From: Octopus sinensis
Lineage: Eukaryota
Direction of reading: 5' to 3'
Length of the DNA: 64,000 nucleotides
Assembly: GCF_006345805.1 (NCBI RefSeq)
Contig: NC_043004.1
Coordinates: forward strand, 6,138,001 to 6,202,000
Both the position numbers and the translations under genes were made by a program. The notes below the pieces were generated by a model. That model searched no databases and had not been told where the DNA came from. It worked only from the letters and a program-made list of their open reading frames with translations. This document shows positions 1-64,000 of the stretch, piece by piece; position 1 is the first letter of the stretch; every line of letters begins with the position of its first letter.

Positions 1-352
1 TCTTTAAATGGTAACATGGTAAAACAGAACTGATTTGAATATGAAAATATTCCAATCAAACAAACAATTTAACAATAGACCTTTGTCAATTGGATTCAAA
101 TGACATCACAAGAAATAATGAAGGAGATGGAATTGGCAACAAGTATAAACTTATTGATTAATGAATGATTTCTTTCAATGCCATCAGTGTGTAGATGAGC
201 CCTGAATGCCAGCTATGTACCAGTTAAATTTTTATATGGAAATGAAAACACACATATATACACAGATCTAGTAAAATGAAATCTACATACAAACATTTAA
301 ACTACTATGATAGAAATAAATATACCTAACGATACATTAAACTATATATATA

Positions 353-754
353 TTTTACTCTTTTACTTGTTTCAGTTATTTGACTATGGCCATGCTGAAG
401 CACCACCTTTAGTTGAGCAAATCGACCCCAGGACTTATTCTTTGTAAGCCTAGTACTTATTCTATTGGTCTCTTTTGCCGAACTGCTAAGCTATGGGGAT
501 GTACACACACCAGCATTGGTTATCAGGTGATGTTGGGGGGGGGGACACATACACAGATACACACACACACAAACATACATACACACATATGATGGGCTTC
601 TTTACAGTTTCCGTCTACCAAATCCACTCACAAGGATTTGGTTGGCCCGAGGCTATAGTAGAAGAGACTTGCCCAAGGTGCCATGCAGTGGGACTGAACC
701 CAGAACCATGTGGTTGGTAAGCAAGCTACTTACCACACACCCACTCTTGCGCCT
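353..754 (-). mobile_element. tRNA-derived SINE family A (internal CA/TA microsatellite, AAAGAGT-type tail)
   Basis: Closely similar to the reverse complement of 9727-10198; tRNA-like head with A/B-box-like motifs. Confidence 0.88.
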
Positions 755-766
755 TGTATATATATG

Positions 767-847
<81 letters not shown>

Positions 848-1080
848 ATATACATACATATGGATAGTAAGAAACTCTAGGGAGAGCTGAACAGCAAAAG
901 GTCTGAGAAACCTCTGTTTCCCCCACAAGTGTTTTGGCCCTTAACACCTTGCACTCTAAGCGGACAGGGTCACATCCAGGTCATGATTCCTGAACACCTG
1001 CTGCTGCCACCTTCTGTGTTACTGTCTGCATTGCAATCCTTTTGGATGGTTAAGATACCCCAGAGCTAATGCGTCTTGAG

Positions 1081-1114
<34 letters not shown>

Positions 1115-1169
1115 TACTAGAGTACCCAAGTAATCAGTAATGACTTCAAATATGCTTATCTTCATTAGC

Positions 1170-1389
1170 CCTTTTGATACCAACCCCGCCTGAAACCACC
1201 TCTAGCTCTGTCGTATGAATGTCTTGTTTTCATAAGTTTTGAATTAAAATCTTCCATCAAACCTTAGTCACAATTTATGTTCCTAACACCAGCTTAATGA
1301 TAACTAAGTTATTTTACTAAATTCTTTGTTATTTAAAATTAATTCAAAGAAACTCAGAGCATCTCAACAGAAATATGGTAACAAAAGGG
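1170..1389. mobile_element. piggyBac-type MITE (TTAA-flanked)
   Basis: ttag|CCCTTTTGATACC ... GGTAACAAAAGGG|ttaa terminal inverted repeats. Confidence 0.7.
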
Positions 1390-1613
1390 TTAAAATATAT
1401 TGATGCTAATAATGCATACACATTCTCAAAGACATGTATAAAAAAGAAAAATATTCATGATTGCTCAGTATGTATACATAAAAACATGTATACATGCATC
1501 AATATACACACACATGTATACAACCATACCCACACAGGCATATATATATATATATATATATTTACACCCACTCCACACACATATACATACACCCACTTCT
1601 GCTGCTCACATAT

Positions 1614-1881
1614 ACTCTTTTACTTGTTTCAGTCATTTGACTGTGGCCATGCTAGAGCACCGCCTTTAGTCGAGCAAATCGACCCCAGGACTTATTCTTT
1701 GTAAGCCTGTTACTTATTCTATCGGTCTCTTTTGCTGAACCTCTAAGTTGCAGGGACATAAACACACCACCATTGGTTGTCAAACGATGTTGGGGGGACA
1801 AACACAGACACACAAATATATATATATAGATGATGATGATGTTGATATATATATATATATATCATCATCATCATCATCATC

Positions 1882-1919
<38 letters not shown>

Positions 1920-2101
1920 TATATACATACATATGTACGATGGGCTTCTTTCAGTTTCTGTCTACCAAATCCACTCACAAGGCTTTGGTTGGCCCAAGGC
2001 TATAGCAGAAGACACTTACCCAAGGTGCCATGCAGTGAGACTGAACCCAGAATCATGTGGTTGGTAAGCAAGCTACTTACCACACAGCCACTCCTGTGCC
2101 T
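1614..2101 (-). mobile_element. SINE family A
   Basis: Full-length copy with an expanded (TA)n/(ATC)n middle. Confidence 0.88.
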
Positions 2102-2244
2102 ATAAATCACAGTGCTCAACAGGTTCTTGTTTTATTTACCTCAAAAGAGTTTGAATTCATGACATAAAGAACTGGAAACAGTGCCACCAAGTATTGTGTT
2201 TTTGATGTGCTGTCAGCTTGCACTTTGATACTAATAATAGTTTT

Positions 2245-2452
2245 AAATTCTGCCACAAGGGCAGCATCTTTGGTGGAGGGGATGAGTCAATCACATTGAC
2301 CCCAGTTTTCAACTGGTACTTATTTTACTGACCCTGAAAAGATGCAAGCCAAAGTCGACCTTGGCAGAATTTGAACTCAGAATGTAGTGACAGGCGAAAT
2401 ACTGCTAAGCATGATACCCAGTGCGCTAACGATTCTACCAGCTCACCACCTT
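2245..2452 (-). mobile_element. tRNA-derived SINE family B
   Basis: Reverse complement of ggtgagctggtagaatcgttagc...gagttcaaattc...aagtaccagt (B-box GTTCAAATTC). Confidence 0.8.
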
Positions 2453-3700
2453 ATAATAGTGGTTTCAAATTTAATAATACATACATATATACATACAACC
2501 ACACTAATAAAAATTGTAACACACTACTGACTCTACAATTAGTGTGGTTTGAAAATAAAACTGTGTTTAACAGCAGGTGTCACAGACAAATTCTATCTCT
2601 TCCTATGTCTGAGGAACCATGTTACATTGCCATTTGGGATTTGTAGTGACAGCAGATTAAAAATCCCTTGACCATGCATTTACTATATTAACCACAATAC
2701 CACAGGTGTGTCTTTGTCAAATGTTAGACTAGAAAATTAAACTACATGTGAAACAAAATCATACATGGTATTATTAAAGGCTAAAAACATCAGTTCAAAT
2801 ACAAATAATTCCTTTTGGAATGGAGAAACTCAGAGCAGATAACGCTATAAATAACAGCATGTAAATATTGGGTTAAAAAAAAACACTGATGCAAAAAATC
2901 AATGGCTGCCTGTGGGACCTGAACCAATATTTTCTGATTTACTGATATTTGCTGGTAAGAATAACAGATAGTGAAACTCAAAGGATTGCTTTGGTCCAAT
3001 GGTTGAATGTCTTATGTTTACAGATGACATAGGTTTGGATCCCAGGGACAGCGTTTGATTTTTTCTATCCAAAAGGTTTTTTATTTGACAAAATATTAGT
3101 GTTATTATTTATAGCTTTATCTGCTTCAGGTTTCACCATTCCCCATCCAAAAAAACTAAAAAACTTCATGTTCTCTCAAAGTTTATGAATTCTTATGATG
3201 CCAACAACAAATACTAAATCTAATTATTTTTTGGTTTTATTAAACAAGAAAAATCCATACAACATGACAGAAATATGGACTTGGTTACCTCATCTTAATG
3301 TTGTGGTACACACTAGCTATAAACAGAGAGAGAAAGGAGATAACTACTAAAAAAAAAAAAAGACAAACTAACAGACATGATAAACAAGGCAGGGGAATAT
3401 TGTATAAGACATGGGTGACATTGAATTATGATGCATCAGACAAGGAAAGGAATGAGGTGGAAGATAACATGGATTTAACTATGTAACAGCAAAATTATAT
3501 ACAATGGGTTTCTACAATGCTCATCTACTAAATTCACTTACAAGGAATTGGGTTGTAGTAGAAGACATTTGCTTAAGGTGCCAGGCAGCGAAACTGAACT
3601 CAAAGCCACATGGCTGTAAAGTGAGCCTCTTACCTACACAGCCATGTCTTCGTTAAACAGAGGATGCTGTTTGAAAGTTAAGTATCATGGCCAAAAGTAA

Positions 3701-4020
3701 AGAGGTGCATGGCTTAGTGGTTAGGGCATGCAGTTGACGGTCATAAGGTTGTGAGTTTGATTCCTGGCAGTGTGATGTGTTTTTGAGCAAGACACTATTT
3801 CACGCAGTTCTTGTCCACTTAGCTAGTAAAAATGAGTTGTACCTGTAATTCAAAGGACCAGCTTTGTCACACCCTGTGTTACACTGGATCTCCCCCAGAA
3901 CTACGTTCAGGTTACATGTGCCTGTGGGGTGCTTGGCTACTTGTATGCTAATTTGATGAGCAGGCTGTCTCACTGACTGGTTCAACTGGAACCCATGTCA
4001 TTGGAACCGATGGAGTGCCA
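3701..4020 (+). mobile_element. tRNA-derived SINE family E
   Basis: gcatggcttagtggttaggg...gagtttgattcctgg head plus gtgtttttgagcaagacact core; relics at about 7100-7280 (-), 11560-11760 (-) and 46215-46345 (+). Confidence 0.7.
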
Positions 4021-4662
4021 GTTTTATTGTGGCCAAAGACATATTGGCAGTGTCCAATAATGAGATGTGAAGCATTCAAACCAAAACTTTTTGAAGTGGA
4101 TCAAATGTCCTCAAAACATCTCACATGCCGTGATATAGATAGCTACAGTCTTGGAGATGAGTTTAATATGTTATGAAAGACCAGAGAAATACCGCAATAA
4201 ATGAAAAAAAAGAAAATTGAAAACACAGAAAGGAAAAGAAACCGATGCTGGTATCATTATATCAAGTAATAAAAGTACATTTTACAAAGCAATGACCAAC
4301 TCAATACTATCACCAATGAAGTGTTATCAACCAGAAAAGAACAACAACAAACATAAGTGAAAATGTCCTGTAGTAAGTCTCCTTAGCAAGAATATTGTTT
4401 TTACATTTTTTAACTGTCCAGAAAAGGAAGAGAAAGAATCAAGAATCCAATATCAAAGCAAAATGTGATAATTCATAAGCAAAGATAGAAGCAATTTTTG
4501 AAGAAATATTCAAGGCAGATATACATGTAAATCTGATAATAAAATTTGTTTATTATTTTTCTAGTTTACCTCACTTTTTCCATGCTATCACTGATGGCAT
4601 AGCATTTAAGCGTTTATTGTAGCAAATAATTTTTTCAGCTAAATCACTTTTCTCACGTTTAA

Positions 4663-4874
4663 CACTTAGCATTTAAACCAGGCCCAAATATTCTACTCAT
4701 TTTCTGTTCAAACTGACTAGATATAGCCTCTCATACCTAACCCACACAATGTTTTTCTGAAAATAAATGATCACACCATCAAAACCTTGAAGCGATGAAA
4801 TAATACTGGATTGATTCAAAACAACATGAATCAACAAGCATTAGATTCAACAGAATTATTTCAACGTTAAAGGG
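4663..4874. mobile_element. TTAA-flanked MITE (second family)
   Basis: ttaa|CACTTAGCATTT ... AACGTTAAAGGG|ttag; the internal sequence recurs at about 61080-61250. Confidence 0.5.
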
Positions 4875-5170
4875 TTAGACACTTCACTATGAAGTAGAAG
4901 GGGAATTACCACCAGTCAAGTAAACAGATGCAAGCAGAGTTATGCAACTTATTCAAGGTACACCACTGAATGTTGCAAAATATGAATGCATATTTATAAT
5001 AAATGCAACAACTTTATGTTGTGAAGTGTATTTGCCACCTAAATGTGATGATGCTAGTGTTGTTTATAGCCCCAGGAAGATATCTCCTCCAGCTGGCTTA
5101 TAACATACTGTCTGATTTCGATTAGTATTTGCGAAGGGAAATCATCGTTCCCATCTCTAGCCTTACATGA

Positions 5171-5220
5171 TACACACAGACCCGGGTTTCTGGGTAGTAA
5201 GCCATCATCAGAGTGTGATA
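5171..5220 (-). ncRNA. Minimal type I hammerhead ribozyme motif (Penelope-like-element type)
   Basis: Minus strand: tatcacact CTGATGA tgg cttactac cca GAAA cccggg TC tgtgtgta. Both core segments are intact; helix II UGG/CCA; helix III is the palindrome ACCCGGGU; GUC cleavage triplet; helix I CACAC/GUGUG. Confidence 0.7.
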
Positions 5221-5514
5221 ATCACCAGCAAGTGATAAGAACTCATTCCAAATGCAAAATACTACATGCTTTTTTTCCAGTGACAAACTGTCGCTGATCT
5301 CAAAAAAGGAGAAACATGCAATATTAAATCTCTGGGTAAACTTTTGTGTTGCAGCAATGTGAATCACTGAATGACTGTATCAAAATCAGTGGCAATGAGG
5401 CCTACAAATCAAACAAGTGCACATAGACACACCATGAACACAGACAGACATGCATATGAATTTAAGAGCAATGTTCTTGAAGCCTTTTTTAAATTCATTT
5501 TATTTTGAGTGGTA

Positions 5515-5880
5515 GTGTTTTATCATTGGGCTGCAGCCATGATGGGGCACAACCTTAAAGGGTTTCATCAAATCAACCCCAGTATTTTTTTTTTTAGTTT
5601 TAAATTCTGTAACTTATTTTATTGATTTCTTTTGCTGAACTGCCAAGTTAAAGGGATGTAAACAAACTAACACCGGTTGTCAAGAAGTGGGAGCTCAAAT
5701 TCAACGACACACATTTATACAATAAGCTTCCACACAGTTTCCATCAATCAAATTCACTCACAAGTCATTGGTTGACCAAGCTATAATAGAAGGTACTTAA
5801 CCAAGGTACTGTGAAGTGGGATTGAACCTGAAACCACATGGTTACAAAGCTAGCTTCTTAACCATACGGCCATGCTTGCA
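5515..5880 (-). mobile_element. SINE family A, older copy
   Basis: Diverged match across tail, core and head; limits approximate. Confidence 0.7.
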
Positions 5881-8480
5881 TCAAATTAGATTTTAATCAA
5901 CACATCTACTGCCATAACAGTTTCAGAGAAATAAGAAGAAAGTTTTGTGAGGTTTGACCAATCTGGTACGAATTTAATGTAAGAAGACATTATTTTGGAC
6001 GATAAAATAGTTTTGAAACCTGTAAAATACTAAAGTACCAACCTGTGATATTGTAAAATTAAATTGTTTTGTTTGATCCAGGTGATATAAGAAGGCAAAC
6101 TGATACATGTAGCTTAAGTAGCACAATTAACCAAAAGCACATGAAGCAGAAATGAAAGGCAACTGTTTAGCAAGATTAAAAATGTGAAAATATCAAAAGG
6201 CAGAAAGGAAGACCTTCAAGCAAGTGAAATCATTTTTCAAAATTTTTATAATTAAACAATTAACAAGAATATTTCCTTGTTATATGGGCAAAAAGCAGAA
6301 AGAAAATTTAGCCGGAATTGGAAATATGTCTCCCATTCTAGGAAGTGTAAAACTGTAAACTCACTCTCCCATGTCTTTGTTCCCATGTTTAGGCTTTAGT
6401 AGAAGTTTTCTATCTTTTGCTTTCTTTCGTTCTATGTCCCAAAGTCTTTTTCTGTGACAGAAAACAAGAACCGTGCCAAATCTCAGATAAAATCTTCCTT
6501 TCCAATAACTAAACTAAGAAAAAACTTATCGGTATGCTGTGTGTGTGTGTGTGTGTATATTTCTGATTTATTTTCAAAATGTTTCGTGGAAGACAACTTG
6601 AGCCAAATTTCTATTATTTTCTTTATAAAGGATGAAATGAAAAGACAATTATCCAATCAAATTCTCTGTTAACATTTGTGACGAGTTGAGGATTTCACTT
6701 GATTTCTATAACATTGATAATGCATGACAAGAAACATGCAATTAAGACTGTGCAAACCTTTAATTCTAAATTAATTAAAATCGTTAACAGTAATATAACT
6801 TATTAACTCTTGTTTAGAAGATATATCAAAATTAATAACTGACATTTTAAATGTTGTTAACCAGCAATTGCAAATACAAAAAGCAGAAAAATAAAATATC
6901 TCACAGTATTAAATATGTTAAAAAAATGATGAATCTTTAGATGATACATTCAGAAGCTGAGACTAACACAAATGATAGACTCTCCTGACATAGATGATAC
7001 ATGAAGGTCCTGCAATTCTTTGCTGAACATCCAGCACCAATGATTTGTTTAAAGTGATGAAATGTTTTTGTTGTACTTTAGCTCACTCTCTCCCATTAAA
7101 TTGACACTGCCTGTGTAGGGGGCTCATGTTTCACTGTACAGGTGCACAGGTGTCAGAGCAGAGCAAAGTGAAACAAAGAGTTCTGCTCAAGAGCACGACA
7201 CATTGCCTTATCCAGGAATCAAAACAATGATTTGGCGATCATGAGTGCAAAATCCTAACCACCAGGCCATGCTCCTTCACAAATATATATTCCTAGTAAT
7301 GAATTTATGAATGAAAGTTAAAGCAGCGAGGGGAGTGAACTGTTAGAGAGTTAAATGAAATAAGTAACAAAGTTGTGTCATGAAAATGATTGGTTACCGA
7401 CTTAGTACTAGTTATTGCTATCAATAAATATATGAACACCATTTAGTACATACAGCCACATTGCCAATAATGAAGACAACAATGGAAAGCTTGCGAAGAG
7501 ACAATGAAGATGTTGACAACAGTACAAACGAGTATTTGATGATTTACCAGAATGAATTAGTGGAGTGATGATTGTGATGGATGATTGACCTGATGGCTGA
7601 AATGATTTGATGGACAATATGATACAATATACACATGGTGTAATTCCAAAAGAGGTAAAGACAATAAAATAAAATAAATGAATTACAGATGAGCACTTGA
7701 ATATATGAATTCAGTTAAAATTTTATCAACATCAATGTTGGAGCTCTTTCTAAGAAATCTTTTTCTTTAGGGGTTTCTAGAATGTCTACCATGTGTTTCT
7801 TAGTTTTGGAATAAGCACACTGCAATGACAAAGACTGGGAATAGGGACTGCATTTGGCTGAAAACTATCCAACCCATGCTGACATACAAAATTGGACACA
7901 AAGTGGCAAAGATATTTGAATGACATATCAGAATGTACAAAAGAAAGAATGTCAAAACAGTTATTTTTGGTGGGATGATCATCATTATCATCATTTAATG
8001 TCCATGCTCCATGCTGGCATGGGTGGGATGGTTTTACAGGATCTGATGGGCCCAAGGATAGCATCATGCACCAGTGTCTGCTTTGGCATGGTTTCTAAGG
8101 TTGGTGGCCATTCCTAACACCAGCGACATTTTTCATGCCACCAGAAATAGGGAGGATGTCATTGCAGTGTGCAAGACTATGAAACCCAAAAGACAATTCT
8201 ATGCAAGGAGTTGAGGAACAGAAAATGGGGCAAAATCCTAACCTTCAATGTTAACACAGATCTCAAAAGGAGAGGGGCACAAGTATATTATGAAAGTAGC
8301 AGAATAAGCTCAATGCTGAGTTTAATTAGTGGATATTGTGAGGCAGGTGGAGGTGGGGGTACAAGTAATTTTCCACTGGTAGAAGTGAGATGATAAGATG
8401 AATAGATCAACAGAAAAATGTTAAAACAAAAAAGGAAAAACAAACGTGTAAATGAAATACAAAACAACAAGTAAACTTAC

Positions 8481-8613
8481 ATAGAAGAATTATTATCTGA
8501 CTGCTTCTCATCCAAATAGACTTGATCTGACGGGTGCATCACCATAGAGTCTGTGTAAGTGTAAATAGTGGAACTTTCAGCAAACCTCTTGCTGTGACAC
8601 AACTGGTAATCGT
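8481..8613 (-). CDS. TRAK1: TRAK/Milton exon (last confidently found), phase 1-2
   Basis: gcag|AC GAT...AT|gtaagt; 133 nt = (D)DYQLCHSKRFAESSTIYTYTDSMVMHPSDQVYLDEKQSDNNSS+AT; S.YT.T...HPxD motif. Read-through would give ATG TAA (stop at 8477-8479). Confidence 0.85.
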
Positions 8614-8711
8614 CTGCAGATGAATCATAAAAAAAGAAATATTTCATTTTAAACATCCTCAGCAGATTTGATAGATTGAAATTGAAAGAAATCCGTTGTA
8701 TATATATATAT

Positions 8712-8900
8712 ATATATTTTTGCCATGATAGATTGCTAGCCTCTACACATTCTTTATTTTCTCTCTTTGTTTCTTTCTGTGGAAGAGCGTAGACTCGAAA
8801 CATTAAAGACTTTATCACTTCCCGAGCATTAAACTAATACATCTGTTTGTTGTCTACACCACCTGTCTTCGTCTTTTGTTTTTTTGTGAATTCTCCCTAT
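8712..8900 (+). mobile_element. Short repeat of probable Penelope-like origin carrying a variant hammerhead-like motif (8772-8809)
   Basis: tcttt ctgtggaa gag cgtaga ctc gaaa cat t aaaga: helix I UCUUU/AAAGA, helix II GAG/CUC, GAAAC. The surrounding ~190 bp resembles a repeat I recall from octopus genomes. Confidence 0.45.
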
Positions 8901-9726
8901 ATATATGTGTGTGTGTGTACCTTGATCAATAGCATAATTTTCCTTTAATGGCAAAATATGCACCTAATTCAATAAAATTATAAAGGTTACTCTGATTACT
9001 ATGCATAATATGCCCCTGCTTTTCAATCTCAGTATTTAAGCTATGCATAGCACTGCAGTAGTACACATGCTGTGTACATTACTACAACACTGTTTTCTTT
9101 ATGTGCTATAACGGCAGAAATATATCTGCCTTGAACTCAGCTGCGCACCTGTGTTTCACTTATTTTTTTGTTTTACTATATAAAGGTCACCAACTGCCTA
9201 CTCTGAGTAATCACTGATGGCACGTGCCTGGTGTACATACATACACACACATATGTATCTGTTTTTCCATACAATGGCTAGATAGGTTTGTAATACAGTG
9301 AATAGCTACTTGTCTCTCAATTCTGCATCATCTCAATTGTGTAGCTCAACACTACAATTTGATCTCACTTCCTATTCCTTTCCTTCCCAGTCTTCTTTTT
9401 TGTCAGATAACTCCCACTGAGAGCATTAAGTACATTTTTCATCCAACAGTTCTCATCCATTTGCATCACATATTAAACAGATGAAGGTTGAACATTATTT
9501 ATCTTTCTAGGAAAAATGCTTCATTTTGATAATTAAAAAAAATATTTCTTAAAGGTAATACACTCATTAAATAATGTAAGGCACATATCAGGTGTGAGTT
9601 ATATTTGTTGGGGAAGGAGGTATAACAAGACGATGTGATCTCTACACATAACTGTCAAAGTAATTTTTCATAAATCTGTGTGAATAGTCTGACAATTTGG
9701 CTAGTTTTCAATATTTTATTATTAGG

Positions 9727-9912
9727 AGGCGTAGGAGTGGCTGTGTGGTAAGTAGCTAGCTAACGAACCACATGGTTCCGGATTCAGTCCCATTGTGTGG
9801 CACCTTGGGCAACTGTTTTCTACTATAGCTTCGGGCTGACCAAAGCTTTGTGAGTGGATTTGGTAGACAGAAACTGAAAGAAGGTCATCGTATATATGTA
9901 TGTATGTATGTA

Positions 9913-9966
<54 letters not shown>

Positions 9967-10198
9967 TGTGTATATGTTTGTGTGTCTGTGTTTGTCCCTG
10001 CCAACATCGCTTGACAACCGATGCTGGTGTGTTTACGTCCCAGTAACTTAGCGGTTCGGCAAAAGAGACCGATAGAATAAGTACTAGGCTTACAAAGAAT
10101 AAGTCCTGGGGTTGATTTGGTTGACTAAAGGCGGTGCTCCAGCATGGCCACAGTCAAATGACTGAAACAAGTAAAAGAGTAAAGAGTAAAAGAGAGAG
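9727..10198 (+). mobile_element. SINE family A
   Basis: aggcgtaggagtggctgtgtggtaag head, internal microsatellite, gtaaaagagtaaagagt tail. Confidence 0.9.
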
Positions 10199-10723
10199 TA
10201 ATAACTATTATGCTTAACAGCTTTATAATCATTTGACTCCCTAATCTATGGTGCTTGGTCCCCCATCAGTAATAATATGGTAGCATTAGATTCAGGACAA
10301 TTTTTCGATACATTTGAATATAAGTGACCTATGTGCCAGCAAACACAGTGCATACATATGCAAATATATTAGGATTATCATGCTTCAGAAGAAACTTATG
10401 GTTAATAAACCATAATTTTTTAATACACATTATTGTTACTACAACAATATTAAAAAAAAATTCGCCTTTAGTATATTTACAATATTTACATTTATACTAT
10501 TTTTTGGTGAGTTTGATCTCTAATCATCATCAATCAGATGTATTTTTCCTGAATAAATGTACAGAATCTTATGTTGGATTCAAATTAGGACCCTATATTT
10601 TTGAAGGAAGAGTAATAATGTCCTTATCTGGTAACAACCATCACTCATTAATTTTCAAACATTGTTGTTATATTTCTAAGTGTGTGTGTGTGTGTGTGTG
10701 GGTGGGTGGGTGGATATGATGTA

Positions 10724-10920
10724 CTGTAACTGATGGTATATAAAATGCTCCTTTTCCCCCACCAAAAATGTCACAAAATAAATCACCCCAGGCCCTATAT
10801 GCAAAGTTAGGCCTATATCATATGCTTTAATGCACTAAAAACTTTAGTTCCTTAAATATGTGCCGCTGAAACTGGGATGTATCTAATATGCCCAAGCATC
10901 TTTTACAACAACAGATGTCA
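10724..10920. mobile_element. Degraded copy of the 29734 MITE family
   Basis: ta|ctgtaactgatggtatataaaatgc; the internal caggccctatatgcaaagttagg...gcactaaaaacttt matches 29925-30030. Confidence 0.5.
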
Positions 10921-10973
10921 TAAAAATTTTTTTAAATATAAATGAAATAAAGAAACAATAACAAGATACTGAC

Positions 10974-11120
10974 CGTCTTCTTCATAATCACTTAAGTTAT
11001 ATACTTCTTCTTCCAGATCCAACTTGCGCTCCCCTTTAATTTGCACCCCTGGCCTTGACTCAAATATACCAGTCATATGTGGTTGGGCTAACTGCTGCCA
11101 GTGCTTCAGTGTTACCGATC
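10974..11120 (-). CDS. TRAK1: TRAK/Milton exon, phase 1-1
   Basis: gcag|GA TCG...G|gtcagt; 147 nt = (G)SVTLKHWQQLAQPHMTGIFESRPGVQIKGERKLDLEEEVYNLSDYEED+G; GSxTLxHWQQLAxP motif. Absent from the ORF track. Confidence 0.95.
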
Positions 11121-12587
11121 CTGCAATAAATCAAATCAAATATAACTTCCACACAACTGAAAATCAATACTTGGGCTTCACCTTTATTATACTTCAGCTT
11201 CTCAACACTTCACTCACTGCAATCTCTTAAGTACCTTTCCTCAACTAAGTTGAGGGGACTTTTTCCTGTTCTTTTCCTATCTTGCAAGTTACTTGGTGAC
11301 CTCATTACAGCATGTAGCATGAAAAAAAGTACCAGGTACACACTGAAAGGGGTTGGTGTTCAGAAGGGCTCCAGTTGTAGAAACTATGCCAAAGCTTGCT
11401 GCAGTCTTGTGGCTTGCTGGATCCTGTTAAACCGTCCAACCCATGTCAACATGGAAAACAGATTTTAGATGATAATAATGATGATTTCATCGTTCCATAA
11501 TTTAGATGCCTGTAACAAACTGTTACTAGGGTCTAAATTGTATTAGCAGTGAAGCAATTAATATTCATCTCACTGCACTCTGCTACTGTCAAACCATTTA
11601 ACTGCACAGTAGGTGGAGTATCTTTATCTTCCTTTATCATTAGAACAAATTAGAGTTATGTCCCTTGCTCAAGGGCATACTAACAAGATTGCGGTTTGAT
11701 TTGAACCTACCACTAGGACTTCAGTTGCCCATCTCACAGACATTGCAATTCATACCATACTTCATGTTATCAATACCAACAGTTCAGAAATTGAATTACA
11801 TATTTTTCTAAGTCTGAAAGGACCACCAACACATCTTATTTTTGTCACTTAGTCGAAGGACATTCAATGCGCATGAATCTCTGTCATTTATTACATAGTT
11901 TTGTTACTGTCCTTGCTTACTTGTTTTAGAAATTTTTCCCATTCTCTTCATAGCTCATCCTTTCTACTGTTTGGTCTAGAGACCTTTACTTCCTTGCTAT
12001 TTGTACTTGTCTTTTTTTTTTCTGTTTGTGTTTGGCTATTATGCCCAGTCATTTATAAACCAGCAGCTTACGTTGTTGATACAACCCAATTGAGCAATAT
12101 TATCAGAGTCAAAACTGTGAAGATGTTTGGCTGATAACTGATGAGGGGTTTAGCATCTCCAAATCCATTGAGTGAGTTTTTCCATGTGTTCCTTTGTTGT
12201 TCCCCTGTGCCACATTTTGTTTTTATACATAAATTCATGTAATGAACATCAAGAGAGGTAATGTTTGACATGAAAACTATATGGTGTTCAATGCAGAGCT
12301 GTAAGGGCTGAAAACACTTGTGCATCTCTATTAATTAGCAGTGTGTTTGGTTATAGCTAAGTCTAGAGTTAGTTTTCACTTATATCAGTTCCAATAACAG
12401 ACCAATTTCAACTTTCTATAAGCTTACTATATTTCCATCCACTCTGATAATATCTGACAATTCCCAATAACTTTTAATGTTACAAGATTTACAGAATACC
12501 AACAATATGTGCACTGATCAATCAAAAAAAGAAAATAGCAGTAACACAATTACCAAATGAACATTGTCTCGAAAAAGGTAATTATAA

Positions 12588-12743
12588 ATGGCAGTGCATA
12601 AGGAAGGCATCCAACAAAATTCATTTTACAATAGCTTTTAAGTGTTTATCACACCAGTCATATGATGTATAACAAATAAATGAGTATAAAGTGGATCAAA
12701 AAATGTGTATAAAAAATTAATTGGTATCAAACATCTAAACAGA
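12588..12743 (+). repeat. Local direct duplication, copy 1 (paralogue of 13497-13652)
   Basis: atggcagtgc...gcatccaa...tttacaatagcttt...tttatcacacca...gtataaagtggat is shared. Confidence 0.8.
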
Positions 12744-12768
12744 TTTCAAAGATTTATTGTAACCTTAC

Positions 12769-12908
12769 CTTCCATTGGTTTGACAATTTGTAATTTTTCG
12801 GGTATCTTAAAATGCAAACCTGCACTCCCAGTGGCAGATAATGCAGATACTCCTGATGACAACATACTCTCAGGCGTGCCAGAGAGCATGGGTGTGCTGA
12901 AGCCATCA
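12769..12908 (-). CDS. TRAK1: TRAK/Milton exon, phase 2-1
   Basis: cag|T GAT...G|gtaag; 140 nt = (S)DGFSTPMLSGTPES...FKIPEKLQIVKPME+G; PEKLQIVKPxEG is a hallmark motif. Confidence 0.95.
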
Positions 12909-13496
12909 CTGAAATAAATAAAAACAATACCAAATAATTTAAAATTTATTTCAATAATAAATAGACACCTTAAAATCACTTGGAACCTGATCAAGAAGTA
13001 ATGATGACAGGTTTTTATTTTAAAAACTGATGTGTAACATATACAAAATGAAATGTATCAAGTGAAACCAAACTTCACAAATTAACAGATGTAAGAAACG
13101 GGCAAGATGGGTCTAGGGCACACAAGCAAGAGTGAGTGGGCAAAAGGTTAAAACGAAAATCAGTCAAATTTTTACAACAGTTTGTTTTCATGAAACCAGT
13201 AAGATGTAAACTACCTTTCAGTAATTGTACATCTTAGGTTTATGATGTATACAAATTTCATTTTAATATTGATTAAGTTTGACTGAATTAATTACTGGGA
13301 ATGAGGTAATACAATTAATAGTCATGCTGACCATCTTTCCCGTGCAGGTTATTTTTTAAAATTATATTTGGTAACCTCCAAACATATTGACAGAAAGTGA
13401 GATAGGATTGCCTGTACAACTTGTGGACAGCGTATCATAAGGGCACATTAATTAAACTTTAATTAAAACAAACAAGAATAGTAATGGCAGTTACAG

Positions 13497-13652
13497 ATGG
13501 CAGTGCCTAAGCAAAGCATCCAATAAAGTCCAGTTTACAATAGCTTTAAAATTTTTATCACACCAATCATAATGTATAACAAAACGAATTAGTATAAAGT
13601 GGATAAAAAAAAAAATGTGTGAAAATAAATTAGTATCAAAGATCAAAATAGA
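13497..13652 (+). repeat. Local direct duplication, copy 2
   Basis: See 12588-12743. Confidence 0.8.
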
Positions 13653-13994
13653 ATAAAAAAAGGAAGTCCCCAGTTTCAAGAATTGGTAAATACCATATTT
13701 ACTGGTGCGTAAGTCACAGTATTTTGGTGATTTTTAACTAAATAAAAACTGAGGTATAACTTATATATATATATATATATATATATACACCCGTCCAACC
13801 CATGGTAGCATGGAAAACGGATGTTAAACAATGATGATGATGATTACATATATATATATATATAGCAAAGCTGATATCAAGTTTGAACACGAGGGGGGAA
13901 AATTTCATATCAAGATTACATTAGGGGTGTGACTTATATACAAGTAAATATGGTAGATACTGTGTTAAACAACAAATGAAAGAATTTTGCCAAC

Positions 13995-14171
13995 CTGAAT
14001 GTGGGATCCAAGGAGATTTGTGGCCTTTCATTTTCTTTACTAGAGTCAGAAGAACTCTTACCATCTTTGTCATTAATATCCCACGGTCGTTTGACCAACA
14101 AACGTCTTAGGGCTGTTTCTAAATCATTGGACCCAGGCACACCAGGACGGCCAATGTTAGTAGAGTTGGAA
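13995..14171 (-). CDS. TRAK1: TRAK/Milton exon (Milton domain), phase 2-2
   Basis: cag|T TCC...AG|gttggc; 177 nt = (G)SNSTNIGRPGVPGSNDLETALRRLLVKRPW...LDPTF+AG; PGSxDLETALRRL is a TRAK hallmark. Confidence 0.95.
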
Positions 14172-17032
14172 CTGTATAGCACATAGCAGGGAGAAGGTTA
14201 ATAAGAAATTGACACACTCTGTTTATTTGAAATATTGGTGAAACAGTCAAATAACATTGCAAACACATAAAAACAAAAAGAGTTGATCTCCAATATCTGA
14301 TTCCCATTCAAATGTACATAAAGAAGTGATACATTTTTCTCTCTGCTAACTTCAAGTTCTCAGAGATATACAAATTAATCCTTTCTTATACAATACACTT
14401 TAGAAGTAGAGTCATTTCACCATCAATATTTTAAAAATCAGAATTGAAATCAAAGTTTAGATATCAGAAAATAAACCATGTTAAGTTGTTTAAAACGTAA
14501 ATGCAAAAAAACGAAGACATTAGTTAAATTAGTCTCACATAAATTGAGAAACAATCAATGGAAGAAGTTTTTAGCTTGTTGTCTAATTGATATTTTTTGA
14601 ATGGGTGACAATGTCAATATTTTTAAATAAGAGAAAATAATATAGCTGACTGATTAAACACAACACCCATATCATCAATCCTGGCAGGATTTGGAAACAG
14701 AATGCAGGACAATGAAAGTACATAATGCAAGAGACTTAGCCTTACACCCCATATAAACACAATATTTTTTTTTTACATAGAATTTCAAAAGTTATTCTCC
14801 AGGAAGATTAAGGAATGTCTGAAAGGACATTGTTAGGTCATTCTCTTTTTATATTATTATGATGATGATGATGATGATGAAACAGAACCAAGTCAGAAGC
14901 TAAAAAATGATTTTATATTTTCTATAGCACTTAAATTTGGTATTTCTAAGATAAATTCTCTGGTACTAAGACAGAAAATAATTATATCAGCAGAGGAATG
15001 CAAAAACATTAAAGACAGACTAATTTATTTACAGGTCTAAGTGTATGCTTAATACAATGTGTATAATGTCCATACACTGTACTACATACTGATTTATGAT
15101 GAATGTTTCCATATGAAAACTGAAGACTATTTTTAGGACAGTTCATGGATTAGGAACATTAAATATATCAAAATAACAGATTGCAACTGGCAGGATATAA
15201 TGAAACTATTATTATAGGAACTCAAATCTTTCACCAACAACAACTTATTCTCACATAAGTAGTGAGATGAAATCTAGTGAAAAATACATAAGTTACATGT
15301 AAATCCAGTAAGCTTCCATCATGTATCGTCAATAGAACAGTTGAGTGACACACATTCAGCACACCAGATTATATACATGTATGCATACACACACACTTTA
15401 GAATGCTCTGAGATCAAGATGCACAATCTACGAGACAGCATTAGCTGCACAGAATGCAGTATGGCTACATTTCTTCCAATTTATTATTCAGTCTATTTTT
15501 TTTTTCATATGCTTAGAAGGCAAACAGGGTCGGCTCTTAGTTCATTAGACCTTTCTATAGTTAGTTGTTGATAAAGGCATCCAACTGCAGAAATCAAGTA
15601 AAAAAACAAAGCATATGAGTTAGATATGGCTCTCCGACCAGTATATGAAGGTGGTGACTCCCTTTAAGAACTGACTCAAGCTTTGATTAACTGACCAACC
15701 CATGCCAGCATGGAAAGCAAATGTAATATGATGATGATGAAGAGTTTGCAAAACTAACACTGGTCTTTGTACCCAAAGTATTTAAAACATTACTATAATA
15801 GTGGTTCTTGTGATTAATGGATTTGGATGTTGCCATAGCAACACAACTTGGAACAGACTAATCAACAACTGAACACATTGTATTTGATTATATTGGTTTC
15901 GTTATTTGTGATCAATGAGCATGGTATGCTGGTAGCAGGTAATGACAGATATAATTACGGTTCTTTCTTCCATCTTTTATTTCATTGCAGTTTTAATACA
16001 AACATATTAAAAGCCAATAAGATAGGCAAAGTCTATGATAGACTTGATGTTCTGTTGATAAAGTGGCACCAGCTTTCCCTTATTTTGACCACAAGTTGGA
16101 TTAAGGAGTGCTGATAGGGTATTTATTCTTTTGGAGATTTAGTTATTATGTTATCTTTGTGTCATACACAAGGCTTAGAATTCAAGGCGTGTATAGCTAG
16201 AATTTGTGGTGTGTAAGCTATGATGGATGGAATGTGAAAGAACAGGATTGTAATATCAGTGTAAGATGCTACATGTAAACATTGAGAACCAGTGGAGAAA
16301 ATATGCATGTGGAGGAGAAAACAGTATCTGATAGAAGAAATTCTTTTTGGGTAACATGTAAGGAATCATAGATTTTGGAGGTTTTCTAGTTAAAATGATA
16401 GATTAGAAACAAGAGAAGTAGTTGGCTAACCATTTGTCTTGTTTGATGAATTAGTAATAAATGAGACATGTGACTCCCCCTGACTACACTTGTTAATACA
16501 AGTAAGATGATTAAGAAATATGAAGAAGATGAGAATAAAAGTTTAAAATAACTTTCTTGATGTAATGATGGTATCTTCCCAATGTTGAAAGTTTTTAAAA
16601 TAATGTTTCATAACAATTGAGTAGAAAGTTCAGAAACTATGTTAAGTAGTATGTAAGACTAATATATGGCACACTGTACCAGGAGAGAAACCATATTGTA
16701 CATATATTTTGAAGTTTGTTTTCAATGAATACATTCTGTGCTGGAATGCCTATATCAAACATAACCAACATATAGGTGCTTCTACCAAATTAGCAGATAA
16801 AATTTCCCTTAATGTACTTGCAACTATCTTGACTCTCTGCTATCTTTAAACTAGACTATACAATTACATTATAAATATAAGGACCACACCCATAACAAAT
16901 ATAGTGTGCTAAGCCTAAAATAATTATCAAATAATGAAGGTCTGAAGATCATCTCAGAAACCTTATATCTGCCATGTCTATGACAAAAAGAGAAGAAAAC
17001 AAGGTGTGTGTGTGTGTGTCTGTACACACACA

Positions 17033-17239
17033 CAAGGGGGTGCTGAAAAGTTCCTGATTTTGGGTAAAAGAAAATACAGGAGGATCAATTTTATTCAACA
17101 TATTCCCCTTTCAGAATCACACACTTATTGCAGCAGTCCTTCAGTTTTTCTAAGCCCTGTAAAAGAACTTGGAAGGTTGGGTATCCAACCAAGCCTTTCA
17201 CGATAACCTTCAAGCCAGGAACTTTTCAGAACCCCCTCA
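17033..17239. mobile_element. mariner-type MITE
   Basis: TIRs caagggggtgctgaaaagttcctg / caggaacttttcagaaccccctca, followed by TA. Confidence 0.8.
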
Positions 17240-17242
17240 TAT

Positions 17243-17545
17243 ATCATCATCATCGTCGTTTAACGTCCGTTCTCCATGCTAGCATGGGTTGGACGGTTCG
17301 ACCGGGGATCTGGGAAGCCAGAAGGCTGCACCAGGCTCCGGTCTTATCTGGCAACGTTTCTACAGCTGGATGCCCTTCCTAACGCCAACCACTTCGTGAG
17401 TGTAGTGGGTGCTTTTTACGTGCCACCTGCACTGGTGCCAGGCGAGGCTGGCATTGGCCACGGTCGGATTGGTGCATTTTATGGAAGCCAGTCGAGGCGG
17501 CACTGGCTTCGGCTACGATTCGGATGGTGCTTTTTACGTGCCATC
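17243..17545 (-). mobile_element. SINE-like family C with (GAT)n tail
   Basis: (atc)n gtttaacgtcc...catgctagcatgggttggacgg...ggatgcccttcctaacgccaaccac; same family recurs more than ten times in the window. Confidence 0.8.
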
Positions 17546-19543
17546 GTTGGTTTGCCACATTTCTGAAGATAAGAATAACGAGACCACTTGTTCTTTATTT
17601 GCTGAGACATTGCATCCTTTAAAACCTCCATGCTTCCTGAAATTCACCAACACTACACCTGATATCCGCCCCACCCTCCATACACATGCACACATGTATA
17701 TCATGATCCATACACTGTTCACTTTCTTGACTTTTGTACATAATTCTATGTACTGCACATGCACCTTTGATGAGTTGTGGTGCACCTGAGCACAATACAC
17801 AATAATGTCATGATTATTATTATTATTATTATAATTATTATTATTATTATATATGATGACAGATATGACGTACACTCATTCAGATGCACACATAAAGAGA
17901 AATGTGACTGAAGAAGGTTGCTAAATTAAAAAATGTAAGCTACAAGATTCAAGACAAAGAAAACTGAGAATGTGCACATTCAAACCATGTGGTTTAATTA
18001 TATATGCAAGAGAGAATGAGCTGCCAAGTAGAACTTGACTAGGATTTCAAACTTTACTGCCAAAAATAGAACCAATTATTTTTGTTTGATATAAATATGG
18101 TCATACTGATCAGAAAAATATAATAGTTAAAAAAACTGCTATTGATAACTGCAATAGAATTATTGATCTGATCTAGCAACAGAGATTGCATTTCTTTTTC
18201 ATATTGTGATTTTTAGTGAACTTTTGTAGATGGTTGATTGATTTAAAAGAAATATCAAATATTCAATACTCACACACCCACACATACATATATACAGACA
18301 TACATACATAAACAGGGAGGGAGAGAGAGATTAAAGAAAGCAATGAGCACAGAAAGATGACTACACAAGAAGGATAAGTTTTTACGAACTTTATATTAGT
18401 TTAAGCTTTATATATATATACATATATATATATATATTGCGCGTTTGAAATCCTGTTGCTAAATCAGTTACTCAGTTTCTGAACAACAACTACTGAATAA
18501 ATAGAAATCACATGTGCATATGTATATATATATATAAATACATAACAAGACAGCTGTGCACAGAATTATTGAAGACCACCTGCGGCTGAAATAGCAATAG
18601 AATAACAGTAGACACAGCAATCAAGCAACACACACTCACACGACTAGGAACAGAAGGCAAAAAGAAGCTGTTTTTTTTTTTTGTTTTTTCCTTTCAAAGT
18701 GAAATGAAATTCATGCTCCAACAAATTTTTTAAAAAAGCCCAAAATAGCTAAGCAAACAAAGGTAAATAAAAACAGCTTTTTAAGATGTTAATAGAGAGG
18801 AGATAGACTAAAGTCATCACAGATTAGAGCAACCTAATTATATATATATATATATATATATATGAAACCAAGTGTATTGATTTGTGTTTGAATTACATTT
18901 CGAAGAATAAATAAGCACACAATATCTGATAGGGAAATTATTTTTAAAGCTCATCTATATTATATACCCCTAACATTCCCATTCTCTTTATCTGTTTGTA
19001 TGCACCCTCTTCAAATTAGACGAACCAGTGCAACAACTTTTTCTTTTATCAACATACCTAACAAATACTTGCTTAAAGAAATGTATTTTAATGCTCATTT
19101 TTCTTTTATACATAGTGTCATTATAAAAGCCTTGTACATGTTTAAATTTAAGTTAAAAGAATTGCACAAAGACTTTATGATACCCCTGGACTTAAAACTT
19201 TATTCTTGGGTTATTTTCTAATTTATTGCAATAAAAAGAGACCATGTTCAGTTAGGTGAAGTATGCACTGGGGCAGAGTAGTGGCGATTTTAGCAAGCAG
19301 AACTCTATGAACTTAGTATCAAATCTGACATGGCTGACCTTTTGATTCAACAAAACAGTATTTCTAATATGTTTATCAATATCTGTTTACTTTTTTTCCC
19401 CAAAAGACTTTGAAAGCATGCATGAAATATTTGGAGAAAATACTGTTTGTAAATGTACAACAAAAGCTTCAGTTAATATTTCAGATTCCAAAGGAAAGCA
19501 CCAATGGATAAGATTCTTCTAAACATAAAGGCTTGTTGAAAAA

Positions 19544-20206
19544 TTAAAAGGAACTGTTCTTTATTAGCTTTCCATCAACCTTAACTAGAGGACCAACACC
19601 AAGGCTACTAAATGCCACCCACACCATCACATCCTCACCCTCTGCTTGAGCTGTCTTTTTCATGCATTTTGGATGGAATTCCTCGGTTTGGCGACGTCTG
19701 ACATATGTTTTACTATCTGATCCAAATATACAGAAGCATGACACGTCATTCCAAAGGACCCTGCACCAATCTTCGGCAGTTCATTGAGCATGGTTTTTTG
19801 CGAAATTAAGGCGTTTGAGTCGAATTCTTTCGGATATTATTGGCTTTTTCCTAGCGATTTGTCCATGTAATCCAAATTCTCTCAAACGGTTACGGACAGT
19901 GTGTGGTGCAAAAATAATACCATTCTCATTGGACAATTGTTTACAAATGTCAACAGCTGTCAGCATTCGGTTGCCTTCCAGAAGTCGGTGGATTCGACGG
20001 TCCAACTGCGCCGTCGTTTTTCTTGGGACGCCAGTCCTTTGCCGATCTTTATGTTGACCAGTCTCTGAGTATAACTTCCATGCTTGCACACAAGCCATTT
20101 TACTGCACTTTAGTTGCTTGCTGATGTTCGAAAAAGAAACTTTTTGCTGGTGGAGTAATACAATTTTTGCTCTCGTGACTGGACTGAGGGTACGTTGTTT
20201 TCCCAT
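19544..20206 (-). mobile_element. Tc1/mariner transposase pseudogene fragment
   Basis: MGKQRTLSPVTRAKIV...GVPRKTT...RKKPII...NFAKNHAQ*TAEDWCRVLWNDVSCF...VMVWVAFSSLGVGPLVKVDG: HTH region and the first catalytic Asp of DDE. One in-frame TGA at 19781; truncated before the second Asp; TIRs not identified. Confidence 0.9.
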
Positions 20207-20514
20207 TATTAATCAATTTTATAATAATGTTAAATTATAACACTATATAGTGCAGTTAGGCTAGTTGTGTGACCACCCATTTTGGCAAAATAATTTGCAT
20301 ACATATTACATGGTCTTAAACTAATTTTGCTGGTAAATTTGAAATGTTTATATCAATTTAGAATTAGAATTCTTCAAGTTTTATAAAAATAGTTACTGTC
20401 TGCATCACTCAAAAGAGAAATAAATTTTGCATAAGGTGTAAAAGATAAAAATAATTTGTATGGTGTTAGCAACAAAATATTTAGTAAGAAATAGAACTTT
20501 TATCATATACATAT

Positions 20515-20789
20515 ATACATACATACGCATATATATATATATACATACGTATATATACATACATACATACATACATACGTATATATACATACATACATAC
20601 GTATATATACATACATACATATGTATATATACATACATACATACATACATATGTATATATACATACATACATATGTATATATACATACATATGTATATAT
20701 ACATACATACATATGCATATATACATACATACATATGCATATATACATACATACATATGCATATATACATACATACATATACATACATA
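20515..20789. repeat. Compound (TACA)/(TA)n microsatellite
   Basis: Directly visible; source of several artefactual ORFs. Confidence 0.95.
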
Positions 20790-21269
20790 AGGTTGTGTAG
20801 CTAATATTTATATCTATATTCAAGATACAAGAGGAAATTGTAATGATACAATTTAATATTTGACCTACACAGTCACGCAATCTAAACTAATTATAAATAT
20901 TATCTTCCTCCACAGCAAGTCAAAATAGATTGGGATACACTGAATTAAAGCAGTTCTTACATTGACCTAATCTGTGATGACAAAGAAAATTTCAGAGTTT
21001 TCTAATAATATTCGACTCAATATAAGGTTGTTTTCCTCTTTTTTTATATTTAAATGTAAAAAAGTATATATTTTATATATATAAAAGCACTGGAAATAGA
21101 GGCAATAAAATTCCAGATTTTCAGAGCTTTGATACTAATTTCAAGACATTTTATATTATTAATAAAGTTTCCTGGAAACTACTAATTGGTGTTTGCAGGA
21201 TAAGGATTGGTACTTATGTCTAGGAACCTAACAGTACTCTTTGGTCCTTTATCTAAAGTGTGTTGAATG

Positions 21270-21400
21270 TTGTGTTGTGGTGTGTTGTGTTATGATGTGG
21301 TGTGTTGCTGTGTAGCATGTTGCAGTATGGTGTGTCGCGGTGTGTGTTGCGGTGTGGTGTGTTGTGGTGTGTGTTGTGGTGTGGTGTGTGTGTATGTATT
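21270..21400. repeat. Degenerate (GTGTT/GTG)n simple repeat
   Basis: Directly visible. Confidence 0.9.
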
Positions 21401-22203
21401 GTGTGTTAAAGAGTAAAAGAGAATGAGAGAAATAAAAAAAGAGACAGAATAAAAAGAGACTCATATGGTTTAACTCAGCTATTTCAGTCTATCTAACTGA
21501 AACTAGTGATTGCTACTAAGAAAAGCATCAACACATCAGCTGCTAAGATAATAGCTAAACATGTCAATCTATTCCACAAATAATACATACACAGTAAAAT
21601 GGAAACAATAAAAACAATCCCAAACTATCACTACAGCAATTGTTTACATCACCTAATGAGTTCTCATTACTCATACATATTCTCATTAACGTATTTGTCT
21701 GCCAAATCTGATTCTTACTATTGTATCTGCCTGTCAGTTTCTCTTGGAGAGTAACTGCTTAAAAACCTACTTTTTCTCATTTTCTTTTGAAGCACTCATA
21801 GAGTGAAAACAGGTTGGGATGTGAAATAAAAAGATGAAACACTACATCTGATTTTGGTCTTAAATTTTTCTAATAAGATTACAGTTTTTAAAACTTTATT
21901 CTGCATTTTCATTCAATATATATTTGAGGGCCCCATTTGTTGATATTGACAAATGAGTGTCAATGGAAATGCCTGCTTACTGAATCATAGGTAAGTGGCT
22001 GAATGTTCCAGAAACTTGTACCCATAAGATAGTCTTCCAGTAGAATCAGTGTCACGCTGCATGACAAGGCTAGCCTTCTGACCCACAGGTACAGCACATC
22101 TGATGGCCTTCTACAGAGTTTTTGTTTCTTTCACTAACAAGACTTAGGTTCATCAGAGGCCATGGTAGAAGGCACTTGTCATGTATGTATATGTGTGTAT
22201 ACA

Positions 22204-22423
22204 CAGTAATCCCTCGACTATCATGGGTATTACATTCCAAAACCTCCTGCAATAGGTGAAAATCTGCGAAGTAGAAACAGTACTTTACTGTATTTTTAAA
22301 ATTATTTTCATAATTTTTATATATTTATTTTATTATAAATGTAAAACAACACCATGGAGGAATCAACGTAAGCTTAAATGATAAACCACGATAGGTGAAC
22401 TGCAATATAACAAGGGATTACTA
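22204..22423. mobile_element. Tigger/pogo-type MITE
   Basis: TIRs cagtaatccctcg / caagggattacta, followed by TA. Confidence 0.75.
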
Positions 22424-23228
22424 TACACACAGAGTTGTGTGTGTGTGTGTAATTTAAGTAAATAAAAATATTGAAGATTAAACTTTCTTCTAAGTCATTC
22501 TCCAATATGCGATTATTTTTGTCATTACAATTTCATAATCTAAGCCCAATAGATATCTTAACAAAATCATAATATACTGTGATTATATCATAATAAACTA
22601 TCTTTAAATCTAATAACTTTTATAGAAAAATTAGAAATAATAAATGTCAGAAAATAATTGTTGTTTATAACTAATTGCATCAGGCATTCTATTGCCTTCT
22701 CCAAGAAGTCAGAAGACTTGAACCGAGCATGTCAATTTTACAGCAAGGACACTTCTTACAGGGATGATTTATATACATGACAAGCGCCTACACAGTTTCT
22801 GTCCACCAAATTCACTCAAGGTTTTGGTCAACCCAAGGTGCCATGTAGTGGGACTGAACCCAAACTGACTTGGTTGCAAAGTGAGCTTTTTAACCATATA
22901 GTTAAGCTTACATCAAATTTAGAAATATAAGTAATTTCATTTTAATGTATCACCTAACACTTATTTAGTAATGCAAAAAATTCATCTACCTTTTTGTACC
23001 TATTAATTATTATCATTATTTTCTTTAACTGGAGTTAATTCTTTGCTTTACTTTAAATGTTTAAAGAAATATACATTCAGAGAAATAATTGCAACAAGAA
23101 TCTTCTCTGTTTTTGTATAAGTCAGATATAGGTTTCAGATACATATTTTGTAAACAACTAAAAGATGAAATTGTAAAAATAGATTAGTTTTTACACCAAA
23201 TTAATTATCGCACCGATTGATTATTTAA

Positions 23229-23691
23229 AGGACTTCCCTACCACCTGAGAAAAATAATAAATACCAAGCAGCTTTGATAGCAGATTTAAATTGTATGAGT
23301 AAAAAATATGTCATCAGATTTTTTTTTTCTATTATATATTAGCAAATGTTAGCTGTGAAACTCTGGAAATGTGGGAATTTTCTCCCAAGCACTAGATTAT
23401 ATACATATGTAGTCAAGGAAACGTTCAGCTCAGAAATATACAATACCTGTAAGCTCTGAAAGGCGGCCATCTTGAAAAATAGACATATATATTTTGTTGA
23501 AAAGTTTTGTAATAAAAAAAAAAAAATATATAGCTTTAATGAACAATTAAAATGAATAAATAAAAATAAAATCTATGGATGACTGGAATCAAAGATCAAG
23601 AGAAATTTTGACATATTTAATTTTCAGGAAGACAAAAAAGCTATAAAAGAAATGCTGGGGGAGATAACGATCTCATGATTTAGGTGGTACC
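23229..23691. mobile_element. Possible TTAA-flanked (Kolobok-like) non-autonomous element
   Basis: ttaa|aggacttccctaccacct ... aggtggtacc|ttaa; imperfect TIRs. Confidence 0.35.
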
Positions 23692-23952
23692 TTAACAAGT
23701 TGTTTTACTAGTTCTTGTTTTAAATATACTCAATAAGAATTTCATTTCATTTTATGCATAGAAATTGTAAATTTAAATTGGATTGTTCTGACCTACACAG
23801 GTAAGTGAAAGACTGAAATAAAAATATCCAAACAGAAAATAGAAGTTGCCAGTGGGAAAATGTTATCTTGTTAGATAGAAAGATAGGGGACCCTAAATGT
23901 CAATACACATTTGATCTTAGATCCAGTAAGAAATACAAAGTAGGTTCCTTAC

Positions 23953-24171
23953 CCAGACATACTGTCCAAATCAGCATTGTAGCCATCACTAATAAAGGAT
24001 TCTCCGTCAGACAAATAGAGGGAGCTTCTCACTGAGACACTAGCAGATCCTGGGGTACTGCTATCACCACCTGCAGCTTTCAAGAAAAGAGAACTGCTTC
24101 GTTTATCTTTCATTCTTTGGGATGCTTTTTTGGCAGCTCGAGCAGTCTCAAAGATTTTCCAGTTATGAATT
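23953..24171 (-). CDS. TRAK1: TRAK/Milton exon, phase 2-2
   Basis: tag|A ATT...GG|gtaagg; 219 nt = (R)IHNWKIFETARAAKKASQRMKDK...SDGYNADLDSMS+GG. Confidence 0.92.
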
Positions 24172-24274
24172 CTAGAATGTGAGAAAAACATTATATTGGC
24201 AATATTTAACACAAGAAATTATGAAAATAAACTTAACAATAGCATCATGATGACATTTTTAATACAACTTGCAA

Positions 24275-24490
24275 GGTAGTGAGCAGGCAGAAACGCTAGC
24301 ACACTGGGCAAAATGCTTAGCAGTATCTTGTCTGTCCATGTTCTGAGTTCCAATTCTGCCAAGGTCAATTTTGCCTTTTATCCTTTCGGGGTTGATAAAT
24401 TAAGTATCTGTTGCATACTGGGGTTGATCTAATCGACTGGCCCCCTCCCACAAAATTTCCGTCCTTGCGCCTAGAGTAGAAAAGATTTTT
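24275..24490 (+). mobile_element. SINE family B
   Basis: gagcaggcagaaacgctagc...gagttccaattctgcc...cctagagtagaaaag. Confidence 0.85.
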
Positions 24491-24509
24491 GGCACAACTT
24501 GTAATTCTT

Positions 24510-24705
24510 GCAGATTTTGGAGATGGCCAGCAGGGGGAAGGGATTAGTCAATCAACCTCAGTATTTGACTGGTACTTATTTAAATGTCTCTGAAAAGAGG
24601 AACAGCAAAGTCACCCATGACAGAATTTGAACTCAGAACATAAACTAGCTTGAAAAAATGCCACTAAGCATTTTATCTGACGTGTCAACATTTCTGTCAG
24701 CTTTA
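24510..24705 (-). mobile_element. SINE family B, older inverted copy
   Basis: Reverse complement aligns with the family B head and core. Confidence 0.65.
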
Positions 24706-24819
24706 CATCAACACAAAAATTTGTTGAGGAAGATTTTCTATGGTCAGACCATACGTGTTTGAAAGCAAGATAATATTTCTCCAAGGCCAGACATGTTTCT
24801 TTTGTGGAAGTCTGGAAAT

Positions 24820-25100
24820 GATGATGATGATCATCATCATCGTTTAACGTCCGCTTTCCATGCTAGCATGGTTTGGACGGTTTGACTGAGGACTGGCAAA
24901 CCAGATGGCTGCACCAGGCTCCAATCTATTCTGGCAGAGTTTCTACAGCTGGATGCCCTTCCTAACACCAACCACTCTGAGAGTGTAGTGGGTGCTTTTA
25001 CATGCCACTGGCACGAGGGCCAGCCAGGCGGTACTGGCAACGGCGACGCTAAATGGTGTTTTTTACGTGCCACCTGCACAGGAGCCAGTACAGTGGCACT
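24820..25100 (-). mobile_element. SINE-like family C
   Basis: Same tail and core; abuts a family A head at about 25180-25350. Confidence 0.8.
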
Positions 25101-25598
25101 GGCAACAACCTCGCCTTGCATATATGGAGGTGATAGCCACAAACCAACTATCACATGATATAAAGACAAGAGTGGATAGCAGGCGGACACACAGGCTTCT
25201 TTCAGTTTCAATCTACCAAATCCAATTACAAGGCTATGGCTGGCCTGGGGATTTAGTAGAGAGCACTCACCCAAGGTGCAATGCAGTGGGACTGAACCTG
25301 AGACCATATGGCTGTGAAGCAAGCTTCTTGACTATACAGTCACACTTGTGCCATGTGTAAATTATAATTATAAATTAACCCAGAAGCAACAATGTGTAAA
25401 TTTAAGAGAAATATTTTAAGAAAATAGTAGAAATTATAGAAGCAATATCAAGTTGTAATCTTTATTGTTTTCATGTTCAAAGACAATAAAAACTACAAGC
25501 TGAAGATAGCAAACAGTTTCACAGTAAAAATTAGCAATTTCAAATACCAGTTTATTTATGGTAATGTTAGATAAAAAGCATTGTTTGTTGGTATTTAC

Positions 25599-25816
25599 CT
25601 TCTCTCAGCCGGAGAGTAGCCAGCTGGGTATTCTATCTCACCTCGCATTGATGATTCAAGTTCTGAAGCGAGGGAGTCTCCCCTCATTAAAGATGATGTA
25701 GACATATAGTGCTTTGAGGCACTTGGCTTGTGCTTACGACGTAACGTTCGTAACTCATCTTGGACTTCTTCAAATAATTCAAATAATTCATCATAGCGAT
25801 CCTGCCATTCAGATAG
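25599..25816 (-). CDS. TRAK1: TRAK/Milton exon, phase 0-2
   Basis: cag|CTA...AG|gtaaat; 218 nt = LSEWQDRYDELFELFEEVQDELRTLRRKHKP...GDSLASELESSMRGEIEYPAGYSPAER+AG; DSLAxE motif. Confidence 0.95.
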
Positions 25817-26532
25817 CTGAAAATAGATATAAATAAATAAAATAAAATGTTTCTTACAGAAACTCATTATTTAAGGTCTGTTATCCACGCTGACATGGGT
25901 TGGATCTAGGAAGTTAACGGACTGTAATAAGTTCCAATGTCAGTTTTGGTATGGTTTCTACAGAATGCCCTTCCTAATGCCAACCAATTTACAGTGAGTA
26001 CTGGGTGCTTGTTTTCATGCAACAGTCACTAGTGAGGTTGCCAAGTAACATGCAAGACAAGAACAGAACAAGAAAAGGGATAAACCACCTTGTCTAAATG
26101 GGTGGAATATGTGAGTTTCCATCAATCAAATCCATTCATAAATCTTTAGTCAGCCCAGGGCTATAGTAGAACACACTTGCCAAAAGTACTGTGCATAGTT
26201 GGGAAGCAAGCTTCTGAACTACACAGCCTTACCAGAGCCTATAAAATCTAACATCATTGGGGTCTCCTTGCAAGGGCAGCGTGTCTTGTTAGTAAATATA
26301 AACTAGTTTACCAACATTGCCACAAAAGATTTGTTAACCAACTTTTTATATTTATAGTGGAAGAAAGCAACAGGAAACTTTTGGGGGAAAAGTTTACTAT
26401 TTCCCTTGTTTAGACTGTGATTTAAAAAAATACAAAATAAAAAACAAGCAAAATTTTTCTATATAAATTCCAGAGAGAGATGAAGGGAATACTATTTCAA
26501 TAATAACTGAAATAAACAAAGTTAATACTCAC

Positions 26533-26607
26533 TTCTTTGGCCAATTTTTGCTGTGTATCCTTGAATGCCTCAAGCTTTTTACTATAATCTAAATTTTCTA
26601 CAGAGAC
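26533..26607 (-). CDS. TRAK1: TRAK/Milton exon, phase 0-0
   Basis: cag|GTC...GAA|gtgag; 75 nt = VSVENLDYSKKLEAFKDTQQKLAKE. Confidence 0.9.
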
Positions 26608-26672
26608 CTGGAATGAGAGAAAACAAAAGAGGGAAATGAATAAATAATGTTTGTTGTCAATTTAATTATTTT

Positions 26673-27275
26673 TACTAGCAAGCTTGCTCGTTATGTTGTG
26701 TTAGAGAAACATTTATAGAACAGGTTTGCTTCTTGCAAGAGGTTGCATGAAATTAACTAATGATAACTAATCAACAAACTTTATTAATCATTTCAAATAT
26801 GTAATATGAAACTTTATTTAACTTCACTCCTTAGTTATTTCGGAAACATACAAACCTAAATCATAAAAAATATAATCATGTCACTAACCCCATATCCCCA
26901 AAATTACTGGCCTTGTGCCAACATTTTAAACCATTATTATTACTGTTATCTTAATACAATTTATTGTGATATTATCATCAGGTTGGCATGGGTGGCACAG
27001 ATGGTAACATGCTGAGCAGTAATTAATTTTATTGATAAATGACCGAGTTCAAATCCAAACAGTCAGCTTTGATATTACATTTTATCTCACGGCTAATATT
27101 TACAATATTTGGTTTAATAAGTTCTGATTGCTCCAACACATCACCTGTGTTAGTGTGTAGATACAAATATGCAATAGAAATTTATACAGGGTCAGGGGGG
27201 TGGGTCACCAAAGCCCAAGTAATAGGGGAGAGCAGAGATGACAAGGACATGACTTTTCACTTACTATATAGGATA
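26673..27275 (+). repeat. Intragenic direct duplication, copy 1 (paralogue of 39101-39722)
   Basis: Colinear similarity over about 600 bp, e.g. atatgcaatagaaatttatacagggtcagggg is identical in both copies. Confidence 0.88.
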
Positions 27276-28115
27276 TAGCATCATTGGTTTTTGTAGGGCC
27301 AATCAGTGATTTACACTGGCAAAAGATACACATACACATTTTTATCTCTGCTTTCCACACTGATATGGGTTTAATGGGATATTTTGAGGCAGGTAATGTT
27401 TTACAGCTGCATGCCTTACCTGATGCCAACCCTTTTAGTTGCCTCTTTCAACACAAAGGGGATAAGGTATACCTGTCCTGAAATAATTCTTTGATTAATT
27501 AAGGTAAAATTCTCAATCAAAAAGTGGAAATTATTGATCCTTTCACTGTCATTTTAGAATCTTAGAGTATATTTATTGCTCAGATTAAAAGAAGATTTTA
27601 AATGATTGTTTAAGGTTTGAAGATAATTGGAATCAAGCTAACAACATTGGTTGTTATAACTCTTTTAATGACTTCATGATTTAATTAAGGAGGAGGAGAG
27701 AATTATTTGATTATTCTTTCATTCTTTTACTCGTTTCAGTCACTTGACTGTGGTCATGCTGGAGCATAGTTCATTTTGACTTCCTAACCTATATGTGGTT
27801 CACTTTCTGATTGAGAGGAGCAAAAATTGCGTGGCCAATTGAAACAGTTGCAGTTTACATTCTTACTTCATTCCACTAACCCAAAGGGAATAATATTCAA
27901 AGTAAAAATTAATTACAACTATCCTCTATAATGAAGCTTTGGAAACAATAGTAAAGCAAAAGGCACAACTTTATTAAATATTAAGTTCTGAGCCAAGATT
28001 TTCCTTTTCATTTAAGGGCCAGTTATTAACCCGTTCTATTTTGTGTGTGTGTGTGTGTGTATTATGTTAGAATTAAAACAAAAACAAACTGAACAATAAA
28101 GCAAAATTTACACAC

Positions 28116-28246
28116 CTCTCTGTTTTTTCTCTGTAAATCCACAACTTGGGAAAGAAGACTCGTAATCTCTTCTTTCTGGCGTGAACTCTCTTCTGTCTTG
28201 CGGGCCAACTCATCAGAGAAGACCTCAAGCTGACTGTTGACATCGG
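28116..28246 (-). CDS. TRAK1: TRAK/Milton exon, phase 1-0
   Basis: tag|CC GAT...GAG|gtgtgt; 131 nt = (A)DVNSQLEVFSDELARKTEESSRQKEEITSLLSQVVDLQRKNRE; conserved QxEEITxLLSQxVDLQ motif. Confidence 0.95.
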
Positions 28247-29733
28247 CTACAAACATGAAAAGGAAGACAACACTCAATCAAAAGACATTTAAATACATGA
28301 TGACAATGTTATGTAAGACATTAAACAAGGAGAATGCAATAAAAAAATCCCCCTGCATTGCAGAAGCATTCATTCTGCTCCTGAAAATCTTGCTATAAAA
28401 TCAAAATCCATAGAATGTATTTTTGCATTCACTCTCATGATACATAAAATGAAAGTCAATGAAAAATAGTTTTATCAGCATCATCATCATTGTTTTAACA
28501 ATCCGCTTTTTCTTGTTCACATAGGTTGGACACAATTTTGCTGAGGCAGAATTACTCTGGCTGAATGCCCTTCCTGTTTGCCAACCCTCACCTGTTTTCA
28601 CAGACTGGAAGTGAAATATGGTGGCTGCATGACAGTGAAACTCACAACTCTCATGCAACAAACACAAACCCACACATATGACGGGCTTCTTTCAGTTTCT
28701 ATTTACAAATCCATATACAAGGCTTTGTTTAAACCAGGACTGTAACAGAAGACACTTGCCCAAGGTGCCACACAGTGAGACTGCACCTGAGACCATGTGG
28801 TTGGGATGTCTCCTTACCACACAGTCACACTTGCATAATGGAATTTGACATTATGGCAAAATTTTCAGGAACAGAATGTTTATATATGTAGGGGATGCTT
28901 TGTACCTAGTTCAACATTATTGTAATATGAATTCCAATTATCTGATATTTCAGAAGTTACACACATTACTCAACCACAAGGTACAGTTCTTGGAGGAGTG
29001 TGATGGTTTATGTGCCTCGATGATTCTGAAAGCTATTCTAACAGGGTAAAAGGTCCTGATAGGGCCTCCTGTGCTGCACAGGTCAAAGAATAGGAGGCTA
29101 GACTAACCACTTCTTCCTAGAGTTAAAAACAAATCCATATAGAGCCAGCAACCCTACCTAGAAAAAAAAACAAAGTTACAGAAGCATTGATGACAATCCA
29201 AAACCAATAAGACCGGGGAGAGGAAGGTCTCCCATCAGGGAAACATATGACACAGAGCAGCAAAATCCAAGGCAGAGGGTATCCAACTGGAGAAGTGCAA
29301 AAAAGACTGCCCAGAATCAAGAACAGTGAAAAAAAAAGTCACCTATGCCCCATGGGAAGTATAGAACTTGTATAGTATACAGGTATATAGTATAGTAGCC
29401 TGTATAGCATACAGGTTACTTGATGATATGAAGGTTGATTTTTTTTTTTTTACTCCTAAAATGCAAGATAGCTTTAATAATAATAATAAAAAAAAAGAAA
29501 ATTGAGAAAAGTTTTTATCTTTGATAAACATACTTGTTTTTAAGTTTCTGAAATTTGCATTGTAATTTTATTTAATAATTCAAGTAGTTTGTGTATCATA
29601 TTTTCAGAATGCTTGGCTTCAATAGTTTTCATGTTCTCATTGGTGTTTGTATGTAGGTGGTGGTTTCCTACCAGCTTCTGATTCAAGGGTTTTACAACTT
29701 TGCTTGTAGGTTCTTTATTGACCATAGTACCTA

Positions 29734-30064
29734 CTGTACTTGATAGCATATAAGATGTACTTTTCTACAAAAAAATAACCTCAGACCCTACATGTGAAGC
29801 TGAGGTACTTTTCTACAAAAAAATAACCTCAGGCCCTACATGTGAAGCTGAGGTACTTTTCTACAAAAAAATAACCTCAGGCCCTAAATGTGAAGCTGAG
29901 GTACTTTTTTACAAAAAAATAACCTCAGGCCCTACATGAAAAGTTGGGCTTCTAACTAAATATTACATGCTTTGAGGCACTAAAAACTTTTACTCTTGAA
30001 TATGCATTGCTGAAAATAGGGTGTGTCTAATGTACCTGTATATCTTTTATACCATCAAATACAG
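29734..30064. mobile_element. pogo/Tigger-like MITE containing a 48-bp tandem array
   Basis: TA|ctgtacttgatagcatataagatgtac ... gtatatcttttataccatcaaatacag|TA; about four 48-bp units start at 29758, 29806, 29854 and 29902. Confidence 0.8.
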
Positions 30065-30215
30065 TAAGTATCATTAGATATGTTTGCAATATGAAATTTC
30101 ATAGATTTTTCAGAAGGACAAGATTTTGATAAGTAGCAGATATCTCCTTCAAGATTTATGTGTTTATAAATTTTGTACAATATAAACATTACTGTCTCAT
30201 TATGTTGAACTGAAA

Positions 30216-30432
30216 AAGGTGGCAAGCTGGCAGGAACGTTAGCACACCGGGCGAAATGCATAGCAGTATTTCGTCTGTCTTTATGTTCTGAGTTAAAATT
30301 CTGCCAAGGTTGACTTTGCCTTTCATCCTTTCGGGGTCGATAAATTAAGTACCAGTTATGTACTAGGGTCGAACTAATTGACTGGTCCCCTCCCCAAAAA
30401 TTTTGTGCCTTGTGCCTAGAGTAGAAAAGAAT
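30216..30432 (+). mobile_element. SINE family B
   Basis: Full-length, little diverged. Confidence 0.88.
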
Positions 30433-31567
30433 ATGTTGAACTAAATTCAATTGCTCATCTGTATTCATATTCCCACTAACAAAGAAATTAATTAGTGCGG
30501 GTAAAAACGTAAGTGTGCATGTGTATACATTTATATTTTATAATATAGTGGGAAAACTAGGAAAAGAACTAATAAGACTGGCATAGTAGATTGTGACTCA
30601 TTGCATATTCATGTGCTTCTGAAGCTATTTTTGTGCCTTAAAAAGTTATAAAATCTATAATTTTGTGAATATTTTAATCCTTTCTTTCATAATGTAATCA
30701 ACATTAATGTATCTTATGCTTGTAATGAGGTAAACTGACCCCATTTCAAACATGAGTCAGAAGAATGTGATGCAATGTTTGCACAGGGATTATAGGAGGG
30801 GGAAAATAGACATTATGTGTGTGAGAGAGATTGTATGTGGAGGGGGTTGTCATAAGAAAGAGGGAGCAGAGACATATTTTCATAAAAGACAATTATGCAA
30901 TTCATTTGTCTAATCAAAACAAAAACAGAAAAATAATAAATCTAAACTTTTTTTATAAAAAAATCATAAAATTAAAAGCAACAGCCTTGAATTATTATTA
31001 AAAAAGTCTAAAAGCTACTAAAAAATAGTTTACAATCAAACAATTATTCTACTGTCATTAAATATTTGTGCACCCTAATTTAGTACACAAGTATGAATTT
31101 TAAGAACAAATGAACCTAGAGCTTTCTAAAAGCAATGATAACTGATTTTGGTGAGGAAGGAGAAATTTTAAGTACATTAATGAGTCTATTTATGTATCAT
31201 AGTTAATGTAAATATATGAAAGACTGTGATATTTGGAGATATCTTCTATGGATGCCCTGTGTTTGAAAACACAGTATGTATATATTGTAGGGAAATAGAG
31301 TTTATTCCAGCAGTGGTGAAAGTGAACAACAGATGCATTTCTGCATCAAAGGGCATCATCAATAATGTGTACTCACAGCCAGCATGTCTAAATTAGATCC
31401 ACCGCCACTGATATATACATGAAAACAGGGAATAAACAATCACTGATGCTGCAAGTAACTGCCCAACTGAATAAAAAACAGTCATATGCAACACAAACAG
31501 TATTAGATTAAAATAGGTATTTGTGTATCATACTTTATACATATATCAAATTATGAGTTATCATTAC

Positions 31568-31646
31568 CAAGCTGCTTGAGGCAATCTTGCACCAACTTCT
31601 CTTCCTTTTCTTCATAGTCCTCAGTGACTGATGCCAACTGGGAAGT
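31568..31646 (-). CDS. TRAK1: TRAK/Milton exon, phase 0-1
   Basis: cag|ACT...G|gtaat; 79 nt = TSQLASVTEDYEEKEEKLVQDCLKQL+G; TRAK-like EEKE..LV.DC motif. Confidence 0.93.
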
Positions 31647-32574
31647 CTGTAAGAGAAACCACACAAAAAACAGATTAGATTGATATGAATAACTAAAAGT
31701 AGTTTGTAAAATACTGACATAAAATTGTCAACAAATTCACGTAGTTATTACTATTAAGTTATTAACAGACATACTCATTAATATTCAATTAATATAATAT
31801 TTAATTATTAACATCATGTAAAATCCACTCAGTCCACTTCTGTAAGGTGGTTAGTGTTCAGAAGAGCATCCAGCTGTAAAAACCTTTCCAAGAGAGACAG
31901 TGGAGCCTGGTGCAGTCTTCTGCCTGGCCAGCTCCTGTCAGACTGTCTAACCAATGCCAGCATGGAAAACAAACATTAAATGATAATGATGATAATTACC
32001 ATTTAATGCCCACTTTTCCATGCTTGCATAGGTTAAACAGAATTTGTCAAGGCAATACAGCCAGATGCCCTTCCTGTTGCCTATCTTCACCAGTCTCCAA
32101 GTAATGTGATATTTTCCCAAAGGTAGACATGTTTTTCACACAACACTGGAAACAGCTTACATGATGATAATGCTCATTTACAACCATCATATAATATCTA
32201 GACAATGGTACACACACACAAACCAGGTTTCTTACAGTTTCCATCTATCAAATCCACTCATGGCTTTGGTTGACCCAGGGCTATAGTAGAAGACACTTTC
32301 CCAAGATGCCAAGCAGTGGGAGTGAAACCAAGATCATATGGTTGGGAAGCAAGCTTCTAACTACATAGACACAAAGTTATTAATACAATTTCTAATAGAT
32401 GTACTGCTATGTAAATGAGTAAAACTAGTGTCTGCATTCTTTGTAAGCTGCTTGCTCTCTCTGAAGAATGGAGATGAGCAAATACTTCTAAAGAACCGAC
32501 AACGAAAAGTCAAAGCTAGCTGAGCTGTTGCTGGATTCACATTGCAGACAGAATTCCATGGTTTAATGATAGGA

Positions 32575-32963
32575 TCTATTTATCTTTTACTGGTTTCAGT
32601 CATTGGATTGCAGTCATGCTGGGGCACTGCTTTGAAGGGTTTAGGCAAACAAATCAAACTTAGTACTTCTTCCCTTTTTAAATCTGGTAGTTATTCTATC
32701 AGTGTCCTTTGTTGAATTGCTAAGTTATGGGGGACCTAAACAAACAACACTGGTTATTAAAGGAACAAACACTGACACACAGACACACGCGCATATATAT
32801 GATGTGCTTCCACATAGTTTCTGTGTACCAAATTTACTGACAAGGCACTGGTCCGATCAGGGCTATAATAGAAGACATTTGCCTGAAGTGCCACGCAGTG
32901 GACTGAGCCCAAAACCACACGCTTGCAGAGTGAGCTTCTTAGCCACACAGCCACACCTGCACT
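32575..32963 (-). mobile_element. SINE family A
   Basis: Same head, core and tail; ends about 80 bp from the donor at 33043. Confidence 0.8.
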
Positions 32964-33042
32964 TATACACAACAAAGGTGAATGTATGTTTATTAAAGGT
33001 ACATACAAGAACTTATCCACACATCTCTGACACAGTGCTTAC

Positions 33043-33136
33043 CTCGAGTCGCAGCTGCAAGTTGTCATCCTCAAGGAGCCGAACTTTTTTCTTTAGGCTA
33101 TCGACATTGATACTGGACAGATTAAATGATTTCACC
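33043..33136 (-). CDS. TRAK1: TRAK/Milton exon, phase 2-0
   Basis: gaag|G GTG...GAG|gtaag; 94 nt = (P)VKSFNLSSINVDSLKKKVRLLEDDNLQLRLE; phases match both neighbours. Confidence 0.92.
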
Positions 33137-35939
33137 CTTCAGAGAGAAAATAAAATGAGAGGATATAAAATTTGTATTTTAAAAAATTAGAACTATACCA
33201 GTAGATAATCATGATAATATTAGTATTTTCAATTGAATGTTAAAGAAAAAAAAAAAGAAAGAAAAAACCCCAAATTAAATGTGTTAGTTTGACATTCATC
33301 CTGTAAATATTATAGTCATTAACAGAACCCACAGAAGTTCTGTAGTTATTTTGAAAAGTATAAGATTGTTAGAATCATGAAATACAAAATTTCTTTTGAA
33401 ATGGTATCTTTTCATAGGTGTTTCATTCTTAAGAGAGTGTCAAGCTCACATAGTTAGTACTGAAGATGCAGTCTTTGGAGCAAATGCCTTTGAAAACTAT
33501 ATTGTTTGTTATGAACTTCTTGCCACTTCTACCTTGAGAGTTGTTATAATCTTTACATAAAGTAAAAAAAAAAGAAAAAAATTTAACTATGGAATAAAAA
33601 AGCAGGCAGCAGACATTATCTGTGACATTATTTTGCTATTGTATGGCTATATTGGCAAAACTAAGAGATCTTAATACATTCTACTACATTCTTGGTCTCA
33701 AACCAAGAAGTGCATATGGCTGGACTTGAACCCACAGTCACCTCACTGAGCTGTGATTAAAAATATTCATCAGTCAACTGCCTTATGAATCACATAAATG
33801 AAATGTATACACTAGATTATGCCTAATTTTATTCCATAGCTAAAGCATTACATATATAGACAATAATAGCAGAAATAACAAACAAACAAAACTATAAAAA
33901 AAAATTTAATTTTTTCTAAGGCCTAACCTAAAAAAAGGTTTCTATTGCTAGGGGATTAAAAGCAATGCCTTGCATGAAGAAATCGTCAAAGAAAACTAAT
34001 CTGTAAAAGTTCTTCTAAAATCTTTGAAGAAATGTATTTGACATGACCTTATATTTATTTTGTCAGAGTACAAGATTATAAATTGTATCCTAAGTTTATA
34101 AATACAGCAGAAACAAAGAGATAGATAACATTAAGGAAAATCTGCATAAATCCAAGATAAATACTATGTGATGCTTATTAACTTCATTTTCCTTTTTAGC
34201 TGACCTTTTCTAATTGTTTCTTGTTGTTTGAAGATAAGATATTTCTAGGTTCTAAATACCCAACACATGATGTGGAAAAATAAATGTAAAAATATGAATA
34301 ATAATGATTTTCTTTTGAGGAATACTAGGCCAATAATTAGGAGGGACGGGGCACAACTGGTTACATTAACATGAGTGTATAATTAGTACTTACTGGTTCC
34401 AGGAAAAAGCTGAAGTTCATTCAGGTAGGATTCAGAATATAAGATGAAGCCAAACATAGTAAGGCTTTTTTACTACCATTTTTTATTAATAATATTAATG
34501 ATATTTAATGTTAAACAGTAGTTCAAAGAGTCTAAGGATGCTTCACACAGCATAAAGATATAAAGATGGTATCTTAGTTTTGAGCAATACTATTTGTTAT
34601 ATAGCCTATGTAAGACCTGCTCAAACAGACCCATGGCACATAGAAAACTATTTAGGAACAACTCACAGACCCAGCACTCCAGATATACCCTATCTGCATT
34701 TTTGTGTCAAGCATGTTGATCTGTGCGGATAGCATTAACTTTTCTAACATTCAGAGTTCTTATCAGGACTGTTCCATCACCTTTGGATACACTGGCACAA
34801 AATTAAGCTTTTTGGTTGCTTAATGTAATTCTAAGGACACAGACAAAAAAAAATTCTAGTTGAACATCAATGGTGAATGATATATTTATAGGTCATACTG
34901 TGAGATAGAGAGAAATAATGATGTTAATTATAAAATGTCTTGATGCACAACATGTATATTAAGATATATATTGTGATACATCTTCTATCTTTTGTTTTCT
35001 ATTTTCACTTCTGCCTCTATTTTAGATTTCTCATACCAATTTGAATTTAATGTTTTTGGAAGTTGTTTCTGAATGTTAGATATTAGGTAGTTGATTAAAT
35101 GGATAATTAGTATGATTAAACACAAATCAATTGAATATATATACGCACGAGGGAGTGCATACTAAGGTGAGATACAAACCCATAAAAGTTTAACTAGGTA
35201 GAAAGGGAAGACATATTGTTAATGTACAATGAAGTTATGAGTAAAGAACTGTTATGATACACAACTTGAAAAGACAATGATAGATGAAGATGAGGCTTTA
35301 GTTAGGGGAAAAAAAGTATGTTAAGTACAATGAGATGTTATAAACACAAGTAAAATACTCTGTATTTTTGAGATTGCCTAGGTCAGTGTAAATAGGGAAA
35401 TACTAGTACATATTAGGATCATCAAAATAGGCAAAGTCAGAGAAGCATTGATGCTGTCTCCTTAATTGGTAGCAGCCATCTTATAAGTTACTGAAGCTGT
35501 CTCTAGCAAAGGAAAACTATGTGAATGGGTGCTGTACCTGCTGTCGGCTCCAGATGAGGATGGCTGTTGCTGTGTTCTAAAAAACGAAAAGGTAATGAAA
35601 AAGGTAGAAAAATACTGTCAAGACAACACTGCGGCACAATGGAGACAGATACACACAAAACTGTGGGTCCCAATATATTTTTCATATCTCTGTGAGAACC
35701 CCTTTTGGCTTCTTAAGGGTTTTGGTAACTTTTCTAGAAACTGAAAACCTTATTTGACCTCAATTATTAAATTAAATTGAGAAAATACAGTTTACAGACA
35801 TTGCCACCACTAATAAAACATAGTTTTATAAACCTAAGACTCCAGGGACCTCTAATGGGCAGTCCTACCTCACATCTTTTTTACTTGTTGGTTCTGGAGA
35901 AGAGGCAGTGCTCACAGCTTCTACATGCTTCCCCCAGAA

Positions 35940-36560
35940 TAGTGGAATTGATATTCTTCTTGAATGGTGAAATTAATATTTTTCTTGAACTTTTGTAAGA
36001 CATCTGATAGGGACATTCAGAAAATCCCAGAGGGCCTACATTATCAGAAGGAAGGGCAGCTTGTAATGATTAGCATGTGGCATGGTAGGAGAAGTGATAT
36101 AAAAAGGGTGATGAGCAAAGGAGAGACGAATAGCATGGGAACACCTGATTATAGGTGGCATGAACCCAGCCAGCTCCAAGGAATAGAGAAATGCCATTAT
36201 AGCAGATATAGAAAAGTCAGAGTGGGAAGAAATAGAGCACCTTTAGACAAGGGGCTGGAGCATGTCTGTAAGTAACTTTTATGCCAATCAGTCAGGTGGC
36301 CTTTTCTGGACATGGTCTAAGATGTGTGTGGGAATCCACAGCAGTAGCACTGTCCCACTTGTGAGAGAAATACTCCATTCTGGACCTCAACTGAGTTTTG
36401 TAGAATATCAATAATTGTTTGGAGTTTAAGTATCTTCTGGCCCTAAAGAGAAGTGCTAATCTTTGAGATGTAGCCCTGGCTACATCGAAGACCTGCTTTT
36501 GCCAGAAGATACTCCAAGTAATAGTGAAACCCAACAGTGAAACCCTATTTCAAGGGCACT
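35940..36560 (-). mobile_element. Old degraded LINE RT C-terminal relic (CR1/L2/Jockey-like)
   Basis: LGFTITWSIFWQKQVFDVARATSQRLALLFRARRYLNSKQLLIFYKTQLRSRMEYFSHKWD matches the post-RT region of LINEs; several frameshifts and stops follow; limits approximate. Confidence 0.6.
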
Positions 36561-36954
36561 GGCTGAGTCATGCACTGAGAATTGTCAAACAAGAATGACT
36601 ACAGAAGACTATAAAAATATAGGATTTACATAAGATCCTTATCTCCCTACATAATCTATTTCTCATTAGCTGTGCTATCATAGATAGCACACAGCCAATG
36701 AGAAAATGCTAAAACAGAAGGTAAATTATCATAGAAAATTCCAGCAGTTTTTCATATATCAAGTAGTTACATGGGTTGTGATCACCTACCAGTTTAACAA
36801 CTGATAAAGATTCCTAATCAGCTTATTGGAATTTTTTCTAATCATACCCCCATCATAAAAGAAACAAACATTATTTATTTATTCACCAATCTTATGTATG
36901 TTATGTACACTCCTATTCTTGCAACTCTGACCTGTTTATTACCATTTATCATTG

Positions 36955-37078
36955 AGAGCAACTTTGCCTCTCATCCTTTTAGGGCTGATAAAAGAAGTGC
37001 CAGCCGAACACTGGAGTCGATATAATTGACTTACCCTCTCACCCAAACTTGCTGGCCTTGTGCCACAATTTAAAAGCA

Positions 37079-37126
<48 letters not shown>

Positions 37127-37595
37127 GTGGTGAGCTGGCAGAATTGTTATCACGCTGGGCGAAATGCTTAGCAGTATTGAGCCTGCTGCTACGTTCTGAG
37201 TTCAAATTCTACCAAGGTTGACTTTGCCTTTCATGCATTCGGGGTTGATAAATTAAGTACCAGTTGCATACTGGGATTGATGTAATTGACTTAATCCCTT
37301 CCTCCAAATTCGAGGCCATGTGCTTCCAGAAGAAAGAATTATCATTATTATTATTATTATTATTATTATTAAAGCAGCAACTGGCAGAATTGTTAGCATG
37401 CCAGACGAAATACTAGCAGTATTTTGTCTACTGCTACATTCTGAGTTCAAATCCCATCAAGGTTGACTTTGCCTTTCATCCTTTTGGGTTGATAAATTAA
37501 GTACCAGTGAAACACTAGGGTCAATGTAATCGATTATCACATCCCCTCAAATTTCAGGCCTCATGCCTATAGTAGAAAGGGTTATTATTATTATC
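36955..37595 (+). mobile_element. Three head-to-tail family B SINEs separated by (ATT)n tails
   Basis: Partial copy 36955-37125; full copies about 37126-37370 and 37372-37595. Confidence 0.85.
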
Positions 37596-38329
37596 TTTTT
37601 TAGTTACTATCTACAATCACAAGAATGTATCTGTAACAGAATGAGTTCCTACAGAAAGCAGGGGATAGAGCAAGATTTTACATTCAACAGAGAGCATTAA
37701 GGAAATACAAGGTTAGAAAAACAAGTTGTTCTGTGCAGATAATTCCAAATAGCTGGTGCAGAAACGAAACAGTGCAACTGACAGCTGAAGTGAATCTCAA
37801 GAACAGAAGACCACTTATAAAATCTGATAAATGAAGGTTTCTGTCTTATGAAACAATTTTCTTTTTTTTTTGAAATTCTATATTTCATAATCCAAAATAA
37901 ATAAGAAAGTGCAGGATGGTGGTGGGTAGGTAGATAAAACTACCTTGAATACAGGGGAAAAGAAAATCCAAAACATGGGCACATTTTACTCTAAATGATC
38001 CAGAAGGAAAAGATTATGAATTTACATTAAAATTCTGGAAACAGATTGTTCTTGCACAGTTGCAAGTGAGATATTTCTTTGTCCAAGGTTACGACATTAA
38101 TAATATGTAGCTAGAGTTGAGAAACTTGACATCTCTGCATAGTGTCTTTATAATTTTAACTCTGTCTTTATCAACAGGAAACTGGGTATGGACTATGGCT
38201 GAACTTTTCTCTGTTTCTTATAACCTCTATTCTCAAAACTTATCTCTGTACATTATACTGGCAGAGAGAAGAAATTGTTGAAAACTTCATTATTAATTCT
38301 ACAAATACTAAAAGGAAAAAATGTTTTAA

Positions 38330-38549
38330 CTCTGTTTTCATACTTCTGTTGAAATACACTTTATTGCAGTTAATTTTGAAAATAATGAAGAATTTAGTAA
38401 ATTAGCTTTCTCATTATTAGGTTGATGTTTGGAACAGAATTTGACATGAAATTTTTATGGCAAGTTTTAATTTTTAATTTAGATAATTTAAATACAGAAA
38501 GTTTGCATCACAGAATCAGTGAGGCTCTCAGTTAGGTTGATATCAAAAA
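38330..38549. mobile_element. piggyBac-type MITE related to 1170-1389, opposite orientation
   Basis: TTAA at 38326-38329 and 38550-38553; internal gaatttagtaaa...gatgtttggaacagaattt is similar to the reverse complement of the 1170 copy. Confidence 0.55.
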
Positions 38550-38739
38550 GATTAAATAAAACTAACCAAATATTAATCCATTTAAGACTATGACTTATTC
38601 AAAACAAATTAAGTCATTTATGAATTTTTTTTTTTTTTTGCAAATGAATAAATCAATATGGTTGATATAAAGGAACATTCTAGCTTACTGTAAATATTTT
38701 CACTTCAACAAAATGTTCTTTCAATGTTTCATTTGCCAA

Positions 38740-38920
38740 AGGCTGCAAATTGGCAGAATCATGAGCCAGGCAAAATTCTGCCGCGATCAACATTGCTTTT
38801 CATCCTTTCAGGATCAATAAAATAAGTACCAGTTAAGCAAGGGGCAGCAGGTGGCAATGTAATTGACTTAGCCCCTCCCTTGAAATTGCTGGCCTTGTAC
38901 CAAAATTTGAAATCAATATT
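38740..38920 (+). mobile_element. SINE family B, deleted copy
   Basis: ggctgcaaattggcagaatc...aagtaccagt...ggccttgtaccaaaatttgaa. Confidence 0.7.
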
Positions 38921-39100
38921 TCATTTGCCAATCTAGGACTTCTTCCATCTCAGTGAATTGTTTGCCATAAAAACCGTTTTCTATTCCATTTTTTTTTCTT
39001 CTGGAGATTTGTCAGTAAAGATGTACAAAGAAGTATTAAAAATAAAAATAGTCACACTTGAAGGTGTGTAAAGCAGTTATCAAGCTTGATTTAGTAAATA

Positions 39101-39722
39101 TACTAAGCAAGTTCACTTGCTATACTGCACTGGATAAGCATTTATAGAATAGCTTTGCTTCTTGCAAAGGTGTTCAATAAACATAACTAATGATAACTAA
39201 TTAACAAACTTTATTAAGCCTCTAAAATATATGATATGAATCTTTGCTTAAACTTCACTCCAGAAATATTGCAAACAGATAAACCTTAAATCATAAAATA
39301 TATAATTATGCAACTAACTCCATATCTCCAAAATTACTGGCCTTGTGCCAAAATTTGAAACTATTATTATTACTATTATTTTAATACAATTTAGAATGAG
39401 ATTATTATCAGGTCTGTAAAGGTGGCACAGAAGGTAACATGCTGAGCAGGAATTAATTTCATTGATTAATGACCGGGTTCAAATCCTACCAGTCAGCTTT
39501 GGTTTTACATTTTATCCCACCATTGGTCAACAGGAAATATTTACTATTTTCAGTTCAATAGCCTACAGCTGCTCCAACACATTGTGTGTGTGTGTGTGTG
39601 TGTGTCTACACGTATATGCAATAGAAATTTATACAGGGTCAGGGGCCACCAACTGACTGGGGTACACCAAAACCCAAGTAAAAGGGGTCAGCAATGTGAC
39701 TTTTCCTTTCATATATAGGATA
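39101..39722 (+). repeat. Intragenic direct duplication, copy 2
   Basis: See 26673-27275. Confidence 0.88.
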
Positions 39723-39746
39723 AAAATAATTAATAAGAATACTTAC

Positions 39747-39847
39747 GGTGTACTAGAATCTGATTCAGACTCTGCATTTTCTAAATCTTGTGTATAGAAT
39801 CGCAACAACTCATCTTTCATAGAAAGGTCATGCTTTAATTGGCTAAC
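39747..39847 (-). CDS. TRAK1: TRAK/Milton exon, phase 0-2
   Basis: cag|GTT...CC|gtaagt; 101 nt = VSQLKHDLSMKDELLRFYTQDLENAESESDSST+CC; matches the recalled TRAK motif QLRHELSMKDELLQFY. Confidence 0.95.
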
Positions 39848-40770
39848 CTGTAAAAGAGTCAACAAAGAATGATATAAGCAAACTGTCTGAAGTAAAGGTG
39901 TACAAATATAACTGAACAGCTGGGCAGGAGGCAAAGTGTCGATGCAACCACAATTCTTTGAACATGGGTAAGGCATATTACTGTATTTATTCATGTGTAA
40001 GTCACACTATTCTATACTTGATTTTAACTGTAAAAACCAGGGGCATGACTTATATAAGTGGCAAATCTAAAACTATGAAGGGAAAAATATTTTGTACCAT
40101 GATTTAATACTAAATTAGGAATGTGACACATGCATGAAATAGATATGGTCATGACTTTGTCTACCTCAGTGTGTTTGACTGATAACAGATGTCATTACCA
40201 TTTCTAAATTGAATGGTTGGCTGTCAGTAAGAAGGTGGAATATTCATGTATAAAAATACCTTATTTAATACAAAAATGTTCAAATCAGTGAAACTCTCAT
40301 CAGTGTAAGTAAAGGAAAATGAACATACAAAGTACATGAAAACTCCCTGTAATTAACATATGCTAGGTGTGTGTGTGTGTGTGTTCATTTTTCCATGCTA
40401 GTATAAGGTAGATGGATATCTATTACTGAGGCATTGTTTCACAGTCAAATGCTCTTCCTGTCACTAACCTATACCTGATTTTCAAGTAAGGGATTTTTTT
40501 TCATTCCACATGTCTTTAAAAGTACAAAGTTATTGGGTAATCTGTTGACAAGGAATTGTCAAAACTTTACCATTTGTAGTTCACCCTTTGTGACTGTTTA
40601 CATTCTGTCAAAGACACACACACACACAATGGACTTCATATGGTTTCCAGCTACTAAATTCACTCACAAGACATTGAGCAACTTGGGACTTGCTCCAGGT
40701 GTTGGGCAGTGGGACTGAACTTGAAACCATGTGGTTGAGAACTGAACTTAACTACACAGCCATGTCAGTG

Positions 40771-40812
<42 letters not shown>

Positions 40813-41519
40813 CTCTCTCATACACATACATACATGCATGCACACACACAAACAAAATGTTCTATGAATGCACTTGTCACTATATAATGGAAAAGAAGTG
40901 GATCTATTCACTTCCTGGTTGCAAAACCCAGTTTGTCCAGTTTTGTATCTTCTTACAATGCAACCTTCACCACTGATTAAACAAATATCAATAGAATATG
41001 AGGGGCAAAGTTAGAGTTTGTTAGATCTTGTACCAAACATATTAAACATACTATAGAATAGGTGTGATTAATTAGGGTTGGATAAGGTAAGAAAACAAAG
41101 TTTGTTTTTTTTTTACCAATAAACTTTAAGCATATATAAGAAGAGAGATAGATGTTTATGCTTGTTGACATAAGATCATGTATAGGCAGGTGGTGTGAGG
41201 CATGGCTCATCATCAGATGAAATGCAGTACTAAAAAAATTTAAGGCGTGCCATTCAGAAAACTTCAGTTTTAAGGCGTGCCATTTCAGAAAACTGACATA
41301 GAAAAATGGAAATTAGATATCTGGCTAGAAACATATATGGGGTAAAATATGAGAGAATATGTAAGTACAGAACAACAGTTACTATTATAGTTAAGGGTAA
41401 TAACATTGAAATATTGCTTTAACATTTCTGTTATATTACTGTTGAAATACAAGGCCTTATATTTCAACAGTTCCAAGTAACTATTCTTCTCTGAAGACCT
41501 TCTACTGCCCAACTCTCTT

Positions 41520-42904
41520 GAATGTTTGTTACTACTATTGAAATACATAGCCTAGGTTTCAATTCTTTTAAAAATGAAGAATTTAGTAAAATAACTTTGC
41601 TATTCTTAAGGTGCTGTTTGAGACATAAATTAACCTGAAATTTTTATGGAAGAATGTATTTTAGATCTTAGTTAGTTAGTTAGTTAATTTGGCTCAAAAG
41701 CAAATAGCAAGGCCATGTAGGGGGACATGGAGTTAAGTACAGGGTGGTGTTCATGTAAAGAGTTCAGGCCACTTGAGGTCCAGGGAGGCTTTGAACAAAG
41801 CGGTCGTCGGCATCTTCACCATCTTGTCTGGCAGCTTGTTCCACGGATCCGCAACCTGGACGGAGAAAGCTCCTCTCCTTCGATTGAGATGAAATCGTCG
41901 CAGGTAGAGCTTTTCGGAATGACCCCGCAGCCAACGCTCTGGAGCCGGAGTGAAGAACAGCTCTTTCGAGAGGTTACACTTTCCGCTTATGATGTTGTGG
42001 GCGAGAATGAGATCACCACGGCGGCGGCGTTTTTCAAGAGAATAAAGGTCGAGCGTCCTCAGCCTTTCTTTGTAGGACAAATTTTTGAGACCATGAACCA
42101 TGCGGGTAGCCAGCTTCTGGACTCTTTCGAGATGCTGAATGTCTTTGAGGAGATAAGGAGAAGAGGCTTGAATCCCATACTCCAATATGGGTCTCACCAG
42201 CGTGACATAGAGTGGTAGGAATATGGCTGCTGTGAGCATTCCGAATGACCGTCAAATCAAGAACAGAATTCCGCGTGCTTTGTTGGCAGCATGGATGCAC
42301 TGGGCCGAAGGCGAAAAGGAGGAATCCACCAAGATACCCAGGTCCTTTACCTGATCGGTCCTCTCCAGCAGCAGACGACCTGGCTCGAAATCAAGTTGAG
42401 TTGCAGGAGTAGAGCCAACAGGCAGATGACAGCACTTTGACACGTTCAGACACAGGTCCCAATCGTTAGACCACTTTCAAATTTGGTGGAGGCATCGATG
42501 AAGATCCTCTATATTACCGCGAGGAGCGACCAGTTTGATATCGTCGGCAAATAGAAGGGTGTGTTGCGTGAGGTCGTCGGGCAAGTCATTTATGAAGACT
42601 AAGAACAACAAGGGCCCAAGCACTGAACCTTGAGGCACGCCACTGCTCGCACTGGAGACGTCGGACCGCGAACCATTAACTTGGACTTGGAAGGAGCGAT
42701 CTGAGAGGAAGGCACCAACCCATCGTATAATATCCGGATGGAAACTATATGCTTGAAGCTTGACAAGTAATAGGCGGTGGTTTACCGAGTCAAAAGCTTT
42801 GGCAAAGTCCAATAAAACGATGTCAACAGCATCACTATCATCTTATAAAATAAGAAGATTGTATCAGGACCAAGGGCATCTTGGGTGGGTTAGCATCAGA
42901 AGGG
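41520..42904. mobile_element. piggyBac-type MITE interrupted by the CR1 LINE
   Basis: 41540-41665 aligns with the 38330 copy; the sequence resumes at 42846 and ends in ...cagaaggg|ttaa. Left limit approximate. Confidence 0.55.
41671..42839 (-). mobile_element. 5'-truncated CR1-clade non-LTR retrotransposon (RT C-terminal half plus 3' UTR)
   Basis: One frame from DFAKAFDSV through SGVPQGSVLGPLLF and LFADDIKL to ...LDLKWPELFT* with only two in-frame TGAs (42477, 42252) and no frameshift; (TAAC)n tail at 41671-41686; candidate 6-bp TSD ATCTTA at 41665-41670 and 42840-42845. Confidence 0.93.
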
Positions 42905-43915
42905 TTAATCAAATTTACATTCAAATAATATTAGTTTTAGCTTCACAAGCATCAAATAGAGAGTAAAAATATTTCAGTGAAACAAGTGTATTCTTTGGCA
43001 AAAATACAAGTAGTTGGCATAGACTCACTATATAAGCTCTTTATATTAATCTTTATATAATTACAAGTTGGTGAGGATCAAAAGTAGGAGGTGAACTCAG
43101 TAAACTTGTGAGGTTTTGATTTACTATTGTAGATGTTTCTCATTTTTGTATTGTGAAGATCACTGGGTAAGGTATGACTGTTACCACTCTTTTTATATGA
43201 TTTTTGTCCCAAACAAGACTAGAGGCCATTGAAGCGTGATTACAAAGGAGGAAATGAAAAGGCCTACAAATTCAAAAGATGTCAATTGGCAGAAAACTTA
43301 AAGGACAAAGTATCCTAGACAAGAGGAAAACAAAATGATGGTAGTGAGTTCTGGAGAGCAGCAGTTTGAGGAAAATTTATTAGTATAAAAGGATTGTCTT
43401 ATGACGAACAGGAAACTCAACAGGGATGAGAATTGAGTGACACTATTAAAGATTTCAACGGAGGATACTAAACCAAAAAGTTCATCAGTGCCATGGCCAA
43501 GGAAATATGTACTAATTTCATCTTAGCCATTGTTGGACACATTTAATTATTAGACAAACAAATGTATTTAATGAGTGCACATTATAATATTATGATAATA
43601 TTTACCCTCCTCCAAAGTATATTTTCCAATACTAAGATAACTACTTTTAGTAACAAAATAAAATAGGTATTAACAATATATAGGATTCAGTTTAATATAA
43701 ATTATTCATTAATGTTTTATGGTTAAATGTTAAATAATGATCTTTGTTTACTACACTGAAAAGTCTGACTGATTACCATTCGAGAAAAAACCCAACAAAA
43801 AACTATTAATAACCTGAACTTCCACTCCCAGTGATAATATGTCATACTCTGGGTCAGATGTCTTATAGCATTATATATATATGTGTGTGTGTGTGTGTGT
43901 ATGTATATATATATA

Positions 43916-43973
<58 letters not shown>

Positions 43974-44566
43974 TAAATAAATAAAACAATATTTGGGGAA
44001 AGAGCAATCTCATAGGGAAAGGCTTTTCATGTGCATACACATACACACCAAAGCAAATATAAACAAAAATAATTCACCTTCAAAATGTACTGTTGCTAGA
44101 AGGTCAATATACATAACATCCTGCTATAACTACTGTCTATTTCCACATAACAGCTATGATACAATAATTCATTTTTACCATCTTACAATTCAGAACAGAA
44201 TCATTTTTTTTTTATTCCATAGCTTTCTATATTCTCAGCACCTACTCTTTTGTTCAATCTGTGAACATTTAATCTTGAATTTATTTAAATTTTATATTAG
44301 AGAAAAATCTCACAGTTAATTCAACTTATTTCTTAAAGATTGTTGAATAGGTATTATGTACACTTTGAATCTATCACAACCTACAGTGACTGAATTCTAT
44401 GAGTCAACTGCTGCCTGTAGCACACCCCAAACAATGCAAAAGAAACAGAAAAGATTACAAAAATATTATTATTATTGTTGTTGTTAGTATAAATATAATA
44501 GAATTAAACCCAGTAACACAATCTTGTGAAATTTAGCATTGTAAAGCATAAAATGTCTTTTAATCT

Positions 44567-44947
44567 TTCTTTTATTTGCTTCAGTCATTGAACTGCAACC
44601 ATGCTTAGGCATGAGTAATATTTTTTCCTGTCTGGTACTTATTTTACTGTTTTCTCTTTCTAAGCTGTTAAGTTACAGGGACATAAACAAACCAACATCA
44701 AGTGTCAAATGGTAGGAGAGATAAACAAAGACATATAGAAACTCTCCTACCATACACACACACACACATATATATATATACACACACATATATATACACA
44801 CATATATATACATATATATATATGTAGATACACATACTTACATATACATACATACATATATATATATACATACATATACATACATATAAACACACACACA
44901 CATATATAAACACACACATATAAACACACACACACATATATATATAT

Positions 44948-45022
<75 letters not shown>

Positions 45023-45183
45023 TACATCAGGCTTCCACAGTTTGTATCTACCAAATTCACTCACAAAGTCCACCTAAAGATTTAGCAGAAGATACTTGCT
45101 CAAGGCGCTGTGCAGTGAGACTGAATCCCAGCTAAATAAGGTCGCAATGAGAGTTCCTTAACCATACAACCACATCTGCACCC
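44567..45183 (-). mobile_element. SINE family A with a large microsatellite expansion
   Basis: Family tail and head flank about 270 bp of (CA)/(TA)n. Confidence 0.75.
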
Positions 45184-45702
45184 AGTAATTAATTAATTTC
45201 TGTAAATATCAATTTAATTTTCACAAAAATGCTTTCCTCAATAAACGCAAAAAAAGGCTCAACACATTTTGAAAAGCAAAAAGTTCATTATGTCAATATA
45301 CAACAATTAAGAAGTAAAAAAAAATAGTTTAAACTTGTAGTATAAAGGGAATTTTATCCAACATTATTTGGGTGAAGAAATAAAAATCATTTGGGAAGTT
45401 TACAGGAATATTAAAAATCAATAAAAAGTCTAATATAATACAGATATTTACATAGGGAAACATAAAGGGATTAATTATAGGTGACAGAAGCAGTATCAAT
45501 ACCAAATGGTATTGATATGGATGCTCTGTCAGAACACCAAATACTGTGTTATTAGCCTTGAGAGATCCTCTCGTAAAGGTACTTCGTGCATAAAGGAATC
45601 TATACAAGAGGATCATTCAAGGCTAATAATGCAATAGTCGGGGTTCTAAGAAGCTACCTATGCTAAGTTGGATACATAAGAGGATTGTTTAAAACTGCTA
45701 GT

Positions 45703-45755
<53 letters not shown>

Positions 45756-45850
45756 ATATAATAATAATATTAGAGAATATGATTCCAAACTTACAGGAAA
45801 AAATTCAATTTAGTAATACTAAATCAAATTTCACAATATATAATATATGT

Positions 45851-46192
45851 ATATAAATTAGAGAAGAACCACCACATAGCAATTCAACAATGATATAATT
45901 AAATCATACCATATAGAAAAAAATTAAAGATACGATAAAACATACCTATAATTAAGTAAAGTACAAAATAATAAATAAATAGTATATAATTAGTAAAAAA
46001 TAAATAGTATATAATTAGTAATAAATAATTAGTATATAATTAGTCTTTTTACTTATTATATACTATTTATTAATTTGTACTTTACTTAATTACAGGTATA
46101 TGCTTTATCGTATATTTAATTTTTTTCTATATATTATGATTTAATTATATCATTGTTGAATTGCTACATAGTGGTTCTTCTCTAATTTATAT
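45851..46192. repeat. Long inverted repeat (foldback), arms of about 150 bp
   Basis: 45851-46000 is the reverse complement of 46045-46192; by hand about 10 substitutions and 2 small indels. Confidence 0.92.
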
Positions 46193-46595
46193 ATATATAA
46201 AATATTGAAGTGAAGTTATGTGGCCTAGTAGCCAGAGTGTTGGGTTTGAATTTGTAAGATCATGCATTTAATTTATTGATTTAACTGTGCATTGTGTTCT
46301 TGAGCAAGACATTTCATTTCACAACACTCCAATTCACTTATCTGAAAATGAAGGGCAGCAGGAGCAGCTGGAATTAACTTTGCTACAAGCTGGCACCCTG
46401 TCCTGTCCAGAGGGAGCTTTCAAGGGTAGGAACAGCAGTGGTATTTAATTTCCCTATGGCCTTCACACAATCACACACAGAGTATAAGATATAACATCTT
46501 GTAATTTTCTAATATCTTAGACACCCTAATAATGGTTAACACAGAGAAGAAAACACAAATGAAAATTGATTTAAAAGAAAAAAGAAACGACTTAC

Positions 46596-46712
46596 TTTGT
46601 CATTAGCAGCAGATAATTGGTCTTCTAAGTGGTCAGCTTTGTCTGATAACTCTTTGTTCTTCTCAAGAAGGGTTTGACCGATGCGAGCTGCAAGTTCAAG
46701 ATCTCGTTCTTT
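46596..46712 (-). CDS. TRAK1: TRAK/Milton exon (first found; HAP1_N domain), phase 0-0
   Basis: gcag|AAA...AAA|gtaag; 117 nt = KERDLELAARIGQTLLEKNKELSDKADHLEDQLSAANDK. ERDLELAARIGQ is the HAP1_N signature of the TRAK/Milton/HAP1 family. The symbol denotes the family orthologue, not a specific vertebrate paralogue. Confidence 0.95.
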
Positions 46713-47954
46713 CTGCAAATGAATGAAGTATTTTAATTAGAGAAATAGCAACTTTATATTTACAAAAGAAGTCAGAAAATATGATGTTAAGTGAATGGGT
46801 AAAAATATTAAACCTGAAATATTTCAGACTGTGTTGTATCTAGATCAGACATTTTCCTTCCAGACTGTCCATAATTTGAGAATAACAGACTGATACCTGC
46901 TTCATACTAGTCATAAAGGATTGATTAACTTTCCAAGTAATTGCTTATTTTTCTTCTAAGAAATTAAAATGAAGTTGTTATTGATATTTCCCTTTTTGTT
47001 TTTTTCCTCCAAAAAATCTCGCTGCATATATTTAGTTGGCTTCCTCTGGTCCATTAACTGGTTTGACTGGCAACAAAAAAGGTAGGTTTTGATTGACTTA
47101 CAATTGCCAAGACACACCTACATGCTGTTATGATCCATGTGGTTAGTCAGTAAAGAAATATAACGATGTTTATTGTTTTGTTTTTAAAGTGGTGACTGTA
47201 AATAAAATTTTTTTTTTAAAATTTACTTGTAACTATTGATATCACTATGGTAACATCAACAGTTATATGCAATCAATAAATTGACCAATGACACTTAAAA
47301 TTTACAACAGGATAACTGAGAAAAGGTAATGTTTTGTTTATATTTTTATCTATTTTACTGTAAACAAATACTGCATTTGACAGCAAGCTCTTCTTTCAAC
47401 TGCAACTTACCTGTAACACAAACCTTGAGCTTTGTTTAGAAACTGAAAACAGGCTTTGGGGGAGTTTGTTGTTTTTTTTTAATATAGGTGCACCTTATCA
47501 AATGCAGTATTGTTTGCTAAGGATCACTTAAGATAAGCACAGATTGCTGTGAAATGTGTCTAACATGTCAGGCCATGCCTTTTATCTCAAAATGAGGAAA
47601 AAAGGAAAAAGTGGGGCAAATAAATTTTATGGACAATTTTGCCAGCAAAAACTACGAGTAGTTATATTGATTTCCAATTTTTACTATCTATAATAAACCT
47701 GTGTTATGTGTCACCTTTCTTAAATGCTATCAGTTTCATCTCTAGTTTTAGGTATTTTGCCTAGTGTTAAGTATTTGTTGGAAAAAAGACATTCCCTACA
47801 GATGACTCAAACTCTAAAGAAATGTTCACTTGCTGACATTTTTGTCCAGATATAAGCCGTTTTGATACTCGAGGATAGCAGTACCCAACTGGGGCTCCCA
47901 GGGTCGCATGCAACCCTCAAGTATCCTTCTAGTGGGCCCCAACAGTTTTCATTC

Positions 47955-48290
47955 CCATCATTATCATTTAATGTCCATTGTCCATGCTGGCATGGGTTGG
48001 ACAGTTTGACCAGGGGTGGTAAACTGAGGAGCTGCACCAGACTCCAGCCTGATTTGGCATGGTTTCTATGGCTCGATGCCCTTTCTAATACCAACCACTC
48101 CAATTGTAATGGGTGTTTTTACATGCCACCAGCACAAGTGCCAGTTGCATGACTACGATTTCACTTGGCTTGATGGGTCTTCTTCTCAAACACAGTATAT
48201 TGCCAAAGTTCTTGGTCATTTGTCATTGCCTCCATAAGGGCCAATGTTTGAAAGGTGCATTTTACATGCCAACTGACCTGTGTACTTTTT
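47955..48290 (-). mobile_element. SINE-like family C
   Basis: Same tail and core. Confidence 0.7.
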
Positions 48291-48455
48291 TTGTGTGAAC
48301 CCCTAAAAAAAAACAATCCAGGTTTGGATCTCGTCTGGATATTTAAATAGTTGAGAACCACTGCTCCAGAATTTATTTCTATTACTGAATGGCATATCGG
48401 GCAACTGTCATCTATTACAGCCCTGGACCAACTAAAGCCTCAAAGAAACCTGTTG

Positions 48456-48512
<57 letters not shown>

Positions 48513-49674
48513 TTGTATCTCCTTGTGTTGACATCACATAATTGTAAATGAACATCTCTGTCATAAAGAAGTGTCATTTCCAATACTCTGCTAAAACATG
48601 TCTGGCCATGGGAAAGCATTAGCTTGCTTGGGAACAGGTGAGAGTTGGCGACAAGCAGGGCATCCAACTGTAGAAAATCTGCTTCAAACTTTGTCTGATC
48701 CATGCCAGCATTGAAAAATGGACATTAAAACAATGATGATGATAATGAAAAGCTTTTTATTGAAATACTTTTTTGTAGTACTTAATTTGACACTCAGTTC
48801 AGGAGACATTACAAGGATTCTGATGCCATTGTGATATTGTTTGCAAAGTCTGGATTAAGAATGGGTCTACCATTCTTAAGCCAGACATTTCAAACAATAT
48901 CAAAATAGTTTTTCAATGTAGAAAGCATTTTACATCAGTGGTATACTATTTTATTGATGCCAGTCAGTTGGCTCGGGCCATATTGGGGGCAAAAAAAAAA
49001 GATAGAAAAACCTCCTCTGCACATTTGGATCTTTAAAATGTTTGCTATCTGTGTCAATGATCATAGAGAAGATGAGGATAAATTGGCTTTATACCAAAGT
49101 GAAATGTACTTATAATCTAAGCAGCCATATGATATCCTTAATGAATGATATTTGAGAAGAATGCATGAATGAAACTATTTTCAGACAAAGTGATAGCAAA
49201 ATCTTGTTTATTACTTTCAGTGTTATGATTACAGTTTTCTATTTTTTTTTCTCTCTCTTTAAATTTATACTTTGAAATTTGAATGAATTAACAGCTTTAG
49301 TTTCATAATGCCAAATGGTACATTACACTGAGATTTTCTTATAGCTGTAACCTTCACTAGATAACTCTACTATGACCACCACCATCAACAAATGCTTTGA
49401 GGTGTCAGTCCTCTTTTAAACATGAATACAAATGGAAATCTTAAGCAATTTGGCAGAGAAATATGAATAAGCCTCATAGGAAAAAACAAACCAATCTATC
49501 TAATATAAATTAAGACACGAAGAAAGTTTAAAGGTCAACTACTAAGTAACTCACTATTCAAGTATTGCACCTGTTTCAATGGTAACATTTTATCTTTAAG
49601 AAAAAAAGAAAATGAAATTCTATAAACATTATATAAAGGTTTGAAACTGAAAAACAAAATTCTAGTGTTTATTT

Positions 49675-50061
49675 TCTATCTCTTACTTGTTCCAGTCATT
49701 AGATTGTGGTCATACTGGAGCACTGCTTTGATGAATTATAGTTGAACGAATCAACTCCAGTACTCTTCTTTTTTTTTAAGCCTGGTACTTATTCTATTAG
49801 TCTTTTTTGCTGAACTGCTAAGTTAAGAGCTGTAAACACACCAATACAAGCTGTCGAGCAGTGATGGGGAACAAACAGAAAAAGACACACACACACACAC
49901 ACACACACACCACACATAGTGGGCTTCTTTCAGTTTCTGTCTACCAAATCTGCTCACAAGGATTTAGTTGGGTTTGGTAGCAGAAGATGCTTAGCCAAAG
50001 TGCCATGCAGTGGGACTGAACCTACCACGTGGTTGGAAAGCAAAATTCGTACCATACAGCC
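49675..50061 (-). mobile_element. SINE family A
   Basis: Full-length diverged copy. Confidence 0.8.
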
Positions 50062-50142
50062 TTGGAATGCAATTTTAAATGTGAGATCACCTTGAGAAAT
50101 TGTAAGACCTAGTATTGGTAACAGTGTCAAAGGTTTTAACTA

Positions 50143-50343
50143 CCGTATTTGATGGCATAAAAGATGCATAGACACATCAGATACCCTCCAATTCAACAGA
50201 GTATATTCAAGGAAAAAGTTTTTTATTGCATTAAAATGTAATATTTAGTTGAAAGCCTAACTTTACATATAGGACCTGGAGTGATTTTTTTCAGACATTT
50301 TTTGGGGGAAAACAAAAATGCATTTATATGCTATTAAATACAT
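50143..50343. mobile_element. Copy of the 29734 MITE family, reverse orientation
   Basis: ta|ccgtatttgatggcataaaagatgca ... tgcatttatatgctattaaatac; the interior is the reverse complement of the family sequence. Confidence 0.6.
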
Positions 50344-50427
50344 CACATGTTTTTATATAAGGAGGGTTAATTGAGATAATTTTAAACAGAAATTAGAATT
50401 AAATCAATCTATTTATTTACTAGTAAT

Positions 50428-51070
50428 ATCATCATCATCATCATTTAATGTCTGCTTTCCAATGTTAGCATGGGTTGGACGATTTGACTGAGGACCGGCA
50501 AACCAGATGGCTGCACCAGGCTCCAATCTTGATCTGGCAGAATTTCTACAGCTGGATGCCCTTCCTAACACCAACCACTCCAAGAGTGTAGTGGGTGCTT
50601 TTACATTCCACCGGCACAAGGGCCAGTCTGGCAGTACTGGCAATGGCTACACTCAAATGGTGCTTTTTACGTGCCACCTGCACTAATTCTCTGTTACCCT
50701 CCATTGGGTCATTGTTCTAACATCATCATCGTTTAACATCTGTTTTCCATGCTGGCATGGGTTGGATGGTTTGACTGGGGACTGGCAAGACACACAAACA
50801 TCGTCATCGTTTAACGTCCACTTTCCATACTGCACCCGGCTCCAATCTGATCCAGCAATGTTTCTACAGCTGGATTCCCTTTCTAATGCCAACCACTTCA
50901 AGAGTGTAGTGGATGCTGTTTATGTGCCACTAACACAGGTGCCAGTCAGGCAGCACTGGCATTGGCTATGTTCGGATGGTGCTTTTTACGTGCTGGTGGC
51001 ACGGGGAGCCAGTCAGGTGGCACTAGCAACAACCCACGCATGAATGGTGCTTATTGCGTCCCACCAGCAC
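50428..51070 (-). mobile_element. Two adjacent family C copies
   Basis: Two (atc)n-led units starting at about 50428 and 50700. Confidence 0.75.
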
Positions 51071-51513
51071 AAGAGTCACTATTTGGTAATTCAGAATCCT
51101 ATCCTATGGTAACTCAGTTTTCACAACCTTCATGCTTTTTGATTATTACTTCATTGCCCCACAATATAGTTGAATTTTGAAAATTTCTTGTCCATGTGTG
51201 TACATAAAGAAACTTTAAAATATTCATTTTCAAACTGCATGTACAATGTTAGAAAAATCTTATCTCTGAGAAATATTAATTTGATCATGGACACAAAATA
51301 ATGGAATAGATTCATATGAATTCATTTTGCTAAAAATAAAAGCCAACCTATATCAGACCTAAAAGCAAAAAAAAAATTATATATATATATTAATACCAAT
51401 ATAATGTGATAGTAGACAAGGAAAAGGCAAAACTAGAAGCATTGAACAAAGGGTAGTGAAAGACCAATTGTACTAAAAGTAGTAAGACTAGTAAAATGGA
51501 ATAATTAACTGTA

Positions 51514-51544
<31 letters not shown>

Positions 51545-51548
51545 AACA

Positions 51549-51647
51549 CCATTGACTCGTGTATAGTTGCACTATTCCAAACTTGATTTTAATTGGAGAA
51601 AACAAAACCCAAAAAACTTGAGTGCAACTTATACACAAATAAATATG

Positions 51648-51648
<1 letters not shown>
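51549..51648. mobile_element. Very short MITE-like element
   Basis: Inverted pair gtgtatagttgcac (51559-51572) / gtgcaacttatacac (51622-51636). Confidence 0.45.
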
Positions 51649-51705
<57 letters not shown>

Positions 51706-51706
<1 letters not shown>

Positions 51707-52182
51707 CGTAAATCCTCAAGCATAGTCCGCACTTGAGTATAATACGCAGGGGATTTTTAGGGGGCCGTACCTCTGAAAAACCTAAACCTTGTATATAATA
51801 CGCACCCCTTCTCTAACTTGAGTCAAAGAGGTCTATATAACGTCCTTGGTTTGTAAAAATGTATACGGTAACATCCTTTATTATTATTGTATATATAACA
51901 TAATGCAAACGTGTAGCATTTTTGTGCAATGTTTAATAAATGTTGCTTACTGCAAGTTATGGATGATTCTTTTATGACTTCATTGCTTTCACGCTTAGCT
52001 TAAGGTATTTTCGTGCCCGACATCACAAAATGCGTCTGAATAAACATTGCCGGACAGCAAATAGAAACTCGAACATTGCTTAGAAAATAATTTTCATTTT
52101 AAACCTCATGTATAATACGCACTACAGATTTTGACCTTTAAATTTTGGGGAAAAAATGCGGATTATACTCAAGGATTTACGG
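51706..52182. mobile_element. pogo-like MITE
   Basis: TIRs ccgtaaatcctcaagcatagtccgca / tgcggattatactcaaggatttacgg, followed by TA. Confidence 0.8.
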
Positions 52183-55017
52183 TACACAATTTAAATATTC
52201 ATTTATTTTAGATGAGATGAGGTGAAAAATATTTGCCATTTACAAATGCCTACATTCTTCTCATATTTATTAGTTAGGCTAAGGGTATGCGTCAATATTG
52301 ACAGGTCATTTAGATGTCACAGTGAGATATAGCAATACATGAAACAAAGAACAATGATACAAATCACGAACAAAATACAAATAAAGCTTTGATTCCTTTC
52401 AAATGTTAAATTTTACAATCTCTAATGATACTGAATGGCAATCATACACAACATAACGAAAACAGCATCCCAAAGGCTAGGTGCTCATACTGTACAAAGT
52501 GCGACTCACTTAAGAATTTTGTGAAACATACATAAGAAAGTAGCAGCTGCAACATATAAAAAAATCTGAATCAATAAGAGAGAATATGGAGTCACATAAA
52601 CCTGTAAGAGTAAAAGATTCCTTAAATCCCACCATATAGCCTTAAAGCAAATGTACAGTGCATAATGTAGTCCTTGCTATCCCATTCTACCTCACCTGCA
52701 TTAGCAACTACTTTTTGAAACTAGTAAGCTATATGCAGCCCAATATATCTACCTCTCCTCTTATTAACTTTTCTGCCGCTCACCTTCACAAATACCATGC
52801 TAAACAACCTTTCCTAATGATTCTCCGCAGAGCCACAGCCCTCTGGAAATCCTCTCCCCACCTGTGTTTAACTACAATAAATTTGTCAGTCAAGGTGCAA
52901 CAAGAGTCACCTCTATTGTTTTTATTACTATGCCAAAAAAAGAAAAAAGTTGTTAAACCAAACCTTCAAATCAATTGTCAGAAATAGCCTTTTTGTTAAC
53001 TCTACCACTGTAGCCATCTTCTATCAATCCAGAACACTTCTCATCAATCCTCCTTTACATCTCATATTATGTCCAATATTCTGGTCTTTCTAAAGCTGCT
53101 CTTTACCAGCAACTTATTCAGTTCATTTGAGTTCAATCTAGACCTGCAGATCAAAAGCTCCAACAACAAGATGATCAAATTACGTCTCAGCCTTTGCAAC
53201 TCTTTTTTACTGCTCAGGTCTAATGGTCAAAGTAATCCACTTCTAAATATGTATATCATACAGTTATCCTTCAAGCGTAAAAGTAATTTCCTTGTTGACA
53301 ATCAGAGAAAACTTATTTTAAACTACTTCTGCTTTGAACACTGGTCATTATGTAATATTATGCAGATGTTGTGATTAGGTCACTTAGCAAAGAAAAACAG
53401 AATAGAAAGCTATGAAGTTGCACCACAGTTCACTGCAGACACTTGTGGTCTGTTTTCAAGTATTATTTGGTGTGTCAATCAATATATTGTACAGGAAGTG
53501 TTGATTCATTGACAATCAGCTACAAACCAATCACATTTTATATTCAAGTATGTTTCCAAGTTGCAATATATTTATATATTTATGACAATATTGATTACCG
53601 TTCTCCCCAACACCACTGTATCTATGAGCTGTGTATTAAAAAATATACCTTATATGTTTCTGATAACATATTTCCAACAATTCAAACAAAAATGTTATTT
53701 GTTCTAAACTGACCCAAATCAAAAACACTTTTCCGGGGGGGGGGGGGTGAAGTTCAACAGTTTAGGTGCAAAGAGATTTGTTTCTAAAACTATGAATAAA
53801 GGTCAGATACACTTATACCAAACAAACAACCTTCTCTTCTGAAATGGTAGACACCTCAACTTGAGACAAAACTTGGAAACAACAAAGCAACTAAAGAAGC
53901 AAACTATATGTTTTTAATACCTTCAATATTACTGCCCACTCCTCAGTTGTGGGGCCTTGTCTTGCAAGTTATTTGGCGACCTCACTGGTGCTGGTGCAAC
54001 ATAAAAAAAGGCATCCAGTATACACTGTAAAGTGATTGGCATTAGGAAGAGCATCCAGCAGTAGAAACCAAACCAAAGCAGACAACAGAGTTCTATGCAC
54101 TCCTCTGGTTTCCCAGCTCCTGTCAAACTGTCCAACCCATGCCAGCATGGAAAACAAATGTTAAGTGATTAGGATATATTCAAAGATTCAATTATTAATC
54201 ATTTGAATAGAGACAAAGTGTTGTAATTTTCAATGGGTCTAAATGGAAGGGTTGTATACTGGAGCTTCAACAAAACTCATGGTTCTCCTTGGTCTCATTT
54301 CAAGATTGCTCCCAGTCAGTTACAAACATCTTTTACACCTTTTCTCTCACAGAGAGCTACATAGAAAGCTTGGCAACTAACACTGAGTTGTTTCCCCCAC
54401 TTCCATGTTGCCAGTGCAACAACAACTTCTAAAATTTGCTTCCTGTTTTATGCAAAGAGATTTGCCATTATTTGGAACCACTGCATAAAAAAAATGGTAC
54501 AAGCTTATTTTTAAAATGGTTGTCAAACCTCACAAAGACAAGTAGAAATTTAAATTCTATGAGAGAAACAACTGTAAATACAAACAAACAAATATGGTGA
54601 TAGAAATACATGATAGATCTGACCATACGGAGCAACTACAGATGTTGAAGGTTTAAACGGAACCACTATTTGTGTCGAAAAAACAATGAAATCAATAAAG
54701 TATACAAGAAGTGCAGTGACATACTTGGCAGACTGACAATATATCAACATTAGCTGACTTCTAAAAGGTGCAGGTGTGGCTGTATAGTTAAGAAGCTTAC
54801 TTGCCAACTATGTGGTCTTAGGTTCAGTGCTACTGTGTGGCACCTTGGGCAAATATTTTCAACTATAGTTTCAGGCTAACCAAAGCCTACAAGTGCAGGC
54901 CTGAATGTGTGGTTAAATTTGCTACCATGCCACTGCAATGAACCTTGGGCAAGTGTCTTTTACTATGGCACTGGGTTGACCAAAGCCTTGTCAGCGGATT
55001 TAGTAGACAGAAACTGG

Positions 55018-55051
<34 letters not shown>

Positions 55052-55930
55052 ATCTTTGTCTTGAAATTGTGATTATAAACGAGCATCATTAACATCATAC
55101 AAGCTATGTCATTTGTTTCCAGTCTTCCATGGATAACATGCCTGGACATGGGAAGTATTACCTTGTTTGGAAACAGGAAAGGATTGACAACAAGAAGGAC
55201 CTCACACTGTTGAAAAATCTACTTTAACAAACTTTGTCTGTCCCATAACAGCAGAGAAAAGCTAATGGTAAATAACGATGATTTCAATTTATCTGTAAAA
55301 ATTTATCTAAAACATGGATTTCCATAAGTAGTTGGTACGTTCCAGAACTAAAACAATGGCGTATTGCATACATCAAAGCTGTAATAAACAAAAATCTGTT
55401 GCTTGCATCATTAGATGAAAATGGATAACAATGTCACAATAAGATGAGAATAGAGAATGTGGAATATGTTAAGGAATCTCAACATAACTAGGAATGAATC
55501 TGTCTAAATTTTCAAAGAGAGAAAGTATTCTTATAAATTGCTAAAAGTACAGTTGGGTTGAGAACAAATATAGAATTCTTTATGAACCATTTTAAAAGAT
55601 GTCAGACATTAAAACATCATTTGTTGATGGTGAGAGCAAAGTAGTAAAATATACAGGCACTTCTTTAGCAGTGGTAATAAGTTATTCTTGAAGTAATGTT
55701 AGTTTTTGTAAGCACCAGAGAGCACAATTGTAACCTTGATAATGATCAAAACAAAAAAGAGCTACAAGAAATACAAAAAACTACTTTAATAAAAGATTTA
55801 ATTTTATTTTAAATAAAAGGAGGTCAAAACTGTTAATATAAAGATAAGAGATTAGATAATTATTCCTTTTTAAGTACAAAGTCCACAACATAATGAGATT
55901 ATATTTTTAAAAAATCATTCTAAAAATATT

Positions 55931-56297
55931 ACTCTCTTTTACTTGTTTCAGTCATTTGACTGTGGCCATGCTGGAGCACCACTTTAGTCGAGCACATCAA
56001 CCCCAGGACTTATTCTTTGGACGCCTAGTACTTATTCTATCAGTCTCTTTGCCAAACTGCTAAGTTACGGGGACGTAAACACACCAGTATCAGTTGTCAA
56101 GCGATGTTGTGGGACACACACACAAACACATACATATATACAACGGGCTTCTTTCAGTTTCTGTCTACCAAATCCACTCACAAGGCTTTGGTCGGCTCGA
56201 GGCTATAGTAGAACACTTGCCCAAGGTACCATGCAGTGGGACTGAACCCGGAACCATGTGGTTCGTAAGCAAGCTACCTACCACACAGCCACTCCTG
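55931..56297 (-). mobile_element. SINE family A
   Basis: Little-diverged full-length copy. Confidence 0.9.
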
Positions 56298-56704
56298 AAA
56301 CTTTTTATAAATTGTCCTTCATGAAACTCTTTCCTATAAAATTTACATTTATCAAGTCCAACTGCTTTTGAACCAAACTTAATAAATAAACAAAAATCTA
56401 TTGCTTGCATATTAGATGAGAATAAATTATGTGATCTTAATCAGTTTTATAGCAAAATGATTAATATTATTATCATTGATTTGACTCAGGTTTGTTCTTA
56501 ATTCTGGTAGAATTTATATGAGTAGCAGGTTACTACCTGTGACTTTAGGTATCCACAAGCTTTTAATAGCCTTTCAAAGTGCTTAAAACCCTCTTGATAA
56601 TCTTTCCTGTCCCTAACAGGCAAACTTTCTGTAGAAACTCTACAGGACATTATATTCGAATCTCCTTCAGCTATTTGTCTATAATTATTAACTATTATTA
56701 TTCA

Positions 56705-56925
56705 ACCAGGCAGAATTGTTAGCATGCTGGGCAAAATGTTTAGCAACATTTCAACTGTCTTTACGTTCTGAGTTCAAATTCCACCAAGGTCAACTTTGCT
56801 TTTCATCCTTTCAGGGTTGATAAAATAAGTACCGATGAAATACTGGAGTCAATGTAATCAACTAGTCCCCACTCCCCAAATTGCTGGCCTTGTGCTTTCA
56901 GTAGAAAGGATTATTGTTGTTATTA
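56705..56925 (+). mobile_element. SINE family B
   Basis: Family core and tail. Confidence 0.8.
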
Positions 56926-58959
56926 CTATTTTTGCTGCTGTTGCTGGAAACAACTTTGAGAATTTAGTAGAAAGAATAGGAAAAGTAAAATACAAATTTG
57001 GGTGTTTGTATATTCTTGGTGGCATGTCTATCACTCTCCTGGTTACTAGTGACCGTTCCCCTGAGAAACAAGCTGGAAAAACCAGACTCAGACAAGCAGA
57101 GTTATATGCCTTGTTATCAAATAGCAACAAATGACTGTAGACTTATCAAACATTTGACATCGTAGACAATCGTACTGCATGTTAAACTATCAGTTGTTTA
57201 ACTTGAAGCATAACAATACGACAAAAGATATTAAAAATTCAAAACATCATTGTTTAGTTGTTTTGTTCTAAAAATATATCTTAAGTGCCACATATACAGA
57301 TAATACAGGAGTGCTTATTTGTATGTCTATACTGAATGCTAATAAAACATGCTTGAAATTTTGATTACGGGCCAACAATCAAACTACTGCAAGCATGTGA
57401 ACAGAAGCACACACAAAAGCTTTAAATAGATCAGATTGGAGAAGCAATATATTGTGTTTATTAAAGCTTGTTTTAGGTTAAGTATTATATAAATTGATTA
57501 AAATGTAATAATACGATAACAATACAAAAACCCTGTACTGATGCCATGTAAAAAGCACCCAGTACACTCTGTAGAGTGGTTGACATTAGAAAGGGCACCC
57601 AGCCCTGGAAACCAAGCCAAAACAGACAATTGGAGCCTTGTGTAGTTCTCTGACTTGTCAGCTCCTGTCGAGCCGTCCAACCCATGCCAGCATGGAAAAT
57701 GTTCAATGATGATGATACATAATAATTTAATGTGGCGGAGAAGTTTGTTTTTTCACCATATTGCTTTGGGCAAATGTCTTTTACTATAGCCCTTAGCTGA
57801 CCAAAGACTTGCAAGTTGATTTCATAGAAGGTAACTAAAAGGTGTGTGTATGTGTGTTTGTGTCTCTCCTTGTCTTGACATCCTGTGACAGTTATAAATG
57901 AGTAAAAGTGTTAATTCTAAAATCTCTCTTAGAGATCAATGCAGCAGTTGTATTGACAAGTAATATTCGTAGCCACTTTCACCCATATATCGCCCATAAA
58001 AAATTTCACTCTATTTAGATTAAACATTATGGTAAGCTTTCACAATCTGGAAGAGAAGGACAGTATGCAACTGTTAGCTATGGGTGTTGACTACTGAACA
58101 TTTTGTATGCTCAGTCAGATGTTTCCTGGTGAGTTCATATTCAAACAATTCAAACAAGCAGGTTATGTGTTGCAAAAACACAACCAGGAGTATATATGGG
58201 TTAACATAACTGTCTGTTCGAGCAGACTCTACTGCAATATTTTAACCTCAAGAGGACATCTCCTCTAGCTAGTAAATGATACACAGTGTCATTGTCATAC
58301 AACCAGTGTCATTTGTTTCCAATATTCTGCACAAACATGAATTATTACCTTGCTTGGAAACAGGTGAGGGGTTAGTGTCAGAAAGGGCATCAGGCTATAG
58401 ATAATTTGCTTCTATAAACTTCACCCCGATCCATGCAAGCATGGAAATGTGGACGTAAAAACTATGATTATGATGCTGATGCAACAAAGACAACAATCTG
58501 GAAAGTGTGCATGTCTGTTCTGAGACAGCTTCGTAAGTGACAACACTAAAATTCTAAATGCATGATGGCAAGGAAATGTATATGGTCTTGTGTGTGTGTG
58601 TATATTTGTATTGTGTGGTTAAAGTTTTCACTTCATATTAGGTGGATGTTAACCTCAGAATGTCCACTGGGTGCCCGCTAGGGAACACTGCAATATTCAA
58701 ACTAAACATTAATTACTAATATTTCATTTTTGTATCTAGTTTACAAGATACTTGATGTGAATTCAAAAGTTGAAACAGATTTTGTTATATTTTGGGAGAG
58801 TAATTAAGTCAGTAACAAACACACACAGTGCTTCTACTTTACTTAATTTTTTATTTGTCAATTGGTTAACCATTTAACAAATTAAATAATAGTTGTAACT
58901 CTTCTGCTTCTAAATGAGCTCAGCCTAAGTACTTGTTATATTCTTCCTTTCATCAACTT

Positions 58960-59190
58960 AAAGCAGCAAGCTGGCAGAAATGTTAGTGCGCCGGGTGAAA
59001 TGCTTAGCGGTATTTCGTCTGTCATTACGTTCTGAGTTCAAATTCCGCTGAGGTCGACTTTGCCTTTCATCCTTTTGGGGGTGATAAATAAAGTACCAGT
59101 TTCGCACTGGGTTCAATGTAATCAACTTAATCCCTTTGTCTGTCCTTGTTTGTCCTTTCTGTGTTTAGCCCCTTGTGGGCAGTAAAGAAA
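58960..59190 (+). mobile_element. SINE family B (variant 3' end)
   Basis: Family head and core with a different tail. Confidence 0.8.
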
Positions 59191-59911
59191 TATATATTCT
59201 TCCTTTCATCAACTCTGCTGCATTTTACCTTTAGAACCCTGTTCTAAAAAACTTTGATGAGTTGATTGTTTTTCCCAAACTGCAGCCCCCAGAAATTCTC
59301 TCTCAGCCCACAACTCTCCTGCAGACGTCAATCAATAGGCATTCAAACTGAACATGAACCACATTAGTCTCAACCAGTTCCAGTCATCAATTAATGTTGA
59401 TTTTCCATGCTGGCATAGGTTGGATGGTTTGACAGGAGCTGGTAAGCCAGAGAGCTCAAACAGGCTTCAGTTGTTCGTTTTCAAACGGTTTCTACAACTG
59501 GTTGCCCTTCCAAATGCCAACCACTTTACAGAGTGTACCAGGTGACTTATGTAGCATCAGCACAAGAGCATTTCACATGATGCCAGTACAGGGGTTCCTG
59601 GAATTTTGAGTTCTTCTCCCACTCACACTAAATCGCAGAAAACAACTGAAACTGGATTACAACCACTCTGTCCCTGGGTTAAATTACTTTTTAAAAAACA
59701 AGCCCCCTTCCACCACAATAATAAAAAAAGTTAAAAAAACAAACTAAAAGTCCTCTTGAAAAACAAACTGTATACAATATACTTATTTTAATGACCAGAT
59801 TACATCATACCTTCCACTATTCCTCTATAGAATGTGAGGATAAACGTAATCCCATTGTCTTGCTAATGAAAGACACCTGTGCATTGAAATTCATTGCATT
59901 CTTTGTAATAT

Positions 59912-60198
59912 AGGTGCAGTTACAGCTGTGTGGCAAGAAGTCCACCTCACAATCACACGGTTTCGGGTTCAGTCCCACTGCATGGCATTACAGGCAAGTG
60001 TCTTTCTACTATAATCTTGGGCTGACCAAAGCGTTGTGAGTGGATTTGATATGTTTATATCCTAGTAACTTAGTAGTTCAACAAAAGAGACCGACAGAAT
60101 AAATACAAGGTTTAAAAAAAAGTACTGGGGTCAATTCTTCAAGGTAGTGCCCCAGCATGGTCAGTGTCTAATGACTGAAACAAGTAACAGATAAAAGG
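59912..60198 (+). mobile_element. SINE family A, internally deleted
   Basis: Head and tail present; microsatellite segment missing. Confidence 0.75.
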
Positions 60199-60240
60199 GA
60201 GCATGAAATTGGAAATAATGATTCTATAAACAAAAATAAA

Positions 60241-60462
60241 GACATTCTTTTCTACTCTAGGCACAAGGCTTGAAATTTTGGGGGAGGGGTGTCAGTCGAT
60301 TAGATTGACCCCAGTATGCAACTGGTACTTAATTTATCAACCTCGAAAGGATGAAAGCAAAGTCGACCTTGGCGGAATTTGAATTCAGAATGTAAAAGAC
60401 AGACGAAATACTGCCAAGCATTTCGCCCAGCGTGCTAACGTTTCTGCCAACTCACTGCCTTC
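60241..60462 (-). mobile_element. SINE family B
   Basis: Full-length reverse-complement copy. Confidence 0.85.
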
Positions 60463-60748
60463 AAAATAAAGAGACATTACAAGAGTACTGAAGGAACCAA
60501 AACATAGTGGTGGATGTAGATTATGAAAATGTTATTTGGTTATAAAGTCTCAGAAAATAATCACTGTAGAAAGAAAATAGACCTGAAACACTTGAGACAA
60601 TCCTTATGATGAGATCTTTATGAAAGCAATGAGACAATCCTTATGATGAAATGATTAACAGTTGACTCTTACAGTGAATCATTATTTCAAATTTCATTTT
60701 TTCCAAATGTTATATTCTTATGAAAATTTATTTATATTTTACCATTTA

Positions 60749-61074
60749 CTGCATTTGATGGCCTATAAGACACACTTTTTTTTTTACTCAAGAATGGCTT
60801 AAAACCACCCCAGCATCCAATGCACTCAATGTAGGCTCAAAACTCACGACTGTTGGCTGAAATTATACATCAGGTCAGGTAGATGTAGCCTAGTAGCTTA
60901 GCCTATAACGAATGTGGATGCAATAAATTGTTTATAATTACCGGTAATAACAAAGTTTTACAGGTAAGTGGAAGAATTAAAACATTATTTTAGTGGTGAT
61001 TTATTTTACAAAAGTATAGCCAAGACTAGGATGTGTCCTATGCACTTGTGTGTCTTATAGGCCATCAAATACAG
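60749..61074. mobile_element. pogo/Tigger-like MITE with 27-bp TIRs
   Basis: TA|ctgcatttgatggcctataagacacac ... gtgtgtcttataggccatcaaatacag|TA, one mismatch. Confidence 0.85.
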
Positions 61075-61259
61075 TAAGTCGGCCATATCCAGTCCTAATA
61101 TTCTACATGTTTTATGTTCAGACTGTCCAGATCCAACCTCTTGCACCTACCCTACTATGTCATTGTCAAAATAAACAATCACATCACCAAAACCTTTAAG
61201 GTAAGGGATAATACATCCTTTATTCAAACCTAAGGGGATAAATAAGCAGGTTAAACATA

Positions 61260-61656
61260 TCTTTTATCTTTTACTTGTTTCAGTCATTGAACTATGGTCA
61301 TGCTGGAGCACTGCCTTGTAGGGTTTAATCAAATAAATCAACCCCAGTACTTATCTTTTTTTTTAAAGTCTGGCACTTATTAGAAGTCTGGTCTCTTTTG
61401 CTGAACAGTTAAGTTATGGGAATGTAAGCAAACCAGCACCAGTTGTCAAGCAGCAGAGAGGGAGTACACAAGAAAGCGTGTGCACGCACACACACTGTTT
61501 CCACAGAGTTTTTGTTGACTAAATCCACTCACAAAGCATTGGTTGGCCTGGGGCTGTAGTAGAAGACACATGCTCAAGGTGCCTTGCTGTGGGACTAGAC
61601 TCAAAACCACATGGTTGCAAAATGAACTTCTTACCAAAACAGCCTTGCCTGTGCCT
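61260..61656 (-). mobile_element. SINE family A
   Basis: Diverged full-length copy. Confidence 0.8.
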
Positions 61657-61901
61657 AGAGAGGAGGAAGACCAACCGGAAAAATTTTAAAAGACTGTAAC
61701 ATAACCTTCTTTGTGGCCCTTTTCTGACTAAAGTCAAAAGGACAGTGAGAGGTGAACTTGAGAAAAGTATTTTGATTTCAGCTTTGTTGTTTTACTTGTT
61801 TGTTATATATCAAATGACCTTATCTGTATTTGAACAAGACCACGAACAATATCAAGTTCTTGCAACAGCTGTTTTAGGTCAATTATGAAATCTACTCATA
61901 T

Positions 61902-62610
61902 AGGCGCAGGAGTGGCTGTGCAGTTATTCAGTTTGCTTCTCAACCAGATGGGTCTGAGTCCAGCCCCACGGCGTGATACCTGGGGTAAGTGCCTTTTACT
62001 ATAGCACAGAGTCAAACAAGGCTTTGTGAGTGGATTTAGTAGACAGAAACTGAAAGAAGCTTGTCATGTGTGTATGTATCTATATATGCATGTATGTAGT
62101 GTGCATGCATGTGTATGTGTATGTATGCATGTGTGCGTGTGCATATGCGTATGTGTGTATGTATGTGTATGTGCATGCATACATGTGTGTATGTGCATGC
62201 ATACATGTGTGTACGTATGTGTGTAAGTGTGTACGTGTGCATGTATGTATGTGTGTGTGTGTGTGTATATGTACATATGTGTTTGTGAGTGCATGCATAT
62301 TTGTGTTTCCTTGTCGTGACATTGCATGACAGTTGTATGATTATTATGATACAAGCCATACAGTTCTATATTTAAGCAATGAAGAATTATTTACATTATT
62401 TACATTTACAAATATCCGTCAAATGTAAATTATATAAATAAGACACAAGCCATGTTGGTCACTTCCAAATGTCCGTGAAAACACGTCTGGCTATGAGGCA
62501 AACACTATCTTGCTTAGAAACAGGTGCAGGTTGGCAATAAAGGTATTCAACTGTTGAAAATCTGTATCAAATTCCATCTGCATGGAAAAGTGGACATTAA
62601 AACAATGACG
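61902..62610 (+). mobile_element. Hybrid SINE (family A head plus family C-like tail), family D
   Basis: aggcgcaggagtggctgtg head, long microsatellite, then cttgcttagaaacaggtg...catggaaaagtggacattaaaac tail. Related copies at about 54771-55280, 48470-48745, 57740-58490, 32010-32370 (-) and 28470-28830 (-). Confidence 0.7.
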
Positions 62611-62844
62611 AATGAATAACACCTATTCTATAATTTATCTATAAAGAAATCAATAAACTTAAATCTATCAATGAAAAGTAAATTATTGGAAAACTTGGCT
62701 GCACCATTTTTAACAATAAAATCTCAACTACTAGCAAGAACATAAACCTGATTTGTGGACAGTCCCTAGAATTGGCCTGCATTAACATGGATCAAACTGG
62801 AAACATAACTAGAAAGGTGTAGGCTGTAAGAACAGCAAAATTAA

Positions 62845-63240
62845 TCATCATCAGCATTGTTTAATGTCTGCTTTCCATGCTGGCATGAGTTGGACGGTTT
62901 GACTGAAGTCTGGAGAGCCAGGAGGCTGCACCAGGCTCCAATCTGATCTGGTAATGTTTCTACAGCTGGATGCCCTTCCTAATTCCAACCACTCCAAAAG
63001 TGTAGTGGGTGCTTTTTACATGCTACTGGCATAGGAGCCAGTCAGGGGGTACTGGCATCAACCATGTTCGGATAGTGCTTTTTACGTGCCACCAGCACAG
63101 GAGCTAGTCAGGTGGGTCTAGCATCCATCATGTCAGATAATGCTTTTTACATGCCACTGGCACGAGGGCCAGTCAGTGTGTACTGGCATCAGCCATGTTC
63201 GGATGGTGCCTTTTATGTGTCAGGAGGCACTGGCCACAGC
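62845..63240 (-). mobile_element. Family C copy with about four internal ~65-bp repeats
   Basis: gtgctttttac(a/g)tgcc...agtcagg...ggcatc...gttcggat unit repeated at about 63009, 63075, 63141 and 63206. Confidence 0.8.
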
Positions 63241-64000
63241 CACAATATTGAGTAGCGTTTCACTATTTCTTTTCTGATGAAAAACTTTGCTGAATGTTTT
63301 AGTTTCTCCTCTTCTCACAGCCCAACATACTTCGCTTCAGTTTATATTTAAATGGGACCATGAAGCTATAGCATTTGATGACATATAAAATGCATGTTCT
63401 TTAAAAAATTACCCCAAGTCTGATATGTAAACTTGGGTCTGCCATAAGATAATTTTGCTTAATGTTAAATGTGTGCAATTAAAATAGGGGTATGCCCAAT
63501 ATACCTGTGCATCATTTATGCTATCAAATATGGTATCTCTATGCTTTTGTTTCTCTGAGATTTTGATTCTTCATGACATGAACATCTCAAAAAACCTTAT
63601 GTGGTTTTCTCACAAGACAGTTGTTATACCTAGGTTTTTCTTAATATATAAGCTCAATATTTTTCTGCCTTATTGTATGACAAAAGCACCTATGTACTTC
63701 AAATGACATTTCAACAATAAATGATGATCAACATCATTTAACATCAGTTTTCCATGCAGGCATGGATTGGATAGGATTTGGTAAGCTGTGGGGCTATGTG
63801 GAGCTCTAGTATCAGTTTTGGCACGATTTCTACATCTGGATGCCTTTCTTAATGTCCATCTCTTTACGGTGTATCACAGGTGCTTTTATTCTTTTCTTGG
63901 CATCTTGGCACTAATGTGGTTGCCATATAACTTACAAGACAGAAAAAAAAAAAACCAGAGAAAAATGGAAAAAGCTCTCACTATTAAGTTGGGAAGGCAA

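What the first reader, a model, noticed from the sequence alone, without database searches (positions are those of the whole stretch)
5171..5220. Intact minimal hammerhead ribozyme motif on the TRAK transcript strand
Seen: the minus strand reads tatcacact-CUGAUGA-ugg cuuacuac cca-GAAA-cccggg-UC-ugugugua. All conserved core bases (C3-A9, G12-A15, U16.1, C17) are present. Helix II has 3 bp with an 8-nt loop and helix I is CACAC/GUGUG. Helix III is a loop-less 8-nt palindrome (ACCCGGGU). The predicted cut is after GUC, between plus-strand 5179 and 5178. Known: minimal type I hammerheads with a palindromic helix III typify Penelope-like elements and self-cleave mainly as dimers. Inference: it lies about 3.3 kb 3' of the last TRAK exon found and in sense, so it may sit in the last intron or 3' UTR and affect 3'-end formation or stability. 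Caveats: U10.1-A11.1 replaces the usual G-C pair, there is a U-U pair at the base of helix I, and I found no second copy in the window for cis-dimerisation.
Basis: partly seen in the sequence, partly recalled or inferred. Interest (0 to 1): 0.75.

Follow-up and report, generated by a model that had tools for sequence, protein, structure and literature searches.

The report
Lone hammerhead-like motif in octopus TRAK1 intron
A 50-base stretch inside an intron of the octopus TRAK1 gene spells out every core base of a hammerhead self-cutting RNA, but it lacks the features that real transposon-borne hammerheads share and has no partner copy, so it is most likely a chance or dead motif and not a working ribozyme.

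Summary
The motif is on the minus strand at 5220..5171, letter for letter as described, with the predicted cut at 5179|5178. The gene is TRAK1 of Octopus vulgaris/sinensis, also on the minus strand.

The motif therefore sits 1.15 kb into an internal intron, not in the last intron or 3' UTR.

I fetched six real Penelope-like element (PLE) loci as a yardstick. All carry a hammerhead just after the ORF, with four shared traits:
- a bulged A after A9;
- a G10.1-C11.1 pair;
- a 4-7 bp helix II;
- a 4-nt palindromic helix III.

The candidate has none of these. A covariance model built from five of the loci gives it 6.1 bits. Members score 46-63 bits, and a decayed PLE hammerhead at 8771-8810 (+) scores 22.

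Other negatives:
- No second copy, tandem repeat or PLE coding remnant was found.
- CCCGGG occurs only once in the window.
- Every optional stem sits at the minimum length.
- Folding shows no preference for the hammerhead shape.

Chance expectation is about 2-7e-5 per window, which means 1-3 per 2.7 Gb genome.

Verdict: probably a fortuitous, inactive motif (~0.6). A relic of a non-canonical hammerhead repeat is ~0.28, and a working ribozyme ~0.05. Orthologue conservation and copy number could not be tested.

The parts
5171..5220 (-). Whole hammerhead-like motif (type I topology, helix I open)
   Evidence: Read directly. Only strict descriptor hit in the window.
5213..5217 (-). Helix I 5' strand, CACAC (positions 2.6-2.2). 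U2.1 at 5212 faces U1.1 at 5178, a U.U mismatch.
5205..5211 (-). Core box CUGAUGA (C3-A9)
   Evidence: One of 13 CTGATGA sites in the window.
5191..5204 (-). Helix II: UGG/CCA, 3 bp, closed by U10.1-A11.1, with an 8-nt loop CUUACUAC. No bulged base after A9.
   Evidence: Contrast with the real PLE hammerheads.
5188..5190 (-). Core G12 A13 A14
5180..5187 (-). Helix III segment ACCCGGGU, an 8-nt perfect palindrome (A15.1 to U16.1). It holds the only CCCGGG in the window.
5179..5179 (-). C17. The predicted scissile bond lies between 5179 and 5178.
   Evidence: inference from hammerhead numbering; cleavage not shown
5173..5177 (-). Helix I 3' strand, GUGUG (1.2-1.6)
6364..6452 (-). TRAK1 exon encoding KRLWDIERKKAKDRKLLLKPKHGNKDMGE. 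Its donor GTGAGT starts the intron that holds the motif.
   Evidence: tblastn of Octopus TRAK1 proteins, 100% identity; splice sites read
5516..5880 (-). tRNA-derived SINE copy just upstream of the motif on the transcript. It bounds the 640-bp stretch (4877-5515) that is unique within the window.
   Evidence: blastn self-hits to more than 15 places in the window; sequence read

Best explanation
The sequence is a solitary hammerhead-like motif in neutral intronic DNA of TRAK1. Most likely it is a fortuitous match to the short hammerhead core and does nothing.

Mechanistic reasoning (inferred, not shown):
- As a monomer, helix III is at best 2 bp with a CCGG loop, so the active fold is unstable.
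- Activity would need a second RNA with the same ACCCGGGU palindrome to form a double hammerhead. None exists on the pre-mRNA within the window.
- A single-copy intron is too dilute and short-lived for bimolecular pairing.
- U10.1-A11.1 replaces the near-invariant G10.1-C11.1.
- Helix II is only 3 bp, and the 1.1-2.1 pair is a U.U mismatch.
- No loop-loop tertiary contacts are apparent.

Any self-cleavage is therefore expected to be negligible, and the intron should be spliced out and degraded as usual.
For: 1. Every non-obligatory feature sits exactly at the detection threshold, which is the signature of a chance hit. Helix II is 3 bp. Helix I is 5 bp with a mismatch at its base and mismatches beyond.
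2. Chance expectation is 2-7e-5 per window, or about 1-3 per 2.7 Gb genome.
3. There is no thermodynamic signal.
   - The 50-mer MFE of -9.3 kcal/mol is not the hammerhead fold, and z = 0.11 against shuffles.
   - The hammerhead fold is -4.5 kcal/mol.
   - In 110-250 nt contexts the CUGAUGA box is sequestered.
   - The homodimer gain of -9.1 is no better than shuffles at -7.9 +/- 3.3.
4. It fails the PLE membership test.
   - Six independent real PLE loci and one octopus relic all show a bulged A, G10.1-C11.1 and a 4-nt palindrome.
   - The candidate shows none of these.
   - On model R1 it scores 6.1 bits. Members score 45.6-63 bits and diverged or decayed ones 22-23 bits.
5. No second copy, tandem array or partner was found.
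   - blastn and nhmmer of 4877-5515 against the rest of the window find nothing.
   - TRF and the repeat finder find nothing.
   - CCCGGG is unique in the window.
6. No PLE coding remnant was found.
   - Pfam on 149 stop-free segments of 60 aa or more gives no further RT or GIY-YIG hit.
   - A PLE bait tblastn gives only noise.
7. A review notes that relaxed minimal-motif searches give mostly false positives (PMC6155905).
Against: - For this one window the chance probability is small (about 5e-5).
- PLEs make up 6.83% of the O. vulgaris genome in 190 families (PMC13282606 supplement), so hammerhead-bearing repeats are abundant. A non-canonical family cannot be excluded.
- The 8-nt perfect palindrome placed exactly at helix III, together with all 13 core bases, is what dimer-type animal hammerheads look like.
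- The double-hammerhead fold (-25.9 kcal/mol) lies within 1.8 kcal/mol of the dimer MFE.
- My PLE reference set is small (six loci) and none of it is from a cephalopod.
- Orthologue conservation and genomic copy number could not be tested.
Confidence: 0.6

Rival explanations
1. The motif is a dead relic of a hammerhead-bearing repeat whose ribozyme differs from the canonical PLE min-hammerhead. Candidates are a divergent PLE family, a retrozyme or a satellite-type type I hammerhead. The element would have inserted in sense into the TRAK1 intron, and its partner copy and flanks have since been lost or decayed. It has no present function.
For: - PLEs cover 6.83% of the O. vulgaris genome, with an expansion about 56 Mya.
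- The window holds a separate decayed PLE-type hammerhead at 8771-8810 (+), so such relics do occur in this gene.
- Metazoan type I hammerheads typically have a 1-2 bp helix III capped by a short palindromic loop (PMC4209133), and ACCCGGGU fits that.
- The motif sits in 640 bp bounded by SINE copies, which is typical repeat-rich intron.
Against: - All seven PLE-type hammerheads examined share the bulged A, G10.1-C11.1 and a 4-nt helix III. The candidate differs in all three, and no simple mutational path links them.
- R1 scores it at 6.1 bits.
- Its flanks show no similarity to those of the 8771 relic or to anything else in the window.
- There is no tandem arrangement.
- Neutral decay that spared all 13 core bases and the 8-nt palindrome while removing every family hallmark is improbable.
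Confidence: 0.28
2. The motif is a working, domesticated intronic ribozyme. It would cut TRAK1 pre-mRNA 1,185 nt into the intron, either as a weak monomer (2-bp helix III with a CCGG loop) or as a dimer with another RNA that carries the same palindrome. That would lower or tune TRAK1 output, in analogy with the conserved intronic hammerheads of amniote RECK, CTCL and DTNB.
For: - All core bases are intact.
- The motif is in sense orientation inside a transcribed intron.
- The double-hammerhead fold is energetically accessible.
- Conserved intronic type I hammerheads provide a precedent (PMC6155905).
Against: - No Rfam hammerhead hit, even at E<=10 on 401 bases. This is weak evidence, because Rfam also misses real PLE hammerheads.
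- U10.1-A11.1, a 3-bp helix II, a U.U at 1.1/2.1 and no recognisable loop-loop contacts.
- No partner palindrome anywhere in the 64 kb of the same transcript.
- The MFE and context folds sequester the CUGAUGA box.
- Even genuine PLE min-hammerheads cleave poorly in vitro as dimers (PMC4209133).
- Retrozyme hammerheads are reported to be excluded from introns (bioRxiv 10.64898/2026.07.22.740005 abstract).
Confidence: 0.05
3. The CUGAUGA box is really the C box (UGAUGA) of an intronic box C/D snoRNA on the TRAK1 strand, not a hammerhead core.
For: - CUGAUGA contains UGAUGA.
- cmscan gives weak C/D-type hits nearby (sR51, SNORD74, SNORD52; E = 1-5).
Against: - The two better hits are on the plus strand, antisense to the gene, at 5034-5117. 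All lie far below gathering scores and none covers the motif.
- No CUGA D box with a terminal stem lies 60-120 nt downstream on the minus strand (sequence read).
Confidence: 0.01

Closest known systems
Minimal hammerheads of Penelope-like elements (min-HHR; Cervera & de la Pena 2014, PMC4209133)
   Same: - Type I topology.
- Complete CUGAUGA / GAAA / UH core.
- Short helix I (5 bp).
- No stable intramolecular helix III; instead a palindrome that could pair in a dimer.
   Different: - No unpaired base between A9 and 10.1.
- U-A instead of G10.1-C11.1.
- Helix II is 3 bp, against 4-8 bp.
- Helix III palindrome is 8 nt (ACCCGGGU), against 4 nt (ACGU/AGCU).
- Not next to a PLE ORF or pLTR, and no tandem or inverted partner.
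- Scores 6.1 bits on a model on which members score 46-63 bits.
Canonical metazoan type I hammerheads of satellites and non-LTR retrozymes (newt, Schistosoma, Rfam RF00163 Hammerhead_1)
   Same: - Type I topology.
- Helix III reducible to 1-2 bp capped by a short palindromic loop (CCGG or CCCGGG).
- Dimer-dependent by design.
   Different: - No Rfam hit at any threshold tried.
- No 6-bp helix I or 4-bp helix II with the conserved loop nucleotides that make the tertiary contact.
- Not in a 170-400 bp tandem repeat.
- Single copy in the window.
Conserved intronic hammerheads of amniotes (RECK, CTCL, DTNB; Rfam HH9/HH10)
   Same: Sense orientation inside an intron of a protein-coding gene.
   Different: - Those are full hammerheads with tertiary contacts and deep conservation.
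- Here the stems are minimal.
- Conservation is untested.
- HH9 and HH10 gave no hit.

Membership tests
PLE minimal hammerhead | Conserved core C3-A9, G12-A14, A15.1, U16.1, H17, in type I order | tested here: met
   Read directly at 5211-5179 on the minus strand.
PLE minimal hammerhead | Unpaired nucleotide between A9 and 10.1 | tested here: not met
   A9 is followed directly by the U10.1-A11.1 pair. A bulged A is present in 6 of 6 real PLE loci and in the octopus relic. It is listed as a hallmark in PMC4209133.
PLE minimal hammerhead | G10.1-C11.1 closing pair | tested here: not met
   The candidate has U5204-A5191. G-C is present in 7 of 7 references. PMC4209133 calls it 'highly conserved'.
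PLE minimal hammerhead | Long helix II (4-8 bp) | tested here: not met
   The candidate has 3 bp (UGG/CCA) followed by a C.C mismatch. The references have 4-7 bp.
PLE minimal hammerhead | Palindromic 15.x-16.x segment and no stable monomer helix III | tested here: met
   ACCCGGGU is a perfect palindrome. It is 8 nt long, whereas all seven references have 4 nt (ACGU, AGCU or ACAU).
PLE minimal hammerhead | Lies in a pLTR just 3' of a PLE RT/GIY-YIG ORF, usually with a second copy in tandem or inverted | tested here: not met
   In the references the motif lies 30-170 nt after the ORF stop, and a second copy lies in the inverted or tandem neighbour. Around the candidate there is no RT or GIY-YIG remnant, no second copy and no tandem repeat.
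PLE minimal hammerhead | Scores as a member on a covariance model of real PLE hammerheads | tested here: not met
   The candidate scores 6.1 bits on model R1, below the window's E=10 level. Training members score 45.6-63 bits. An untrained amphioxus PLE scores 22.8 bits, and the octopus relic at 8771-8810 scores 22.2 bits. Caveat: the model rests on only five non-cephalopod sequences.
Canonical type I hammerhead (Rfam Hammerhead_1, HH9, HH10) | Reaches the Rfam gathering score | tested here: not met
   No hammerhead family hit at gathering score on the window, nor at E<=10 on 5000-5400. As a control, Rfam also misses bona fide PLE min-hammerheads, so this excludes only the canonical form.
Canonical type I hammerhead / retrozyme | Tandem repeat units, each with one hammerhead | tested here: not met
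   TRF and the repeat finder show no array in 3500-7000. There is only one motif in the window.
Any self-cleaving hammerhead | Site-specific self-cleavage 3' of H17 | not testable with these tools
   This needs in vitro transcription or end-mapping of octopus RNA.
Domesticated intronic hammerhead | Conservation of core and stems in orthologous introns | not testable with these tools
   The TRAK1 gene range exceeds 100 kb, so no orthologous DNA was served. Other isoforms are not on record. No eukaryotic genome collection can be searched by DNA.

The most novel reading that the evidence does not exclude
An octopod-specific, non-canonical hammerhead (U10.1-A11.1, 8-nt palindromic helix III) has been retained in sense inside a TRAK1 intron. 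It self-cleaves at 5179|5178, perhaps by pairing in trans with other RNAs that carry the same palindrome. This would give cephalopod neurons a ribozyme-based brake on a mitochondrial-transport adaptor.
Probability: 0.04. Interest if true: 0.6.

Novelty: not a real feature. Interest (0 to 1): 0.13.

Why it matters
If the motif were active, it would be the first intronic hammerhead described in a cephalopod gene and a variant that tolerates U10.1-A11.1. As it stands, it mainly shows how a 13-base core plus minimal stems turns up by chance in a large genome. It also shows that a yardstick built from real PLE hammerheads separates such hits from genuine relics; one genuine relic lies 3.6 kb away in the same gene.

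Tried and rejected
Searches that led nowhere:
- Rfam at gathering score and at E<=10 gave no hammerhead. This is uninformative for min-hammerheads, because real ones are also missed.
- A protein-database search with the 81-aa ORF over the motif found nothing. It cannot speak to copy number, because none of ten mechanical ORFs of the window is in the collection.
- Orthologous DNA through TRAK1 proteins could not be obtained. The gene range is too long in Argonauta, and the O. bimaculoides and O. vulgaris isoforms are not on record.
- A metagenome scan for CTGATGA-N8-30-GAAACCCGGGTC gave 118+ hits. None has hammerhead stems beyond chance, and they look like prokaryotic coding DNA.
Lunse et al. 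2017 is not held, and two other papers have no supplements held as text.

Searches inside the window:
- A relaxed search for decayed PLE-type hammerheads using my own descriptor found none, with 0-3 in Markov controls. The covariance model was needed to find the relic at 8771.
- A PLE bait tblastn on the window gave only noise. A GIY-YIG-like match at 26371 does not continue.
- A comparison of the flanks of the 8771 relic and of the candidate was no better than shuffles.

Idea rejected:
- The abundant SINE is not hammerhead-derived. It gave a 13-bit R1 hit at 17292-17345, but five copies support a consensus GAACCGTC rather than GAAACGTC, and there is no CUGAUGA box.

Search devices used:
- The TRAK1 query was made by joining exon translations from the window and repeating part of them to satisfy the length filter.
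- The PLE query was a consensus written from memory as bait. It was validated only by the hits it returned (E ~1e-167, with RVT_1, PF26215, PF28514 and GIY-YIG).

Full report
**1. Observation**

The minus strand of 5220..5171 reads UAUCACACU CUGAUGA UGG CUUACUAC CCA GAAA CCCGGG UC UGUGUGUA, exactly as reported.

In hammerhead numbering:
- C3-A9 = 5211-5205.
- U10.1 = 5204 and A11.1 = 5191.
- G12-A14 = 5190-5188.
- A15.1 = 5187 and U16.1 = 5180.
- C17 = 5179, so the predicted scissile bond is 5179|5178.

The stems are minimal. Helix I is CACAC (5217-5213) paired with GUGUG (5177-5173). It has a U.U at its base and mismatches beyond the fifth pair. Helix II is 3 bp with an 8-nt loop. The helix III segment ACCCGGGU is a perfect 8-nt palindrome.

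A strict descriptor finds this site and no other among the 13 CTGATGA sites of the window, on both strands.

**2. Chance**

- A factorised estimate, taking each component's frequency from the real window, gives about 1e-4 per window.
- A simulation of four million Markov flanks around a planted CTGATGA gives 2-7e-5 per window.
- That corresponds to about 1-3 per 2.7 Gb genome, on both strands.

The motif is therefore not expected in a single window, but it is expected somewhere in a genome scan.

Every optional feature sits at the minimum the descriptor allows. That is how chance hits look.

**3. Where it is**

Pfam finds HAP1_N and Milton pieces on the minus strand, running from 46.7 kb down to 12.7 kb.

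A query made from the window's exon translations finds TRAK1 of O. vulgaris, O. sinensis, O. bimaculoides and Argonauta. tblastn places the exons. Exon identity is highest to the O. vulgaris and O. sinensis proteins (100% over several exons) and lower to O. bimaculoides.

That exon has acceptor cacag| and donor |GTGAGT. The remaining ~242 residues are not encoded in the window.

The motif is therefore in sense, 1,153 nt into an internal intron. It is not in the last intron or the 3' UTR.

It lies in a 640-bp stretch (4877-5515) that is unique within the window. That stretch is bounded by a tRNA-derived SINE (5516-5880) and another SINE fragment (4684-4876).

**4. Folding**

- The 50-mer's MFE (-9.3 kcal/mol) is not the hammerhead fold, and z = 0.11 against shuffles.
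- The hammerhead secondary structure is worth -4.5 kcal/mol, or -2.6 with a 2-bp helix III.
- In 110-250 nt contexts the CUGAUGA box pairs with the upstream UAUCA.
- A homodimer can form the double-hammerhead arrangement at -25.9 kcal/mol, against a dimer MFE of -27.7.
- The dimerisation gain (-9.1) is no better than for shuffled sequences (-7.9 +/- 3.3).

The fold is permitted but not favoured.

**5. Is it a Penelope-type hammerhead?**

The literature gives these hallmarks for PLE min-hammerheads (PMC4209133):
- a long helix II;
- a short helix I;
- an unpaired base between A9 and 10.1;
- a highly conserved G10.1-C11.1 pair;
- palindromic 15.2-16.2 positions.

PLEs are abundant in O. vulgaris. 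They cover 6.83% of the genome in 190 families, so a relic was a serious possibility.

No octopus PLE sequence was within reach, so I built a yardstick.

- A PLE RT/EN consensus written from memory served as bait. It returned thousands of real PLE proteins (best E ~1e-167) carrying RVT_1, PF26215, PF28514 and GIY-YIG.
- Six of their loci were fetched.
- Five of them carry a hammerhead with an exact core 30-170 nt after the ORF stop, and again in the inverted or tandem neighbour.
- The sixth, from amphioxus, has one with a U3 variant.

All six share a bulged A after A9, a G10.1-C11.1 pair, a helix II of 4-7 bp and a 4-nt palindromic helix III (ACGU or AGCU).

Rfam does not detect any of them at E<=1. 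The Rfam negative for the candidate therefore rules out only the canonical form.

I built a covariance model (R1) from five of the loci. Its scores are:

| Sequence | R1 score |
|---|---|
| Training members | 45.6-63 bits |
| Untrained amphioxus PLE | 22.8 bits |
| Window 8771-8810 (+), best hit in the window | 22.2 bits (E ~4e-4, rough) |
| Candidate | 6.1 bits |

The site at 8771-8810 reads CUGUGGA-a-GAG..CUC-GAA-ACAU-U. It is a decayed PLE-type hammerhead with the bulged A, the G-C pair and an ACGU that has decayed to ACAU. It lies between a (TA)9 tract and a (TA)n(TG)n tract.

The candidate is not among the window's hits at E<=10.

The window thus contains a genuine PLE hammerhead relic, and the candidate is not of that kind. 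The flanks of the two show no similarity.

**6. Partner and element context**

- No second copy of the flanks was found by blastn or nhmmer.
- There is no tandem or inverted repeat.
- CCCGGG occurs once in 64 kb.
- No further RT or GIY-YIG remnant appears among 149 stop-free segments.
- The only RT in the window is a LINE fragment at 41.7-42.8 kb.

**7. Weighing the explanations**

*A canonical PLE relic is excluded.* Too many coordinated differences would have to arise while all 13 core bases and the palindrome stayed intact.

*A relic of a non-canonical hammerhead repeat remains possible (about 0.28).* The genome is rich in PLEs, and the palindromic helix III is typical of dimer-type animal hammerheads.

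*A chance match is the best single explanation (about 0.6).* The stems sit at threshold, there is no fold preference, no family and no partner, and about one to three such matches are expected per genome.

*A working intronic ribozyme is unlikely (about 0.05).* The arguments against it are:
- U10.1-A11.1, a 3-bp helix II and a U.U at 1.1/2.1;
- no partner for helix III;
- even genuine PLE min-hammerheads cleave poorly in vitro.

Under all but the last of these, the element has no effect on TRAK1.

**8. What could not be done**

- Orthologous introns could not be fetched.
- Genomic copy number could not be measured. The protein collection holds no ORF calls for this region.
- Cleavage and transcription cannot be tested with these tools.

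These are the decisive next steps.

Noticed in passing
window 8771-8810 (+): A decayed Penelope-type minimal hammerhead reading CUGUGGA-a-GAG..CUC-GAA-ACAU-U. It has the bulged A and the G10.1-C11.1 pair, ACGU has decayed to ACAU, and A6 is mutated. It scores 22.2 bits (E ~4e-4) on the PLE model. It is antisense to TRAK1 and lies between a (TA)9 tract (8700-8717) and a (TA)n(TG)n tract (~8900-8920). It looks like a short 3'-terminal PLE fragment inserted in a TA microsatellite.
   Followed up: partly
The final ~242 codons of TRAK1 lie beyond the window start.
   Followed up: yes
window 17230-17420 (-), with copies at ~24.9, 48.0, 50.5, 50.8, 54.1, 57.6 and 62.9 kb and elsewhere: A high-copy SINE-like repeat with at least 14 copies in the window. 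Its core reads ..AAGACCGGAG..(28 nt)..CCGGTCGAACCGTCCAACCCATGC.., which resembles the helix II and 3' half of PLE hammerheads (13-bit R1 hit, E 0.18). The copies support GAACCGTC rather than GAAACGTC, and there is no CUGAUGA box. This is probably coincidence, but a PLE-tail origin of this SINE was not excluded.
   Followed up: partly
window 5516-5880 (-), with more than 15 further copies (e.g. 389-750, 32600-32961, 55944-56291, 61276-61651): A tRNA-derived SINE with a tRNA-like head (GCAAGCATGGCCGTATGGTTAAGAAGC..GGTTCAATCCCAC) and an A-rich tail. One copy sits immediately upstream of the motif on the transcript.
   Followed up: partly
window 41754-42842 (-) and 19547-20212 (-): A LINE-type reverse-transcriptase fragment (RVT_1, E 2e-18, FADD motif) and a Tc1/mariner transposase N-terminal remnant (HTH_Tnp_Tc3_2, E 5e-19). 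Both lie inside TRAK1 introns.
   Followed up: partly
window 35537-35575 (-) and 46814-46852 (-): A 39-nt cassette exon encoding TQQQPSSSGADSR, present in some annotated TRAK1 isoforms (P0003, P0024) and absent from others. Also an alternative first coding exon (MSDLDTTQSEIFQ) used by isoform P0001.
   Followed up: partly
loci L119, L120, L122, L123, L124 (ENA contigs of unidentified eukaryotes) and L121 (Branchiostoma lanceolatum): Intact PLE copies in tandem or inverted arrangement, each with a min-hammerhead 30-170 nt after the ORF stop. Rfam 15 detects none of these at E<=1, so this ribozyme class seems not to be covered by the current Rfam hammerhead models.
   Followed up: partly
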